Source of the DNA: an uncultured Gemmatimonadales bacterium
GTDB lineage: Bacteria; Gemmatimonadota; Gemmatimonadetes; Gemmatimonadales; GWC2-71-9
Length of the DNA: 64,000 bases
Assembly (NCBI GenBank): GCA_963779755.1
Contig: CAVZZO010000003.1
Location: 544,001-608,000, forward strand
Direction of reading: 5' to 3'
This document shows, one piece after another, positions 1 to 64,000 of the stretch. Below the pieces are notes generated by a model, which worked only from the letters and a program-made list of their open reading frames with translations, was not told the DNA's origin and ran no database searches. Each line of letters starts with the position of its first letter. Positions within the stretch are counted from its first letter, which is position 1. The translations under genes and the position numbers were made by a program.

Positions 1-54
1 CCAACAGCACAGGCTGTTCACACCCCGCTCAACCGCAAGTCACTGCACAAGAAC

Positions 55-252
55 ATGGCGCCCGAAAGCCAGATCCCTATCGCTCCCAGCAGCCCCCACG
101 CCCATGCCGCGTGGCCCCTTGCCGTGATGGCGACTTTCCTGATCCTGATTACCGCCCTGACGGCGCAGTTCGTCCGAGTCACCTGGTTCGCCAACCAGAC
201 CCCTCCGGCGCAGACCACGGCTGCTACGGTGCAACGGACGGCGTTGAAGTAG
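55..252 (+). CDS. Small hypothetical membrane peptide, or the C-terminal part of a gene entering from the left edge
   Basis: Frame is open from base 1; one hydrophobic stretch (WPLAVMATFLILITALTAQF); ends at TAG 250-252 just before a repeat element. Confidence 0.35.
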   Translation: MAPESQIPIAPSSPHAHAAWPLAVMATFLILITALTAQFVRVTWFANQTPPAQTTAATVQRTALK

Positions 253-326
253 GACGGCAGGACGGCCCTGAAGGACTTCCTCGCGGCTTTCGATTGTAGG
301 CCGCTCGGTCGCAGGACGGCAGGACG
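253..326. repeat. Dispersed GACGGCAG-flanked hairpin repeat (second copy at 37092-37178)
   Basis: GGCAGGACGGCCCTGAAGGACTTCCTCGCGGC (256-287) is identical to 37111-37142; GGCCGCTCGGTCGCAGGACGGCA is shared after a variable loop. Confidence 0.85.
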
Positions 327-342
327 GGAAGAGAGTCAGTCC

Positions 343-996
343 TCAGTCCCTCTCTCTTTCCGCTCTTTTCGCGCCTTTGAGTCCGGCCAGGATGAATTCG
401 GTGATCTCTTCCCGGCAGGTCTCCGGGTCGAGCTCCACGCCGCCGCACCCACCCAGCACCAGCCGGATCGATCCCAGCAGCGCCGAGTGCGCACCGAAGA
501 GCAGGCGTTCGGGAGGCTTATCGGGAAAGAGCCCCTGCGCAATCCCTTCCTGTAACAGCTGGTGCAGCAACTGGCTCAACCCGGTGTCCATCCGGTGGAA
601 CTCCTGCCGCATGGCGTCCGGCATGCCCCGCCGAAAGTCCTCCCGCTCGCAGAACTGCACCAGACGCTGGTAGGGAGTCTGGTCCAGGTGCAGGTCCCAG
701 AGAATCCGGATGGTCTCCCGCAGGCGGGCCTCGACCGGGAGGGAGGCCTGTACTCCACGCAGCCGCCGGAGGATGGCCTGCTGGAATTCGAGCGCCAGGC
801 GGGCGTAGATCTCGTCCTTGCCTGCGAAGTGCTTGTAAACCGTCCCCTTGCCGATGTCGGCCGACTCGGCGATCTGCTCGATGGTGACGGTCTGCCAGTC
901 GTCCCGGTTGAAGAGCGCCAGCGCCGCATCGAGAATGGCGCGCTCGCGCTGCCGGAACTCCCGGCTGCGGGCTTCGCGCATACCGGCCGGCATCAT
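343..996 (-). CDS. TetR/AcrR family transcriptional regulator
   Basis: N-terminal HTH AILDAALALF...TIEQIAESADIGKGTVYKHF; ATG overlaps the RND stop codon (ATGA). Confidence 0.92.
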   Translation of the reverse strand: MMPAGMREARSREFRQRERAILDAALALFNRDDWQTVTIEQIAESADIGKGTVYKHFAGKDEIYARLALEFQQAILRRLRGVQASLPVEARLRETIRILWDLHLDQTPYQRLVQFCEREDFRRGMPDAMRQEFHRMDTGLSQLLHQLLQEGIAQGLFPDKPPERLLFGAHSALLGSIRLVLGGCGGVELDPETCREEITEFILAGLKGAKRAERERD

Positions 997-3900
997 GGCC
1001 CGGTCGGGCCGGGGTCGGCCGGGGCGTGGGAGGGCGCCGGCGCCTTCTTCCTGTCCGAGCCCAGCACCTTCCCGATGCGTGCCCGGATGGCGTCGCGCCA
1101 GCCGGCCAGGATCTCGTAGATGGTCGGGATGACAACCAGTGTCAGCAGCGTACTGGTAATGACCCCGCCGATCACGGCCCGGCCCAGCGGCGCCCGGAAA
1201 TCGGCGCCCTCGCCGTGGCCGATCGCGACCGGCACCATGCCGGCGATCAGGGCCAGGGTGGTCATGATGATGGGACGGAGCCGGATGCGGCCGGCCTCGA
1301 TCAGGGCCTCCCGGAGCGGCTGCCCCCGTTCCTCCGCCCACTTGGCGAAGTCGATAAGCAGGATGGCGTTCTTCGCCACGATGCCCATCAGCAGGATCAC
1401 CCCGATCAGGCTCATGATGTTCAGGGTATCGCCGGTGATCCGGAGCGCCAGCACCACGCCGATCAACGACAGCGGCAGCGAGATGAGAATCGCCAGCGGG
1501 TCGAGGAACGACCCGAACTGCACCACCAGGATGAGATACATCAGCAGCACGGCCACACCCAGCGCCGTGAAGATCCGGGTGAACACCTCGTTCTGGTCCC
1601 GGGCCTGCCCGCCCTGGGCGATGGTATAGCCCGGCGGCAGGTTCAGCTTGTCGAGCCGGGCCATGATGCCTTGCACCACCTCGTTGAGCGGCCGGTCCTG
1701 CACGTTGGCCTCGACATTGACCACCTTCTCGCGGTCCACATGATCGATCTGCGCCGGCCCCTCGCCCTGGCGGATGTCGGCCACCTGCCCCAGGGGCAGC
1801 GTCGCGGGGCCGCCCTGGGCGTTGCGGACCACCAGGGGCAGCTGCCGCAGATCGGATTCGCTGACCCGCGCCTCGGGCGCCAGGCGCACGGTGACGTCCC
1901 GGGTTTCCCCGGAGGGATCCACCCAGTCGCCCGCGTCGATGCCGGCGAACGCCGCCCGCAGCGACTGGGCGATCTCGCCCACGGTGATGCCCAGCGTGCC
2001 GGCCAGCCCGCGATTCACGTTCACCTCCAGCTCCGGCTTCTGGCCCCGGTTGCTGAGCCCGATATCCACCGCGCCCGGCACCTTCCGCACTTCCTGCTCC
2101 GCCCGGAGGGCGAGCCGGGTCAGGATGACGGCGTCGGGGCCTTTCATCTGGATCTGGATCTGCTTGAAGGCGCCGCCGAACCCGCTGGTAAAGACGGAGG
2201 CCTGCGCGCCGCCCACCCGCAGCAGCTCGTTCCGCAGCACCCGCCCGAACTCGTCCTGGCTGATGCTGCGGTCGGCCCGGGGCACCATGCGGATGTAGAT
2301 CAGCGCCTGGTCTACCGACGGCGTGTGCATGGGAATGGCGGTGCCCACCTGGGTGAAGGTGTACGCCACTTCCTTGTGCTGCCGGGCGATGCGGGCCATC
2401 TCCTCGGTCTTGCGGATGGTGTAGTCGAGATTCGAGCCCGGCGGCGCCTCGATGATGACGTTGACCTCGCTGCGGTCGCTCACCGGGACGAACCCGGCGC
2501 CGAGTGGTGCGACCACCGGCACCAGCCCGATGCTCACGAAGGCCAGCGCCAGCACACCGACCACTCCCAGCAGACGGAAAGCCCAGTGCCAGGGCCGCCC
2601 CAGGACCAGGACGATGATCGCGACGGCGAGCACCAGCACTCCTGCCGCCAGGATCCCCCGCGCTGGAATCATGATCGCGGCAAAGAAGGCACCGGCGGCG
2701 ATCGCCACCATGGCGGCCCGGTGGTCCAGCGCCCAGGCGATGAGCAGCTTGTAGCGGTCGGCCTGGCGGTCGAACCAGTTGTTGAAGCGCTCCAGCGTGC
2801 GGGCGACGGGGTTCCGCCGCTGGTGCTTCTCCACCTGGGGATCGGGCCAGTAGGCCGAGAGCATGGGGTCGAGCGAAAAGCTGACGAAGAGCGAGACCAG
2901 CACCGCGCAGGCGATGGTGAGCGCGAAGGGCTTGAACCACTGCCCCGCCACGCCGTACATGAACGCCACCGGCACGAAGACCGCCACAATGGAGAAGGTG
3001 GTGGCGGCCACCGCCAGGCCGATCTCGTCCGTCGCGGTGCGGCTGGCTTCGTAGTGGTCTTCGCCCAGCTCGATGTGGCGGACGATATTCTCCCGCACCA
3101 CGATGGCATCGTCGATCAGGATGCCGATGGCGAGCGAGAGACCCAGCAACGACATCGTGTTGAGCGTGAAGCCGAAGGCCCAGACGGCGATGAACGCCGC
3201 CAGCACCGACACCGGCAACGCCAGGCCGGTGATGACGGTCGAGCGCCAGGAGTTGAGGAACATGAAAACCACCAGCACCGTGAGCAGGGCGCCCTCGATC
3301 AGCGCCTCCTCCACGTTCCGCACCGCATGGCTCACCCGCACCCCGGCGTTCTGGACGATTTCGAACTTCACGCCGGCCGGCAGCGTCCGCTGGATGTCCG
3401 CCACCCGCTTTTCGATCTGGCCCGTCACCAGGGTGGTGGAGTAGCCCTTGGCCTTCTTCACTTCGATACCGACGGCCTGCTTGCCGCTGAAATAGGCGGC
3501 GGTCCGCTGCTCCTCGGTGCCGTCCACCACCGTGGCGACCTGCCCCAGCCGGATGAGCTGGTCGCCGCGCTGCGCCACCACCAGCTGCTGGAACTGCTCG
3601 GGCGAATCGAGCCGGCCCTTCAGCCGGATGGACTTCTCCTCCAGGTTCCCGGTGATGTTTCCGACCGGGGCGGCCAGGTTCTGCTGCTGCAGCGCCTGCA
3701 CTACCTGGCTCACGCTCACGCCCGCGGCCTGGAGGTCGGCCGGCCGGAGATCCACGCTCAGCTCCCGCTGGATGTCGCCCACCAGGTTGGCCTCCGCCAC
3801 CCCCTGGACGCTGCGCAGCTCGCGCAGGATGCCGGGATCGGCCAGGCGCGTCAGCGCGGTAGCCGGCAGGGTGTTGGAGGTGAGGGCAATGGAAATCACC

Positions 3901-4316
3901 GCCAACTCCCCCGGGTCGATCCGGCTCAGGATCGGCTCCTTCATTTCCGTGGGCAGGTCGGCGCGCTTGGTGCTGATGGCATCGCGGATGTCCTGCGAGG
4001 CCTGCTGGATGTTCTTCTCGTAATCGAAGAACACCACGAAGGTGGCGAGGCCGTCGGTGGCGTGGGCTTCGGTCTTGGACCAGTCCACCCCGCTGATGGA
4101 GGAGAACGCCTCTTCCAGCGGATCGATGATCTCCCGCTCCACCACTTCGGGCGAGGCGCCCGGATAGGGAATGGTGACGGCGACGACCGGCTGCTGGATG
4201 TCGGGGAATTCGTCCGTCTGCAGGTTGAGCAGGGCCGCAATGCCGAACGCCACCAGCGCGAGCATGGCGGTGACGGTGACGATGGGCCGCTTGATGGCGA
4301 AATCCGAAATGAACAC
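993..4316 (-). CDS. RND efflux permease (AcrB/AcrD/AcrF family)
   Basis: 1107 aa; MFISDFAIKRP N-terminus, GILIDDAIVVRENI (TM4), KNAILL (TM10), RLRPIIMTT (TM11). Confidence 0.96.
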   Translation of the reverse strand: MFISDFAIKRPIVTVTAMLALVAFGIAALLNLQTDEFPDIQQPVVAVTIPYPGASPEVVEREIIDPLEEAFSSISGVDWSKTEAHATDGLATFVVFFDYEKNIQQASQDIRDAISTKRADLPTEMKEPILSRIDPGELAVISIALTSNTLPATALTRLADPGILRELRSVQGVAEANLVGDIQRELSVDLRPADLQAAGVSVSQVVQALQQQNLAAPVGNITGNLEEKSIRLKGRLDSPEQFQQLVVAQRGDQLIRLGQVATVVDGTEEQRTAAYFSGKQAVGIEVKKAKGYSTTLVTGQIEKRVADIQRTLPAGVKFEIVQNAGVRVSHAVRNVEEALIEGALLTVLVVFMFLNSWRSTVITGLALPVSVLAAFIAVWAFGFTLNTMSLLGLSLAIGILIDDAIVVRENIVRHIELGEDHYEASRTATDEIGLAVAATTFSIVAVFVPVAFMYGVAGQWFKPFALTIACAVLVSLFVSFSLDPMLSAYWPDPQVEKHQRRNPVARTLERFNNWFDRQADRYKLLIAWALDHRAAMVAIAAGAFFAAIMIPARGILAAGVLVLAVAIIVLVLGRPWHWAFRLLGVVGVLALAFVSIGLVPVVAPLGAGFVPVSDRSEVNVIIEAPPGSNLDYTIRKTEEMARIARQHKEVAYTFTQVGTAIPMHTPSVDQALIYIRMVPRADRSISQDEFGRVLRNELLRVGGAQASVFTSGFGGAFKQIQIQMKGPDAVILTRLALRAEQEVRKVPGAVDIGLSNRGQKPELEVNVNRGLAGTLGITVGEIAQSLRAAFAGIDAGDWVDPSGETRDVTVRLAPEARVSESDLRQLPLVVRNAQGGPATLPLGQVADIRQGEGPAQIDHVDREKVVNVEANVQDRPLNEVVQGIMARLDKLNLPPGYTIAQGGQARDQNEVFTRIFTALGVAVLLMYLILVVQFGSFLDPLAILISLPLSLIGVVLALRITGDTLNIMSLIGVILLMGIVAKNAILLIDFAKWAEERGQPLREALIEAGRIRLRPIIMTTLALIAGMVPVAIGHGEGADFRAPLGRAVIGGVITSTLLTLVVIPTIYEILAGWRDAIRARIGKVLGSDRKKAPAPSHAPADPGPTGP

Positions 4317-4346
4317 GTTACCCCCGGACCAGGGCCCGAGCGCCGC

Positions 4347-5522
4347 TCAATGCCCGACCGCCGCGGCGGCGGAATCGGCCGGTGGGGGCGCAGCGGGAGC
4401 TTCCACCTCGATCCGCGCGCCCGACGGAATGCCCTGCGCGGTCCCCGCCAGCACGGTGTCGCCCGCGCGCAGGCCCTGGGTCACTTCAATCATGTCGGCC
4501 AGATCGTCCTGCAGCCCGGTCTGCACCGGCACCCGTTCGACCGTCCCTCCCCGCACCCGCAGCACCGAGGGCGGGCCCGCGCGGGTATCCAGCGCCCGCT
4601 GGGGAACGGCGATGGTCTTGCGCGATTGCAGCGCAACGCGACCCTCGGCGAACAGGCCGGCCGCCAGCTGCCGGTCCGCGTTGGGAATGCGGACGTAGAT
4701 GCGGGCCTGCCGGGTGGCCGGATCGACCACGGGGTTCACCCGCTCCACCGTCCCGCTGAAGCTGCGGTCGCCGAAGCCGGACACGGTAAAGTCCACCGGC
4801 GCCCCGACCCGGAGCCGCGCCAGCGCCGCCGCGGGGACCGAAGCCTCGAGCCGGAGGCTGGACGGATCGACGACGGTTACCAGCGCGGTCCCCGGCTGGA
4901 CCACGTCGCCCTGGTTCACCGGCCGGTCGCTGACCACACCACCGAAGGGGCTCCGCGGCTCGGTATTGGCCAGATTCTTCTCCGCCGTAGCGAGCCGCGA
5001 CTTCGTCTCCGCCAGCGCCGCCTGCGCGTTCTCCGCATTCGCCCTGGCCGTCTCGACATCGCGCTCGGCCACGGCGCCCGCCTGCTGCAGGGCCTGCGAG
5101 CGCTCCAGGTTGCGCTGGGCCAGGGTCGCGGCCGCCTGCGCACTCTGCACCGCCGATCGGGCCGACTGGGCCGCATCGCGAATGGCCGCGGCGTCGATGG
5201 AGAGGAGCGGCGCTCCCCGCGCCACCTTCTGCCCTTCCTCGGCATAGGTGCGCTCCACCGTTCCGCTGACCTGGGAGCGGATGGTGGCGCTGTTCTCGGC
5301 CATGAGCTGCCCCGAGAAGGAGGGCCCGCTCACCACCGTGGTCGAGTCGACCGGCACGACATTCTCCGGGCCCACCACCACCGGGGCCTGCTCCTGCTGA
5401 TCGGCGGCCGGCGCGTGGCCGCCACAGGACCAGATCCCCGGCAGCAGAAGGAAAACGACCGGAAGCGTCCGGCGTGCCAGGGCTGTGACAGTTCGGGTCA
5501 TCGTTCCGCCGATCGTGTTCAT
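4347..5522 (-). CDS. RND periplasmic adaptor (membrane fusion protein), probable lipoprotein
   Basis: Lipobox-like IWSC, biotinyl-lipoyl segments (RSQVSGTV...EGQKV; RSPFGGVV), coiled-coil hairpin, VDPATR motif. Confidence 0.93.
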   Translation of the reverse strand: MNTIGGTMTRTVTALARRTLPVVFLLLPGIWSCGGHAPAADQQEQAPVVVGPENVVPVDSTTVVSGPSFSGQLMAENSATIRSQVSGTVERTYAEEGQKVARGAPLLSIDAAAIRDAAQSARSAVQSAQAAATLAQRNLERSQALQQAGAVAERDVETARANAENAQAALAETKSRLATAEKNLANTEPRSPFGGVVSDRPVNQGDVVQPGTALVTVVDPSSLRLEASVPAAALARLRVGAPVDFTVSGFGDRSFSGTVERVNPVVDPATRQARIYVRIPNADRQLAAGLFAEGRVALQSRKTIAVPQRALDTRAGPPSVLRVRGGTVERVPVQTGLQDDLADMIEVTQGLRAGDTVLAGTAQGIPSGARIEVEAPAAPPPADSAAAAVGH

Positions 5523-7102
5523 GGCCCGGTCTGGCCGGCGCCGGTCTGCGGTGTCACAGCAGGAGCGGTCGTGGCACCCGCCGCGCCGCTGGTGGGCGTG
5601 GTTCCCACCGCTGCCGGAAGATCGGGCAGCAGCGCCAGGCGCACCCGGGCGACCAGGAGATCGCGCGCCGCCAGGGCCCGATTGGCCTCCGCCTGCCGCA
5701 GGGCCAGCCGCGCGTCGGCCAGCTCCGTCTGGGTCGAGATGCCCTCGCGGAACCGGATCTCGGCGATGTCATAGGCGCGGCGTGCCTGCTCCGCGGTGCC
5801 CGCGCTCGCCTCCCACGAGGCTTGCGCCGCTTCCAGCGACAGAACGGCATCCCGGGTGTCGAGCGCCGCCTGCTTCTCCGCCAGCGACAGCCGCAGCCGC
5901 GCCTCCTCCAGATTGGCCTGCGCCACCATCCGCTGCCCATGCAGGCGGCCGCCCTGGAAGATCGGGACGGAGAGCCGGGCGGTGATGGTCCAGTCGGTGA
6001 GATAGCTGCTGTTGAAGGGCAGACCGGACGCGGGAAAGGTGATCTTGGCGTACTGGGAAGACACCGCCAGCGTGGGGAGCCGGGCCCCGGTGGCGGCCTG
6101 CAGCAGCCCCTCCTGGGCGCGCACGCCGGCTTCGGCCTGCCGCACCAGCACCCGGGAAGAGAGGGCGGTATCCGGCTGCGCGGGAAGCTCCAGAGGCAGG
6201 TCCGGGAGCCCCGCCTGGGTCGAATCGCCCAGCGTCGTCGCCAGGACCAGCGGCTGAGCCAGAGAAAGATTGAGCAACTGTTTGAGCCGGTCGAGCGCCA
6301 GCTCATGCTGCGAGCGGCGCTGGATCACCAGCGGCCGCTGGTTATCCCGGTTCACTCGCGCCCGCAGCAGCTCGAACTCCGGCTGGGTTCCGACTTCGTA
6401 GCCTTTCCTCGCATCCTGGTAAGTGCGTTCCGCCTGCGCCAGCGTCTCTTCGGCGATGGCAAGGAGCCGGCCGGCCAGCACGGCGTCGAAATAGGCGCCC
6501 GCCACCGTGAGCTCCAGCTGGGCGCGCTGCGAGCGCAGGACCAGCTCGGCGGCATCGCGGCCGGCGCCCGCCGCTTTCGTCTGGCCAAGGAGCGCGTAAT
6601 CGAAGACCGTCTGACTCAGCGCCAGGCCGAAGTTGTAGGAGTTGGGCTGGCCGAAGGGCAGATTCTGAAAGCTGCCGAACGGATTGACGGTGGAGAGGCA
6701 ATTCACCGCCTGCTCCAGGGAATCCACCCGTTCGGTGATCGGGTTGCCGGTCTGGGGGGTGAAGGTGGGGCAACTCGCCGGCCCCGTGGCAGTGCTGTCG
6801 CTCGAGCCGCTGCGCAAGCCGGAGAACTGGCTCTTCAGGGTGCGGGTGTAGGTGGCGCTGCCGGAGAGTTGCGGCAGCCAGCCGCTCCGCGCCTGCACCT
6901 GGTTGCCTTTCGCCCGGAGTACCCCGGCCTGGGCGATGCCGACGGCTTCATTCCGGCTGCGGGCCAGCTCCAGGGCCTGGGGCAGTGTCAGCCGGGCGGT
7001 ATCGGCCGGCTGCTGGGCGGCCACCCCGCCGGGTACGGTCCACAGCGCCAGCATCACACTGGTGGTCTCCAGCAGTTGCCGCCCCGCGCTCCGGACACTC
7101 AT
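5519..7102 (-). CDS. TolC family outer-membrane efflux protein
   Basis: Signal peptide, LTLPQALELA, ARSGWLPQL, VAGAYF, VPIFQGG, RFREGIST repeats; first gene of the efflux operon. Confidence 0.92.
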   Translation of the reverse strand: MSVRSAGRQLLETTSVMLALWTVPGGVAAQQPADTARLTLPQALELARSRNEAVGIAQAGVLRAKGNQVQARSGWLPQLSGSATYTRTLKSQFSGLRSGSSDSTATGPASCPTFTPQTGNPITERVDSLEQAVNCLSTVNPFGSFQNLPFGQPNSYNFGLALSQTVFDYALLGQTKAAGAGRDAAELVLRSQRAQLELTVAGAYFDAVLAGRLLAIAEETLAQAERTYQDARKGYEVGTQPEFELLRARVNRDNQRPLVIQRRSQHELALDRLKQLLNLSLAQPLVLATTLGDSTQAGLPDLPLELPAQPDTALSSRVLVRQAEAGVRAQEGLLQAATGARLPTLAVSSQYAKITFPASGLPFNSSYLTDWTITARLSVPIFQGGRLHGQRMVAQANLEEARLRLSLAEKQAALDTRDAVLSLEAAQASWEASAGTAEQARRAYDIAEIRFREGISTQTELADARLALRQAEANRALAARDLLVARVRLALLPDLPAAVGTTPTSGAAGATTAPAVTPQTGAGQTGP

Positions 7103-7159
7103 GCTCGGTTTGACCCCTCGGCCCCGGGATTGATCCCTGGTTCACCTCTGTTACCGGCC

Positions 7160-7176
7160 CGTGACCGCCGGTCACG
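7160..7176. promoter_or_regulatory. Palindromic operator, probably for the TetR of the efflux operon
   Basis: Perfect inverted repeat CGTGACCG-C-CGGTCACG about 60 bp upstream of the TolC start. Confidence 0.5.
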
Positions 7177-7316
7177 CCACCGGGAAAAAAAAGACCGGTC
7201 CTGACATCGGCAGCCTGTACCAGCCGGGAGCCTCCCCCGTCGGCCCAGGAGCGGGGAAGATGGAGGGGGGCAGCCGAGGGGTCAAGGCGGAATAAGGAGG
7301 GACCGGGGACGAGAAA

Positions 7317-8102
7317 TCAGAACGCCAGGGTGAGCACCGAATCCCCCGCCCTCACCACGCCCTGCCCCTCGTGCACCAGGTTCTGCCCGAAGAGGACATT
7401 GCCGTCCGCGCGGCGGTAGGTAGCGAGAGTGGCGAGCGGTTCCTTCCCCTGCTCCGCGGTATCCTGGTTCACCGTCGTCGTCACACAGCGTTCGCAGGCC
7501 TTGGCCCGCCGGAACGACAGCTCGCCGATGCGGATCGCGCCCCAGTCGTCTTCGGCGTAGGGTGCGGCGCCCGTCACCACGAAGTTGGGCCGGAACCGGT
7601 TCATGGGAAGGGGAACGGCGAGGCGGCGGTTCAGGTCGTCGAGGCTGGCCTGTCCGATGAGCAGCAGGGGGAAGGCATCGACGAAGCTGATTCGGTGATT
7701 GCCATACTGGGGATCGAGCGGCCGGACGCTTTGGGCCGGGAGATGTACCAGGCGGGTGGGACGGCCCAGCAATCGGGTAAGCCAGAGTGACGCCTCCGGG
7801 CCGCAATCGGTCACGGAGACCGCATCATTCCACACCCGTACCGTACACGCGGGCCCCGCGCACTCACGCGGAACTTCCAGCGACGGAAGCGCAGGGGCCG
7901 AGAGGTCCAGCGTTTCGCGGCCCAGGCGGGGACGGATCAGCGCCAGCCTGGGCTCGGACCGCTGGGTCAGGAAATCGCCGGCCTCATCCACCACCATCCA
8001 GCGCCGGTCATCGGCAATGCCGAACTCATCCAGGCGGGCTTCCGTGAGGGAGAGGCCGCCGGCGGACTTGATGGGGTAAACGAAGATTTCGGAGAGTTGC
8101 AT
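7317..8102 (-). CDS. MOSC domain protein (YcbX/mARC-like)
   Basis: LSEIFVYPIKS, DRRWMVVD, FVDAFPLLL, RFRPNFVV, CERC, FGQN motifs. Confidence 0.92.
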   Translation of the reverse strand: MQLSEIFVYPIKSAGGLSLTEARLDEFGIADDRRWMVVDEAGDFLTQRSEPRLALIRPRLGRETLDLSAPALPSLEVPRECAGPACTVRVWNDAVSVTDCGPEASLWLTRLLGRPTRLVHLPAQSVRPLDPQYGNHRISFVDAFPLLLIGQASLDDLNRRLAVPLPMNRFRPNFVVTGAAPYAEDDWGAIRIGELSFRRAKACERCVTTTVNQDTAEQGKEPLATLATYRRADGNVLFGQNLVHEGQGVVRAGDSVLTLAF

Positions 8103-8142
8103 CCGGTCTCCAGGTGCGGGCGGCATTCTCAAGTAAGAGAAA

Positions 8143-8325
8143 CCGCAGATGACGCAGATGACGCAGATTGCTTCCGCCGCGGGCGGCGCTCAGACACCAA
8201 CCCAGTCACCCACAAAACAAGAAAGAAGGTTGTTCTTTGTGGCGAGACGGCAACGCTTCGCGGAGGACAGCCGGCCTCGGAGCGAATCTGCGTAATCTGT
8301 ATAGATCTGCGTAATCTGCGGATCA
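8143..8325. repeat. Solo diverged copy of the MITE-like element with CAGAT/ATCTG terminal repeats
   Basis: Ends CCGCAGATGACGCAGATGACGCAGAT...ATCTGCGTAATCTGCGG; core CCAACCCAGTCACC..AAAACAAGAAAGAAG..GGAGGACAGCCGGCCTCGGAGCGAATC shared with the array. Confidence 0.85.
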
Positions 8326-8409
8326 CCTAAACGGAACCAACCCCACGATACCAGGGCCGCCGGCAGGGTCCACCGCCAGACCTTTGTCCTCGGTGAGCCG
8401 GGCAGATCC

Positions 8410-9187
8410 GAGGTATTGATCCACAGATTACACCGATTAACCCCGATGGCCTCCCGCGACGGGGCACTGCTCCGAGTCCAACCCAGTCACCCCCAAAACA
8501 AGAAAGAAGAGTTGTCCTTTGTGGCGGCCCGGCAACGCCCCGCGGAGGACAGCCGGCCTCGGAGCGAATCCGCGTAATCTGTATCGATCGATCTGCGTAA
8601 TCTGAGGTATTGATCCACAGATTACACCGATTAACCCAGATGGCCTCCCGCGACCGGGCACTGCTCCGAGTCCAACCCAGTCACCCCCAAAACAAGAAAG
8701 AAGAGTTGTCCTTTGTGGCGGCACGGCAACGCTTCGCGGAGGACAGCCGGCCTCGGAGCGAATCCGCGTAATCTGTATCGATCGATCTGCGTAATCTGAG
8801 GTATTGATCCACAGATTACACCGATTAACCCAGATGGCCTCCCGCGACGGGGCACTGCTCCGAGTCCAACCCAGTCACCCCCAAAACAAGAAAGAAGAGT
8901 TGTCCTTTGTGGCGGCCCGGCAACGCTTCGCGGAGGACAGCCGGCCTCGGAGCGAATCTGCGTAATCTGTGTAGATCTGCGTAATCTGAGGTATTGATCC
9001 ACAGATTACACCGACTAACCCCGATGGCCTCCCGCGACGGGGCACTGCTCCGAGTCCAACCCAGTCACCCCCAAAACAAGAAAGAAGAGTTGTCCTTTGT
9101 GGCGGCCCGGCAACGCCCCGCGGAGGACAGCCGGCCTCGGAGCGAATCTGCGTAATCTGTGTAGATCTGCGTAATCTGTGGATCAAT
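8410..9187. repeat. Tandem array of four 190-194 bp MITE-like units with terminal inverted repeats
   Basis: Units start at 8410, 8604, 8798 and 8988 (GAGGTATTGATCCACAGATTAC); the array end GTAATCTGTGGATCAAT is the reverse complement of ATTGATCCACAGATTAC; units are near-identical with scattered polymorphisms. Confidence 0.93.
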
Positions 9188-9214
9188 CTCTCCCAACCCG
9201 CCCGGCGCGAGGGG

Positions 9215-12200
9215 TCAGGGCAATGCCCCGAACCGGATCGTGACCGTTGTCCCCCGCTCCGGCTCACTCTCGACGTCGACTTCCCCGCCCCAGCTCTCCA
9301 CCAGCCGGCGGACAATCGGCAAACCCAGTCCAGCGCCGCTGGTGGTGGTGGAGAAGCGCGGCTCGAACAGCCGCTCCAGCTGATCCACCGGGATGCCCTG
9401 GCCGTCGTCCTGCACTTCGATGCGATCCGGCAGCACCCGCACCCTGATCTGCCGGGCGCCGGCGTTCCGGGCGTTCTCCAGCAGATTGACCAGCACCTCT
9501 TTGACTTCGTCGCGCCGGGCGACCCCGGGCACCGCCGCCGGCGCCTCCAGCGTGACCGTGGTGCCTTCCCCCGCCAGCTGGTAGAGCTGCACCACTTCGC
9601 GGGTGACGGCGGCCAGGTCGAGCCGTTCCAGCGGTCCCGCGGCCTCGGCCGGCGCGCCGAAGCGGCTGAACACCCGCGCGATGGTATCCAGCCGGTCGAT
9701 CTCCGCCAGGATCCGTCCCGAGGTCTCTTCCAGCGCCTGATCGAACTGGGGTCGGCGGTCGCGATACACCCGGCGCAGGTGCTGCATGCCCAGGCGGAGC
9801 GGCGTGAGCGGGTTCTTGATCTCGTGCGCCACCTGGCGCGCCATCTCGCCCCAGGCCAGCACCCGCTCCGCCCGGGAGACTTCGGTAAGATCATTGAGCG
9901 CGATCACTACGCCGCTCAGCTCCGGCTCCAGCCGTGCCAGCTCCACGCCGATCCGGCGCCCCTGCACATCCAGCTCCGCGGTGCGGCCCGTCTGCCCCTC
10001 CGGCCAGGGACTGGCCACCACCTCGAGCAAGGTCCGCCATTCCGGGCCCAGCTGCAGGTCCAGCCGGTCGCCGGGAGCCAGCGCCCGTCCCAGCATCTCG
10101 CCCGCCCGCGGATTGGCCAGGAGCACCCGACGCCCGCCGTCGAGCGCCACCACGCCGGTGGCCACTGTGGCCAGCACGGCGGCAGTGCGGCGGCGCGCCT
10201 CCTCCAGCGCCACCCGGCTGGCCTGGACGTCCGACGCCATCCGGTAGAATGCCCGGAAAACGTCTTCAAATTCCACCGGGTAGCCCTGGGCCGGCGGCTC
10301 GACCACTTCACCCCGTCCCAGGGCGGTGGCGCTCCGCCGCAACTCGGCGACCGGCCGCGACAGCGCCCGCGCCGCGGCCTGGGCGCCGCCGACCGCCGCA
10401 CCCAGTCCCAGCAGGGTGGCAAGCAGGAGGACCAGCCCGAGGTCGAGCTCCTGCTGGCCCAGTGCGGGGTCCACCGCGGGCTGGGGCGTCGCCAGGACAC
10501 CGATCGCCGCCGGCTGGCCCGGCAGCACTACCCGGTACCCCACCCGCAGCGGCGGCGCATCCAGCGGCCCCTCGCGGGTGACCGACTGCTCATCCTGCAG
10601 CGCCAGCATTTCGTACGCGGCGGGATTCATCAGCGGCGAGAGCAGGCCGAGGTCGCGCAGCAACGGATCGCTGACGGAAGCCATGACGCCGCCCTGATAC
10701 AGGGCCAGCTCGGCGTCGATATTCTGGCTCAGTTGCGCCAGGCCGTCCCGCAGGCGGGTGGGCGGACCCTGCAGCAGCCCGCCGGCGGCGAGCACCGCGT
10801 CGCGCAGCGTCTGGGTAATGAGCAGATCGCGGCCCCGCTGCGCTTCATTCCGCAGGCGCACGAATCCCCAGGCGGCAAAACCGATCGCGGGCAGCACGAA
10901 GAACAGGCTCAGCACCACGGTGAGCCGGCCCTGATAGCTGCGTAGAAAGCGGCGCCAGGACCAGCGCGGCGCCCGTTCGCCGTCCAGCAGCTCGGACGCG
11001 AACCACAACAGCGCCAGAAAGGCGACATCCAGCAGCACCACCAGCGTGCCGCGCACCAGGATGGGGGCGGGGCCGCGCAGATCTACCTGCGCGTGCACAT
11101 GGCGCACGCCGCCGGGCAGGTCGAGCAGGCGCTCGCCGCGAACCGTCCAGTCCGGTGCCCGGCGCCACCGGATCCGCTCGCCCGCGTCATGATCGTCGGG
11201 CCGGGGCAGCAGCAGCGAAAGGGTATAGAGCGGATGCGGCGGCCCGGTCTCCCGCAGCAGGCGGCCGAGCCGGTCGGGCACCAGCAGCCGGCTGGCTGGG
11301 CCCACGCCGGTCGTAAGCACCAGGTCGGGGGTGAGCCGCTCGATCAGCAGCAGGTGGATTCCGGGAACCCGTGGCAGGGCCACCACCTCCTGGCTGTCGC
11401 CGGGCGCCAGGTTGCGGATCAGGGTGGAGACCAGGGGCGCGGGAAGATCGAGCGAATCCAGCCGCAGCTCGAGCAGCGGCTGCCCGCCGCTGGTCCAGAG
11501 GCCCAGCCGGGCGGGATAGTCCTCGGCCCCCAGCCGGGAGGAGCGCCACCGCACGTACAGCTCCGTCTCGGAGCCGGGCGGAGGCTCGGTCCGCATCCGT
11601 TCGCCAAACCGTTGCAGGGCAGCCATGGCCAGGGGATCGGGCTCGGTGCCCAGCATGGCAACGTCGCGCCGCGCCACCTGCAGCCGGCCCTCGATGACCG
11701 CGCCCCAGGTAATGAGCGCCGCCGCGCAGCCGGCCACCACCGCGATCCCGGCGATCACCGACCGGTGGCGGGCCGGGAGCGTCACCAGGAAAAGGGCCGG
11801 GGTCCAGAGGAAGGTGTACCATGGCGGCCAGCCGAATCGCGGCTCCCATACCACCAGCCCTGCAACCGATGCCCCGATGGCGATGGCCACCCCGGCATAG
11901 ACCGTCCAGGGCGTGCCCGAGGCCGCCGGCCGCCGGTCGCCGCGGAAGAAGGCCGCCGCCAGCACGATGAGCGCGGCGCTGGGAAGCAGCAGCGTCAGCT
12001 GCCAGCCGATCCACAGGCCCATGGAGACGCCGATGGAGGGCGGCGTGATGCCGCGGCCCAGTTCGCGCATCAGGTAGGGCGCCAGCAACAGCAGCGCTAC
12101 CCCCAGGGCCACCGTGTACCAGCGGCGGCGCAGCCGCAGCCGCCAGAGCCAGACGCCGGCAATCACGGCCAGCGCGCCGGTCAGCGCCAGCGCGCCGGCG

Positions 12201-13216
12201 GAGGACGAGAAGGGACCGAGAACCGGCCGGAAGAAGGTCGCCTTGGAGAAGAAGAGTCCGGCCCCGTGCAGGCCCGGCGGAGTTCGCACCACCAGCCAGA
12301 GAGTGAGCAGGAGCAGCACCCAGCGTTCGAGCGGGGAGCGGGAGGCGCGCACGAACGCGGCGAGCAGCACCGCGGCGAGCATGAGCTCCACCGCCAGCGT
12401 GGTGCGGCGCAGCGCCTGCTCCTTGGCGGTCCCCTGTTCCGGCGGCCGGGGCTGGACGCTGAAGATGATGGGCGCGGCGGCCGTGGTGTCGGCCTTGTAG
12501 TCGAAGACATCGGGGCCCTGGCAGCTCCGTGCCGGCGGGCAGAACACCAGATCCACCCCGGAGCGCTGCCGGAAGCTCTCCGCCAGCGACCCGCTCCGGT
12601 CGGGCACGGCCGGATGGGCCCAGAGCAGGACGCTGGCGACCACCGTATCGCCGCCCGCGGCGGGCCGCCGCACCTCGAGCATGGCGTAGTAGCGGGTCCA
12701 GTGCAGCGACACCGGCGCGCCCGACGGTTGCGGCAACAGCCGCTGGGAGCCGGCCCAGGCCCAGGGATCGCCCAGAGAATCGAAGACCGCCAGGCCGATT
12801 TCCAGCGGGCCCGCAGGGATGGCCCCGGCCAGATCCTCGAAGGCATCGGCCTGATCCGCCCCGGCGGCGTGCACCCCTGCCTCGGCCGCGTTATCGGCCA
12901 GTTCCTGGACCCGGCCCAGCTCGCTGGAGAGCAGCTGGAAGGCGCGGGAGACGCGCGATTCCCGGACCGCAGGCCAGTCGTTATCTATGGCATGAAGCGA
13001 CCGCTCCCCCAGACCGGCGACCGCGCCGAGCAGCAGCAGCAGCGCCAGCAGGAGCCAGTCCGCCGGACGGCGGGGGTGGCGCAAAGCGAGCAGAGTGAGG
13101 AGAATACCGGCGGCGGCGAGCCCGATCCACAGGAACCCGGGACGCCGCAGCCACTCGGCGGCCGCCGCCGCGGCGAGGGCCAGCAGAACAACCCATGCAT
13201 GCGAGCGATGGATCAC
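9215..13216 (-). CDS. Very large multi-TM sensor histidine kinase (HAMP-PAS-HisKA-HATPase, NtrY-like C-terminus); start uncertain
   Basis: WGEMARQVAHEIKNPLTP H-box, NLLENA N-box, DDGQGI G1, LFEPRFST F-box, GAGLGL G2; many TM segments. Confidence 0.9.
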   Translation of the reverse strand: MIHRSHAWVVLLALAAAAAAEWLRRPGFLWIGLAAAGILLTLLALRHPRRPADWLLLALLLLLGAVAGLGERSLHAIDNDWPAVRESRVSRAFQLLSSELGRVQELADNAAEAGVHAAGADQADAFEDLAGAIPAGPLEIGLAVFDSLGDPWAWAGSQRLLPQPSGAPVSLHWTRYYAMLEVRRPAAGGDTVVASVLLWAHPAVPDRSGSLAESFRQRSGVDLVFCPPARSCQGPDVFDYKADTTAAAPIIFSVQPRPPEQGTAKEQALRRTTLAVELMLAAVLLAAFVRASRSPLERWVLLLLTLWLVVRTPPGLHGAGLFFSKATFFRPVLGPFSSSAGALALTGALAVIAGVWLWRLRLRRRWYTVALGVALLLLAPYLMRELGRGITPPSIGVSMGLWIGWQLTLLLPSAALIVLAAAFFRGDRRPAASGTPWTVYAGVAIAIGASVAGLVVWEPRFGWPPWYTFLWTPALFLVTLPARHRSVIAGIAVVAGCAAALITWGAVIEGRLQVARRDVAMLGTEPDPLAMAALQRFGERMRTEPPPGSETELYVRWRSSRLGAEDYPARLGLWTSGGQPLLELRLDSLDLPAPLVSTLIRNLAPGDSQEVVALPRVPGIHLLLIERLTPDLVLTTGVGPASRLLVPDRLGRLLRETGPPHPLYTLSLLLPRPDDHDAGERIRWRRAPDWTVRGERLLDLPGGVRHVHAQVDLRGPAPILVRGTLVVLLDVAFLALLWFASELLDGERAPRWSWRRFLRSYQGRLTVVLSLFFVLPAIGFAAWGFVRLRNEAQRGRDLLITQTLRDAVLAAGGLLQGPPTRLRDGLAQLSQNIDAELALYQGGVMASVSDPLLRDLGLLSPLMNPAAYEMLALQDEQSVTREGPLDAPPLRVGYRVVLPGQPAAIGVLATPQPAVDPALGQQELDLGLVLLLATLLGLGAAVGGAQAAARALSRPVAELRRSATALGRGEVVEPPAQGYPVEFEDVFRAFYRMASDVQASRVALEEARRRTAAVLATVATGVVALDGGRRVLLANPRAGEMLGRALAPGDRLDLQLGPEWRTLLEVVASPWPEGQTGRTAELDVQGRRIGVELARLEPELSGVVIALNDLTEVSRAERVLAWGEMARQVAHEIKNPLTPLRLGMQHLRRVYRDRRPQFDQALEETSGRILAEIDRLDTIARVFSRFGAPAEAAGPLERLDLAAVTREVVQLYQLAGEGTTVTLEAPAAVPGVARRDEVKEVLVNLLENARNAGARQIRVRVLPDRIEVQDDGQGIPVDQLERLFEPRFSTTTSGAGLGLPIVRRLVESWGGEVDVESEPERGTTVTIRFGALP

Positions 13217-13963
13217 GAACCGCGTCCCTGGCGCCTGGAAGAAATGACTCCCGCGGATGTTCGCGACCGGCTGGTGGGCCGCCCCTGGCTCATTATCCCG
13301 GTCGGAACGACGGAACAGCACGGCCCCCATCTGCCGCTGGGAGTGGACATCCTGATCATCGAACGGCTGGCGGACGACCTCTCCGCCCGCTTCGGCGTCC
13401 CCCGCGCCCCCACCCTGCCCTACGGCGTGAATACCTCAACCCGCTGGGTATTCACCGCCGGGGCGACGCTCAAGCGGAAGACGCTGCACCTGGTGCTGAA
13501 CGAGCTGGTCGAATCGTGGGAGACGCTGGCCTGTGTGCGCGAATTCGTCATCCTCACCGCCCAGGGCGGCGAGGCGCACCTGGAGGCGCTGAGCACCATC
13601 CGCACCGCCTCCGCCGGCGTGCACGTGGTCGATATCTTCGCCCTGGACTTCGGCCATCTGCTGGAGCGGCCCGGCGGCCCCATCCACGGCGGAGAGCTCG
13701 ACACCTCGCTCTTATTATACATCGCGCCCAAGCTGGTCCGCATGGAAGCCGCGCAGGATTTCGTCATTACCCCCCGGGAGGCGGCGCGTTACCGGCGAGG
13801 GGCGAGCCGCCCGATCCCGGTCGAATCGGAGGGGTCCGTGGGGTATCCCACCATGGCCTCGGCGGAGAAGGGCGAGCGGCTCTATCACTTCATTCTCGAA
13901 CGCGTGGCCGAGCGATGTTTCTCTTTCGTGCATCCCAGCGACCCCTCCGAGTCGTCCTCCTGA
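13208..13963 (+). CDS. Creatininase/creatinine amidohydrolase family protein (alternative start 13244)
   Basis: IIPVGTTEQHGPHLPLGVD, HGGELDTS, GSVGYPTMASAEKG motifs. Confidence 0.9.
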   Translation: MDHEPRPWRLEEMTPADVRDRLVGRPWLIIPVGTTEQHGPHLPLGVDILIIERLADDLSARFGVPRAPTLPYGVNTSTRWVFTAGATLKRKTLHLVLNELVESWETLACVREFVILTAQGGEAHLEALSTIRTASAGVHVVDIFALDFGHLLERPGGPIHGGELDTSLLLYIAPKLVRMEAAQDFVITPREAARYRRGASRPIPVESEGSVGYPTMASAEKGERLYHFILERVAERCFSFVHPSDPSESSS

Positions 13964-14595
13964 GCCTGGCGTTCGCCGCCACGCTGCCCGGGCGGGGAGC
14001 GGCCCAGGCCGATTCCGGCGCCCTGGTCATCCGCCAGGCCGGCCAGGACATCGGCCGGGAGGACTTTGTGCTGCGGGACGATCGCGGCGCGGGCGTCAGC
14101 GGTTCCACCATTCTCTCCACCGCCCGCTACCCCGTGCTGGCGCCCCGGGTGTTGCTGCGCGGCCGGCTGGAGCGGGGCAGCGACGGCGGGTTCCTCTCGC
14201 TCCGGCTGGAGACGCAGGCGGGCCGGCAGTCCAGCCAGATCCTGGCCGAAGGCGGATCGCGGATCGTCACGGTCCGGGGCCGGCTACCCACGGGCGAGAT
14301 CGCGCGGGAATTCCCCGGCGGCCCCACCACCATCATGCTGGACGATAGCCTGTTCGCCTGGTACGCGGCCGCGGCCGATCTGGCCACCGACGGCGGCCGG
14401 CGGCTCCAGGCGATCTATCCCCGCACCGGCCGCCGCGGGACGCTGGCGGCCAGGGTCGAAGCCGACGGGACCGGTGGGCGGCGGATTCTCCTCACCGGCG
14501 ATGTGACCGGTACCATCTGGCTGGACGCCACCGGCCGGCTCCAGCGGCTGCAGTTTCCCGGGCGCGACCTGGATATCGTCCGCCTCCCGAAATAG
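13915..14595 (+). CDS. Hypothetical secreted beta-rich protein
   Basis: Signal peptide ending AAQA, G.E.F motif, C-terminal IWLDATGRLQRL; overlaps the creatininase 3' end. Confidence 0.65.
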   Translation: MFLFRASQRPLRVVLLSLAFAATLPGRGAAQADSGALVIRQAGQDIGREDFVLRDDRGAGVSGSTILSTARYPVLAPRVLLRGRLERGSDGGFLSLRLETQAGRQSSQILAEGGSRIVTVRGRLPTGEIAREFPGGPTTIMLDDSLFAWYAAAADLATDGGRRLQAIYPRTGRRGTLAARVEADGTGGRRILLTGDVTGTIWLDATGRLQRLQFPGRDLDIVRLPK

Positions 14596-14799
14596 TCCCG
14601 GCCGTCTGCCGACGCTCCCGGGCTTCCGCGCATCACTTCAAGCAGTCGAGGTGGTTCATTGCGTCTGGACCTGACATCCAGCCGCATCTCAAGTGTATAC
14701 TTGGTAGCTACTTGCGATATCGTGTCGCAGGCTGAAACCTTTGGTGAACCACCCCGTATGGTGTGCGGTCGCCAACACTTACTCGCACCCCAGAGGAAC

Positions 14800-16329
14800 A
14801 TGCCAATGGGCCGCTGGCTCTTGATCGCCGGATTTGTGTTCGCTGCCCCCGCCGCGGCGGCGGCGCAGGACTCGACTCAAGCGGTGCCTCCACCTCCCCT
14901 GGCAACCCTGACCCTGCAGGACGCGCTGACGCGGGCTCAGGCCAACAGTCCGGCCTATCTGCAGACCACCAACGACGCCGGCCCGGCACGCTGGGGGGTG
15001 CGGAACGCCTATGCCAGTTTCCTGCCCACGTTCGATGTGTCGGGCGGGCTGGGCTATACCGGCAGCGGCCAGAGCAACTTCGGCAACGGCTTCGTGCGGG
15101 CCACCTCGCCGCTGGTGTCTTCCAGCTACAGCCTGGGGCTGCAGTGGACCATGAGCGGGCGGGTTCTGAGCGGGCCGGGCCAGCAGAAGGCCAACCAGCG
15201 GGCCACGGAAGAGAACATCTCCGCGGCCGGCAGCACCCTGCGCTACAACATCACCACCCAGTACCTGACGGCGCTCCAGGCATCGGCGGAGGTGGTGGCT
15301 GCCCGGCAGCAGGTCGAGCGTACCGACCTCGCGCTCCGGCTGGCCCGGGCCAAGTACAATGTGGGCCAGGCCACCCTGATCGACGTGCGCCAGGCGGAAG
15401 TGCAGAAGGGGCAGGCCGAGGTCACGCTGCTGCGCGATGTCCAGGCGGAGAACGACGCCAAGCTGGAGCTGTTCCGCCAGATCGGCGTGCAGCCGCCGGT
15501 GCCGGTAACCCGGCTGGCGCTGACCGATTCCTTCTCGGTGACCCCGCCGGCCTTTGATGAGGACGCGCTGATCACCCAGGCGGAGCAGGAGAACCCCGGC
15601 CTGCGGGCGCTGCGGGCCCAGCAGGATGCGGCGGGCTGGAACGTCAGGGCGGCGAAATCCGAATATCTGCCGACGTTGTTCGCCCAGGCGGGATGGTCCG
15701 GGTTCACCCAGCAGTACACCAACGAATCGCTGCTGATCAACCAGGCCTACACCGGCGCGCTGGGCGCTGCCCAGGACTGCGACCTGCAGAACCAGATCCG
15801 CGCCGGCCTGACCACGCCGTTGCCGCCGCTCGACTGCAATACGGCCTTCGCGACGTCGGCCCGGCAGCAGCTGGCCCCGTCGCTGGTGTCGGACATCCGG
15901 AGCAGCAACAGCGCGTTCCCCTTCAGTTTCGAGAGCCAGCCGTTCCGGGCCTCGGTGAGCGTGTCGTTGCCCATCTTCACCGGCTTCGGCCGGAACCTGC
16001 GGGTCTCGCAGGCGCAGGCCCAGCGGGACGATGCCGCCCAGGCGGTTCGCGCCCAGGAGCTGCAGGTGCGCACCAGCGTGGAATCGCGCTACCTGGCGCT
16101 GCAGACCTCGTATCAGGCGATCGGGGTGCAGGCGGCCAACCGCGATGCGGCCCGCGACCAGCTGCGGCTGGCGCAGGACCGCTACCGGCTGGGCAGCGGC
16201 ACGTCGCTGGAGCTGACCGACGCCCAGACCGCCGTCCAGCGGGCCGAGACCGATTACATCAGTGCCGTGTACGACTACCACAAGGCCGTCGCCGCGCTGG
16301 AAGCGGCGGTGGGCCGTCCCCTTCGCTAG
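14800..16329 (+). CDS. TolC family outer-membrane protein
   Basis: GAGGA RBS; signal peptide, LTLQDALTRA, AKSEYLPTL, LPIFTGF, RYRLGSGT. Confidence 0.92.
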   Translation: MPMGRWLLIAGFVFAAPAAAAAQDSTQAVPPPPLATLTLQDALTRAQANSPAYLQTTNDAGPARWGVRNAYASFLPTFDVSGGLGYTGSGQSNFGNGFVRATSPLVSSSYSLGLQWTMSGRVLSGPGQQKANQRATEENISAAGSTLRYNITTQYLTALQASAEVVAARQQVERTDLALRLARAKYNVGQATLIDVRQAEVQKGQAEVTLLRDVQAENDAKLELFRQIGVQPPVPVTRLALTDSFSVTPPAFDEDALITQAEQENPGLRALRAQQDAAGWNVRAAKSEYLPTLFAQAGWSGFTQQYTNESLLINQAYTGALGAAQDCDLQNQIRAGLTTPLPPLDCNTAFATSARQQLAPSLVSDIRSSNSAFPFSFESQPFRASVSVSLPIFTGFGRNLRVSQAQAQRDDAAQAVRAQELQVRTSVESRYLALQTSYQAIGVQAANRDAARDQLRLAQDRYRLGSGTSLELTDAQTAVQRAETDYISAVYDYHKAVAALEAAVGRPLR

Positions 16330-16342
16330 CCGAGGATAGCAC

Positions 16343-17629
16343 ATGTCGCGCCCCATGAAGTTCGGAGTCTTCGCCACCGTGGTCGTGGTCGTCGCCGGCG
16401 GCCTCTTCTTCCTGACCGCGGCCAAGCGGAACAACAAGGCGGTCGAGGTGCGGCTCGAGCAGGTCAAGCGGCGGGACCTGACCGCCACGGTGACTGCCAG
16501 CGGCCAGATCGACGCCAAGACCTCGGTCGACATCAGCGCCGACATCACCGGCCGCATTACCAAGCTCGGGGTCCGCGAGGGCGATCTGGTGCAGAAGGGC
16601 CAGTTCCTGCTGCAGATCGACCCTACGGTCTACCAGGCGGCGGTATCGCGCTCGGAGGCCCTGGTGGCGAGCAGCGAGGCCAACATGGTCCAGGCGCGGG
16701 CCACCATGGACCAGGCGAAGCGCGCCCTGGACCGCGCGCAGGAAATGCAGAAGGCGGGACAGTCGCTGATCTCGCCCGAGGCGGTGGAGCAGGCGGAGAC
16801 CTCCTACCACGTGGCGGAGGCCAACTACAATGCCGCCAGGGCGCAGGTGGAGCAGTCCCGCGCCAGCCTCCAGGAGGCACGCGACAACCTCTCCAAGACC
16901 CGCCTGGTGGCGCCGATGTCGGGGCGGGTAGTCCGGCTGGCGGTGGAGGAGGGCGAGGTGGCGGTCCCCGGCACCTTCAGCCGCGAGACCGGCCTGCTCA
17001 TGACCATCGCCGATCTGTCGGTGATCCTGGCCAAGGTGCAGGTGGACGAGACGGACATCGTCCGGCTGAAGCTGGGCGACTCGGTCCGGGTGACGATCGA
17101 TGCCTTCCCCGACACCAGCTTCGTGGGCGAGGTCACCAAGATCAGCAACAGCGCCCGGCTCACGTCGACCCAGACGTCGAGCGGCACCAGCGGCCAGGCG
17201 GTGGACTTCGACGTCGAGATCACCTTGCGGAATCCACCGGAGGACATCCGGCCGGACCTGAGCTGCACAGCGAAGATCGTGACCGACACGCGGAAGGACG
17301 CGCTGAGCATTCCGATCATCGCCCTCACGGTACGCGACCATGCCGCGGTGCCCAACGAATCGGCCCCGGGTCGGGACACCAGCGCCAGCGCCAGACAGAC
17401 CAAGGAGACCGAGGGCGTCTTCGTGGTGCGCAACAACACGGCCTTCTTCCAGCCGGTGCAGGTGGGCATCACCGGCGAGGAGCACTTCGAGGTGCTGGGC
17501 GGCCTGAAGGACGGCGAGACCATCGTGGCCGGCTCCTACCAGGCCATCCGTGACCTGAAGGACAGTACCCGGGTGCGGACGATGCCGGGTGCGAACGATA
17601 CGACGAAGGCGGGAGGCAAGCAGCCGTGA
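16343..17629 (+). CDS. MacA-like periplasmic adaptor subunit
   Basis: N-terminal [38 protein letters not shown]. Confidence 0.92.
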
Positions 17630-18330
17630 GCGACATCGTCATCCGGGTGGAAGGGCTGCAGCGCGAATACGTGATGGAAGGCGAGCGAGTTCACGCGCTG
17701 CGCGGCGTGGACCTGAAGATCCGGCGGAACGAGTACGTGGCCATCATGGGCCCGTCGGGCTCCGGCAAGTCGACGCTGATGAACCTGCTGGGCTGCCTGG
17801 ACACGCCCACTGGCGGGCAGTACTGGCTCAGCGGGCAGGAGGTGTCGCGGCTCTCCGACAACGCCCTGGCGCAGGTTCGGAACCGGGAGATCGGGTTCGT
17901 GTTCCAGACGTTCAACCTGCTGGCGCGCGCCACCGCGCTGCACAATGTCGAGCTGCCGCTGGTCTACGGCGGCGTCTCCGGCACGGAGCGGCGGCGGCGA
18001 GCGGAGAGCGCGCTGACCCGGGTGGGCCTGGCCGGCCGCATGCACCATCGCCCCAACGAGCTGTCGGGCGGCCAGCGGCAGCGGGTGGCCATCGCGCGCG
18101 CGCTGGTGAACGAGCCGGCGCTGCTGCTGGCCGACGAGCCGACGGGCAACCTCGACAGCGCCACCAGCGAGGACATCATGCGGGTCTTCGGCGGGCTGCA
18201 CGCCCAGGGGCAGACCGTCCTGCTGGTGACTCATGAAGCGTCGATCGCGGCCTACGCGCACCGCATCGTGGTGATCCGCGACGGCCTGATCGAGAGCGAT
18301 ACGCCCAACCCGTCCGTGGCGGCGGCCTGA
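17626..18330 (+). CDS. ABC transporter ATP-binding protein (MacB/LolD type)
   Basis: Walker [37 protein letters not shown]. Confidence 0.96.
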
Positions 18331-18331
18331 C

Positions 18332-19569
<1,238 letters not shown>

Positions 19570-19573
<4 letters not shown>

Positions 19574-20832
19574 CCCGGCGTTACGGATTGTCGCTCGCCC
19601 GCCTGATGGAAGGCGTCGGCATCGCGCTGAGCTCGCTCAACGCCAACAAGGTACGCGCCGCCCTGACCATCCTGGGCGTCGCCATCGGGGTCATGGTGGT
19701 GATCGCCATGGCGTCGATGATCACCGGCATCAACAAGAGCGTCAGCAAGATGCTGGAGGATGCCGGGCCCAAGACTTTCTACGTCTTCCGCTACTGGTCG
19801 GGCGGCGTCAATATCTCCGACGGCTCCGACGAGCTGTCGCCCTGGCGGCGAAACCCCTGGCTCAAGGTGGAGGAAGCGGACATGATCCGCCGCCTGCCGG
19901 ACATCCGGGATGTCGCGGTGCAGGAGAACACCCAGGGGCCGGTGAGCTACGAGGGCACCAAGCTGGCCAGCGTGGATATCGCCGGGTTCAGCCCCAGCTG
20001 GGTCCTGGTGACCGGCGGACAGATCCAGGCGGGGCGGAATTTCACGGCGGTGGAGTACGCCTCCGGCGCGCACGTGGCGGTCATCAACGACAAGGTGGCG
20101 GAGAGCCTCTTCCCCAACCTCGATCCCATCGGCAAGGTCATCAAGATCTTCGGCCAGCCCTTTACCGTGGTGGGCCTGCACGTGGCGGCCGCGTCCCTGT
20201 TCGGGAACGAGACGACGCCGCGGCTGGCCATCCCCCATACCACCTTCCAGAAGGTGGCGGACTACTGGAAGGGCTGGATGATGTTCGTCGTCATTCCGAC
20301 CGACGCGGCCAGCGTGGCGGACGCCCAGGACCAGGTCACCACCGCCCTGCGGGTGAGCCGGGGGCTCAAGCCGGCGCAACCCAACAACTTCACGGTGGTA
20401 ACCCAGGACAAGTTCCTGGAGTCCTGGAACTCGATGACCGTCGGTTTCTTCGCCGTGATGTTCGCGCTCAGCAGCGTGGGACTCATGGTGGGCGGCGTCG
20501 GCGTGATCGCCATCATGATGATCTCGGTGACCGAGCGCACCCGGGAGATCGGCGTGCGCAAGGCGCTGGGCGCCACCCGGCGCGAGATCATGTTCCAGTT
20601 CCTGGTGGAGGCGGCGACCCTCACGCTGGTGGGCTGCCTGGTGGGGCTCATCCTGGGCGCGCTCATTGCCTGGGGCATCCGCAGCTTCCTGCCGGTGCTC
20701 CCCGCCACCGTGCCGCTCTGGTCGGTGGGCGTGGCCTTCGTGGCCGCGGTACTGACCGGTGTGCTCTTCGGCCTCTACCCCGCCAACAAGGCGAGCCAGA
20801 TGGATCCGGTCGAGGCGCTCAGATACGAATAG
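19570..20832 (+). CDS. ABC permease (MacB/FtsX family)
   Basis: RAALTILGVAIGV, VGGVGVIAIMMISVTERTREIGVRKALGA, DPVEALRYE. Confidence 0.95.
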
Positions 20833-20936
20833 AAAGGAGAAAAGAGGAAGGGACTGAGAGAAAGGTGAAGGAATGATCGATTATTATAGACTGTTCCTTC
20901 GCTTTTCTCTCAGTCCCTTGACCTTTTCTCTCTCCT
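20833..20936. repeat. Purine/pyrimidine inverted-repeat hairpin (possible terminator or REP-like element)
   Basis: AAGGGACTGAGAGAAA pairs with TTTCTCTCAGTCCCTT around an AT-rich loop. Confidence 0.75.
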
Positions 20937-20943
20937 GGTCTCC

Positions 20944-21660
20944 ATGCCCGTAGATCTCCTGGCGATCGCCGCCCACCGGGACGACATCGAGCTCACCTGT
21001 GGCGGGACCCTGATCCGCGCCGCCGGCCAGGGCCACCGGACGGCCATCCTCGATCTCACCGCGGGTGAGACGGGGACCCGAGGCAGTGCCGCGCTGCGGC
21101 AGGAAGAGGCGGAGCGGGCCGCCGCGGTCCTGGGGGTGGCCGAGCGGCGGAATGCCGGCCTGCCCGACGCCCACCTCCACAACAGCGAGGAGACCCGCCG
21201 GATCGTGGTGGAGCAGATCCGCCATTTCGCGCCCCGGGTGGTGATTCTGCCCTTTCCCGTGGGCCGGCACCCCGATCATCGGATCGCCTCGGAACTGGCG
21301 CGCGACGCCTGCTACCTGGCGGGCCTGGCGCGCTACGAGGCCGCCGGAGAGCCTCACCGCCCCTTCAAGCTCCTGTACGCGCTGGCTTACCGGGAGGATC
21401 CGGTCAAGCCCACCCTCGTGGTGGACATCTCCGACCACTTCGCCCGGAAGATGGAGGCCATTCGCTGCTACGCCAGCCAGTTCGACGGCGCCCGGGCGGC
21501 CGGCGAGATCTTCCCCACCGGCCAGGACCTCTACGCCCTGATCGAGACGCAGAACGCTCACTACGGCTCGCTCATCCGCTGCCGCTATGGCGAGCCGTTC
21601 TTTACGCATGAGACAGTGCTGGTAGACGATGTGGTGGCGCTGGGGGTGCAGAGCATGTGA
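20944..21660 (+). CDS. bshB1: Bacillithiol biosynthesis deacetylase (PIG-L family)
   Basis: AHRDDIELTCGGTL, DLTAGETGTRG, RHPDH, KMEAIRCYASQF, YGEPF. Confidence 0.85.
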   Translation: MPVDLLAIAAHRDDIELTCGGTLIRAAGQGHRTAILDLTAGETGTRGSAALRQEEAERAAAVLGVAERRNAGLPDAHLHNSEETRRIVVEQIRHFAPRVVILPFPVGRHPDHRIASELARDACYLAGLARYEAAGEPHRPFKLLYALAYREDPVKPTLVVDISDHFARKMEAIRCYASQFDGARAAGEIFPTGQDLYALIETQNAHYGSLIRCRYGEPFFTHETVLVDDVVALGVQSM

Positions 21661-21664
21661 TCTG

Positions 21665-21812
21665 CAGGAACCAGGAATCGGGAATCAGGGCCCTAACCGA
21701 GGATCCCTCGATCCTGATTCCTGATTCCTGATTCCTGATTCCTGATTCCTGATTCCTGATTCCTGATTCCTGATTCCTGATTCCTGATTCCTGATTCCTG
21801 ATTCCTGATTCC
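21665..21812. repeat. Heptamer tandem repeat (CCTGATT)x14 with an inverted degenerate arm
   Basis: 14 perfect CCTGATT copies at 21713-21810; CAGGAACCAGGAATCGGGAATCAGG at 21665-21689 is the complementary arm. Confidence 0.95.
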
Positions 21813-21831
21813 TCCCATAGTATCTTTCGGC

Positions 21832-23010
21832 ATGCCCGCAACACCCATCTATCTCGATCATGCCGCCACGACCCCGGTCCGCCCCGAGGTCCTGGAGGCC
21901 ATGCTGCCCTACCTCTCGGAAACCGCTTTCGGCAACCCCTCGAGCGCCCACCGCTTCGGCCGGGCGGCGCGGGCGGGCATGGAGGAGGCCAAGCGGAAGG
22001 TGGCCGCGGCGGTAGGCGCCGAGCCCAGCCAGGTGATCTTTACCTCCGGCGGCACCGAGGCCGACAACCTGGCCATCATCGGCAGCGCCCTGGCCTCGCG
22101 CGACCGGGGCGGCCCCATGCGGGTGGCCGTGAGCGCCACCGAGCACAAGGCGGTACTCGCGGCGGCCCATGCCGTGCGCCATCTCGGCGGTGAAGAGGAC
22201 ATCCTGCCGGTAGACGCCGGCGGCAGGATCGATCCGGCGGGGCTGGATCGTGCCCTGGAGCACCGGCCCGCGCTGGTCTCGGTCATGTGGGTCAACAACG
22301 AGACCGGTACCATCCAGGACATCCCTGCCCTCGCGACGCGCTGCCAGGAGGCCGAGGTCTGCTTCCACAGCGACGCGGTGCAGGCCTTCGGGAAGATCCC
22401 GGTCTCGTTGCGCGATCTGCCCTGCCGGCTGCTGACCATCTCGGGCCACAAGATCGGCGCGCCCAAGGGGATCGGGGCCCTCATCGTGCGCGACCGCAAG
22501 GCGGTCGAGGCGATCATCCATGGCGGGGGGCAGCAGTTCGGCCTGCGGCCCGGCACCGAAAACGTGGCGGGCGCCGTCGCGCTGGGCCGCGCGGCCGAGC
22601 TGGCGGTGGAGGAGCTGGAGCACGAATCCGCCCGGCTGCGCGGGTTGCGCGACGACCTGGAGCGCCGCCTGCTGGAGGCGGTGCCCGATCTGCGGGTGAA
22701 CGGGAGCGCGGACCACCGCGCGCCCCATGTCCTCAATGTGGCCGTACCGGGCGCCGACAGCGAGGCGCTGCTCATGCACTTCGACCTGGCGGGGATCGCC
22801 GTGTCGGCGGGGTCGGCCTGCAGCACCGGCGCGGTAGAGCCCTCGCATGTGCTCACCGCCATGGGCGTTCCCCGGGAGCTGGCCCTGGGTGCCATCCGGT
22901 TCAGCCTGGGGCACACCACCACGGACAGCGACATCGACCGGACCGCCGCGGTCTTCCCCGGGGTGGTCGAGAAGGTGCGCAAGCTGGCGGGGGTACTGGG
23001 ACGTGGATAA
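21832..23010 (+). CDS. iscS: Cysteine desulfurase (IscS/NifS class I)
   Basis: [37 protein letters not shown] (PLP Lys), GSACS. Confidence 0.93.
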
Positions 23011-24148
23011 CAGACGGCAGGACGGTAAGACGGCAAGGGGCAGGGTGCTGGTGGCCATGTCGGGCGGCGTGGACAGCTCGGTGGCCGCCGCGCTGCTGGT
23101 GGACCAGGGCTATGACGTCATCGGCGCCACCATGAAGCTTTTCTGCTACGGCGACGAGGTGCCCGACCGCCCCTGCTGCTCCCTCGACAGCATCAACGAC
23201 GCACGCGACGTGGCGCACCGGCTGGGCATCCCCCACTACGTGCTCAACCTGGAAGACCGCTTCGGCGCCTACGTCATCGACAACTTCGTGGCGGAGTATG
23301 CCGCGGGGCGCACGCCCATTCCCTGCGTCCGCTGCAACTCGTTCACCAAGTTCCGAGACCTGCTGGCCCACGCCGACGCGATGGGATGCGACTTCATCGC
23401 CACCGGGCACTACGCCCGGGCCCGGGCGGGCGCGCTCTATCGCGGGCGCGACCGCCAGAAGGACCAGTCCTATTTCCTCTGGGGCATTCAGCGCGAGGTG
23501 GTGGGACGGATGCTGACGCCGGTGGGCGATCTCACCAAGCAGGAAACTCGCGTCACCGCCCGGCAGCTCGGCCTCTCCACCGCGGAGAAGCCCGAGTCGG
23601 TGGAGATCTGCTTCGTGCCCGACGGCGACTATGCCGCGGTGCTGGAGCGGCGGCTGCCGCCGGAGGCACCGGCGCTCCAGCCCGGGCCCTTCGTGACGCC
23701 GGCGGGCCAGATCCTCGGCGAGCACCGCGGCTTTGCGCGCTACACCATCGGCCAGCGGCGCGGCCTGCCGGGCGGCGCATCGGCGCCGCGGTATGTGGTG
23801 GCGATCCGCCCCGACGACCGCGCCGTGGTGGTCGGCGGGCTGGAGGATCTGGCCGCCTCGGCCGTCGCGCTGGACGAAGTCAACTGGCTGGCGGAGCCGC
23901 TTGCGCCGGGGGCGCGCTGCCAGATCCAGATCCGCTATCGCTCCGCCCCCCTGCCCGCGGTGGTGGTATCGGCCGGACCGGATACGCTGTGCCTGGCCCT
24001 GGAGCGGCCGGGCCGCGCGGTCACCCCGGGACAGTCGGGGGCGCTGTACGCCGACGACGGCCGGCTGCTGGGCGGCGGTGTCATCGGCCGGGTGCCCGCC
24101 GGCCGCGCCGGCCGTACCCTGCCGGTCGTGGCGCTCGCCGCCGGCTGA
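23003..24148 (+). CDS. mnmA: tRNA 2-thiouridylase
   Basis: [48 protein letters not shown] start overlaps iscS. Confidence 0.96.
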
Positions 24149-24149
24149 G

Positions 24150-26180
24150 ATGCGGCGGATGTTCCGGTGCCTCCGCGCCGGCGCGGCGGTCCTGCTGACG
24201 CTGCCGCCCATGCTGGCGGCGCAGCAGCAGCGGGTTCCCCTCTCGGTGGACGAGTTTCTCTCCCTGGCCACGCTGAGCGATCCCCGCCCCTCGCCCGAGG
24301 GCCTGCTGGTGGCGTTTACCGTCTCGACCCCCTCGCTCGCCAACGACCGCAACAGCTCGCACGTCTGGGTGGTGGACGTCGCCAACGGCCAGGTGCGCCA
24401 GGCGACCACCGGCGCCAGCCACGAGCGCTCGCCCCGCTGGTCGCCCGACGCGAAGACCCTGGCGTATATCTCCGACCGCGGCGGGTCGCCCCAGATCTGG
24501 CGGCTGCCGATCGCCGGCGGCGAGCCCCGGCAGGTGACGGACTTTGCCGCCGGCGTCACCGATTTTTTCTGGTCCCCGAGGGGGAAGGCGCTCTTTTTCA
24601 CCAGCGACATCCCCTGGCCGCCGGGCGAGCAGGCGCGCCGGGACGGCGACTATCCCACCAGCGCGCGGATCTGGACCAGCCTGTTCTACCGGCACTGGAA
24701 CGAGTGGCGCACGGGGCGGCGTTCGCACCTCTTCCGGGTGGAGGTGGAAAGCGGGGAGATCACCGATCTCACGCCCATCGACCGGGACATTCCCACCCTG
24801 GCGCTGGGCGGGCGCGACCTGGCCATCTCCGGGCCGGGCACCGAGCTCGCGGTGGTGATGAACCCCGATTCCTCCCTCGCGACCAGCACCAACAACGACA
24901 TCTACGTGATGGGCCCGGACGGCAGCGGCCGGCAGCCCGTCACCACCAATCCGGCGAACGACCACAGCCCGGCCTACTCGCCCGACAGCCGCTACATCGC
25001 CTACCTGGCGACCGAGACCCCCGGTTTCGAATCGGACCGCCAGCAACTCATTCTCTACGAGCGCGCCACCGGGCGCCGCCTGCCGCTGACGCCCGACTGG
25101 GATCTGAGCGTGTCCGCCTTCACCTGGACGCCCGACGCCCGCGCCATCCTGGCCCAGGTGGTGGAGGGGGGCCAGGAGGTGATCTACCGGATCGAGGTTC
25201 CCAGCGGCCGGCGCACCCGGATCGTGGGCGGCGGCGTGAATACCGAGATCCGGGCGGCGGAACGGGGCGACCTGGTCACCTTCCTGCACCAGACGGCCTC
25301 GCATCCGCCCGAGGTGTGGGTGATGAACGCGCAGGGCGGCGGCCAGCGCCAGCTGACCGATTTCAACGGCCGGGCCCTGGAACGGCTGGCCCTGTCGCCG
25401 GTGGAGCGGTTCGGCTTTCTGGGCACCCAGGGCGACTCGGTCTACGGCTGGCTCATGAAGCCGCCGGGGTTCGATCCCTCGCGCCGCTACCCCCTGGTAT
25501 ATCTGATCCACGGCGGCCCGCAGGGTTCCTGGCTGGATGAGTGGCACCCCCGCTGGAACTACGCGCCCTTCGCCGCGCGCGGCTACGTGGTGGCCGCGGT
25601 CGATTTCCACGGCTCCACCGGCTACGGGCAGCGGTTCACCAACAGCGTCTCACGCCACTGGGGCGACTATCCCTACGACGATCTGATGCGGGGCCTGGAT
25701 TACCTTGCCGCCCTGCCCTACGTGGATCGCGACCGCATGGGGGCGGCCGGGGCCTCGTACGGCGGTTACATGATCTACTGGATGGAGGGGCACACCAACC
25801 GCTTCAAGGTGATGGTAGCGCACGACGGGATCTTCAACCCGCTGAGCTTTGCCGGCACCACCGAGGAACTGTGGTTCCCCGCCTGGGAGTTCGGCGGCAC
25901 CCAGCTCTCTCCCGCCGCCCGGTCGCTGATGGAAAAGTGGTCGCCTGCCAACTTCCTGAACCAGTGGTCCACGCCGCTGCTCGTCATCCACAGCCAGGAG
26001 GATTACCGGGTGGACCTCTCCGAAGGGCTGCAGGCTTTCACCGCGCTGCGGCTGCGGGGGATTCCGGGCAAGTTTCTCTATTTCCCCGACGAGGGCCATT
26101 TCGTCACCTCGCCGCGAGACCGGCGTCTGTGGTGGAACACGGTGCTGGACTGGCTCGACCGCTGGCTCAAGCCCGCCTAG
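24150..26180 (+). CDS. S9 family (acylaminoacyl/dipeptidyl) peptidase, secreted
   Basis: PD40-like propeller repeats (PRWSPD), IHGGPQG, GASYGGY catalytic Ser, DYRV, FPDEGH. Confidence 0.94.
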   Translation: MRRMFRCLRAGAAVLLTLPPMLAAQQQRVPLSVDEFLSLATLSDPRPSPEGLLVAFTVSTPSLANDRNSSHVWVVDVANGQVRQATTGASHERSPRWSPDAKTLAYISDRGGSPQIWRLPIAGGEPRQVTDFAAGVTDFFWSPRGKALFFTSDIPWPPGEQARRDGDYPTSARIWTSLFYRHWNEWRTGRRSHLFRVEVESGEITDLTPIDRDIPTLALGGRDLAISGPGTELAVVMNPDSSLATSTNNDIYVMGPDGSGRQPVTTNPANDHSPAYSPDSRYIAYLATETPGFESDRQQLILYERATGRRLPLTPDWDLSVSAFTWTPDARAILAQVVEGGQEVIYRIEVPSGRRTRIVGGGVNTEIRAAERGDLVTFLHQTASHPPEVWVMNAQGGGQRQLTDFNGRALERLALSPVERFGFLGTQGDSVYGWLMKPPGFDPSRRYPLVYLIHGGPQGSWLDEWHPRWNYAPFAARGYVVAAVDFHGSTGYGQRFTNSVSRHWGDYPYDDLMRGLDYLAALPYVDRDRMGAAGASYGGYMIYWMEGHTNRFKVMVAHDGIFNPLSFAGTTEELWFPAWEFGGTQLSPAARSLMEKWSPANFLNQWSTPLLVIHSQEDYRVDLSEGLQAFTALRLRGIPGKFLYFPDEGHFVTSPRDRRLWWNTVLDWLDRWLKPA

Positions 26181-26181
26181 G

Positions 26182-26571
26182 ATGCGCTCGCTCTTTGTCC
26201 GCTGGCTGATCAACAGCCTGGCCCTCTACGCGGCAGTCGAGCTGCTGCCCGGCATCCATTTCACCCGGGGTCCGGTGGCGCTGCTGCTGGTGGCCGCCAT
26301 CTTCGGCATCGTCAACAGCGCCCTGCGGCCCATGCTGACGATCCTGACCTGCCCCCTGCTCATCCTCACTCTCGGGCTGTTCACCTTCGTCATCAATGCG
26401 GTGCTGCTGCAGTTCACCGCCTGGCTGTCGGGCCAGTTCAACCTGGGGCTGGAGGTGGACGGGTTCGGCGCCGCCTTCTGGGGCGGGCTGGTGATCGGAA
26501 TCATCAGCGTGGTGTTGTCGCTCTTTGTCGGGGAGACCAAGGTCAAGGTGGTGCGGCCGGAGGGCCATTGA
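26182..26571 (+). CDS. Phage holin family-like membrane protein (YvlD/DUF360)
   Basis: NSALRP.L.ILT.PL.ILTLGLF..VINA, VDGFGAAFWGGL. Confidence 0.88.
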   Translation: MRSLFVRWLINSLALYAAVELLPGIHFTRGPVALLLVAAIFGIVNSALRPMLTILTCPLLILTLGLFTFVINAVLLQFTAWLSGQFNLGLEVDGFGAAFWGGLVIGIISVVLSLFVGETKVKVVRPEGH

Positions 26572-26587
26572 GCCAGCATCGCGCCGG

Positions 26588-26677
26588 ACCTCGACCTTCT
26601 CGACCCCCTCGACTCTCTCGACCGCTCTGAGGGGTCGAGGGGGTCGAGGGGGTCAAGGGGATCGAGAGGTTCGAGGG
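26588..26677. repeat. Nonamer (CTCGACnnn) inverted tandem-repeat hairpin
   Basis: CTCGAC units followed by complementary GTCGAG units. Confidence 0.8.
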
Positions 26678-26680
26678 CGC

Positions 26681-26911
26681 ATGCGACAGCCGATCACCGG
26701 ATATCACCGCGACGAGGAGGGCCACTGGGTGGCCGAGCTGGCCTGCGGCCATGGACAGCACGTGCGCCATGACCCGCCCTGGCAGGTCCGCCCCTGGGTC
26801 ACCACCCCCGAGGGCCGCGCCGGCCGCATGGGGCTGCTGCTGAACTGCCTCCGGTGCGATGCCGGAGAGCCTCCCGGCACTCCCGTGTCGCCGGCGCCGG
26901 GGGCGGGCTAG
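26681..26911 (+). CDS. DUF3565 family small protein
   Basis: ITGYHRDEEGHWVAELACGHGQHVRHDPPWQ.RPWV...G..L.C..C. Confidence 0.85.
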   Translation: MRQPITGYHRDEEGHWVAELACGHGQHVRHDPPWQVRPWVTTPEGRAGRMGLLLNCLRCDAGEPPGTPVSPAPGAG

Positions 26912-26920
26912 ATTGAGGGC

Positions 26921-29038
26921 ATGACCGATGTCCGGATTTCCCCGTCCATCCAGGGCGCCACGCCGGTGGCCGACCTGCGGCAGCCGGGGCTCTATATCAA
27001 CCGGGAGCTGTCCTGGCTGGAGTTCAACCGCCGGGTGCTGGCGGAGGCACAGGATCCGCGCAATCCGGCGCTGGAGCGGCTCAAGTTCCTGAGCATCTTC
27101 TCCTCCAATCTGGACGAATTCTTCCAGGTCCGGGTGGCGGGGCTGAAGCAGCAGCTGGCGGTGGGCTACGCGGAACGGACGGCCGACGGGATGACGCCGG
27201 AGGACCAGCTCCGGGCCATTTCGGCGGTGGTGCGTGAGCTGCAGCGCGATCACGGCGCGACGCTGGTGAACGAGGTCATCCCGGCGCTCGCGGCGCACGG
27301 CATCGGTCTCCTCAGCCTGGACGACGCATCGCCGGAAGACCGGGAGTACATCGCCCGCTATTTCCGCGAGAATGTGTTTCCGGTGCTGACGCCGCTGGCG
27401 GTAGATCCGGCGCACCCCTTTCCCTACATCTCGAATCTGAGCCTGTCGATCGCGGTGATGCTGCGCGACAGCGACGGCGAGGAGCATTTCGCCCGGGTCA
27501 AGGTGCCCAAGATCCTGCCGCGCTGGGTGCCGATGCCCGGGACCATGCGTTACATCCCGCTGGAACAGGTGATCGGCGCCAACCTGGAGTCCCTCTTCCC
27601 GGGCGTGGAGATCCTCGGCTGGTACATGTTCCGCATCACCCGGAACACCGATATCCAGATCGACCAGGATGAAGCCGAAGACCTGCTGAGCCTGATCCAG
27701 GAGGAGATCCGCAACCGGCGCTTCGGCGAGGTCACCCGGCTGGAGATCCAGCCCGACATGCCCCGCCCCATGCGGCAGCTGCTGATCGGCGAGTTTGCGG
27801 AGGAGCAGGAGTCCGATCTCGCCTGGCTTACCGACGACGACGTCTACGAGGTAGCGGGCCCGCTGGATGCCGCCGATCTCATGTCGCTCGCCACCCTCGA
27901 CGTGCCGGAGCTGCGCGATCCGCCGCTCCACGCCGTCACCCCGCCGCGCCTGGCCGGGGGCCGTAACCCGTTCGAGGTCATCCGCGAAGGCGATATCCTG
28001 CTGCACCACCCCTACGACAGCTTCCACAGCACGGTGGAGCGGGTGATCCAGGCCGCGGTGGATGACCCCGATGTGCTGGCGATCAAGATCACGCTCTACC
28101 GCACCGGGGGCGATTCCAGCATCGCCCGGCTCCTGGCCCAGGCCGCCGAGCGGGGCAAACAGGTGGCGGTGCTGATCGAGCTGCAGGCCCGCTTCGACGA
28201 AGAGAGCAATATCATCTGGGCCCAGCGGCTGGAGGACGTAGGCGTGCACGTGAGCTACGGCGTGGCCGGGCTCAAGACCCACGCCAAGGTGATGCTGATC
28301 GTCCGGCGCGAGGGCGACGCCATCACGCGCTACGTGCATATCGGCACCGGCAACTACAATCCCAAGACGGCGCGGCTCTATACCGATTTCGGTATCTTCA
28401 GCGCCGACCCGGCCCTCGGCTCCGACCTGACCGACCTGTTCAACGTGCTCACCGGGTTCGCGGTCCGGACCGATTATCGCAAGCTCATCCTGGCCCCCAG
28501 CGGCATGCGCGACCGTTTTCTCTGGCTCATCCGCCGGGAAGCCGCCCTGGCCCGCAACGGGCGCCCCGCCCGCATCCTGGCCAAGATGAACGCGCTGGTC
28601 GATCCGGAGATCATCGCCACCCTGTACGAGGCCTCGCAGGCGGGCGTGCGGGTGCAGCTGATCGTGCGCGGCATCTGCTGCCTGCGCCCCGGCCTGCCGG
28701 GAGTGAGCGAGAACATCGAGGTCCTGAGCATCGTGGGCCGTTTTCTGGAGCATTCCCGCGCCTTCTGGTTCCAGAACGACGGACACGCCGAGGTCTTCAT
28801 CGGCTCGGGCGACTGGATGCCGCGCAATCTCGACCGCCGGATCGAGGTGACGGTGCCGGTGGAGACCACCGCCCACTGCGCCGCTCTCCGCGACTTGCTG
28901 GAGCTGATGTGGCAGGATCACCGGCAGGCCTGGGAACTGCGTGCCGACGGGACCTACACCCGGCGCACACCGCGCCCGGGCGAGGACGCCCGGGGGACGC
29001 ATCAGTTGTTGATGGAGTTGTACCGGCAGGGGCGGTAA
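26921..29038 (+). CDS. ppk1: Polyphosphate kinase 1
   Basis: YINRELSWLEFNRRVL, SNLDEFF, DPAHPFP, HHPYDSF, ELQARFDE, KTHAK, GRFLEHSR. Confidence 0.98.
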   Translation: MTDVRISPSIQGATPVADLRQPGLYINRELSWLEFNRRVLAEAQDPRNPALERLKFLSIFSSNLDEFFQVRVAGLKQQLAVGYAERTADGMTPEDQLRAISAVVRELQRDHGATLVNEVIPALAAHGIGLLSLDDASPEDREYIARYFRENVFPVLTPLAVDPAHPFPYISNLSLSIAVMLRDSDGEEHFARVKVPKILPRWVPMPGTMRYIPLEQVIGANLESLFPGVEILGWYMFRITRNTDIQIDQDEAEDLLSLIQEEIRNRRFGEVTRLEIQPDMPRPMRQLLIGEFAEEQESDLAWLTDDDVYEVAGPLDAADLMSLATLDVPELRDPPLHAVTPPRLAGGRNPFEVIREGDILLHHPYDSFHSTVERVIQAAVDDPDVLAIKITLYRTGGDSSIARLLAQAAERGKQVAVLIELQARFDEESNIIWAQRLEDVGVHVSYGVAGLKTHAKVMLIVRREGDAITRYVHIGTGNYNPKTARLYTDFGIFSADPALGSDLTDLFNVLTGFAVRTDYRKLILAPSGMRDRFLWLIRREAALARNGRPARILAKMNALVDPEIIATLYEASQAGVRVQLIVRGICCLRPGLPGVSENIEVLSIVGRFLEHSRAFWFQNDGHAEVFIGSGDWMPRNLDRRIEVTVPVETTAHCAALRDLLELMWQDHRQAWELRADGTYTRRTPRPGEDARGTHQLLMELYRQGR

Positions 29039-29040
29039 GG

Positions 29041-29125
29041 GCAGGGACCAGGAATCAGGGACCAGGAAACGAGCTAGTCCGGGCGGGAGGGGTAGGTCCC
29101 TGATCCCCGACTCCTGATCCCTGCA
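29041..29125. repeat. Heptamer-type inverted-repeat hairpin between convergent ppk1 and dnaJ
   Basis: GCAGGGACCAGGAATCAGGGACCAGG ... CCTGATCCCCGACTCCTGATCCCTGC. Confidence 0.8.
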
Positions 29126-29127
29126 GT

Positions 29128-30222
29128 TCAGTGAGGCATGCCCGCCAGCTCGGCGAACTTCTTCAGCTCTTCCTTCTGCTCGTCGTTCAGGTCTTCGGGA
29201 ATCTGGACCCGGATCTTCACCAGCTGGTCGCCCTTGCGGCCGGCCTTTTCCAGCCCCATCCCCTTGATGCGGAACTTGCGGCCCGGCTGCGTGCCGGCGG
29301 GCACCCGCAGCACCACCTTGCGGCCGTCGATGGTGCGCACCCGGATCCGGGTCCCCAGAGCGGCCTGCGCCAGGTTGAGCGGCACCTCGCTGATGAGATC
29401 GAGCCCGTCGCGCTCGAAGAAGCGGTCCGGCTCCACCTGGAAGGTCACCAGCAGATCGCCCGCCGGGGTACCCCCCGGCCCCGGCTCGCCCTGACCCCGG
29501 AGCCGCACCTTCTGGCCCGATTCCGTGGCGGACGGCACCGTGATCATCACCCGGCGGTCGGTCCGGACCTCACCCATGCCGCCGCAGGTGGGGCACTTCT
29601 CGGTGGGGATCTTCCCCCGGCCGCGGCACTGGGGGCAGGGCCGGCTCACCGCAAACCCGCCCTGGCCGAAGGTCACCGTGCCCCGCCCGTTGCACTCGGG
29701 GCAGACCAGCACCTGGGCGCCGGGCGCCGCACCACTGCCCTTGCAGGTGGGACAGGGTTCGTTGACCGGCAGCGTGACCGGCACCTTCCCGCCCAGCGCC
29801 GCGACCCGGAAGGGCACCTCGACGACGGCCTCGACGTCGTGGCCGGCGCGCTGCTCCTCCCGGCGCCCGCGACCGAAAATGGACGAGAACAGATCGCCCA
29901 GTCCGCCGATACCTCCCAGGTCGCCGAAATCGAATTGCTGCCCTTCCGGGCCGGGACCCGGCTGCCCCCGGGGCCTCCCGCCTCCCCGCATGCCCTCGAA
30001 GGCGCCGAGCTTGCGCATCTGATCGTACTGGCGCCGCTTCTCCGGATCGGAGAGGACGCTGTGGGCTTCGGAAATGGACTTGAAGCGTTCAGCCGCGGAG
30101 GGGTTGTTCGGATTCGCGTCGGGATGGTACTGCTTGGCCAGACGGCGGTAGGCTTTCTTGATCTCCTCCGCCGAGGCGCCCTCGGAGACGCCCAGTGTCT
30201 GGTAGTAGTCGTTTCCTGCCAC
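29128..30222 (-). CDS. dnaJ: Chaperone DnaJ
   Basis: J-domain HPD, four CxxCxGxG zinc-finger repeats, C-terminal domain. Confidence 0.95.
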
Positions 30223-30224
30223 GC

Positions 30225-30836
30225 TCAGGCCTGGCCCTGGTCGGAATACACCTGGACCCGGGCCGGCCGGATGAGCTGGCCCTTGAACCGGTAGCCGGTC
30301 TGGAAGGTGGCGCTCACCGTATGGTCCTGCGCCGGTTCCGGCGGCGGGACGGCGGAGACCGCTTCGTGCTCCGCGGGGTTGAACGGCTGCCCCGCCGGAT
30401 CGAGACGCTCCAGGCCGGCAGCCTGCAGTTCCTTGCGGAGCTTGCGGTCGATCAACACGACGGCATCCTTGATGACTTGGTCGGAGACCTCGGTACCCTG
30501 ATCGCTCACCACGCGGTCGAGATCATCCAGCACATCGAGCATCCGCATGACGAATGCGGCCTGCGCCCGGTCGCCCAGCTCGATCCGCTCGCGTGCGATG
30601 CGCTTGCGGAAGTTGTCGAACTCCGCAGCCAGCCGGAGGTGGCGCTCCTGGCACGCATCCAGCTCGCCCTGCAGTCGATCGGCACGCTGCTGGGCATTCT
30701 CCATGGGGAGCCCGGCAGTGGGATGCGCCGGCTCCGCCGCGGTATCGTCCGGCTCGATGGCGGGAGCCTCGGCGGGGGCCTGGGCACGCTCGCTGTCCGG
30801 CTGGTCGGTATCTGTAACTCTGCGTTTATCAGGCAC
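30225..30836 (-). CDS. grpE: Nucleotide exchange factor GrpE (start uncertain)
   Basis: [38 protein letters not shown]. Confidence 0.93.
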
Positions 30837-30892
30837 TTCGCTGCTCACAGACGGTGAAGGAGGGAAAGATAATACCGCCGCGGAGGCGTAAC

Positions 30893-30960
30893 AGCGGGAA
30901 CCGGGAAAGGGGAAACGGGAACCGGCAACCCTTCCCTCTTCCCCTTTCCCGTTTCCCGCT
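30893..30960. repeat. (GGGAAAC/G)n heptamer inverted-repeat hairpin
   Basis: AGCGGGAACCGGGAAAGGGGAAACGGG ... CCCCTTTCCCGTTTCCCGCT. Confidence 0.8.
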
Positions 30961-30968
30961 GTTCTCAA

Positions 30969-32216
30969 TCACACGGTGCCCCGCATGGCCTTCAGCACCT
31001 GCAGTAGCGCAAACTGGCCGGCCCGGGCCCGCACTTCGTGCCGGTCGCCGCTCAGGGTGTAGTGGGCGACGGTGGTATGGCCGCGGCAGGCGGTCGCGAA
31101 GCAGACCAGCCCGACCGGTTTCTCGGCCGTTCCCCCGCCGGGGCCCGCCACCCCGGTGACCGCCACCGCGGCATCGGTCCCCAGCCGGTTCGCGGCACCC
31201 TCGGCCATGGCGGCGGCGGTCTCCTCGCTGACTGCCCCGTGCGCCGCCAGCAGCCCGGCAGGAACCCCCAGCAGCGAAGTCTTCACCGCATTGTCATAGG
31301 CAATGACGCCACCCCTGAAAACCTCCGAGCTTCCCGGGACGGCGGTGAGGCGCATGCCGAGCATGCCGCCGGTACAACTCTCGGCGACGGCCAGGGTCAT
31401 TCCACGGGTGCGGGCTTCCTCCAGCACCAGGGCGGCCAGATCCTGGTCGTCCTCGCCGTAGACCCAGCGGCCAGCCTTCTCCCGCAGCAGCCGGAGCGCC
31501 TCCTCCAGGCGCTGCGCCGCTTCGGCGGGAGCGAGCTGCCAGGCAGTCACACGCAGGTCGACGCCTTCCAGCCCCGGCAGGTAGGCGAGAGTCAGGGGGG
31601 CAAGTTCCGCTTCCACACTGCCCAGGCGGTCGGCCAGCGTGGACTCGGCGACGCCGGTGGTCCGCAAGGTTCGTGATCGGATGACGGCGTGTTCGGCGGG
31701 TAGGCGGCTGCCCAGCCGGGGCAGGACCTCGTGTTCCAGCAGCCGGCGCATTTCGCCGGGGACCCCAGGCAGAAGAATAGCCAGGCCGAGCCCGCCCTCC
31801 AGCCACAACCCCGGCGCGGTGCCCCAGCGGTTGCGCAGCACGGTGGCGCCGCGCGGGACCATGGCCTGGGTGCGGTTGGCGGCCGCGGGGTTGCGGCCCA
31901 TGCGGGCGAAACGGGCCAGCAGGTCCTGCCAGACCGAGTCGTCGAACTCGAGTGGCATCTCGAAGATGCCGGCGACCGCTTCCCTGGTGATATCGTCGCG
32001 GGTGGGTCCCAGGCCGCCGGTGACGATCACTATCCCGGTGCGCCGCATTGCGTCCGCCACCGCGTCGCGAATGGATGGGACGTCGTCGCCGACACTGGTG
32101 CGCCGCACCACCCGGATCCCCAGGGCGGCGCCTTCACGCCCGATGTGCGCACCGTTGGTATCGACGGTGAAGCCGAGCAGCAGCTCGGTACCGACAGTGA
32201 CGAGCTCGAGGTTCAT
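30969..32216 (-). CDS. cinA: Competence/damage-inducible protein A (NMN deamidase fusion)
   Basis: VGTELLLG..VDTN, TGGLGPTRDDIT, LPGVPGEM, AESCTGG, GAVS, GVAGPGGG..EKPVG. Confidence 0.96.
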   Translation of the reverse strand: MNLELVTVGTELLLGFTVDTNGAHIGREGAALGIRVVRRTSVGDDVPSIRDAVADAMRRTGIVIVTGGLGPTRDDITREAVAGIFEMPLEFDDSVWQDLLARFARMGRNPAAANRTQAMVPRGATVLRNRWGTAPGLWLEGGLGLAILLPGVPGEMRRLLEHEVLPRLGSRLPAEHAVIRSRTLRTTGVAESTLADRLGSVEAELAPLTLAYLPGLEGVDLRVTAWQLAPAEAAQRLEEALRLLREKAGRWVYGEDDQDLAALVLEEARTRGMTLAVAESCTGGMLGMRLTAVPGSSEVFRGGVIAYDNAVKTSLLGVPAGLLAAHGAVSEETAAAMAEGAANRLGTDAAVAVTGVAGPGGGTAEKPVGLVCFATACRGHTTVAHYTLSGDRHEVRARAGQFALLQVLKAMRGTV

Positions 32217-32218
32217 AC

Positions 32219-32286
32219 GACGGGAAACGGGAAAGGGGAATGGGGAACCGGCGGCCGTTTCCCATTTCCCCGTTCCCCCTTCCCGT
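32219..32286. repeat. (GGGAAAC/G)n heptamer inverted-repeat hairpin
   Basis: CGGGAAACGGGAAAGGGGAATGGGGAA ... TTCCCATTTCCCCGTTCCCCCTTCCCG. Confidence 0.8.
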
Positions 32287-32307
32287 TGTTCATTTCGCAG
32301 ATACCGC

Positions 32308-32961
32308 TCACCGCTTACTGCTCGCCATAAAGAGATTGCGATAGCGATAAATGTAGATCACGAACGAATACACCGTCAGCACCGCGGCGATGGCGAGCGT
32401 CAGGGCGACGAAGCCGCCGTGGAAGGTATTCCAGAAGCGTGCGAGGCGGCTGTCTTCCCAGCCCAGCGGCTTGCGGGCATCGCGAAAGGCGAACCAGATC
32501 ATGGTCGCCCCGATGAAGACGTTCTGGATGACCGTCTTGAGCTTGCCGGGGCCGGCGGCGGGAATCACCACGCCCTGGCGGGCGGCCCACCAGCGGAAGG
32601 CCGTCATGGCCAGCTCGCGCCCGATAAGCAGCAGGCAGACCCAGAGCGGAATGCTGCCCCAGACGGGGATATTGTAGAGATCGTGCCGCTGGCGGGAAAT
32701 CCAGTAGATGGGAATGAGGGTGGCAAAGAGCAGCAGCTTGTCGGCGATCGGGTCCAGCACCTTGCCGAGATCGGTCACCTGGCCCCGGCTGCGCGCCAGG
32801 TAGCCGTCCCAGACGTCGCTGATGGCGGCGCCGAGGAAAATGAAAAAGGTGATGAGCTTGGGCCAGTAGCCTTCGATAAACGGCAGGAGGGCGATGACCG
32901 GAGTGAGGCAGATCCGGACGATCGTGATGGTGTTGGGCAGGGTCCAGACCGACTGTTTCAC
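32308..32961 (-). CDS. pgsA: CDP-diacylglycerol--glycerol-3-phosphate phosphatidyltransferase
   Basis: [17 protein letters not shown]...[22 protein letters not shown] overlaps the mglA stop. Confidence 0.9.
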
Positions 32962-33632
32962 CCCAGGCTCTTCAGCACCAGCTTGCTGACCGACTTCAGG
33001 GTATCGAACACGCCTTCGCCGGTGATGGCGACGGCCTCGAAATAGGGCGCCTTCTCGATCCACTCACCTTCCATTTCGGCCACCAGCATGTCGCCCGGGT
33101 GATCAGGATCGGGCAGGGGCCGCTGGCGCATGGGCTCGGCCACGGGCCAGCCGGGATTGAGCGAGGCCTGCAGCTCGGCGACGGGCGCCGCGTTGGGCAG
33201 GTCGCGCTTGTTGTACTGAATGACGAACGGCATGCGGGTAAGGTCGTACCCGTGCTCCGCCATGTTGTCGTAGAGATTCTGCATGGATTCGATATTCGCC
33301 TCCATGCGCTCGATCTGGCTGTCGGCCACGAAGACCACGCCGTCCACCCCCTTGAGGATGAGCTTGCGCGAGGCGTTGTAGTATACCTGCCCCGGCACGG
33401 TGTAGAGGTGAAAGCGGGTCTTGAAGCCCCGGATGGTGCCCAGGTCTACCGGCAGGAAGTCGAAGAAGAGCGTCCGCTCCGTCTCGGTGGCGAGCGAGAT
33501 CATCTTGCCCCGCGCACCGGGCGCGACCTTGCCGTAGACGTGTTCCAGGTTGGTGGTTTTTCCGCCCAGCCCCGGCCCATAGTAGACCAGCTTGCAGTTG
33601 ATCTCGCGGGCGGCGTGGTTGATCATCGACAT
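32958..33632 (-). CDS. mglA: Small Ras-like GTPase MglA
   Basis: [43 protein letters not shown]. Confidence 0.96.
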
Positions 33633-33648
33633 GCGGTGCCCGTCTCCC

Positions 33649-34134
33649 TCAGCCGAAAAGCCGGTCGATTTCGTCTTCGGCTTCGCCCACGAAGCCGCTC
33701 TCCATCTGCGGGCCTCCGCCTTCCTCCCCGAACATCCGCTCGAAGATGGCCGAGAGCTCCAGCACGGCCGCCTTCACCCGGAGCTTCACCAGCCCCAGCG
33801 TGGTGCGCCCGTCGAACAGCACCACCAGAATGACCCGGCGGGCAATGTCGGCCAGGTACATGGACTCCCGCTCGCCCTGGTGGAAGAGGGCGCCGAACTC
33901 CGGCTCGCCGATCATCCGGGCCAACTGGTCGTTGGCGCTGAAGTCGGCCGCGGTGAGCGAGGCGAACGCGGTCGGATCGAAGGTGGGGGCTTCCCCTGCC
34001 GTGGTGATCATCTGACCCGTCCGGTCCACGATCAGCGCCGTACGGGCGGAAGATTCCCGCAGGAACTCCACCAGCACCCCCTGGATGTGGCGGGCGTCTT
34101 CCTCGCGAAACGACCAGCTGCTTGCGCCTGGCAT
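33649..34134 (-). CDS. mglB: Roadblock/LC7 GAP MglB
   Basis: [18 protein letters not shown]...[31 protein letters not shown]. Confidence 0.94.
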
Positions 34135-34142
34135 CGCGCTCC

Positions 34143-34412
34143 TTACCCGAGAGTAGCTTCCAATCGCTCCAGGATGGCCTGAGCCCGCCGCCGAAGGACC
34201 GGCTGGGGCTCCCAGACGAGATAGTCCCGCAAGAGGCGGACCGTCTCCACATCGGCCTCCCCGGCCAGGTAGCCCAGGGCCGACAACCGGCGGATCGGAT
34301 GGGGGCTGAAGAGGGCGTCGCTGTGCCGCAGCATCTGCGACTGCCCCAGGGCCCACCCCGCCACGGCGCCTCCAGCCAGTCCGGTCAGAAACAGCGCGGT
34401 ACGCGAGCGCAT
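34143..34412 (-). CDS. Small hypothetical membrane-anchored protein with a HEAT-like hairpin
   Basis: 89-aa ORF coupled to the recR stop; N-terminal TM, then RRLSALGYL...LLRDYL. Confidence 0.7.
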   Translation of the reverse strand: MRSRTALFLTGLAGGAVAGWALGQSQMLRHSDALFSPHPIRRLSALGYLAGEADVETVRLLRDYLVWEPQPVLRRRAQAILERLEATLG

Positions 34413-35002
34413 CAACGCACCTCCTGCCGCGCCACCAGCGCGTGCGCCAGTGTCGCGCCATCCACGTATTCCAGATCGCCTCCCATCGGGAGCCCCCGCG
34501 CCAGCCGGGTAATCCGCACGCCGCAGCCGGCCAGCAGCTGCTGAATGTAGGTGGCCGTGGCCTCCCCCTCCATGGAGGGATTGGTGGCCAGGATGACCTC
34601 CTGGACGCCGTCCTCCTGCACCCGCTGCCGCAGGGTGTCGAGCCGCAGGGCCTCCGGCCCCACACCCTCGAGCGGCGAGAGACGGCCGCCCAGGACGTGG
34701 TAGCGGCCCCGGAACTCGGCTGCCCGCTCGACTACCGCCACCGCCGCCGGCTCCTCCACCACGCAGAGCAGCGTGGCATCGCGGCGGGGATCGGTGCAGA
34801 AACCGCACAACTCGGTCTCGGCCGGATGGCCGCAGCGGGCACAGGGATGGATCCGCTCGACCACCGACTGCAGGGCGGTGGCCAGGCGGCCGGCCTGGTC
34901 GGGTGACTGCTTGAGCAGGTGAAACGTGAGCCGCTGGGCCGTCTTGCGCCCGATCCCCGGCAGTCTGGCAAATTCGGTGATCAGGTCCTCGATCGCGCTC
35001 AC
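34412..35002 (-). CDS. recR: Recombination mediator RecR
   Basis: LPGIGRKTAQRL, C4 zinc finger, YHVLGG.LSP, ILATNPSMEGEATA, LEYVD..TL. Confidence 0.96.
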   Translation of the reverse strand: MSAIEDLITEFARLPGIGRKTAQRLTFHLLKQSPDQAGRLATALQSVVERIHPCARCGHPAETELCGFCTDPRRDATLLCVVEEPAAVAVVERAAEFRGRYHVLGGRLSPLEGVGPEALRLDTLRQRVQEDGVQEVILATNPSMEGEATATYIQQLLAGCGVRITRLARGLPMGGDLEYVDGATLAHALVARQEVR

Positions 35003-35004
35003 CG

Positions 35005-35313
35005 TCAAGGCGAGAGGTTGAACGGGAACGGCTGGACTTTCCGCATTTCGGCCTGGAGCATCTCCGCCGCTCGGCGTTGCGCCTCCGTCACCGCGGCCTG
35101 GACCAGATCGGCCAGGAACTCGGCATCGTGCTCGGCGAAGACGGCAGGGTCGATCCAGAGGGAGCGGAGGGTTCCGCTGCCGTCGGTCGTCACGCGCACC
35201 ATCCCCCCGCCCGAGGTGGTTTCGATGGTCTGGCGGGCAAGATCGGTCTGGAGCTGCTGCAGACGCCCCTGCATCTGCTGCCCCAGCTGAAAGAGCTGCT
35301 GAATATCGGCCAT
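35005..35313 (-). CDS. ybaB: YbaB/EbfC nucleoid-associated protein
   Basis: QQMQ..L, SGGGMV.V..DG, IDP, LADLV.AA; lies between dnaX and recR. Confidence 0.93.
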   Translation of the reverse strand: MADIQQLFQLGQQMQGRLQQLQTDLARQTIETTSGGGMVRVTTDGSGTLRSLWIDPAVFAEHDAEFLADLVQAAVTEAQRRAAEMLQAEMRKVQPFPFNLSP

Positions 35314-35390
35314 GAACGTCTAAGTTCCAGTGCGGCTTGAAAATAGACCGCCCACCATCGGGGGACAACCGTCCCGCTCCGGCGCCGGTC

Positions 35391-37079
35391 TCAGTCCACG
35401 ATCTCCAAATCTAACTCGTCGGCGACCGCATCGAGGGCGGGATCGCGGGACCGGAGAGCCCGCAGCCGCTCGGCCCGGGAATCGGCATCGGACATCCGGC
35501 GGTTACGGGGACGGGATCCGGCCTCGGGAGCGGCGCCGCCGGACCCGGTCCGGACCTCCAGGCGGACCTGACCGCGTACCCGGGCCCCCACCAGATCCTC
35601 GACCACCTTGCGCTGCTTGTTCAGATGGTCCGCAACGACCGGATTATCGCCGGGGATCGCGACCGTGAGCACCGGGGGGGCGACCTCGACCGGCTGCGCC
35701 GCCGCCACCGCCTCGCCCAGGAACCCGCTCTCGGCACGGGCGGCGGCGGCAATGTCTGCCCAGATGGCCTGCAGCGCCGACAGCTCAAAGGCAACGGGCG
35801 GCCCGTCTTCAGGAGGACGGGTAGAGGGCCTGGACTCCGGCTCGCCGGAGGGCTCGGCCGGAGGCGCCGCCCTGCGGCCGGCCGCCGGGGCACGCTCCCG
35901 GCGGGCGGGCGGAGGCGCGGGTGCCTGGCTCGGCGCTGCCGGCACGCCGCTCAGCACCTGGCTCAGATCCACCAGCCGGTCCATCATGGCCCAGCGGAGC
36001 AGCAGCGTCTCCACCTGGAGCCGCGGACTGGCACTGCGGCGGATGCCCGCCTCGCTGTCCGCCAGGAGCCGCAGCATGCGGAGGATGTCGCCCGCTTCCA
36101 GCCGGTCTTTCACCTGATCCAGGCGCTGGCGCATCCCCTCAGTCATTTCCTCGGGCTCGGCGCCCAACTGGAGCATGAGCAGGGCGCGCAGCGCATCGCC
36201 CGCTCCGCTCATGAACTCGGCCAGGTCGCCGCCCTGGTCGAGCAGCCTGTCCACCAGGGGGAATACATCCGCCGGCCGGCGGTCGGCCACCAGATCCAGC
36301 AGCTCGCCGTAGATCTCATCGTCCACCAGGCCCAGGAGCGAGCGGACGCCGGCCGCGGTGAGCTTCTCGTCCCCGAAACTCAGGCACTGATCCAGCAGGC
36401 TCAGGGCATCGCGCATACCGCCGTCGGCCCGGCGGGCCAGGAGGGTGAGCGCGTCCTCCTCGGCGGGGATGCCCTCGGCTTTCAGGACTTCACGAATGCG
36501 GTCCTTGATGGCGGCGGGCCCGATGCGGTGAAAATCGAACCGCTGCAGCCGGGACATGACCGGGGCCGCGGTCTGGGCAATCTTCTGCGGCTCGGTGGTG
36601 GCGAAGACGAACACCACGCCCGGCGGCGGCTCTTCCAGGATCTTGAGCAGCGCGTTCCACGCCTCCCGGGTGAGCATGTGGGCTTCGTCAACGATGTACA
36701 CCTTGTGGTGCCCCTCCTGGGAGGCGGCGTACATCGCCCGCTCGCGCAGATCGCGCGCGTCGTCCACGCCGCGGTTGCTGGCGGCGTCGATTTCCACCAC
36801 ATCCAGGTTGGCCGAGCCGGCCCAGATCCGCTCGCAGCTGGGGCACTCGCCGCAGGGCTCCCCCGGCGGGTCGGCCTGCTCGCGGCGCTCGCAGTTCAAG
36901 GCCATGGCGAGAATTCGGGCGGCGGTGGTCTTCCCGACCCCGCGCGGACCGGTCAGAAGATAGCCGTGCCCCACGCGGCCATGAGCGACGGCGCCCCGGA
37001 GCACCGCGGCGACGTGGTCCTGCACCAGGAGCTCGGAGAATTTTTTCGGGCGGTAGCGGCGGGCGAGTGCGATGGCCAT
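35391..37079 (-). CDS. dnaX: DNA polymerase III subunit gamma/tau
   Basis: LARRYRP, GPRGVGKTT, EIDAASNRGVDD, DEAHML, NALLKILEEPP, GGMRDALSLLDQ. Confidence 0.97.
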   Translation of the reverse strand: MAIALARRYRPKKFSELLVQDHVAAVLRGAVAHGRVGHGYLLTGPRGVGKTTAARILAMALNCERREQADPPGEPCGECPSCERIWAGSANLDVVEIDAASNRGVDDARDLRERAMYAASQEGHHKVYIVDEAHMLTREAWNALLKILEEPPPGVVFVFATTEPQKIAQTAAPVMSRLQRFDFHRIGPAAIKDRIREVLKAEGIPAEEDALTLLARRADGGMRDALSLLDQCLSFGDEKLTAAGVRSLLGLVDDEIYGELLDLVADRRPADVFPLVDRLLDQGGDLAEFMSGAGDALRALLMLQLGAEPEEMTEGMRQRLDQVKDRLEAGDILRMLRLLADSEAGIRRSASPRLQVETLLLRWAMMDRLVDLSQVLSGVPAAPSQAPAPPPARRERAPAAGRRAAPPAEPSGEPESRPSTRPPEDGPPVAFELSALQAIWADIAAAARAESGFLGEAVAAAQPVEVAPPVLTVAIPGDNPVVADHLNKQRKVVEDLVGARVRGQVRLEVRTGSGGAAPEAGSRPRNRRMSDADSRAERLRALRSRDPALDAVADELDLEIVD

Positions 37080-37091
37080 GGGGGAATATAA

Positions 37092-37431
37092 GACGGCAGG
37101 ACGGCAGGGCGGCAGGACGGCCCTGAAGGACTTCCTCGCGGCCTCTTCCTTGGATGGCCGCTCGGTCGCAGGACGGCACGTGCTGTCACCCTGAGCGATA
37201 GCGAAGGGGGCGAAGCCGATCGAATGGTTCCGGCGCGACCTAACCCCCTGTCCCCCTTCCCTGGTGGGAAGGGGGGAACGGGGGACATGGAGCTCGCGTG
37301 CTGTCACCCTGAGCGATAGCGAAGGGGGCGAAGCCGATCGAATGGTTCCGGCCGCTTCGCTGCGCTCAGCGTGACGCCGTTCCTCGCCAGGTGCCGGTGA
37401 CGAGCCCGCGCCAGCGGGCGCGGCAATCTCC
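37092..37431. repeat. Cluster of nested REP-like palindromes, including a 56-bp exact direct repeat
   Basis: 37179-37234 equals 37297-37352; GTCACCCTGAGCG pairs with CGCTCAGCGTGAC; CCCCCTTCCC/GGGAAGGGGG hairpin; 37401-37431 is the inverted partner of 44011-44041. Confidence 0.85.
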
Positions 37432-37447
37432 CTGGGTGCGCCCCCTG

Positions 37448-39532
37448 CTACTTCACGACATTCAGGGGCGTGGTGCGCTCGAGTATAGTTCCGTCCGGCG
37501 CCTCGAGGGTAACGTTGAGGGTGTATTTCCCGGGACGGAGATCCTTGAGCAACAGGGCACGAACGAACGCCTGGCGGGTACCGGTGACCGTCTCGGTGAA
37601 GCTGAGCGTGATGCCCTGCCCTTTCCCTTTCGCCGGGGTGATGGCGACCCGCTGGCGGTACGCTGCCCCGGGGGTGAGGCCCGCCGCCTCGTAGTAGAGG
37701 ATGGCCCGGGAGCCGGTGGGAAACGCGGCGAGGGGGTTGAGCGGCAATGGCCCGGCGGGCGATGCCCAGACCAGGCCCGAGCCGCTGCGGCCCAGGATGG
37801 GTTCGCCCAGCGAGAGGCGCCCGGTCGCCGGAATGACGATGCTATCCCGACCCACAATCACCCCCCGGCCGCCGGTCACCTCGGGCCGGGCATCCGCCGG
37901 CCGGACGCCGCTGGTGTCCGGCTCCTCGATCGTCACCCGGACGTTGACCAGGCCGGGCGGCACCGGCAGCTCCAGCAGGCCCGTCAGGTGGTCCTTCCCT
38001 TCCAGCGGCCGGGGAGTCATAAACGTCCGCAGCGTATCCAGGTCTACCCGGCGTCCCCCGTCGGGAGTAGCCGCCACGAGGTGGAAGCGGATGGGATAGC
38101 TGAATCCTGCGATGGAATCTCCCGCTGTGCTCGTCAGGCCATCCGGAGGGATGGCGAAGACGAGCAGCAGGCGACCGCCAACCGTATCCGGTCTGGCGTG
38201 CAATGCGTAGAGCTCCACCGTCGGTTTCAGGTCCCGCCGATAGAACGGCGCATAGTAATCTGTCGTGAGCGCTTCCTCTTTCATGCGCTTCAGCTCGGCA
38301 CCTTGCAGCTGGACCAGCCGCGGGGTCGGCGGGAAGCAGTACCACGGGTCGTAGTCGCAGAGAGTTCCGGGAAGCGCTGCCACGGCGGGGACGACCCTGA
38401 GGTACAGGTTGCCCCTGCTGCGGCGGTAGACCCACCAAGTGCCGACGCGATAGTCGGGCGGGCCATGACGGATGTAAACCGGCCCCCTCGCATCGAACTG
38501 GTCCGTCCCCGGGAGACGATGCTGCGTGAGGAGCGAGCTCCCCCCGCCGAATCGCCGAACATCCAACCCAGCGCCATCGCCTCATCAATGGAATCGGGTG
38601 CGCCCGTCGGTACGTCGGCCGTCAGGGTCTCAATACTCGGCGTGCCGGGAGGCCGCCGGACGACGGCCCTGAAATTCTGGAACGCATATTCGTAGCGCCG
38701 GAAATGTTCCATCAGCCGCGCGCCGGCCGGCCGGCCCACGCCGGCGTCCCGCTTCGACCAGAAGCCCTCGATCCAGCCGCCCAGGGAATCGGGCGGCAGG
38801 CTATCGAACCGTGCCAGCTCTGCTGGCGTAGCCAGCAGCGCCAGATGTGCGCGGTAGGCGTTGCGTCCCTCGACACTGACACCGGCATGGGTCGCGCCGA
38901 GTGCATAGGCGGCCGCTCCTTCCGCTGTTTCGGCGCGCGCATAATATTCCCGCGCCAGCTCCAGCTCCGCCACGGCGCTATCTCCGCCGGCCGCCAGGTA
39001 GCGCTGCAACAGAACGACCGTGGAGTCGCGCACATCCGTCTCCCGCTCCAGGCGGGCGCGGGACAACAGCACCGGCGGCAAACGATCGACCGGCGTGGCG
39101 GCAGTGCGCCGCAGGGCGTCGCGGGCCTGGGTGTACGGCACCCAGGCGGGCATCAGGTCCAGCGCGTCGGACAGGTGGAGCGCGGCAGCGGCAGAAGCCG
39201 AATCCAGCTTCAGCAGCCGCATGAAGCTTTCCGCCGCCCCGCGGGCATAACTGGAGCCGATCGGCTGCAGCGGCCCCGGCTTGGCGATGGCCTTGAGGCG
39301 CGCGAGCTCGAGACGCGCGAGCCCGATGCCGAGCCAGGCCTGCACGCTGTCGGAGCGGTCGCTCGACCACGACGCGCGACCAGCAGTCGAGCTCGCGGCG
39401 GAGCGAATCGGCGGCGGAACGGGGCGCACGGCGGCGTGCAGGGGGGATGCAGGAGCCGGGTGACGCCTGGCCGTGGGGGGGAAGAGTCAGAAAGGCCGCG
39501 AGAAGGAGAACTGGGCCGGCGCGCGCAAACAT
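37448..39532 (-). pseudogene. GWxTD-domain secreted protein paralog 1, split by two compensating frameshifts
   Basis: Signal peptide ORF (from 39532), TPR-like/FWSKRD..EHFRR ORF (38290-39429) and DARGPVYIRHGPP + C-terminal Ig-like ORF (37448-38566) are colinear with paralog 2; shifts near 39360 and at a G6 run (38540-38545). Confidence 0.8.
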
Positions 39533-39583
39533 GCCTTAGTATGCAGTCCGGTTGAGCGCACCGGAAGGAGGAGAATGCGCCAA

Positions 39584-39630
39584 TTCCCGTTACCCTATTC
39601 CCTTTTCCCTTTTCCCATTTCCCCTTTCCC
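39584..39630. repeat. (TTCCCNT)n heptamer tandem repeat
   Basis: TTCCCGTTACCCTATTCCCTTTTCCCTTTTCCCATTTCCCCTTTCCC. Confidence 0.75.
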
Positions 39631-39632
39631 TC

Positions 39633-41786
39633 TCACCGCCCCTTCGTCACCAACAACTCCTGTTCGCGGGCGATGGTCGGCCCCTCCGGCAGCCGGATCT
39701 CCGCTCGCAGGCGGTACAGGCCCGGCCTGGTCCGGTCCAGCTTGATCGACCGGCGCACCACCAGATTCGTCTCGCTGAGCCGTTCGGTGGTGCTCACCTT
39801 GATGGCCTCCCGCGGCTCGGCTTCCGGTATCAGCGAGAGGGTGACATCCACCGCGGCATCCGGAGAGAGGCCGAGGGCCTCGAGATAGATCTCCACCGTT
39901 CCGCCGGCGGGATAGCTGTTGAGCGGGCTCAGCGGGAAGGGGCCAGCGGCGCTGGGCCAGCGCAGTTCGCTGGCCACGGAACCCAGGAGCAGCGCGCTGA
40001 GAGTGGGGCCATCGGTGGAAGGCGGCGGCACGTCCACGCCCGCCTGGAGGGTGAAGGACCCGGCCTGGGGATCCGTGCCCGTCTCCAGCGATCGGACCTC
40101 GTACCGGCCCGCGGAGACGGGCACCTCGACATAGCCCACCAGCCACTGATCCGGCCGCAGCTTGCGGGAGCCATCGTAGAGGAACGTGGTGTCGAGGGTG
40201 GCCGGTGCTCCACGTTCCGGCAAGGCGGCCAGCCGCAGGCGCAGCGGAATCGCATCGCCCGCGCGCGCGTGAATCTGTCCCAGGCCACCGGGGGGAAGGG
40301 CGAAGGCCACCAGCAACCGGCCCGGGTCGGCCAGCCCGTAGGCGCGCGTCACCGCCTGGAGGTCGCGCGCGAAATGATGCGGATCGGCATCGGTCGTCAC
40401 CGCAAGGTGAATGCGGTCCACGTCCTTTTCCCGCACTGATTCCTGCAGCCGTTCCCGGTGAAGCGGGCGCCTCTCCTCGATCCACTTCGCATAGGTGGAA
40501 TCGTATTGGGCCATCTGGACAGCATTGCCGTCAATCCAGATATCACCCGGCACGATCTTGAAATCACTGGAGGTACAAAAGCGATACTTGCTGATCATCA
40601 GCGTAAAGAAAGGACGAAAGTGTACGACGAGACCATGGTCAGGGCCGTCGTCGTACAGCCAGGAATAAATCGGGCAATCCAGCACACGGTCCATGGGACC
40701 CTCTCGTACTTGTCCCGGGACACCACCCGGCAGGGCTCCCCCATCCATCCCGGATAGCAGGATTCGGCTTGGCGCTCCATGCCGGATGTAAATCACCCCG
40801 CGATCGTCCACCTGATCCTGATCGCTGTGGAACGGCATGACCTTGTTGTAGTCCCGCTTCTTTTTGCGCAGGGGAAACTCCGCCAGGGCAAACCGGATCC
40901 GCTCCTCGTGCTCGGCCAGCCGGTCGGGTGGCGTGCGGAAATCGACAGCCGCGCGGCGGCCCCAGAAGGCGGCGCCCCATTGCCGGCGGCTTACCGAGTC
41001 CAGCGCCATCACGGAATCCAGGGCGTCGGCTTCCGGATCGGTGAGGAGCCAGCCAAGGTCGCGCCGGTACCCGGCGAGGGCGGAGTCACTCCGCATGGCA
41101 CCGAAGCCGTCCAGCCAGGCTTGGTAGCCGTCGGCCAGCCGGCCCAGCATGAGCAGGGCACGGCCTCGCGTGAGCAGGGCGAGCGAGGTGTCGCCGCCCA
41201 CGGCGAGCGCGTGGTCCGCCCGGGCGAGCGCGCTGTCCGCGTGGTGCCATTCGAGTTCGCGGCCGGCCCGGAGCAGCAGCAGGGTGGGATCGTCTGTGGC
41301 GGCCGCCGCACGCTCGAGCAGTATGGCGTCGGCCTCGTCGTCCAGCTTTGCGAGGCGGCGTAGCTCGGCGCTGGCGAGGAGCCTGGCGGCGGGAACGTAC
41401 GCCGAATCGCGGCGGAGTGCTTCGCGCAGCGCCGCCACCGCGCCCTGGGCATAGGACATCCCGATCACCAGGCCCGGCCCGGCGCGCGCGATGGCGCCCT
41501 CCTTGGAGAGATCGAACCTGGCCCGGCCGGCCAGGTACCACGCCTCCACCGGCGGGTCGCGCCGGAAGAGCAGCGTGCTCAGCCGGTCCAGGCCGGCGCT
41601 CAGCTGCCCCTTGTCCCCACAGGCCTCGCCGGCCGAGATGAGCGCGCGGGCGGCATCGATGGCCTCGAGCGTATCCGTGGCCCGAACCTCCGGACACACC
41701 GGAGCCGAGGCCGCCGGTCCCTGAGCGTGAAGCGAAGCGGCGAGTATGGTGGCAAGAAGGAACGGGAGAGCGCTGCGACAGCCCAT
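39633..41786 (-). CDS. GWxTD-domain secreted protein paralog 2 (intact)
   Basis: Signal peptide ending SLHAQ, helical TPR-like region, FWGRR...EHEERI, DDRGVIYIRHGAP, W.Y, C-terminal PL..Y..G..Y.E..GL and PG.Y.L Ig-like domain. Confidence 0.85.
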   Translation of the reverse strand: MGCRSALPFLLATILAASLHAQGPAASAPVCPEVRATDTLEAIDAARALISAGEACGDKGQLSAGLDRLSTLLFRRDPPVEAWYLAGRARFDLSKEGAIARAGPGLVIGMSYAQGAVAALREALRRDSAYVPAARLLASAELRRLAKLDDEADAILLERAAAATDDPTLLLLRAGRELEWHHADSALARADHALAVGGDTSLALLTRGRALLMLGRLADGYQAWLDGFGAMRSDSALAGYRRDLGWLLTDPEADALDSVMALDSVSRRQWGAAFWGRRAAVDFRTPPDRLAEHEERIRFALAEFPLRKKKRDYNKVMPFHSDQDQVDDRGVIYIRHGAPSRILLSGMDGGALPGGVPGQVREGPMDRVLDCPIYSWLYDDGPDHGLVVHFRPFFTLMISKYRFCTSSDFKIVPGDIWIDGNAVQMAQYDSTYAKWIEERRPLHRERLQESVREKDVDRIHLAVTTDADPHHFARDLQAVTRAYGLADPGRLLVAFALPPGGLGQIHARAGDAIPLRLRLAALPERGAPATLDTTFLYDGSRKLRPDQWLVGYVEVPVSAGRYEVRSLETGTDPQAGSFTLQAGVDVPPPSTDGPTLSALLLGSVASELRWPSAAGPFPLSPLNSYPAGGTVEIYLEALGLSPDAAVDVTLSLIPEAEPREAIKVSTTERLSETNLVVRRSIKLDRTRPGLYRLRAEIRLPEGPTIAREQELLVTKGR

Positions 41787-41818
41787 GCAGCGAATATGGC
41801 AAGGCGGGCCGGAAAGTG

Positions 41819-41996
41819 GTAAGGCGTGAGGCGGGAAGGCGGGGGCACGCCCGCTGGCGGGGGGTCGCAATGGCGGGAGATTCCAAGCGCATTCCGGGGG
41901 GATTGCTTCGGCGGCTGGCGCCGCCTCGCAATGACAGCATGTCCTGCCGTCCTGCCGTCCTGCCGTCCTGCCGTCCTGCCGTCCTGCCGTCCTGCC
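41819..41996. repeat. REP-like palindromes plus (GTCCTGCC)x7 octamer array
   Basis: CACGCCCGCTGGCG..TCGCAATG (41846-41872) resembles 44020-44046; GATTGC..CTCGCAATGAC; seven GTCCTGCC copies at 41941-41996. Confidence 0.88.
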
Positions 41997-42003
41997 GCCC
42001 GAA

Positions 42004-42053
42004 AAAAGTGCCCCAGGCTCTCCGAAGCGACACCGGACATCGCTTAGCGCTGC
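42004..42053 (-). repeat. Displaced duplicate of the SRP RNA 3' half (att-like direct repeat)
   Basis: 49/50 nt identical to 44090-44139. Confidence 0.92.
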
Positions 42054-42121
42054 CAAATCCGGCCAATTCTGGCGGATCCTTGCGCTTGCAGGACCCTTCC
42101 CGGAAAAGCAAGTTGGGAATC

Positions 42122-43865
42122 ATGACTGGATTTCCCCCTCAACCCACGGAAACGGCCCGGCATCTGCCCAGATGGGTGGGCTGCGGGCTGTAACGCCCTT
42201 ACCGTGCTGCTCGGGGCGTCGTCGCTTCTTGAGGGACAATCCCCGCAGCAGCGGGAGTCTCTGCTGCGCTACCAGGATTCCCTGCAGGAGATGCCTCCCG
42301 CACTGCTCCGCCGGGAGATGGACACGCGCCGGGCACAGGCCGACAGCGAAGCAACCGCAATGGCCCACCTTCGGCTGGGGCTGGCGGCGCTGTCGGTCGG
42401 GCAGAGGGTGGACCACTACCAGCTCGACCGCGCCCGGGGTGCCTTCGAGCAGGCGGCCAGACTCGAACCTGACTGGCCGTGGCCACGGTATGGCATTGGG
42501 CTCGCTCGCCGGGATGACATCTCACGCGGCGACGGCCGCGTGGCATTCCTCCGGCGTTTCTGGGGCAATCGCGACGCCTGGGCGCTGCGTGAACCGGGCA
42601 CGCGACTGCTCGATCACTACAGCAGGCTTCAATACGCCCGGCGGCATTTCGCCCTCGAGGTGAACCGCCGCTTCTACCGGTTCGTGGATACGTACCGGTC
42701 CGGGAGTACGGAACTGGATGACCGGGGCATCGTCTATGTCCGGCAGGGGCCGCCGGAGAAGCGGATCACTGTACCCATCTTCGGCTTCTTTCCCAATGAA
42801 ACCTGGCGATACAAGCGAGCGGACGGCGACCTTCTGTTGCACTTCAGTAGCGGGGGTGGGCAGTCAGGTGGGCACCAGATTGGAGGCGATCTGGGAGATT
42901 ATCACCTCATCCCCAGTCTGCTGAACGCCGGTACACCAGGAGGCGCCACCCCGGCGGCGGGCGGCGATAGCGTGATGCTTTTTGTGTCCCGAACGCCCGT
43001 GACCGATCTCTATGCAAAGTACATGACCTGGGGCCCGGAAGGCCGGAGTCGGGCTATACGAGAAGAGCAGCGAATCGTCGCTCTGAGTACCACCCTCGCC
43101 ACGCAGACCGACGCCGACGAGCTGACCTTTGATTCTGCATTGACGGTGGTCTCAGAGCTTATCGCCCTCGGCACCAACGGTAATCTGACGATGGTTCATG
43201 TGCTGGCCGGCATCCCGGTGAACGTCGGTACCGGTTCGGATCAGCGCCTGACCACGATCCGCACCAGCCTCGGGGTCTTTGACTCTTCCGGAGATCCTGT
43301 GGCATCGCTGGATACCGCCGTCATCCTCCGGCTCACCGGCCCGGTTGCGCCCGGAAGCTGGGCATTTACTCGCGCCCAAGTCGCCGTATCTCCCGGCCAC
43401 TGGACGTATCGGCTTGCTATCGAGCAAGGTGGTGACCGAGGCGTGGTGTTACCCAGAGCCACCATCGCGGTCCCCAACCTCGACGGATCCCGGATCGCCA
43501 TGAGCGACCTGGTGATCGCTCCTTTGCCAGGGAGCTGGCCCTGGCCGCTGGCATCGGGGGATACCGTTTATGCCAGCCCGCTTCACACCTACGGTCGTGG
43601 AGGGCGCATCAGCCTGTACTACGAGGTGTATGGTCTGAAAACTGGTGACTACTCAACCAGGATTTCCGTCTACGAGCGTAAGGGCGCGGAGTTGGGACGA
43701 CGCCGGTTGTCCCTGTCCTTCCACTCGACGGCCAGGGCCACTGTCGCACGCGAACAGCGGACGATTGACCTCCGCGACCTGCAACCTGGCCAGTACTGGT
43801 TGGAGGTTCGCGCCGGTGAAGCCGTACGCAAAAAGGCGATGACGATCGTCGACACGTCGAAGTAG
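42122..43865 (+). pseudogene. GWxTD-domain protein paralog 3; signal peptide probably frameshifted and TPR region shortened; long ORF 42204-43865
   Basis: FWGNRD...DHYSRL, DDRGIVYVRQGPP, NETWRY, YYEVYGL, PGQYWLEV; the upstream ATG 42122 frame stops at TAA 42191-42193 one base out of frame with ALTVLLGA. Confidence 0.7.
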
Positions 43866-43909
43866 TGCTTGGCACCTCACGGCCGGTAGCCGCTCAGCGG
43901 GACACTCGG

Positions 43910-44050
43910 GTGAGGCGTGAGGTGGGGAGGCGGGGAGGCGGGAGGCAGGGCAAGCAGCGACGGGAACGCATTCCCAACGACGGAAGCAGTGTGCCTGGGT
44001 GGGTACCTCAGGAGATTGCCACGCCCGCTGGCGCGGGCTCGCAATGACGG
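43910..44050. repeat. GTGAGGC/GGGAGGC repeats plus REP-like GGAGATTGCC...CTCGCAATGAC palindrome
   Basis: 44011-44041 matches the reverse complement of 37401-37431 at 30/31 nt. Confidence 0.82.
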
Positions 44051-44093
44051 CCATTCTCTGGCCGCCTTGCACCGCCTTGCCGCCAAAAGAAAA

Positions 44094-44197
44094 GTGCCCC
44101 AGGCTCCCCGAAGCGACACCGGACATCGCTTAGCGCTGCTACCGGCGAGGTCCTGACGCGGTTCGCGCGCCAGCGCCCTTCGGACCTGGGGCATCTC
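44094..44197 (-). ncRNA. ffs: Signal recognition particle RNA (small bacterial 4.5S type)
   Basis: Minus strand: GAUGCCCCAGG...GCGAACCGCGUCAGGACCUCGCCGGUAGCAGCGCUAAGCG...CCUGGGGCAC, then a U-tract; conserved GAAC..GUCAGG..AGCAGC..UAAG core; same strand and upstream of dnaX; TAACTT -10 upstream. Confidence 0.88.
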
Positions 44198-44205
44198 AAA
44201 GTTAA

Positions 44206-44278
44206 GGGGGAAAGGGAGAAATGGGAATCGGGAAAGGTCCGTTTTCCCCTTCCCCCCTTCCCGTTCCCCCTTTTCCCG
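44206..44278. repeat. Heptamer inverted-repeat hairpin
   Basis: GGGGGAAAGGGAGAAATGGGAATCGGGAA ... TTCCCCTTCCCCCCTTCCCGTTCCCC. Confidence 0.75.
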
Positions 44279-44283
44279 CCCCC

Positions 44284-44324
44284 AAAAAACTGGAGGCACC
44301 GAGACTTTCGCCCCGATGCCCCCT
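44284..44324 (-). terminator. Rho-independent terminator on the minus strand
   Basis: GGGGCAUCGGGG-CGAAA-GUCUCGGUGCCUCC followed by UUUUUU. Confidence 0.65.
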
Positions 44325-44499
44325 GTATCGCCGGAACCATCCCCCAACCCGCCCCCCGGATGACCCCGGCGGTTTCATTCGTCCGCTGCCAATGGTTTGT
44401 CACTCATTGACCCCGGCAGCGCCGGGCGCAGACGAATGCTGAGGACGAATATGGGCACCGCAAGTGAGGGGATTGTGAAACAGGTGTGAAGGGGAGATC

Positions 44500-44567
44500 A
44501 GAAACGGGGAAAGGGGAACAGGGAATGGGGAAGCCCCGAATTCCCCATTCCCTTTTCCCGCTTTCCG
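44500..44567. repeat. Heptamer inverted-repeat hairpin after the M14 peptidase
   Basis: GGGGAAAGGGGAACAGGGAATGGGGAA ... TTCCCCATTCCCTTTTCCC. Confidence 0.78.
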
Positions 44568-44571
44568 GCTG

Positions 44572-47286
44572 TTATCGCCCCGTCCCCATCAGGATCGCAT
44601 TGCTCACCAGCCTCGCCGTCCCTCGCCAGAACGCCCGGAAGAGCGGGTCTTCGGCGAAGAGCACCACGTGCCCGCGCCCCACGTTCTCCACCGCCGCCCA
44701 GACCGATTTCCGCAAATATTTCTCGGTGTTCCCGGGCCACGCAAATCCGGCGAGCCGCAGGCTGTCGCCGGTAAAGACGACCGGATTCTCCCCCTTTTGG
44801 GAGGGGGCGAGCGAGACCCCCTGGAGGAAGACCGGCAGCGCCGCCCGGCCATACCCGTAGGCCAGCCAGTGCAGCGTGTCCAGCGTGGCGCGGAAGACGC
44901 TCCCCTGGATGTCCTCCGGCTCCTTGTGATGCGACGCCTCCGGCGAGGCCAGCGGCACCCCCGCGACCACTGTATCGGCCGAGTCGGCTGAGGGACCCTT
45001 TCCCTTTTCTCCCTTTCCCTCTTCCCTTTCGTCCGAGCCCACCGGCTTGGCGCTGGTCAGATCCACTTCCTTCCGGCTCAGCAGTGACACCGCCCCGCCG
45101 GCCGCGATCACCAGCCCCCCGCCATTCACCCAGTCCTTCAGGCGCCGAGCCCCGCCCTCTCCCAGTTGGCGCCAGAGGCCGCCCCCGTATCCGCCCGGCA
45201 GGATCAGGACGTTGTAGTCGTCCAGCCGCATCCGCCCCAGGCTGCTCAGCCGGACAGGCACCACCGGCAGGTCCAGCTCGCGCTCCAGATAGTACCAGAA
45301 GTCCCCGAAGGCGGTGGCGCTGATCCCGTCGCCCGCCGCGAGCAGCACACGTGCGGGATGCAGCGCCTCGACCATCTCGCTGCCCACGCCGTACTGCCCG
45401 CTGTCGGGAAAGCCCGACTGGATGGCGGTCACTTCGACCCGGTCTTCAGCCGCCAGCTGCGCGATCCGCTGGTGCAACGAATCGGGGTTCCGCGCCACCC
45501 GCAGGATGAAGGTGCCGCGGGGCCAGCTGGCGCTGTCGGCCCGGAAGGGCTGGGTGGCGCTCCCCAGCGAGAAGCCTTCGCCCAGGAGGTGCAGCGCCAG
45601 ACGGGCGGCATGGTCGCGGTCATCGGGAAAGACATACGCCACCCGCGCCCGCCCGCCGGACACTCCTCCGGCCTCGGCGCTGTCGGCCCCGGCGGGCACG
45701 CCCGCCACCGGCGCGGTCTCGCCGGTCCACCAGGCGTCCAGTCCGAACGCCAGCGGCAGCGACCAGGCGGTGATGTCATAGAATTCGTAGCCCTCGTGCC
45801 CGGCATCGGGGCCGCGCGCCCCGTTGCGGGCATAGCGGGCCAGCTGCGCCTGGACGAAGCTGGAATCAATGCGCGGATCGGGCTCCAGCAGGGCCGCCGC
45901 CAGGCGGGCCTGCGGCTGCGCCAGGTCCACTATCCACGCGCCGGCCGGAACGACGCGGGCGGAGGCATTGCCGCCCAGATAGGAATGTGCCCGCGCCAGC
46001 CGCAGCGGCGCCCGGGTCCGCTGCACCTCGATACCTTGGCGCTGGAGGAGCTCGGCCAGCTGGCGGGCCCGGTCGGGGTGGTCGCCGGCGGTCCACACCA
46101 CCCGCCGGAGCGGGGCGCGCGCCGCATCGGCCATACCTCCCACGCGGAAATCGTAGAAGTCGCGCAGCAGCCGCTCGCGCGAGGCCGCCGCCGTCGCCAG
46201 CGTCGCCAGCGAGGCCACCTGGTGGTGCGCAATCCCGTCGCGGAAGCTGGTGACAGTGCCGTCGTCCTTGCGCAGGCGCAGCTCGGGCCCGCCGTCGCTC
46301 TCGAAGGTCATCCCCACCGCGCCGTTCAGCACGGGCCAGCTGTCCCAGTATCCGGCGTAGAACAGGTCGAACTCGTCGCGCACGTAGTAGAGCCAGCCGA
46401 AGGCATCGAACGCCGCCGCGTTGCCCCGGCCGAAGCGCTCCAGCCAGTCGCGAATGGTGCCGGGCACGTTGGCGTTGATGGGGCGGGCGTCGGGCGGGAA
46501 GAAGTACTGCGCGGTGGTGCTGTGCAGATCGGCGAAGGCCTGCGGGTGCCAGCGCAGGATGGCCCCGGCCAGGGCCCGCGTCTCCGGCTGCGACTGGGCG
46601 ATGAGATCGCGGTTCATGTCGAACCGGTAGTGATTGTAGCGGCCCACCACGTCCCAGGGCTCGTTGTGCTCCAGCGAGCCCGGCTCGTCGCTGCCCACCG
46701 CCACCGAGTTGGACCAGGCGGCGAACCGCTCGTGTCCGTCCGGGTTCTGTGACGGGTTGATGATCGTCACCACGTTCCGCAGGATCTCCAGCGTGGCGGG
46801 CTCGTCGGAGGCCAGCAGCTGGTAGGTGGTCGCGAGCGCGGCCTCGAAGCCCGCGGGCTCGTCGCCGTGGATGGAGTGGGAGAGCATCACCACGGCGGGA
46901 TCCCGGGCGGCGATGGCCGCGGCCCGTTCGGCGCTGGTACGGCGGGGGTCGGCCAGCGCGGCAAGGTCGGCGCGGATGCTGTCGATGCGGGCGAGGTTCC
47001 CGGGCGCGGAGATGATGATGAGCCGCATCACCCGTCCCTCGGGCGTCCGGCCGATCACTTCGGTGCGCGAGCGCTCGGGCGCCGCCTGCACCATGCGCTC
47101 CAGCGCGGCCTGCTGTTCGGCGTACATCGTCTGCCGCGATCCCAGCGGATGGCCCAGCAGCGAGTCGGGCCGCGGCACGGCGGCACGATAAGGCCCGCGG
47201 GCGTAGAAGTCGAAAGGCTGCTGCGCCTGGAGGGGCGCCGCAACCGCCAGGGATGCCAGCAGAAAACCGGCCCGGATGAGAGGCAT
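44572..47286 (-). CDS. Secreted M14 family zinc carboxypeptidase with C-terminal GATase-like domain
   Basis: HGDE zinc motif, NPDG.ER, RYNHY.FDMNRD, DLH, TFES; signal peptide. Confidence 0.92.
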   Translation of the reverse strand: MPLIRAGFLLASLAVAAPLQAQQPFDFYARGPYRAAVPRPDSLLGHPLGSRQTMYAEQQAALERMVQAAPERSRTEVIGRTPEGRVMRLIIISAPGNLARIDSIRADLAALADPRRTSAERAAAIAARDPAVVMLSHSIHGDEPAGFEAALATTYQLLASDEPATLEILRNVVTIINPSQNPDGHERFAAWSNSVAVGSDEPGSLEHNEPWDVVGRYNHYRFDMNRDLIAQSQPETRALAGAILRWHPQAFADLHSTTAQYFFPPDARPINANVPGTIRDWLERFGRGNAAAFDAFGWLYYVRDEFDLFYAGYWDSWPVLNGAVGMTFESDGGPELRLRKDDGTVTSFRDGIAHHQVASLATLATAAASRERLLRDFYDFRVGGMADAARAPLRRVVWTAGDHPDRARQLAELLQRQGIEVQRTRAPLRLARAHSYLGGNASARVVPAGAWIVDLAQPQARLAAALLEPDPRIDSSFVQAQLARYARNGARGPDAGHEGYEFYDITAWSLPLAFGLDAWWTGETAPVAGVPAGADSAEAGGVSGGRARVAYVFPDDRDHAARLALHLLGEGFSLGSATQPFRADSASWPRGTFILRVARNPDSLHQRIAQLAAEDRVEVTAIQSGFPDSGQYGVGSEMVEALHPARVLLAAGDGISATAFGDFWYYLERELDLPVVPVRLSSLGRMRLDDYNVLILPGGYGGGLWRQLGEGGARRLKDWVNGGGLVIAAGGAVSLLSRKEVDLTSAKPVGSDEREEGKGEKGKGPSADSADTVVAGVPLASPEASHHKEPEDIQGSVFRATLDTLHWLAYGYGRAALPVFLQGVSLAPSQKGENPVVFTGDSLRLAGFAWPGNTEKYLRKSVWAAVENVGRGHVVLFAEDPLFRAFWRGTARLVSNAILMGTGR

Positions 47287-47359
47287 CGGATGGTCGAAGG
47301 TCAAAGGTCGAAGTCGATCCTGCCGTCCTGCCGCCCTGCCGTCTTGCCGCCCTGCCGCC

Positions 47360-48295
47360 CTACGTCAACACTGCCCGCTGTTCCTTGAGCCGGTTTCGCA
47401 GATCCCAGGTTTCCGCCACGACCCCTCCCAGCAGGAAGACGATGGCGGTGTAGAAAACCCAGAGCACGAACAGGATGACCGCCAGCAGGTTGGCGTTAAA
47501 GGTCAGCTGCTCCGCCGCCACCACGTGGGCCAGGTAGAACCCGAAGAGCCGCTTGGCGATTTCAAAGGCGATGGTCGTAAAGACGGAGGCGACTACCGCC
47601 GGCCGCCAGGGGAGGCGCCGGATGGACGCGAAGCGATAGACGATGAAGAAGAGCAGCAGGGCGAAGAGAAACGCCAGCCCCTGCCCCAGAATGCGCCCCA
47701 GGGTGGTGAGGAAGAAATCCAGCGGCGCCACGACCGTTTCGCTCCGGGCCTGCAACACGCTCAGCGTCGTGGACGCCACCGTATTGAAGAAGAACAGGGC
47801 GATGGTCGCCACCACCATGGCCACATCGCGCAGCTTGCCCAGGAGCCAGGCAACGACGAAGTGCCGGCGCTTGGGCGGCCGGAGCGAAACGTCATAGAGA
47901 TAGTTGAGCGAGGTACGGATACCGGCGAAGAGCCGGGTGCTGAACCAGACGAACGTGGGGATGGCGTAGAGCGAGATCTGGCCCCGGTTTTCGGCCACCT
48001 TGGTGAGCAGCTGCTCGACCGCGGTGAAGGGATCCTTCCCGCCGATCAGCACGTGGGGAGGGAGGAACGGTTCCAGCAACTGATGGACGTCCACCTGCGA
48101 AGCTGATCCCTGAAGCTGTACCAGGTAGCTCAGGAGGATCAGCAGCAGGAGGATGAATGGTACGGCCGCCAGGAGCGCGTCGAAGGTCAGCGCGCTGGCC
48201 AGGAACGGGACATTGTTCTCGTCGGCGGCCTGGAGCGTGCGGCGGACGAACCCGCGTATGGTGCGGTGCCATCCGCCGAGCGCGAGTGTGGTCAG
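47360..48295 (-). CDS. YihY/virulence factor BrkB family membrane protein; probable CTG start
   Basis: Open frame from CTG 48295 (overlapping the upstream TGA) with ASALTFDALLAAVPFILLL, LWVFYTAIVFLLGG. Confidence 0.85.
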   Translation of the reverse strand: MTTLALGGWHRTIRGFVRRTLQAADENNVPFLASALTFDALLAAVPFILLLLILLSYLVQLQGSASQVDVHQLLEPFLPPHVLIGGKDPFTAVEQLLTKVAENRGQISLYAIPTFVWFSTRLFAGIRTSLNYLYDVSLRPPKRRHFVVAWLLGKLRDVAMVVATIALFFFNTVASTTLSVLQARSETVVAPLDFFLTTLGRILGQGLAFLFALLLFFIVYRFASIRRLPWRPAVVASVFTTIAFEIAKRLFGFYLAHVVAAEQLTFNANLLAVILFVLWVFYTAIVFLLGGVVAETWDLRNRLKEQRAVLT

Positions 48296-48699
48296 GCCGT
48301 GGGCTCCTCGTTTTCGTTGGTGGCCGCGGCGCGGCGCGAGCGGGCTTCCTGCAGCCGCCGCTCCAGCTCCTCACGGGCATTATCCACCGCATGCCCCGCC
48401 TTCTGGACCCCGGTTTCCACCTTTTCCAGCGTCCGGTCCCGGGCCGACTCGTAGTTCTGCCGCAGGGCCCGGGCACCCTGGCTGACCTGATCGCTCAGTT
48501 CTTCGGCCTTTTCTCCGGCCGCCGCACGCAGCTTCCGGAGGCGCTTCTGCATGTCGCGGCGGCTCTCCTCGCCGCTCTGGGGCGTGAAGAAGTAGGTCAG
48601 CACCGCACCCAGCGCCGCGCCCACCAGAAACGACTTGAACACGCCGCCAGTGTCCCGTTCCACATACAGGACACGGGGTTCCTCATCGTGGTCTCGCAT
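48292..48699 (-). CDS. YtxH-domain protein
   Basis: FLVGAALGA...FTPQSGEESR followed by a coiled coil; GGAGG RBS. Confidence 0.88.
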   Translation of the reverse strand: MRDHDEEPRVLYVERDTGGVFKSFLVGAALGAVLTYFFTPQSGEESRRDMQKRLRKLRAAAGEKAEELSDQVSQGARALRQNYESARDRTLEKVETGVQKAGHAVDNAREELERRLQEARSRRAAATNENEEPTA

Positions 48700-48796
48700 A
48701 CGACTTCCTCCCTTCCCGGGCCGCCACGGCCCGCTTTGGTCAACGATCCAATCTAACGTCCGCCCCGGGGGTCACAAAGCAATCCGGGTCACAGCA

Positions 48797-50169
<1,373 letters not shown>

Positions 50170-50173
<4 letters not shown>

Positions 50174-50943
50174 ACCTCCACCGTCAGCCCGTCATGGGCA
50201 GGGAACACACCCGGCGGGAGCTGCCCCGCCAGCTCCGCGTGCCCCGTCTCGTGGGTCAGGTGCGTCAGAAAGGTCCGTTCCGCGCCCAGCTCGCGCGCGG
50301 TATTGATCGCTTCGGCGATGCTCAGGTGCGTGGGATGCTCGCGCCACCAGAGCGCGTTCAGCACCAGGACGCGCAGATCCTGGAGGTGGGCCCGCTCCGC
50401 CTGCGCCACCGCCTTCACGTCTGTAATGTAGGCGAGGTCGCCGAAGCGGTAGCCGAAGACCCGCAGGTGCCCGTGCCGGAAGGCGAGCGGCAGCACCCGT
50501 TGCCCCGCCACGGTGATCTCCCGCCCCGGTTCCAGCGCGTGGGGCTCGAGCCGGGGCTTGGAGGTGCCGCGAAAGGCCTCGACCGAGTCGTCGAAGATGT
50601 AGCGGAAGGTGTTCCGGAGCCGGTCCAGCGTCTCGGGCGGCCCATAGACGGGCAGGGGCCGGCTGTTCCGCATGGTGAAGATCCTGAGATCGTCGATGCC
50701 GTGGGTGTGGTCGGCGTGTTCGTGCGTGTAGATCACCGCGTCCACCCGGCTGACGGCCGCGCGAACCAGCTGGAGCCGCAGCTCGGGCGGAGTGTCGATC
50801 AGGATCGCGCTGTCGCCCGTCTCCAGCAGGGCGCCGCTGCGCATGCGCGCATCCCGCGGATCGGACGAGCGGCACACCGCGCAGTTGCAACCCACCTGGG
50901 GAATTCCGAATGAAGTTCCGGTGCCCAGGAAGGTCAGCCGCAT
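50170..50943 (-). CDS. MBL-fold metallo-hydrolase (PhnP-like)
   Basis: LGTGTS.G.P..GC.C..C, THEHADHTHGIDD, THLTH. Confidence 0.92.
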
Positions 50944-50986
50944 GGGGGAATTCCGCTCCGGAACACCGCGGCGGGGCCGCCCGCGG

Positions 50987-52444
50987 TCACAGGGTTTCGA
51001 TCTTGAGCAGATTGGTGGTGCCGGGCATGTCGAACGGCACCCCGGCAGTCACCACCACCGACTGCCCCGGCTCGGCCAGGCCGGCCTCGAGGATCCGGCG
51101 CCGAGCCACCACCAGCATGGAATCGTAATTGGGCAGGTGGTCCACCAGCGCGGGGACCACCCCCCAGACCATCGCCAGCTGGCGGTAGGTGTCCTGCTCG
51201 GGCGTGACGGCGAAGATCGGGACGCGGGGACGGTAGGCCGCCACCTTCCGCGCCGTGAAACCCGAGCTGGTGAAGCAGACGATGAGCGGCGTGGCCAGCA
51301 GCTCGGCCGCATCACAGACGGCCAGCCCGATGGCGTCCTCCGCCCGCATCGGCTCCCGGCGCTGGGGCGGGGCCTCGGGGGTGTCGCTGCGGCGGCGGGC
51401 AAACCCGATGGCGGCCTCGTAGGCCGGGCTGCGCCCCCGGCTGTTAAGCTCCATCCGGCGGGCGATCCGGTCCATGGCCTGCACCGCCTCCCGGGGATAC
51501 TGTCCGATGGCGGTTTCGGCGGAGAGCATCACCGCGTCGGTTCCGTCCAGGATGGCGTTAGCCACATCGGACGCCTCGGCCCGGGTAGGCCGGGGAGCGT
51601 GCACCATGGACTCGAGCATCTGGGTGGCGGTGATGATCGGCTTGCCGGCCAGATTGGTGTCCCGGATCAACTGCTTCTGAATGAGCGGAACCTCCTCGAA
51701 GGGCAGTTCCACCCCCAGATCGCCTCGCGCCACCATGATCGCGTCGGAGGCCGCGATGATCTCGGGCAGCTGCCCCAGGGCGGTGTCCTTCTCGATTTTG
51801 GAAATGAGGCGGATCCGCGAGGGAATCAGTTTGCGCAGCTCCAGCAGATCCTCCGCCCGCCGGACGAACGAGAGGGCGATGTAGTCCACCCCCAGCTGGG
51901 AGACCCGCAGGGCCTCCTCCCTATCCCGGTCGGTCAGGGCGGGCGCGCTCACGTCCACTCCCGGCAGGTTCATCCCCTTGTTGCTCTTGAGCTCACCTCC
52001 GTAGCGCACGGTACCGTATACCCGGTCGCCCTCGGTCCGGGTAACGACCACCTCGAGCAGGCCGTCGTCCAGGAGGATCCGGGCGTTGGGGATGACATCC
52101 CGGGCCAGGGCGGCGTAAGTAGTGGGGATTTCGCCGCCTCGGGCCGATTCCTGGGGGGCAAAGACCACTTCCTGGCCGACCTCGAGCGTGAGGGGGGCCG
52201 GCAGGACCCCCACCCGGATCCGAGGGCCTTGGAGGTCCACCAGGATGGCCGCGGGCGTCCCCCGTTCGGCCAGCACGCCGTGCAGGGCCCTGATCCAGGA
52301 TTCCCGGATGGCAGGGGTGGCGTGGGAGGCGTTGATGCGGACGACGTCCACGCCGGCATCCAGCAGTTCATGCATCTGGGCCGGCTCGGCCCAGGCCGGC
52401 CCCAGGGTGGCAACGATCTTGGTTCGGCGGATAGGTGCGGTCAC
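50987..52444 (-). CDS. pyk: Pyruvate kinase
   Basis: RRTKIVATLGPA, DLQGP, SKIE, IMVARGDLGVE, ATQMLESM, RAEASDVANA. Confidence 0.97.
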   Translation of the reverse strand: MTAPIRRTKIVATLGPAWAEPAQMHELLDAGVDVVRINASHATPAIRESWIRALHGVLAERGTPAAILVDLQGPRIRVGVLPAPLTLEVGQEVVFAPQESARGGEIPTTYAALARDVIPNARILLDDGLLEVVVTRTEGDRVYGTVRYGGELKSNKGMNLPGVDVSAPALTDRDREEALRVSQLGVDYIALSFVRRAEDLLELRKLIPSRIRLISKIEKDTALGQLPEIIAASDAIMVARGDLGVELPFEEVPLIQKQLIRDTNLAGKPIITATQMLESMVHAPRPTRAEASDVANAILDGTDAVMLSAETAIGQYPREAVQAMDRIARRMELNSRGRSPAYEAAIGFARRRSDTPEAPPQRREPMRAEDAIGLAVCDAAELLATPLIVCFTSSGFTARKVAAYRPRVPIFAVTPEQDTYRQLAMVWGVVPALVDHLPNYDSMLVVARRRILEAGLAEPGQSVVVTAGVPFDMPGTTNLLKIETL

Positions 52445-52686
52445 GTGCGAAGTCTAATCGTCCCCGGCTGCTGGGGGAGCCCGGAACAGCACAGGAGGAG
52501 CGGGGGAATGGGGAGTGGAAGGGGGGGCGGGGTCTGGCCCTGCGCCGGCTCGGTTGCCGCTGAATCCGGATCGGGCGCCAGTCTATCCAGAACTGAGCCC
52601 AGAACTGACCCGCGTCATATCGGCAGGCCTGGGAATCGGCGTTTTCAAGGCCCGATCAACGGCTGCCTGGCCCATCGCCGCCGCCG

Positions 52687-52980
52687 TTTTCCACCAGGCC
52701 CTCAACGATATCCACAGCAGGGACCGTCCCAACCTTGGCCGAATGCTGTCAAATGGATATACACAATCGGGTGTGGAAGATGGAGATTTTCCACAAGTGG
52801 AGACGTGGAGGAGGTGGAAACCTGCCCATAAGCCCATGATGTCGAAGGTGCTGGAGACTTATCCCATTATCCACTTTAAGTGAAATGCGTAACTCATTTA
52901 TTCACAGTCATTAACTTGCACTACCAGATGTGGATAATATGGTGATGACACTGTCGCATCCATCTGGAATTTTATACACG
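52687..52980. promoter_or_regulatory. DnaA-box cluster in an AT-rich intergenic region (candidate oriC or DnaA-regulatory locus)
   Basis: TTWTNCACA matches: TTTTCCACA 52787, TTATTCACA 52898, TGTGGATAA 52929; one-mismatch boxes at 52708, 52757, 52772, 52867, 52972. Confidence 0.7.
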
Positions 52981-53079
52981 CGGGGTGCATGAGGGTGTTT
53001 CTGGCACCAGAAAGGCCCGGTCCGCGCCCTATATGAGCCTGACCGGGCCCGATCTGGCAGCCCTGACAAGAAACCTTGC

Positions 53080-53655
53080 TCAGGCCTCTGAGGTGGCCTC
53101 TTCCCCTTCCCCGATCGCCAGCGGAATCCGGCGGGCCCTGGCCTTCCGGAGGACAACCCAGAGGGCGTAAAGGAGGAAGGGCGAAAAGATGACTGCCTCC
53201 ACCAGGAATGTCGGAATGGCATGGAGGCTGAGGTATTCAGCGGCCGAGGTGGCCCCGGGAATCGGGCGCCAGGCGAAGAGCCATGTCTCGGTGGAGAAGG
53301 GCCAGAAGACCATCGGCCCGTGGCCCAAGCGGCTCAGCATGTCCAGGACGCAGTGACTTCCCACAGCCAGAAAGGTCCAGAGCGCCACCGGGCCAGGGGA
53401 GGCCCTCCGTCGCCGGGCGATCAGAGCTGCCGCCAGGGCGATCATCGCCGCGAAGAAGAGGGAGTGGGTCACCCCCCGGTGCCCCAGCGGGCCGTCCGGG
53501 GAAACGCCAAGCAGGCCTCCCAGCAGGTCGATATCAGGGAGGAGGCCCAGGAGGGCAAACCCACAGACAGCCAGCCTGGGCCTGGGGGCGTCCGTATCCT
53601 GCGCGTAGGCCGCCCCAACGGCCGAACCGACCATCAGATGTCCGATACTAGCCAT
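53080..53655 (-). CDS. YdjM/DUF457-type membrane metal-dependent hydrolase
   Basis: GH, LPDID, HRGVTHSL, SHCVLD, FWP. Confidence 0.88.
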   Translation of the reverse strand: MASIGHLMVGSAVGAAYAQDTDAPRPRLAVCGFALLGLLPDIDLLGGLLGVSPDGPLGHRGVTHSLFFAAMIALAAALIARRRRASPGPVALWTFLAVGSHCVLDMLSRLGHGPMVFWPFSTETWLFAWRPIPGATSAAEYLSLHAIPTFLVEAVIFSPFLLYALWVVLRKARARRIPLAIGEGEEATSEA

Positions 53656-53803
53656 GATCTCAGGAGAACCTTCAAAGAAGAGCGAAAATACGAGTTGGCC
53701 TGGCACTGGGGAAGTTCCGTGCCAGGCTCGATCAGTTGGAGAATAGCCGGATTTTGCCGGGCCGGAACCGGGGCCCGGTTCGCAGCATGCAATCCCTGCC
53801 GGG

Positions 53804-54643
53804 TCAGCGGCGCAGAAACCGCAGATTCAGGGTGCCACCCCAGACGAAGGGACCGACCATCCGGATCGGGGACGCCCGCAGCGCGTCGGCCAGGTCACCC
53901 TTGCCCTCAATCCGGAGGAGCCCGGCCACGGCCTGGCTGGAATCGGGCTGGAGCGACACCTCGGCCAGAGACCGGGCGCCGCGGAAGCCCGGGGTCACCC
54001 ACACCTGGCGGCGGGATTCGCCCGCCTGGGCCGAATCGGCCAGATGGCCGTCCCAGATCAGCGTGCTCTTCCCCACTTTCACTTCGTAACGGTCGTCCTC
54101 GGTGCTGTCGGGCGACTTTCCCGCCTCGGCGTCTACGTGGTCGGCCCTGATCAGCACCGACTGCGCCCGCTGCCCTGCCTGCCAGTCGGAAGTCATGATT
54201 CCAGGCGTGTAGTAGAGGTCAGGGCTTCCCTGCCCCTCGTCGGGCTCGACCGCCAGGAGCCAGACGGCCAGCAGCTGCCGGTCCTGGTAGCTCCTGATCT
54301 TGTCGCGGCTCAGGACGGTGTTGCCCATGCGCAGTGAATCGCCGTAGAAGAGACAGAAATTCGAGGGAGTCCAGTTGCCGTATTCGCCCTCCTGCGCCGT
54401 CCGCTGGACGGCGGGATTGAGCCCGGTCATCCCCCGGGCGGGGCGGGGATGGTAGTCCCTGGAAATCCGCCGGGCGGCCGCGGCCGAATCGACCAGAAAG
54501 CTGATGCACAGGCCTGCGTGCAGCCCCTGAAGGCTCCACTGCTGGATTTCCTGCTCGTTCTGAGCCCTGGCCTGCGAGGCGGCCAGCAGCAGCGCACCGG
54601 CCAGCAGCGCCGGAACCCGGATACTCCTGAACAGTCTTCGCAC
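53804..54643 (-). CDS. Hypothetical secreted protein
   Basis: Signal peptide ending ARAQ; 279-aa ORF with GC-biased codons; no recognised motif. Confidence 0.7.
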   Translation of the reverse strand: MRRLFRSIRVPALLAGALLLAASQARAQNEQEIQQWSLQGLHAGLCISFLVDSAAAARRISRDYHPRPARGMTGLNPAVQRTAQEGEYGNWTPSNFCLFYGDSLRMGNTVLSRDKIRSYQDRQLLAVWLLAVEPDEGQGSPDLYYTPGIMTSDWQAGQRAQSVLIRADHVDAEAGKSPDSTEDDRYEVKVGKSTLIWDGHLADSAQAGESRRQVWVTPGFRGARSLAEVSLQPDSSQAVAGLLRIEGKGDLADALRASPIRMVGPFVWGGTLNLRFLRR

Positions 54644-54681
54644 CGCCCCCCCTATGCCAAGCCACCACAGTGAAATAGTTG

Positions 54682-55266
54682 TCAGCGCTCCAGGCGGGCG
54701 ACCGCCTGATCCAGCGCTTTCCAGCTGGCCGCCTCGCCGGGATCGAAGCGAAGGTCCCGCCAGGCGACCCTGCCCTCCCGGTCGAGCACGAACACGGCCC
54801 TCCGGGCGTAGCCGCCGGGGTCCCGCGCTCCGTAGCGGCGGGCGACCCGAAGGTCCGCGTCGCTGAGCAGCGGAAAGGGCAACTGCAACTCGGCCGTAAA
54901 GCGCAGGTGCCTGGCCAGCGAATCCCCGCTCACGGCGGCGACGCTCACGTCCTCCCAGACCGAGGCCCGTCGGCTCAGCTCGCGCAGCAGGGTGGCGGCG
55001 CTCGCCGTGTAGTCGTATGGATAGAACGCGAGCACCACGATACTGCCGCGCTCGTCCCGCAGCCGGAAGGGTGCGCCCGCCGCCTCCACCCGGCGGCTGC
55101 GGGTCTGCGGCAGCTCGAAACCGGGCGCGGCATCCCCCGGTTCCGGGCCGGACGACAGGAACCCGGCCGGCGGCCCCTTGGGCTGCTGCGCGGCCAGCGC
55201 GGCGGCCCAGAGCCCGGGCAGAAGCGCCAGCACTACCACGGCGCGGCGGACGGTGAACCGGCTCAT
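54682..55266 (-). CDS. Secreted AhpC/TSA (BCP-like) redoxin lacking the peroxidatic Cys
   Basis: PGDAAPGFEL, VVLAFYP.D.T, VSGDS...H..F, FPLLSD, RAVFVLDREG. Confidence 0.82.
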   Translation of the reverse strand: MSRFTVRRAVVVLALLPGLWAAALAAQQPKGPPAGFLSSGPEPGDAAPGFELPQTRSRRVEAAGAPFRLRDERGSIVVLAFYPYDYTASAATLLRELSRRASVWEDVSVAAVSGDSLARHLRFTAELQLPFPLLSDADLRVARRYGARDPGGYARRAVFVLDREGRVAWRDLRFDPGEAASWKALDQAVARLER

Positions 55267-55781
55267 CGCGCGGCGGTCACCTGCTGAAGGGCATCCTCGA
55301 ACTTCTGGTCGGATCCTACGCCGGTATAGACGATCTTTCCCGCGCGGTTCACGATGACGACATAGGACGTGCTGGGCGGGTCGTATGCCCGCTGGCTCAC
55401 GCCATCGTCGTCGTACAGCACCTGGAAGGGGGGATGTTCCTTCTGCACATAGCGGCGGACGCGCTCGGGAGTCTGGTTGACCGCGACGTTCACGCCCACA
55501 AACGCGACCTGCTTGCCGTAGCGCTCTCGCGCAGCCCGCACCCGCGGCATCATGGCCTTGCAGAGCGGGCACCACGTGGCCCAGAACTCCAGGAACACCG
55601 GCTGCCTGCCGAGATACCGGCCCAGATCCACGCGGGTGCCGGAGAGGTCGGGAATGGTCACCACCGGGGCGGGATCGCCTACTCCGGGCGGGGCGTCCTG
55701 GGCAGACAACAGCGCTGCCGGCCCCGAGAGCAGCCCCAGGGCGGCGGCCGCCGGCAGGAGAGCGTGGCGGATGAATCTCAC
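55263..55781 (-). CDS. TlpA/ResA-like thiol-disulfide oxidoreductase
   Basis: FWATWCPLC, signal peptide, VGDPAP; GTG overlaps the ccdA stop. Confidence 0.9.
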   Translation of the reverse strand: MRFIRHALLPAAAALGLLSGPAALLSAQDAPPGVGDPAPVVTIPDLSGTRVDLGRYLGRQPVFLEFWATWCPLCKAMMPRVRAARERYGKQVAFVGVNVAVNQTPERVRRYVQKEHPPFQVLYDDDGVSQRAYDPPSTSYVVIVNRAGKIVYTGVGSDQKFEDALQQVTAAR

Positions 55782-56479
55782 AGGACTTTCCCCATCTGTA
55801 TGAAGTAATACTCGCTCATGGCAAGCAGGATGATCCCGGCGGCTCGCTTGACCCAGAGCAGCCAGACCCCACTGCGGGGCAACGAAGCCAGCAGGCCGCT
55901 GGAGGCTCCCACCAGCACGAGAAGCGCCGTCATCCCCAAGGAGAAGACGAACAGGTACAGAAAACCCCACACGGGGCTGCCTGCGGCGGCCACGAAGGTG
56001 AGCACCGCCGCAAATGCCGGCGCGCCGCAGGGAGCGGCGACCAGGCCCGAGGTGGCGCCCATCAGGAAGGCTCCCCCGGGGGATCCTCCGGCGATCCGGC
56101 CCGCCCGGGCCAGCAGCCCGGACGGCGCCTGCAAGGTGAAGACTCCCAGGAGGGCCAGGGCGAACAGGAGCAGCAGGTTGGCAATGGTGAAGTAGGCCCA
56201 GGGATTTGAGCTGATGGTACCGAAGAGCGAGCCGGTGAGGCCGGCCAGTAGCCCCAGCGAGGCGTACACCAGGGCGAGCCCCAGCGCATAGAGCAGGCTC
56301 AACGACAGCGTGCGGCGGCGCGACTGCCCGGCGCCGGCGCCGCCCAGAATCCCGGCGGTAATGGGGATCATGGGGTAGATGCAGGGCGTCAGGCTGGTGA
56401 CCAGGCCGGCGACGAAGAGCGTACCAAGGGCCACCAGCGGCTGTTGCCGGAGCGCCGATTCGAGCGACCCGAGTATCAC
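55778..56479 (-). CDS. CcdA/DsbD transmembrane electron-transfer protein
   Basis: SLTPCIYPMIPI and APCGAP Cys motifs, LPRSG.W. Confidence 0.9.
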   Translation of the reverse strand: MILGSLESALRQQPLVALGTLFVAGLVTSLTPCIYPMIPITAGILGGAGAGQSRRRTLSLSLLYALGLALVYASLGLLAGLTGSLFGTISSNPWAYFTIANLLLLFALALLGVFTLQAPSGLLARAGRIAGGSPGGAFLMGATSGLVAAPCGAPAFAAVLTFVAAAGSPVWGFLYLFVFSLGMTALLVLVGASSGLLASLPRSGVWLLWVKRAAGIILLAMSEYYFIQMGKVL

Positions 56480-56492
56480 GACTCCGGCGCTC

Positions 56493-56984
56493 TCAGCCGC
56501 CGGCGCGATGGTCGCGTCGCTGGAAGGCGAGAAATTCGTGGATGGCGGCCACCGCCGCGGGGTCCGGACTGCTGATACGCACCTCGCCCCCCAGGGGACG
56601 ATCATGATATTCGTACTGGATGCGATCGCGCCGTTCGGCCATGACCCTGGTGCCGGGAACGTCCTGGTCGTGCACCGCGTGGGGGGCGCTGAAGTCTCCC
56701 GCGGCGAACGCACGGGTGATGGTGCGCAGATGCTGCCGGATGATCTCCACACCCGAATCGGCGCTGTCCCGTTCGAACCTGATGATGCCGCCGTCGGGGA
56801 GATCGCGGAAGTGGTGCACCGAGCTGTACTGGTCCACCCCCATCACCATGGCGCCCCGGTGCTGCATGGCGGTGAAATTCGAATCGCTCTGGTGCTGATG
56901 ATCGTGTTCCTGGGCCGCGGCCGGGGACACCGGCAGGGCCGCGCAGACCAGGGCGAGCAGCACCGCAGCGTGCGCCGGCTTCAT
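56493..56984 (-). CDS. Hypothetical secreted His-rich protein
   Basis: Signal peptide, HDHQHQ, MGVDQ....[16 protein letters not shown]. Confidence 0.75.
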
Positions 56985-58219
56985 GACGAACTCGCCGGCT
57001 CGGCGGCGAGGCCGTAGTGGGACACGACGTAATCGTCGAGGATCTGCTGGAACTCCGCCACGATGTTCTCGCCTTTCAGGGTGACGAAGAGCCGTCCGTC
57101 CACATAGACCGGCGCCTTGGGCTCTTCGAAGGTGCCGGGCAGCGAAATCCCCAGGTGGGCGTGCTTGCTCTCGCCCGGCCCGTTCACTACGCAGCCCATG
57201 ACGGCCACCCGCAGTTCCTCCACTCCCGGCCGCTCCGCCCGCCAGAACGGCATCCGCTCGCGGATGTGGCACTGGATATCTTCGGCCATCTGCTGGAAGA
57301 AGGTGCTGGTGGTGCGCCCGCAGCCGGGACAGGCGGTAACCTGGGGGGCGAAGCGGCGCAGCTCCAGCGACTGGAGAACCTGCTGGGCCACCTGCACCTC
57401 CAGGGTCCGATCGCCGCCGGGGGCGGGCGTTAGAGACACGCGGATGGTATCGCCGATGCCTTCCTGCAACAGCACCGCCAGGCCGGCGGTACTGGCCACG
57501 ATACCCTTGGTGCCAAGGCCGGCTTCGGTGAGGCCCAGGTGGAGGGGGTAGTCGCAGCGGGCGGCGAGCCGGCGATAGACGTCGATCAGGTCCTGTACCC
57601 CGGACACCTTGGCACTCAGAATGATGTGGTCGTGCGGCAGCCCGGCCGATTCGGCCAGCCGGGCGGAGCGCAGCGCGCTCTCGACCATGGCCTCGAACAT
57701 GACGTCGCGGGCTTCGCGCGGCGCGGCCAGCGCGGCATTGGCGTCCATCAGTTCCGTCAGGAGGAGCTGGTCCAGGGAGCCCCAGTTGACGCCGATGCGC
57801 ACCGGCTTCCCGTGCGCCAGGGCCACTTCGATGATGGCGCGAAAGTGCTCATCGGCCCGCTTGCCGCCCACGTTGCCCGGATTGATGCGGTACTTGGCGA
57901 GCGCGCGGGCGCACTCGGGATGACGGGTGAGCAGCAGGTGCCCGTTGTAGTGGAAATCGCCGATCAGCGGCACGGCGCAGCCCGCCGCGGCCAGCCCCTC
58001 GGCGATACGAGGCACCGCGGCGGCCGCCGCCTCGTTATTGACCGTCACCCGGACCAGCTCGCTCCCGGCCTCCGCCAGGGCGCGCACCTGGGCCACCGTG
58101 GCCGCCACATCGGCGGTGTCGGTGTTGGTCATCGACTGCACCACGATCGGGTGCCCAGCGCCGACCGGCACGCCGCCGACGGTGACGGTGGGGGTCTGGC
58201 GTCTGACGGGGAGGGACAT
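56981..58219 (-). CDS. ispG: 4-hydroxy-3-methylbut-2-en-1-yl diphosphate synthase
   Basis: [52 protein letters not shown]. Confidence 0.97.
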
Positions 58220-58236
58220 GCCCGGAATATAAGGGG

Positions 58237-59112
58237 CTAGGCGGTACTGAACTCTGCGCGGTCGATCGCGGCGCGGTCGTCCGCGCCGAGCTCGAGATCG
58301 GCGGACCGGGCAGCGTCCTCGGCGTGCGCGACGGTCCGCGCACCGGGGATGGCGACAACCGTTGGCCCCTGGGCCAGTACCCAGGCGGTGACCACGGCAT
58401 GGGGCGAGGCATTCAGCCGCCGGGCGATGTCGCGAACCACGGGGTGCCCCGGCAGTTTCTTGTTGAGCCGGCCGCCACCCACCGGGCTGTAGGCGAGGAA
58501 GGTGATCCCCAGCTCGCCGCAGCGCCGGACCAGGCCCTCACGCACCGCTTCGCGAAAGAAGGGATTGAGGCGGTTCTGGACCGAGACCACGTCCACCAGG
58601 GCGCAGGCCGCCTCCAGCTGCGCCAGGGAGACATTCGAAATGCCCACCCAGCGGATCTTCCCTTCCCGCTGCAGATCGGCCAGCGTGCCCACGCTTTCCT
58701 CGTAGGGCACGGCGGGATCGGGGGCATGCAACTGGTAGAGGTCGATCCGATCCACCTCCAGCCGCTGCAGGCTCCCGTCGCACGCCCGGCGCAGATGCTC
58801 GGGCCGGCCGTTGCGTTCCCAGCGGCCGTCGGGCCGGGTCATGCCGCCCTTGGTGGCGACCAGGACCTGGCCGGCGGGGCCGCGCCAGCTCCGCAGGGCG
58901 TGCGCCACCAGGCGCTCACCATGGCCGATATCAAGATGAGAGGTGCAATAGACGTCCGCGGTATCGATCAGAGTCGCGCCGGCATCGAGCGAGCTGTGAA
59001 TGACCCGGATGCCGGTGGGATCGTCCGGCCGGCCCTGGATCGAGAGCGGCATTTCGCCGAATCCGATAATCGAAACCGGCCGGCCGGTCGAGCCGAGAGC
59101 AAGGGTCCGCAT
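58237..59112 (-). CDS. Aldo/keto reductase
   Basis: [36 protein letters not shown]. Confidence 0.93.
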
Positions 59113-59170
59113 GGATGAAACGTAAACCGTGCGGCACCCTGCGGGTACCGAGGCCAGAGGGGGGCGGGCG

Positions 59171-59932
59171 TCAGCCGATCAGATGCTGGTCGAGGAACTT
59201 GACGACGTCCTGACGGACCTCGTAGTAGATGCCCATGGCGTGGGCGTCGCCGGGCACCAGACGCGACTGCACCCGGGGAAGATCGCGGCTCCAGTTCCGA
59301 ACATTGTCGGCCCCGCTGAAGGGGTCCTGTTCGCTGGAAGTGAGCAGCGCCGGGGCCTGCAGCGCCTCCAGATTGCGCCGGATCCGCTCCGAGCCGTCGT
59401 CGCCGAAGGCCAGGGCGCCGGCGGCACCGAAGGTCACCACGGCGCGCAGCCCCTGCATGGCGGGCGCCGCCAGCAGCACGCCGCTGCCGCCCACGCTCGC
59501 GCCCACCAGGGCGAGACGGCCGGGGTCGATGAAATTCTGGGCGGCACCCCAGCCCGCCACCCGCAGGATGTCGTTGTCGATGCGGTGGAATTCCAGCGCC
59601 TTGATACTGCTCATGAACGCGGCGCCGAAGGGCTCCAGCCCGAACCCTTCGGGCGTGTCGATTACCACCGGGCCGCCGGGGCCGTGCACACTGGCGCCGT
59701 GCCCGCGGAGATCGAACGCGAGCACGGCGGCGCCGAGGTCGAGCAGGTCCTCAATGAGGGGCGCGTAGCTATCGCTGGTGGCGGGATACTGGTGCGCCAG
59801 CACCGCCAGGGGGTGCCGGCGCCCCGTGCCCGTTTCCGGGTACTCCAGAATGCCCTTGAGGAGAATGCCGTCCGCGGTGCGGACGGACATCTCCAGCGGG
59901 CTCAGGGGCGGCAGCGAGGCGGCGCGGGGCAC
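59171..59932 (-). CDS. Alpha/beta hydrolase
   Basis: FDLRGHGAS, GASVG nucleophile elbow, D and H (AHAM) candidates. Confidence 0.85.
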   Translation of the reverse strand: MPRAASLPPLSPLEMSVRTADGILLKGILEYPETGTGRRHPLAVLAHQYPATSDSYAPLIEDLLDLGAAVLAFDLRGHGASVHGPGGPVVIDTPEGFGLEPFGAAFMSSIKALEFHRIDNDILRVAGWGAAQNFIDPGRLALVGASVGGSGVLLAAPAMQGLRAVVTFGAAGALAFGDDGSERIRRNLEALQAPALLTSSEQDPFSGADNVRNWSRDLPRVQSRLVPGDAHAMGIYYEVRQDVVKFLDQHLIG

Positions 59933-59938
59933 GGCAGG

Positions 59939-60208
59939 TCAGCGCAGGCCGAGCTGCTTCTCCAGCCGGAACCATTCTTCGGGGCGCAGCAGGTCGGTCT
60001 GGCGCAAGGGCGCGAGCGCCTGCTCGATTTCCTCGCGGCTGCCGCCGATACGCCGGTCGCGCAATTCACCCACCATCCGGGCGAAGCGCTGGTCGAATCC
60101 GGTGCGGTCGAGCTCGCCGTTCTTCCGCATGGCGCTCAGCCGGCGGATTTCTTCGGCCAGGCGCGTGGGGGAGATCGGTGTGAGGTCCCCGCCGGGCTGT
60201 TCGCTCAT
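59939..60208 (-). CDS. Small hypothetical helical protein
   Basis: AGGAG RBS before ATG 60208; 89-aa helical ORF. Confidence 0.65.
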   Translation of the reverse strand: MSEQPGGDLTPISPTRLAEEIRRLSAMRKNGELDRTGFDQRFARMVGELRDRRIGGSREEIEQALAPLRQTDLLRPEEWFRLEKQLGLR

Positions 60209-60293
60209 GACTGGCGCTCTCCTTTGTGGAAGACCCGCGGCAAAGCGGCGTTCGGGCACGCGCGGGTGTCACGCATAATAGAAGCCCGCGTGA

Positions 60294-60818
60294 TCAGTCC
60301 GCCAGCCCTACCCGGCCGTGCAGCGGACTCATATGCTCGAACTCGGCCGTGATCCGGATGCTCGGGGGGAGCTGGAACACCTGCTGGAAGATATCGCGGG
60401 TGACCTGCGCGCCGCGCTCCAGGTCCTGCGCAAAGTCCACCTGGATGAACTCCGGCACCGGCCCTTCGGGCGTGACCTCCACCTGGTACGGCAGGCCTTC
60501 CCGCTCCAGCAGGGCCTTGACCTGGTCATAGTACGGTCCCGACCAGGAAGACCGGGGAAAATCGAGCGTCAGGCCGATGTGTTCTTCGTCGCGAATGTAC
60601 TTGGAGAACTCCACGAAGCGCTCATCGCCCTGAACCTGGAAGACCACGAAGCCAAGGTCGTATCCCCGCTGCAACAGCGTGTCCAGACACTGCGCCAGAT
60701 CCGTCAGGGCGATATTCACGCTGAGCAGCGACTGCCGCCGCTGACGGGCCACGAACCAGACCACGGCCGCGACCAGCAACAGGATGGCAAGCAGGATCAG
60801 GACCAGGGTGAGGCTCAC
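60294..60818 (-). CDS. Hypothetical protein with an N-terminal TM anchor
   Basis: GGAG RBS, TM helix, then a soluble domain. Confidence 0.7.
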   Translation of the reverse strand: MSLTLVLILLAILLLVAAVVWFVARQRRQSLLSVNIALTDLAQCLDTLLQRGYDLGFVVFQVQGDERFVEFSKYIRDEEHIGLTLDFPRSSWSGPYYDQVKALLEREGLPYQVEVTPEGPVPEFIQVDFAQDLERGAQVTRDIFQQVFQLPPSIRITAEFEHMSPLHGRVGLAD

Positions 60819-60955
60819 GGATGCTCCGGGGTCGGCGGTTCACCCACAGGTGGACGGCGCCCGGCCTGGCGCCGCCGCTGAATCTTCCTCCGGCAGCGCC
60901 CCCGGTCAATGGCCCACCATCCGGGCGCCGGGGCCGGCGCCGGAGCGGCGGCCGC

Positions 60956-61390
60956 TCACGGAACCAGAAGCGGCAGCCCGGTCGCCTCGTCTTTCCGTCG
61001 CTCCAGAGGCGACGGCGTCTCGGTCAGGAGCAACTCGAGGGTGGGCCAGACGCGCGCCTCCAGCAGATGGCCGCCGATGGCCGAACCGTCCCGCCGGCCC
61101 ACCACGGCGTGCCCGTGCACCTGGATTTCCTGACCCACCCGGGCAACGTTCCCCGCCAGGGACACGACCTCTACCTGCTCCTCCAGGGCGTTGCGCAGGT
61201 AGTCTTTCCGGTCCCGGTCGAAATATCCCAGCACCACGCGGCTGAAGCCGCCGATGGCCACGAACCCGGCGCCGCCGATACCTTCCCGGCGGGCGAAGTC
61301 CAGCAGGGCGTCGGGCATGGCATCGCCCGGCTCGCCCACCAGGGTCCAGGTCCGCCGGCCCGGTTCGCCCCCCAGCAGCCGCGATCTCAC
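60956..61390 (-). CDS. PPC/DUF296 domain protein
   Basis: AIGG, EVVSLAGNV, HGHAVVG, GGHL, VWPTLE. Confidence 0.88.
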   Translation of the reverse strand: MRSRLLGGEPGRRTWTLVGEPGDAMPDALLDFARREGIGGAGFVAIGGFSRVVLGYFDRDRKDYLRNALEEQVEVVSLAGNVARVGQEIQVHGHAVVGRRDGSAIGGHLLEARVWPTLELLLTETPSPLERRKDEATGLPLLVP

Positions 61391-62400
61391 CGGCGGCGGT
61401 TCCACAGGGCCGCGGCGGCCGTTCCGGCCAGCACCGCGCCACCGGCGGCGATGAGCGCCCGATGGGTGTTCATCCACAGTTGGCTGCTGCCCGAGCGGGC
61501 GCGGGCGTCGAAATCGCCGTGGGCGCCGTGGTCCCCCGGCACCGGTTCCCAGAGGTTGTCGGGCCGGTTGGGATCGCGCGGCTGATCGGTCTGCTGTGCC
61601 GAGTAGGCGTTGGAGGCAAGGTAGTGATCGAGCAGACCCGGGGCCACCTTGTTGCCCTGGATCGCCCGGACGGTGGGCCAGCCCACCTCCAGCTCACGGC
61701 GGCGGTGATGCGCGGCCCAGTAGATGGCTTCCGCGGCCACCTCCGGCTGGTAGATGGGGGGGACCGGCTGGGCTCTGTTCGGCAGGCGGGAGCGGACCCA
61801 GCCGAACTGGGGTGTGTTGAGCGCCGGCATCTGGACCATGGTGACCCACACGTTGCTGTCCTCATGCAGCAGCTCGCAGCGCAGCGAATCGGTAAAGCCG
61901 CGGATGGCGTGCTTGGCGCCGCAATAAGCCGCCTGGAGCGGGATACTGCGCGCCGCCAGGGCAGACCCCACCTGCACGATGGTTCCGCGGTCGCGCGGCA
62001 GCATCCGCCGCAGCGCGGCCATGGTACCGTACACCACTCCCAGGTAGGTCACCTCGGTCACCCGGCGGAACTCCTCCGGGGCGGTCTCCCGGACCGGGGC
62101 GAAGACCGAGGTCATGGCGTTATTGACCCAGATATCGATAGGTCCGAACGCCTCCTCCACCGCGCCGGCCGCCGTTTCCACTTCGTCGGGATGGGCCACA
62201 TCGGTGGGCAGAACCAGCGCCTCGCCGCCCAGGACCTCGATTTCATACCGGGTCGCCTCCAGGCCCTCTTCGCCGCGGGCCAGCAGGCCGACCCGCGCCC
62301 CGCGCCGCCCGAATTCCCGCGCGGTGGCGCGGCCCACGCCGGCGGAGGCGCCGGTAATGACCACCACCTCGCGCGCGCTGTGACCGTTCTGTGTGCTCAT
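61387..62400 (-). CDS. SDR family oxidoreductase
   Basis: ITGASAGVG, WVNNA, YCGAKHA. Confidence 0.93.
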   Translation of the reverse strand: MSTQNGHSAREVVVITGASAGVGRATAREFGRRGARVGLLARGEEGLEATRYEIEVLGGEALVLPTDVAHPDEVETAAGAVEEAFGPIDIWVNNAMTSVFAPVRETAPEEFRRVTEVTYLGVVYGTMAALRRMLPRDRGTIVQVGSALAARSIPLQAAYCGAKHAIRGFTDSLRCELLHEDSNVWVTMVQMPALNTPQFGWVRSRLPNRAQPVPPIYQPEVAAEAIYWAAHHRRRELEVGWPTVRAIQGNKVAPGLLDHYLASNAYSAQQTDQPRDPNRPDNLWEPVPGDHGAHGDFDARARSGSSQLWMNTHRALIAAGGAVLAGTAAAALWNRRR

Positions 62401-64000
62401 GTATTCACTCTCCTCGGTACGGGCAGCATCTCCCCGGCCCGGTCGGGGTGTTGCGCGGCCCAGAGCACTTCGGCCACGTGCGCGGCTCGCCGTGGCGTGG
62501 TCTCTTCGATCTGGGTGCGGCAACTGAATCCGTTGGCGATGATCAGACTGTCCTCCGGCGCCTGACGCACCGCCGGGAGCAGCACCCGTTCACCGCAGGC
62601 GATCGAGATGTCGTATTTGTCATGTTCAAAACCGAACGCTCCCGCCATCCCGCAGCAGCCGGAATCCAGCACCTGATACTCCAGGCCCAGCCCGCTCAGC
62701 AGCCACTCTTCCGCATCCATCCCCATGACGGACTTGTGATGGCAGTGGCCATGGACCACCGCCCGGCGGTGCAGATGGGGGGGCTCATAGCCCTCCCGCT
62801 GCAGGAACTCGCTCAGCAGAAAGGTCTGGGCCGCCATACGGCACGCGTCCTCGTCGTGGGGCAGCATGGAGGGCAACTCATCCCGGAAGACCGCCACACA
62901 GCTGGGCTCCAGTCCCACAATGGGAGTACCGGCCTCGAGCTCGGGCCGCAGCACGCGCAGCGTTCGTTGCAGCAGGTGCTTCGCCAGTCCGAGGAAGCCG
63001 TAGTCGTAGAGCGGCCGGCCGCAGCAGACCCATTCCCGGGGCACCACCACGTGGTAGCCCGCGGTCTCCAGCGCTTCCACCGCGGCGCGGCCGGTGCGGG
63101 GGTGCCAGCTGTTGTTGAAGGTGTCGGGCCAGAGGATGACCCGCGGCCTCCCCCGGTTGGCAGGCCGGTGGCGGCGGTACCAGCGGCGGAAGGATTCGGT
63201 GGCGAACGGCGGCAACCGGCGCTCGGGCGCCGCGCCGGCCAGCGCCTTGGCCACGCGGCGCAGCCCGGGGGTCTGGGTGAAGAAGTTGGCCAGGCGGGGC
63301 AGCGCGCTCCCCAGCCGGGCGCCCCAGGGGATGAGGCCGAAGGCGTAGGCATGCCGGGGGCGCAACCGCCCTTCCCAGTAATGGGCCATGAACTCGGCCT
63401 TGTAGGTCGCCATGTCCACGCTCACGGGGCAGTCCGCCTTGCAACCCTTGCAGGCCAGGCAGAGATCCAGCGCTTCCTTCATGTGTTCATCGCGCCAGCC
63501 GCCGCCGATCACTTCGCCCTGCAACATCTCGAAGAGCAGGCGGGCACGGCCCCGGGTGGAATGCATCTCCTCGTGGGTCACCATGTAGCTGGGACACATG
63601 GTCCCACCGCCTTCCCGGCGGCACTTTCCCACGCCGACGCAGCGCAGCGCGGCGCGGCTGAAGCTTCCCTGATCCTGGGGATACTGGAACCAGGTGTCGG
63701 GCTCGGGCGGATTGTACGCGGTGCCCAGGCGCAGGTGCGCATCGGAGGGATCGGCATCGATCACCTTGCCGGGGTTCATGCGCCAATCGGGGTCCCAGAG
63801 ACTCTTGAATTCGCGGAACGCCTGGCAGAGCTCCTCCCCGAACATCCGGGGCAGCAGATCGCCGCGTGCCTGGCCGTCGCCGTGCTCGCCGGAGAGCGAG
63901 CCGCCGTAGGACACCACCAGATCGGCGGCGCGGCCGATAAACTCGAGGTAGGTGTTGATCCCGTCCCGGGTGTGAAGATCGAACGGGATGCGGCAGTGCA
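62397..64000 (-). CDS. FAD-linked oxidase / Fe-S (GlcD-GlcF/YdiJ-like) fusion, 5' part beyond the window
   Basis: SGEHGDG, MNPGK, CVGVGKC..MCPS, CLACKGC..DCP, CCG domains. Confidence 0.92.
   Translation of the reverse strand, partial: HCRIPFDLHTRDGINTYLEFIGRAADLVVSYGGSLSGEHGDGQARGDLLPRMFGEELCQAFREFKSLWDPDWRMNPGKVIDADPSDAHLRLGTAYNPPEPDTWFQYPQDQGSFSRAALRCVGVGKCRREGGGTMCPSYMVTHEEMHSTRGRARLLFEMLQGEVIGGGWRDEHMKEALDLCLACKGCKADCPVSVDMATYKAEFMAHYWEGRLRPRHAYAFGLIPWGARLGSALPRLANFFTQTPGLRRVAKALAGAAPERRLPPFATESFRRWYRRHRPANRGRPRVILWPDTFNNSWHPRTGRAAVEALETAGYHVVVPREWVCCGRPLYDYGFLGLAKHLLQRTLRVLRPELEAGTPIVGLEPSCVAVFRDELPSMLPHDEDACRMAAQTFLLSEFLQREGYEPPHLHRRAVVHGHCHHKSVMGMDAEEWLLSGLGLEYQVLDSGCCGMAGAFGFEHDKYDISIACGERVLLPAVRQAPEDSLIIANGFSCRTQIEETTPRRAAHVAEVLWAAQHPDRAGEMLPVPRRVNT

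Follow-up and report, generated by a model that had tools for sequence, protein, structure and literature searches.

Genes between ffs and dnaX

The window, a 64,000-nt stretch of DNA from an uncultured Gemmatimonadales bacterium, contains an intact small SRP (4.5S-type) RNA gene, ffs, at 44093..44192 on the minus strand. This gene matches Rfam family RF00169 (bacterial small SRP RNA) over model positions 1-97 of 97 with 45 bits against a gathering score of 40, folds better than its shuffles (z = -3.29, 200 shuffles) and is 92-100% identical to the ffs genes of same-family genomes. Its upstream neighbor is an M14 carboxypeptidase gene (44572..47304, minus strand, Pfam Peptidase_M14), which adjoins ffs in relatives as well. 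On the other side, ffs is usually followed directly by dnaX, which we identified by the Pfam domains DNA_pol3_delta2, DNAX_ATPase_lid and DNA_pol3_gamma3 and by synteny. Here dnaX is found at 35391..37079 on the minus strand (start MAIALARRYRP at 37079), separated from ffs by a lineage-specific insert of 7,013 nt. This insert holds three GWxTD-like paralogs, two of them with apparent homopolymer frameshifts, and a displaced fragment of ffs (42004..42053, minus strand) that sits mid-insert. A preliminary description of this DNA had focused on a 2-kb islet between the two ffs copies, containing one gene of the GWxTD kind and REP-like repeats. These contents stand, with the correction that the islet is the outer part of the 7,013-nt insert in which it is nested.

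The sole gene between the ffs copies is GWxTD-like paralog 2 (GWxTD2; 42122..43865, plus strand). Its open frame extends from 42126 to 43865 with GTG at 42204 as the first in-frame start; an ATG at 42122 lies one base out of frame around a run of five C (42133-42137). A unique 68-nt spacer (42054..42121) separates this ATG from the ffs fragment, and the single BLAST hit of positions 42054-42203 in the genome is the query itself. The predicted product (42204-43865) has an in-frame gap of about 165 residues relative to its nearest homologue, no Pfam match, and a TIGR04514 score of 24 bits, which is below the NCBIfam cut-off of 28. Its homologues are named GWxTD domain-containing protein by JGI and NCBI, with E values down to 1e-96 for the class at 40% identity. 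Given this strong homology despite the sub-cut-off score, GWxTD2 is, as judged from its sequence, a divergent GWxTD relative and not a scored TIGR04514 member. The nearest homologue, P0002 (743 residues, encoded on a contig of 4,106 nt), is 74% identical and another is 63% identical, both in other organisms, whereas the best paralog in the same genome reaches 33%. GWxTD2 is 25% identical to paralog 1, by which we can eliminate the idea that it is a recent local duplicate of that neighbor. Its GC content is about 64% against 68.5% for the genome, a difference to be read with the provisos that other GWxTD paralogs are also low and that the ORF set is crude. Metagenome contigs scanned with the GWxTD2 protein yielded no relative, and a literature search for "GWxTD" returned no paper.

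The remainder of the insert is occupied by the two other paralogs. Paralog 1 (39633..41786, minus strand) encodes 717 residues with a signal-peptide-like N-terminus (MGCRSALPFLLATILAASLHAQG) and shows a coding-type GC distribution over the three codon positions (0.72/0.54/0.79); the frame 39633-42056 gave no TIGR04514 match. Paralog 3 (37448..39429, minus strand) is divided between two frames, 38290-39429 and 37448-38566, with the change of frame at a run of seven G near 38539-38545. Three paralogs at C3:826-837 kb that match its two parts at 64-66% identity are each encoded in a single frame. These genes belong to a chromosomal family of GWxTD-like paralogs with about a dozen loci on C3. In other genera, GWxTD-like genes are found at differing chromosomal sites, and those sites are empty or otherwise occupied in this genome. 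Directly upstream of dnaX, BLAST revealed a mosaic of interspersed repeats (37080..37447) that is 85-93% identical to repeat arrays at C3:1.430-1.447 Mb. We found no ffs fragment at the dnaX end of the presumably older 4.9-kb block; the best local score was 15, a value that 82% of windows drawn at random from the genome reach as well. This arrangement therefore does not demonstrate that elements accumulated in tandem at a single att site. No degenerate remnant of ffs was detected elsewhere in the 7-kb insert either, and the genome contains no third ffs-like piece.

The two ffs copies and mobility genes in the same genome

Positions 42004-42053 repeat positions 44090-44139 in direct orientation with 98% identity (49/50) at a spacing of 2086 nt. 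Since RF00169 places the gene at 44093-44192 on the minus strand, the 50-nt repeat comprises the 3' half of ffs and the beginning of its T-run. A pattern search allowing up to three mismatches recovered exactly two copies in the genome of 4,234,673 bases, while a reversed control pattern recovered none. The Rfam alignment defines the helix-8 apical loop as five nucleotides, UCGCC. Perfect identity between the copies begins 7 nt 3' of this loop, so that the copy inside the intact gene (44090..44139, minus strand) reaches from there into the T-run; allowing for a 3-nt indel, similarity extends into the last three loop bases. Similarity therefore starts within the apical loop and stops 4 nt into the T-run. 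BLAST lengthens the pair to 68 nt at 91% identity (41987-42053 and 44072-44139). These data confirm the duplication and the breakpoint just after the helix-8 loop that had been noted before, and they support the reported layout of an intact RNA gene with a displaced 3' fragment in direct orientation.

Both copies comprise a terminator-like hairpin with T-run, at 44114-44096 in the intact gene and at 42028-42010 in the fragment. The single difference is a G to A change in the sense strand of the fragment. Since G is present in the intact ffs and in the 13 relatives compared, the A is derived, as expected of a copy without function. The fragment lacks an adjoining 5' half: the 70 nt upstream give a local score of 12 that is matched by 1390 of 2000 shuffles, and we could thus reject a diverged 5' half at this position. 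The fragment alone has no Rfam match at E values up to 1. Together with its upstream context it folds no better than shuffles (z +0.47), which gives no support for a structured RNA.

Behind the intact gene (43866..44089) we found the T-run, two GGCAAGGC-type 8-mers, a REP-like hairpin (44011-44051) and CCTCCCCG-type 8-mers. A copy of this REP 6.6 kb away (37401-37431) shares 97% identity with it across 31 nt, and further copies at C3:1.43-1.45 Mb share 93%. The flank behind the fragment (41787..42003) is composed of a T-run, seven copies of the 8-mer GGCAGGAC (41941-42000; GTCCTGCC on the plus strand) and two REP-like hairpins (41898-41938 and 41846-41876). The two flanks are thus colinear, and a looser similarity continues for about 130 nt beyond the end of ffs, at about 70% identity with indels as compared to 98% in the ffs part. 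Beyond the repeat modules, the sequence after the fragment is unrelated, which eliminates a tandem duplication of the whole 2,086-nt unit. Both repeat families are typical of this genome: runs of at least three copies of GGCAGGAC occur 139 times here and not once in 885,551 nt of relatives' loci, and the REP core occurs 39 times here and twice in 886 kb of those loci. By its repeat composition, this flanking DNA speaks for native origin or long residence.

Among 19 candidate frames between 34.4 and 52.8 kb, searches against Pfam (11 frames also against NCBIfam) detected no integrase, excisionase, transposase, phage or plasmid gene, and no Tns (TnsABC-type) or Cas gene next to ffs. The islet had been called integrase-free, and this holds for its surroundings as well. 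The five PF00589 genes of the genome lie at least 175 kb away from ffs or on another contig; the three non-Xer integrases are encoded at C3:40-41.6 kb, C3:405 kb and C1:691 kb. No tyrosine integrase next to an ffs fragment was thus encountered in this genome. It had also been suggested that a minimal cassette is mobilized in trans. We found no evidence for such mobilization: there is no other ffs-like att copy in the genome and hence no resident element with a matching attP.

The same genome does provide a positive control for integrase activity. A tRNA-Arg gene (C3:41607-41680) and a 40-nt, 100% identical half-gene copy that ends in the anticodon loop (C3:31763-31802) bracket 9.8 kb of DNA containing a tyrosine integrase (PF00589, 37.7 bits), an HTH_3 regulator and an AAA_25 protein. 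This island indicates that integrases in this very genome make loop-bounded half-gene repeats of such size.

Two further tRNA genes of this genome are associated with repeats. The 28-nt 3' end of a tRNA-Met gene recurs 36 nt downstream with a colinear, diverged flank. A 40-nt repeat at tRNA-Pro was considered as a second integrase-free att scar and rejected, as it belongs to a complete pseudo-tRNA in tandem, the anticodon loop of which is interrupted by a 65-nt insert.

The ffs-dnaX junction in relatives and the origin of the fragment

We then compared this region with 57 related loci. A motif search located dnaX 15-181 nt behind ffs in 44 of these, and tblastn added L043 and L091 as further adjacent pairs, for a total of 46/57. 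Relatives thus show the empty state for which a comparison of the ffs-dnaX interval had been suggested. These 46 loci all represent other genera, however, and what they lack is the entire 7.0-kb insert and not a 2-kb unit; no locus with only the inner 2-kb block was found among the 57. In the other 11 loci, the junction is altered. G081 carries an ABC1 kinase gene there, and genus g13 carries genes for an SSF transporter, an APH kinase, an NTP transferase and a GH123 protein, in both cases with neither fragment nor integrase. None of the 57 loci places an ffs fragment beside an integrase. Other cargo enclosed by the same duplication, another point raised in the preliminary description, did not emerge either: the sole other fragments, in genus g76, bracket no gene.

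Second matches to ffs were examined in 10 genomes of the family, and only G142 and G220, both from genus g76, contain true partial copies. The second matches in G274, G309, G321, G337, G377 and G412 were dismissed as lying within about 40 nt of contig ends or as whole-gene duplicates on short contigs, the one in G309 being an 85-nt contig overlap. In G083 and G187, ffs is present twice, as complete or almost complete copies that have diverged and lie on different contigs. A metagenome scan with the exact 29-nt junction between fragment and flank produced no match. Megablast of the E. coli K-12 ffs against 5,426 complete E. coli genomes placed the gene at a single site in 5,425 of them and, at this sensitivity, revealed no partial second copy. 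Short-read assemblies of relatives often break inside ffs, as at the contig ends in G274, G309, G321, G337, G377 and G412, and the overlap in G309 simulates a second copy, which could suggest that the hairpin-shaped gene has caused a false join or an extra copy in this genome too. We consider such an artefact very improbable, because a single base distinguishes the copies and both are set in long unique flanks with intact neighboring genes; moreover, the assembly consists of 4 contigs, with the locus situated 586 kb inside a contig of 1.82 Mb.

In G142 and G220, a second ffs 3' piece lies 117 nt behind ffs with no gene in between. This piece starts at the same alignment column as the fragment in our genome (GCCGG, the last loop bases). 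The 117-nt spacing is common to both species, and similar hairpins follow each ffs copy. The identity of the ffs copies stops within the U-tract, where the RNA ends, and does so in G220 as well as in this genome. Between the two g76 species, those ends of the fragment that derive from ffs are identical at 37/37 nt, compared to 50-71% identity in the surrounding non-coding DNA, and the middle of the fragment is a hairpin with two compensatory pair changes. The fragments fold no better than shuffles (z -0.29 and -0.50).

This short-range pair in g76, with its similar hairpins, raises the possibility that the module from the ffs loop to the terminator was duplicated locally and without a recombinase, either through breakage or template switching at the apex of the long ffs hairpin or by copying from the 3' half of the transcript. 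GWxTD2 would then have arrived later between the copies, or the 50-nt piece would have entered an existing divergent spacer between GWxTD2 and GWxTD1. Identity that ends in the U-tract, flanks made of native repeats, the lack of an integrase, and the tRNA-Met 3'-end repeat and tandem pseudo-tRNA-Pro of the same genome are all in keeping with this scenario, as is the behavior of the ffs-dnaX junction as a rearrangement hot spot without mobile genes. We nevertheless regard it as rather unlikely. A second event or a 2-kb jump would be required for the gene between the copies, there is no ready reason for a copy to stop at the gene end, and the difference between 98% identity in ffs and about 70% in the flanks would demand gene conversion or independent repeat insertions. 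The literature that we searched documents no such mechanism for bacterial SRP RNA genes.

The contrast between the conserved ffs part and its diverged flanks could be accounted for if the 3' half of ffs, its downstream flank and a convergent GWxTD gene had been acquired together from a related bacterium, without a site-specific enzyme. One end would have recombined through the near-invariant ffs, and illegitimate joining at the tip of the hairpin would account for the other; alternatively, RecA would have brought in a circle. As ffs genes from different genera of the family share 92-100% identity and intergenic DNA diverges fast, 98% next to about 70% identity would be the natural outcome. The presence of the nearest GWxTD2 homologues in other organisms, the lower GC content of this gene and the different sites occupied by GWxTD-like genes in different genera also fit such an acquisition. 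On the other hand, the islet flank contains the REP family of this very genome, including the 97% match 6.6 kb away, a donor-like ffs convergent with a GWxTD gene was not seen in the 57 loci, and the breakpoint shared with g76 is not predicted. On balance, acquisition by this route is unlikely.

The explanation that we tentatively prefer is that the two ffs 3' halves are quite possibly a decayed attL/attR footprint, left by Campbell-type integration of an element at the ffs loop. A recombinase, most likely of the tyrosine type, would have crossed over in or beside the helix-8 apical loop. The incoming DNA would have brought a 3' half of ffs of its own, with which the working gene now ends, and the original 3' half would have been displaced 2,086 nt downstream. 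The element may then have lost its integrase and most of its body, leaving between the copies the module of REP and 8-mer repeats and one shortened GWxTD-like gene. It probably entered next to two further GWxTD paralogs that an older, unmarked insertion had brought in, as a consequence of which ffs and dnaX would now be 7.0 kb apart. We infer the recombinase, a circular intermediate and this order of events from the following observations. An intact gene is accompanied by a displaced direct 3' fragment, with identity that spans from the loop to the transcript end; the site is empty in relatives (46/57); the same loop breakpoint recurs in G142 and G220; and the tRNA-Arg island demonstrates a comparable integrase product in the same genome. 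The derived base in the fragment, the lower GC content of the gene between the copies and the proven use of ffs as attB elsewhere (phage phiEf11) also argue for integration. Several findings argue against it, namely the lack of a mobility gene and of an attP-like third copy, the native colinear flanks, a cargo from a chromosomal family, a spacing of only 117 nt in g76, and other junction breaks with ordinary genes that are accompanied by neither fragment nor integrase. A cargo of chromosomal paralog type and the genome's own repeats fit better with an old, domesticated or local event than with a live cassette. The structure would now be inert, and the sole foreseeable movement would be a RecA-type deletion between the 50-nt repeats that leaves ffs intact.

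A more far-reaching and, in our estimation, improbable proposal is that the helix-8 apical loop is a recurrent, structure-defined recombination point in Gemmatimonadales. Modules of the ffs 3' half, sometimes with single genes, would be inserted there without a cis-encoded integrase, by a recombinase acting in trans or by hairpin- or transcript-directed repair, and the fragment would persist because it has a function, such as that of a reserve terminator or of an insulator separating the strongly transcribed ffs from the genes before dnaX.

Comparison with known integration systems

Williams is said to have sorted, in 2002, the sites of tyrosine integrases in tRNA and tmRNA genes into sublocation classes. 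CRISPR-associated Tn7-like transposons that home to ffs are usually described as entering next to the gene, with a short duplication of the target. Unlike such elements, the locus described here showed no Tns or Cas genes in the frames searched between 34.4 and 52.8 kb, and the duplication of 50 nt of a partial gene does not fit transposition.

If the integration reading is correct, the short list of non-tRNA RNA genes with integration-type scars gains an SRP RNA gene from a phylum that is environmental and little studied. As an attachment site, ffs itself is already published. The most notable parts are the loop breakpoint common to two genera and the unexpectedly conserved g76 fragment. In addition, the ffs-dnaX junction, which is tight in most of the family, emerges as a repeated site of gene gain and rearrangement (11/57 loci and this genome). 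For annotation, the locus is a warning that half of an SRP RNA gene can persist as a pseudo-feature. Its value for the study of mobile elements is limited as long as no recombinase is attached to the scar.

An intact gene with a displaced fragment is the mark of integrase islands in RNA genes, as summarized in the Islander description (PMC4383910). The ffs locus resembles these tRNA and tmRNA islands in its regenerated RNA gene with a displaced, partial direct copy and in identity that runs from a hairpin loop to the gene end. It differs from them in that it has no mobility gene, only 2 kb between the copies, native-looking cargo and repeats, and an SRP RNA gene as the target. Its 50-nt repeat is comparable in length to those of the tRNA-Arg island in the same genome (40 nt) and of a Pyrococcus example quoted in PMC9897764 (44 nt). 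The tRNA fragments that the same source quotes as remnants of integration are, like the ffs fragment, partial and non-functional copies of an RNA gene; the quoted cases bracket 9-23 kb of viral or island DNA, whereas here 2 kb with one chromosomal-type gene are bracketed.

The preliminary description had regarded SRP RNA as a much rarer target than tRNA or tmRNA. This target is less exotic than assumed, as two published systems illustrate. Guide RNAs of type I-F3b CRISPR-associated transposons recognize ffs as att site, as outlined in PMC11406308, and the locus described here shares with these transposons the use of ffs as a safe, conserved landmark beside an essential gene. The other system is phage phiEf11, the attB of which lies inside ffs of Enterococcus faecalis (PMC12540744, Sci Rep 2025), so that in both cases the SRP RNA gene itself would be the attachment site. 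The phage host belongs to a different phylum; the organisms with homologues of the genes described here are named Gemmatimonadales by their sources. The phage system has a 27-nt core and an integrase 74 nt from attP, whereas the present locus has no integrase or phage. Finally, integration of phiEf11 does not restore the last 17 nt of ffs and results in an altered 4.5S RNA (PMC12540744), whereas in this Gemmatimonadales genome the full-length gene is restored.

The displaced half of ffs

The window contains one SRP RNA gene (ffs, 44093-44192, minus strand), which matches Rfam family RF00169 with 45 bits against a gathering score of 40. The preliminary description had claimed a same-orientation duplication of its 3' half with 49 of 50 matching nucleotides and a breakpoint just after the helix-8 loop, and both points were borne out. 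The direct repeat pairs 42004-42053 with 44090-44139 (49/50, spacing 2,086 nt). When all 4,234,673 bases of the genome (4 contigs; the window is 544001-608000 of contig C3) were searched for this pattern with up to three mismatches, these two copies alone came up, and the reversed control pattern gave no match. Helix 8, as aligned in Rfam, is capped by a five-nucleotide apical loop, UCGCC. The copies are perfectly identical from GCAGCG onward, 7 nt past this loop; if a 3-nt indel is allowed, their similarity extends back to the last three bases of the loop. On the far side, the identical stretch takes in the first four bases of the T-run behind the gene. Sequence related to the 5' half of ffs is missing from the 70 nt upstream of the fragment (local score 12, reached by 1390 of 2000 shuffles), so the fragment is a true half gene. 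Compared with shuffled sequences, intact ffs folds far better (z -3.29), and the fragment with its context folds no better (z +0.47). Both copies retain a small terminator-like hairpin with T-run on the minus strand.

Since overlapping contig ends can mimic a partial second copy, and short-read assemblies of this family often break at ffs, we considered an assembly artefact, which is very unlikely here. In a survey of 401 family genomes including this one, with only two candidates scored per genome, 364 contain an ffs match at E ≤ 1e-5. Ten other genomes with two matches were followed up by a renewed search, and contig-end effects or duplicates of the whole gene explained the majority of their second matches. 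The apparent second copy in G309 proved to be an 85-nt overlap between two contigs; G309 and five further assemblies (G274, G321, G337, G377, G412) have contig ends inside or beside ffs, with the two ends overlapping.

Gene order and repeats between ffs and dnaX

Based on codon-position GC and family searches, the minus-strand order upstream is PGI, a BrkB-like gene, an M14 peptidase and ffs. The ffs promoter is separated from the M14 terminator (44323-44292) by a long CT/GA-rich inverted repeat (44198-44290), which matches Rfam microRNA families only at chance level (31.7 bits, gathering score 97). Behind ffs follow a repeat module, a GWxTD-like gene on the opposite strand (paralog 2, 42126-43865), a 68-nt spacer, the ffs fragment, a second repeat module, two further GWxTD-like genes (paralog 1, 39633-41786; paralog 3, 37448-39429, read in two frames), an interspersed-repeat mosaic (37080-37447), dnaX (start at 37079) and recR. 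The ffs 3' end and the dnaX ATG are 7,013 nt apart.

This interval was compared with the ffs neighborhoods of 57 loci from the same family (13 + 4 + 40); one of the 40, L124 from G301, is flagged as unpublished, and leaving it out lowers each count by one on both sides. A dnaX N-terminal motif lies 15-181 nt past the ffs 3' end in 44 of the 57 loci, and adjacency by tblastn in two more (L043, L091) raises the count to 46. Three loci from another genus, g76, have intervals of 1,124, 1,127 and 1,859 nt, containing a small TonB_C-like gene (G142, G220) or an ABC1 kinase gene on the other strand (G081). In eight loci, all from a further genus, g13 (L039, L098, L099, L100, L103, L107, L116, L117), ffs points away from dnaX and is separated from the M14 gene by ordinary genes spanning 2-7 kb, for an SSF transporter, an APH-family kinase, an NTP transferase and GH123; in L039 the dnaX start and the ffs 5' end are about 30 nt apart. 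The standard order is retained in two other g13 genomes (G362, G413). All 57 loci lack a GWxTD-like gene in the ffs-dnaX interval, and nine frames from five altered loci contained no integrase. Therefore, the tight ffs-dnaX pair is the common state in the family, the 7.0 kb in our genome constitute an insert specific to its lineage, and the junction has been disrupted on several occasions within the family. As to the empty site sought by the preliminary description, the 46 of 57 loci with the tight pair, all from other genera, lack the entire 7.0 kb and not just the 2-kb islet between ffs and its fragment.

Paralogs 1 and 2 are only 25% identical, which rules out a recent local duplication of these genes. 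Paralog 3 matches three paralogs at C3:826-837 kb (C1 and C3 denote contigs of this genome) with 64-66% identity. For paralog 2 the TIGR04514 match stays under the cut-off (24 vs 28 bits), and the closest homologues in a collection of 5.8 billion proteins are 74% (P0002, 743 aa) and 63% identical; all others are about 40% identical. Their sources label many of these homologues as GWxTD domain-containing proteins and place some in Gemmatimonadales. Relative to them, paralog 2 lacks about 165 residues in frame. Homopolymer frameshifts occur in two of the three paralogs: the frame switch of paralog 3 coincides with a G7 run (38539-38545), and the probable ATG of paralog 2 (42122) lies one base off the open frame, around a C5 run (42133-42137). 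These frameshifts may represent real decay, slipped-strand switching or sequencing error. The GWxTD-like family shifts its chromosomal location from genus to genus. At sites where other genera (G005, G023; G012, G015) have such a gene, our genome has either only a 105-nt spacer (C1:2124597-2124702) or an unrelated 813-aa gene (C1:1283500-1286044).

The flanks of the two ffs copies are colinear for about 130 nt past the ffs end, in the order T-run, 8-mers of the GGCGGCA(A/G)G type (7 behind the fragment vs 2 behind intact ffs) and a REP-like hairpin of the form GTCATTGCGAG-stem-GCCA-stem-GCAATC with compensating stem differences. Mean column identity is 77% over the whole alignment, counting the ffs part. 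The REP core occurs 39 times in this genome vs 2 times in 885,551 nt of relatives' loci, and runs of at least three GGCAGGAC units number 139 (overlapping) vs 0. The islet REP is 97% identical to a copy at 37401-37431. Its resemblance to copies at C3:1.43-1.45 Mb equals that to the REP behind the fragment. Hence the islet carries native repeats and, since such modules are common in the genome, the likeness of the flanks does not prove that more than the ffs half was duplicated. DNA from beside the ffs of a relative could have been acquired, with the nearly invariant ffs sequence as the anchor; this would account for 98% ffs identity beside a flank that is about 70% alike. We consider this route improbable. 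Metagenome scans with the paralog 2 protein and with the 29-nt junction of fragment and flank turned up no relative.

Arrays of GTCCTGCC/GGCAGGAC 8-mers (41941-42000 and genome-wide) fill many intergenic regions, as do the related CCTCCCCG and GGCAAGGC; relatives have their own 8-mer variants beside ffs. Dense interspersed-repeat mosaics lie between ordinary genes at 37080-37447 and C3:1,426,000-1,448,000; their periods are 81, 117, 170 and 207 nt, and they are built of CCCCCTTCCC...GGGAAGGGGG-type hairpins and a GTCACCCTGAGCGATAGCGAAGGGG unit. The copy in front of dnaX shares 85-93% identity with the C3:1,426,000-1,448,000 mosaics.

Partial copies of RNA genes

A half-gene copy starting in the helix-8 loop is also present in g76. 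In G142 and G220, 117 nt with two hairpins follow the intact ffs, and then a partial 3' half (L086:5436-5505 and L087:5394-5467, respectively). This piece starts with GCCGGTAGCAGCG at the same alignment column as the fragment in our genome; a GC-rich hairpin replaces its middle, and its end consists of the final 24-33 nt of ffs plus a T-run. Between these two species ffs is 99.1% identical, the 117-nt interval 70.7%, the stretch from the fragment to the next ORF 50% and this ORF 72.5%; the ffs-derived fragment ends match at 37 of 37 positions, and the middle hairpin differs by two compensatory pairs. The g76 fragment thus predates the split of the two species and is kept unchanged, through conversion from ffs or selection. 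It may be a conserved element, such as a terminator or a leader of the TonB_C-like gene, or may be maintained by gene conversion.

A scan of all 60 tRNA and tmRNA genes of our genome for partial copies returned three cases. The 5' half of tRNA-Arg (C3:41607-41680) recurs at C3:31763-31802 (40 nt, 100% identical), terminating in the anticodon loop. The 9.8 kb bracketed by this pair encode a tyrosine integrase (37.7 bits), an HTH_3 regulator and an AAA_25/MarR_2 protein. This unit (C3:31763-41680, L134) is a genuine integrative element, and therefore integrases here make loop-bounded half-gene repeats of the size of the ffs repeat. Duplication of the 5' half instead of the 3' half is unusual. 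In the second case (tRNA-Met, C3:410597-410730, L136) a copy of the last 28 nt follows 36 nt downstream, flanked by sequence that is colinear and has diverged; 3-5 kb beyond are genes for an integrase (122 bits) and an IS630-type transposase (DDE_3). The third (tRNA-Pro, C1:1614415-1614647, L135) has a complete pseudo-copy in front of it, in which a GC-rich insert of 65 nt sits precisely within the anticodon loop and the T-loop has lost 4 nt; we rejected this case as an att scar and regard it as a tandem duplication. Short-range, integrase-free duplication of RNA-gene ends thus also occurs in this genome. The main rival explanation is of this kind: the loop-to-terminator module of ffs would have been duplicated locally, when the hairpin tip broke or caused a template switch or when the transcript's 3' half was copied, and the intervening gene would have arrived independently. 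We judge this possible but rather unlikely.

Origin of the layout and known ffs attachment sites

As described for integrases in RNA genes (PMC4383910; PMC9897764), an island leaves a regenerated gene and a displaced fragment. The ffs layout fits this definition, with a regenerated gene, a direct displaced 3' half and limits at a hairpin loop and the gene end. This geometry, together with the recurrence of the loop breakpoint in another genus and with the tRNA-Arg control, leads us tentatively to favor a decayed attL/attR footprint: an integrating element would have taken the helix-8 loop of ffs as attB and later decayed, leaving the ffs halves as attL and attR. Several observations count against this footprint. 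The recombinase is absent: the genome-wide search suggested by the preliminary description returned five PF00589 matches, none within 175 kb of the locus. There is no third att copy, the 7-kb insert has no ffs fragment at its inner end, both the cargo and the flanks have a native look, the g76 spacing is just 117 nt, and other breaks of the ffs-dnaX junction carry no mobile signature.

The role of ffs as an attachment site is already published. Phage phiEf11 is described as integrating into Enterococcus faecalis ffs through a 27-nt core, leaving the last 17 nt of the gene unrestored (PMC12540744), and ffs is reported as the chromosomal att site of type I-F3b CRISPR-associated transposons (PMC11406308). 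Among 5,426 complete E. coli genomes compared by megablast, 5,425 have a single ffs place each, and a partial copy turned up in none. What goes beyond the ordinary here is one loop breakpoint common to two genera and the strictly conserved g76 fragment. The present locus shares the ffs target and the layout with the known ffs-targeting elements; unlike integrase islands, for which a recombinase gene is the defining test, it has none, and it is best filed as a footprint, in a phylum new for this kind.
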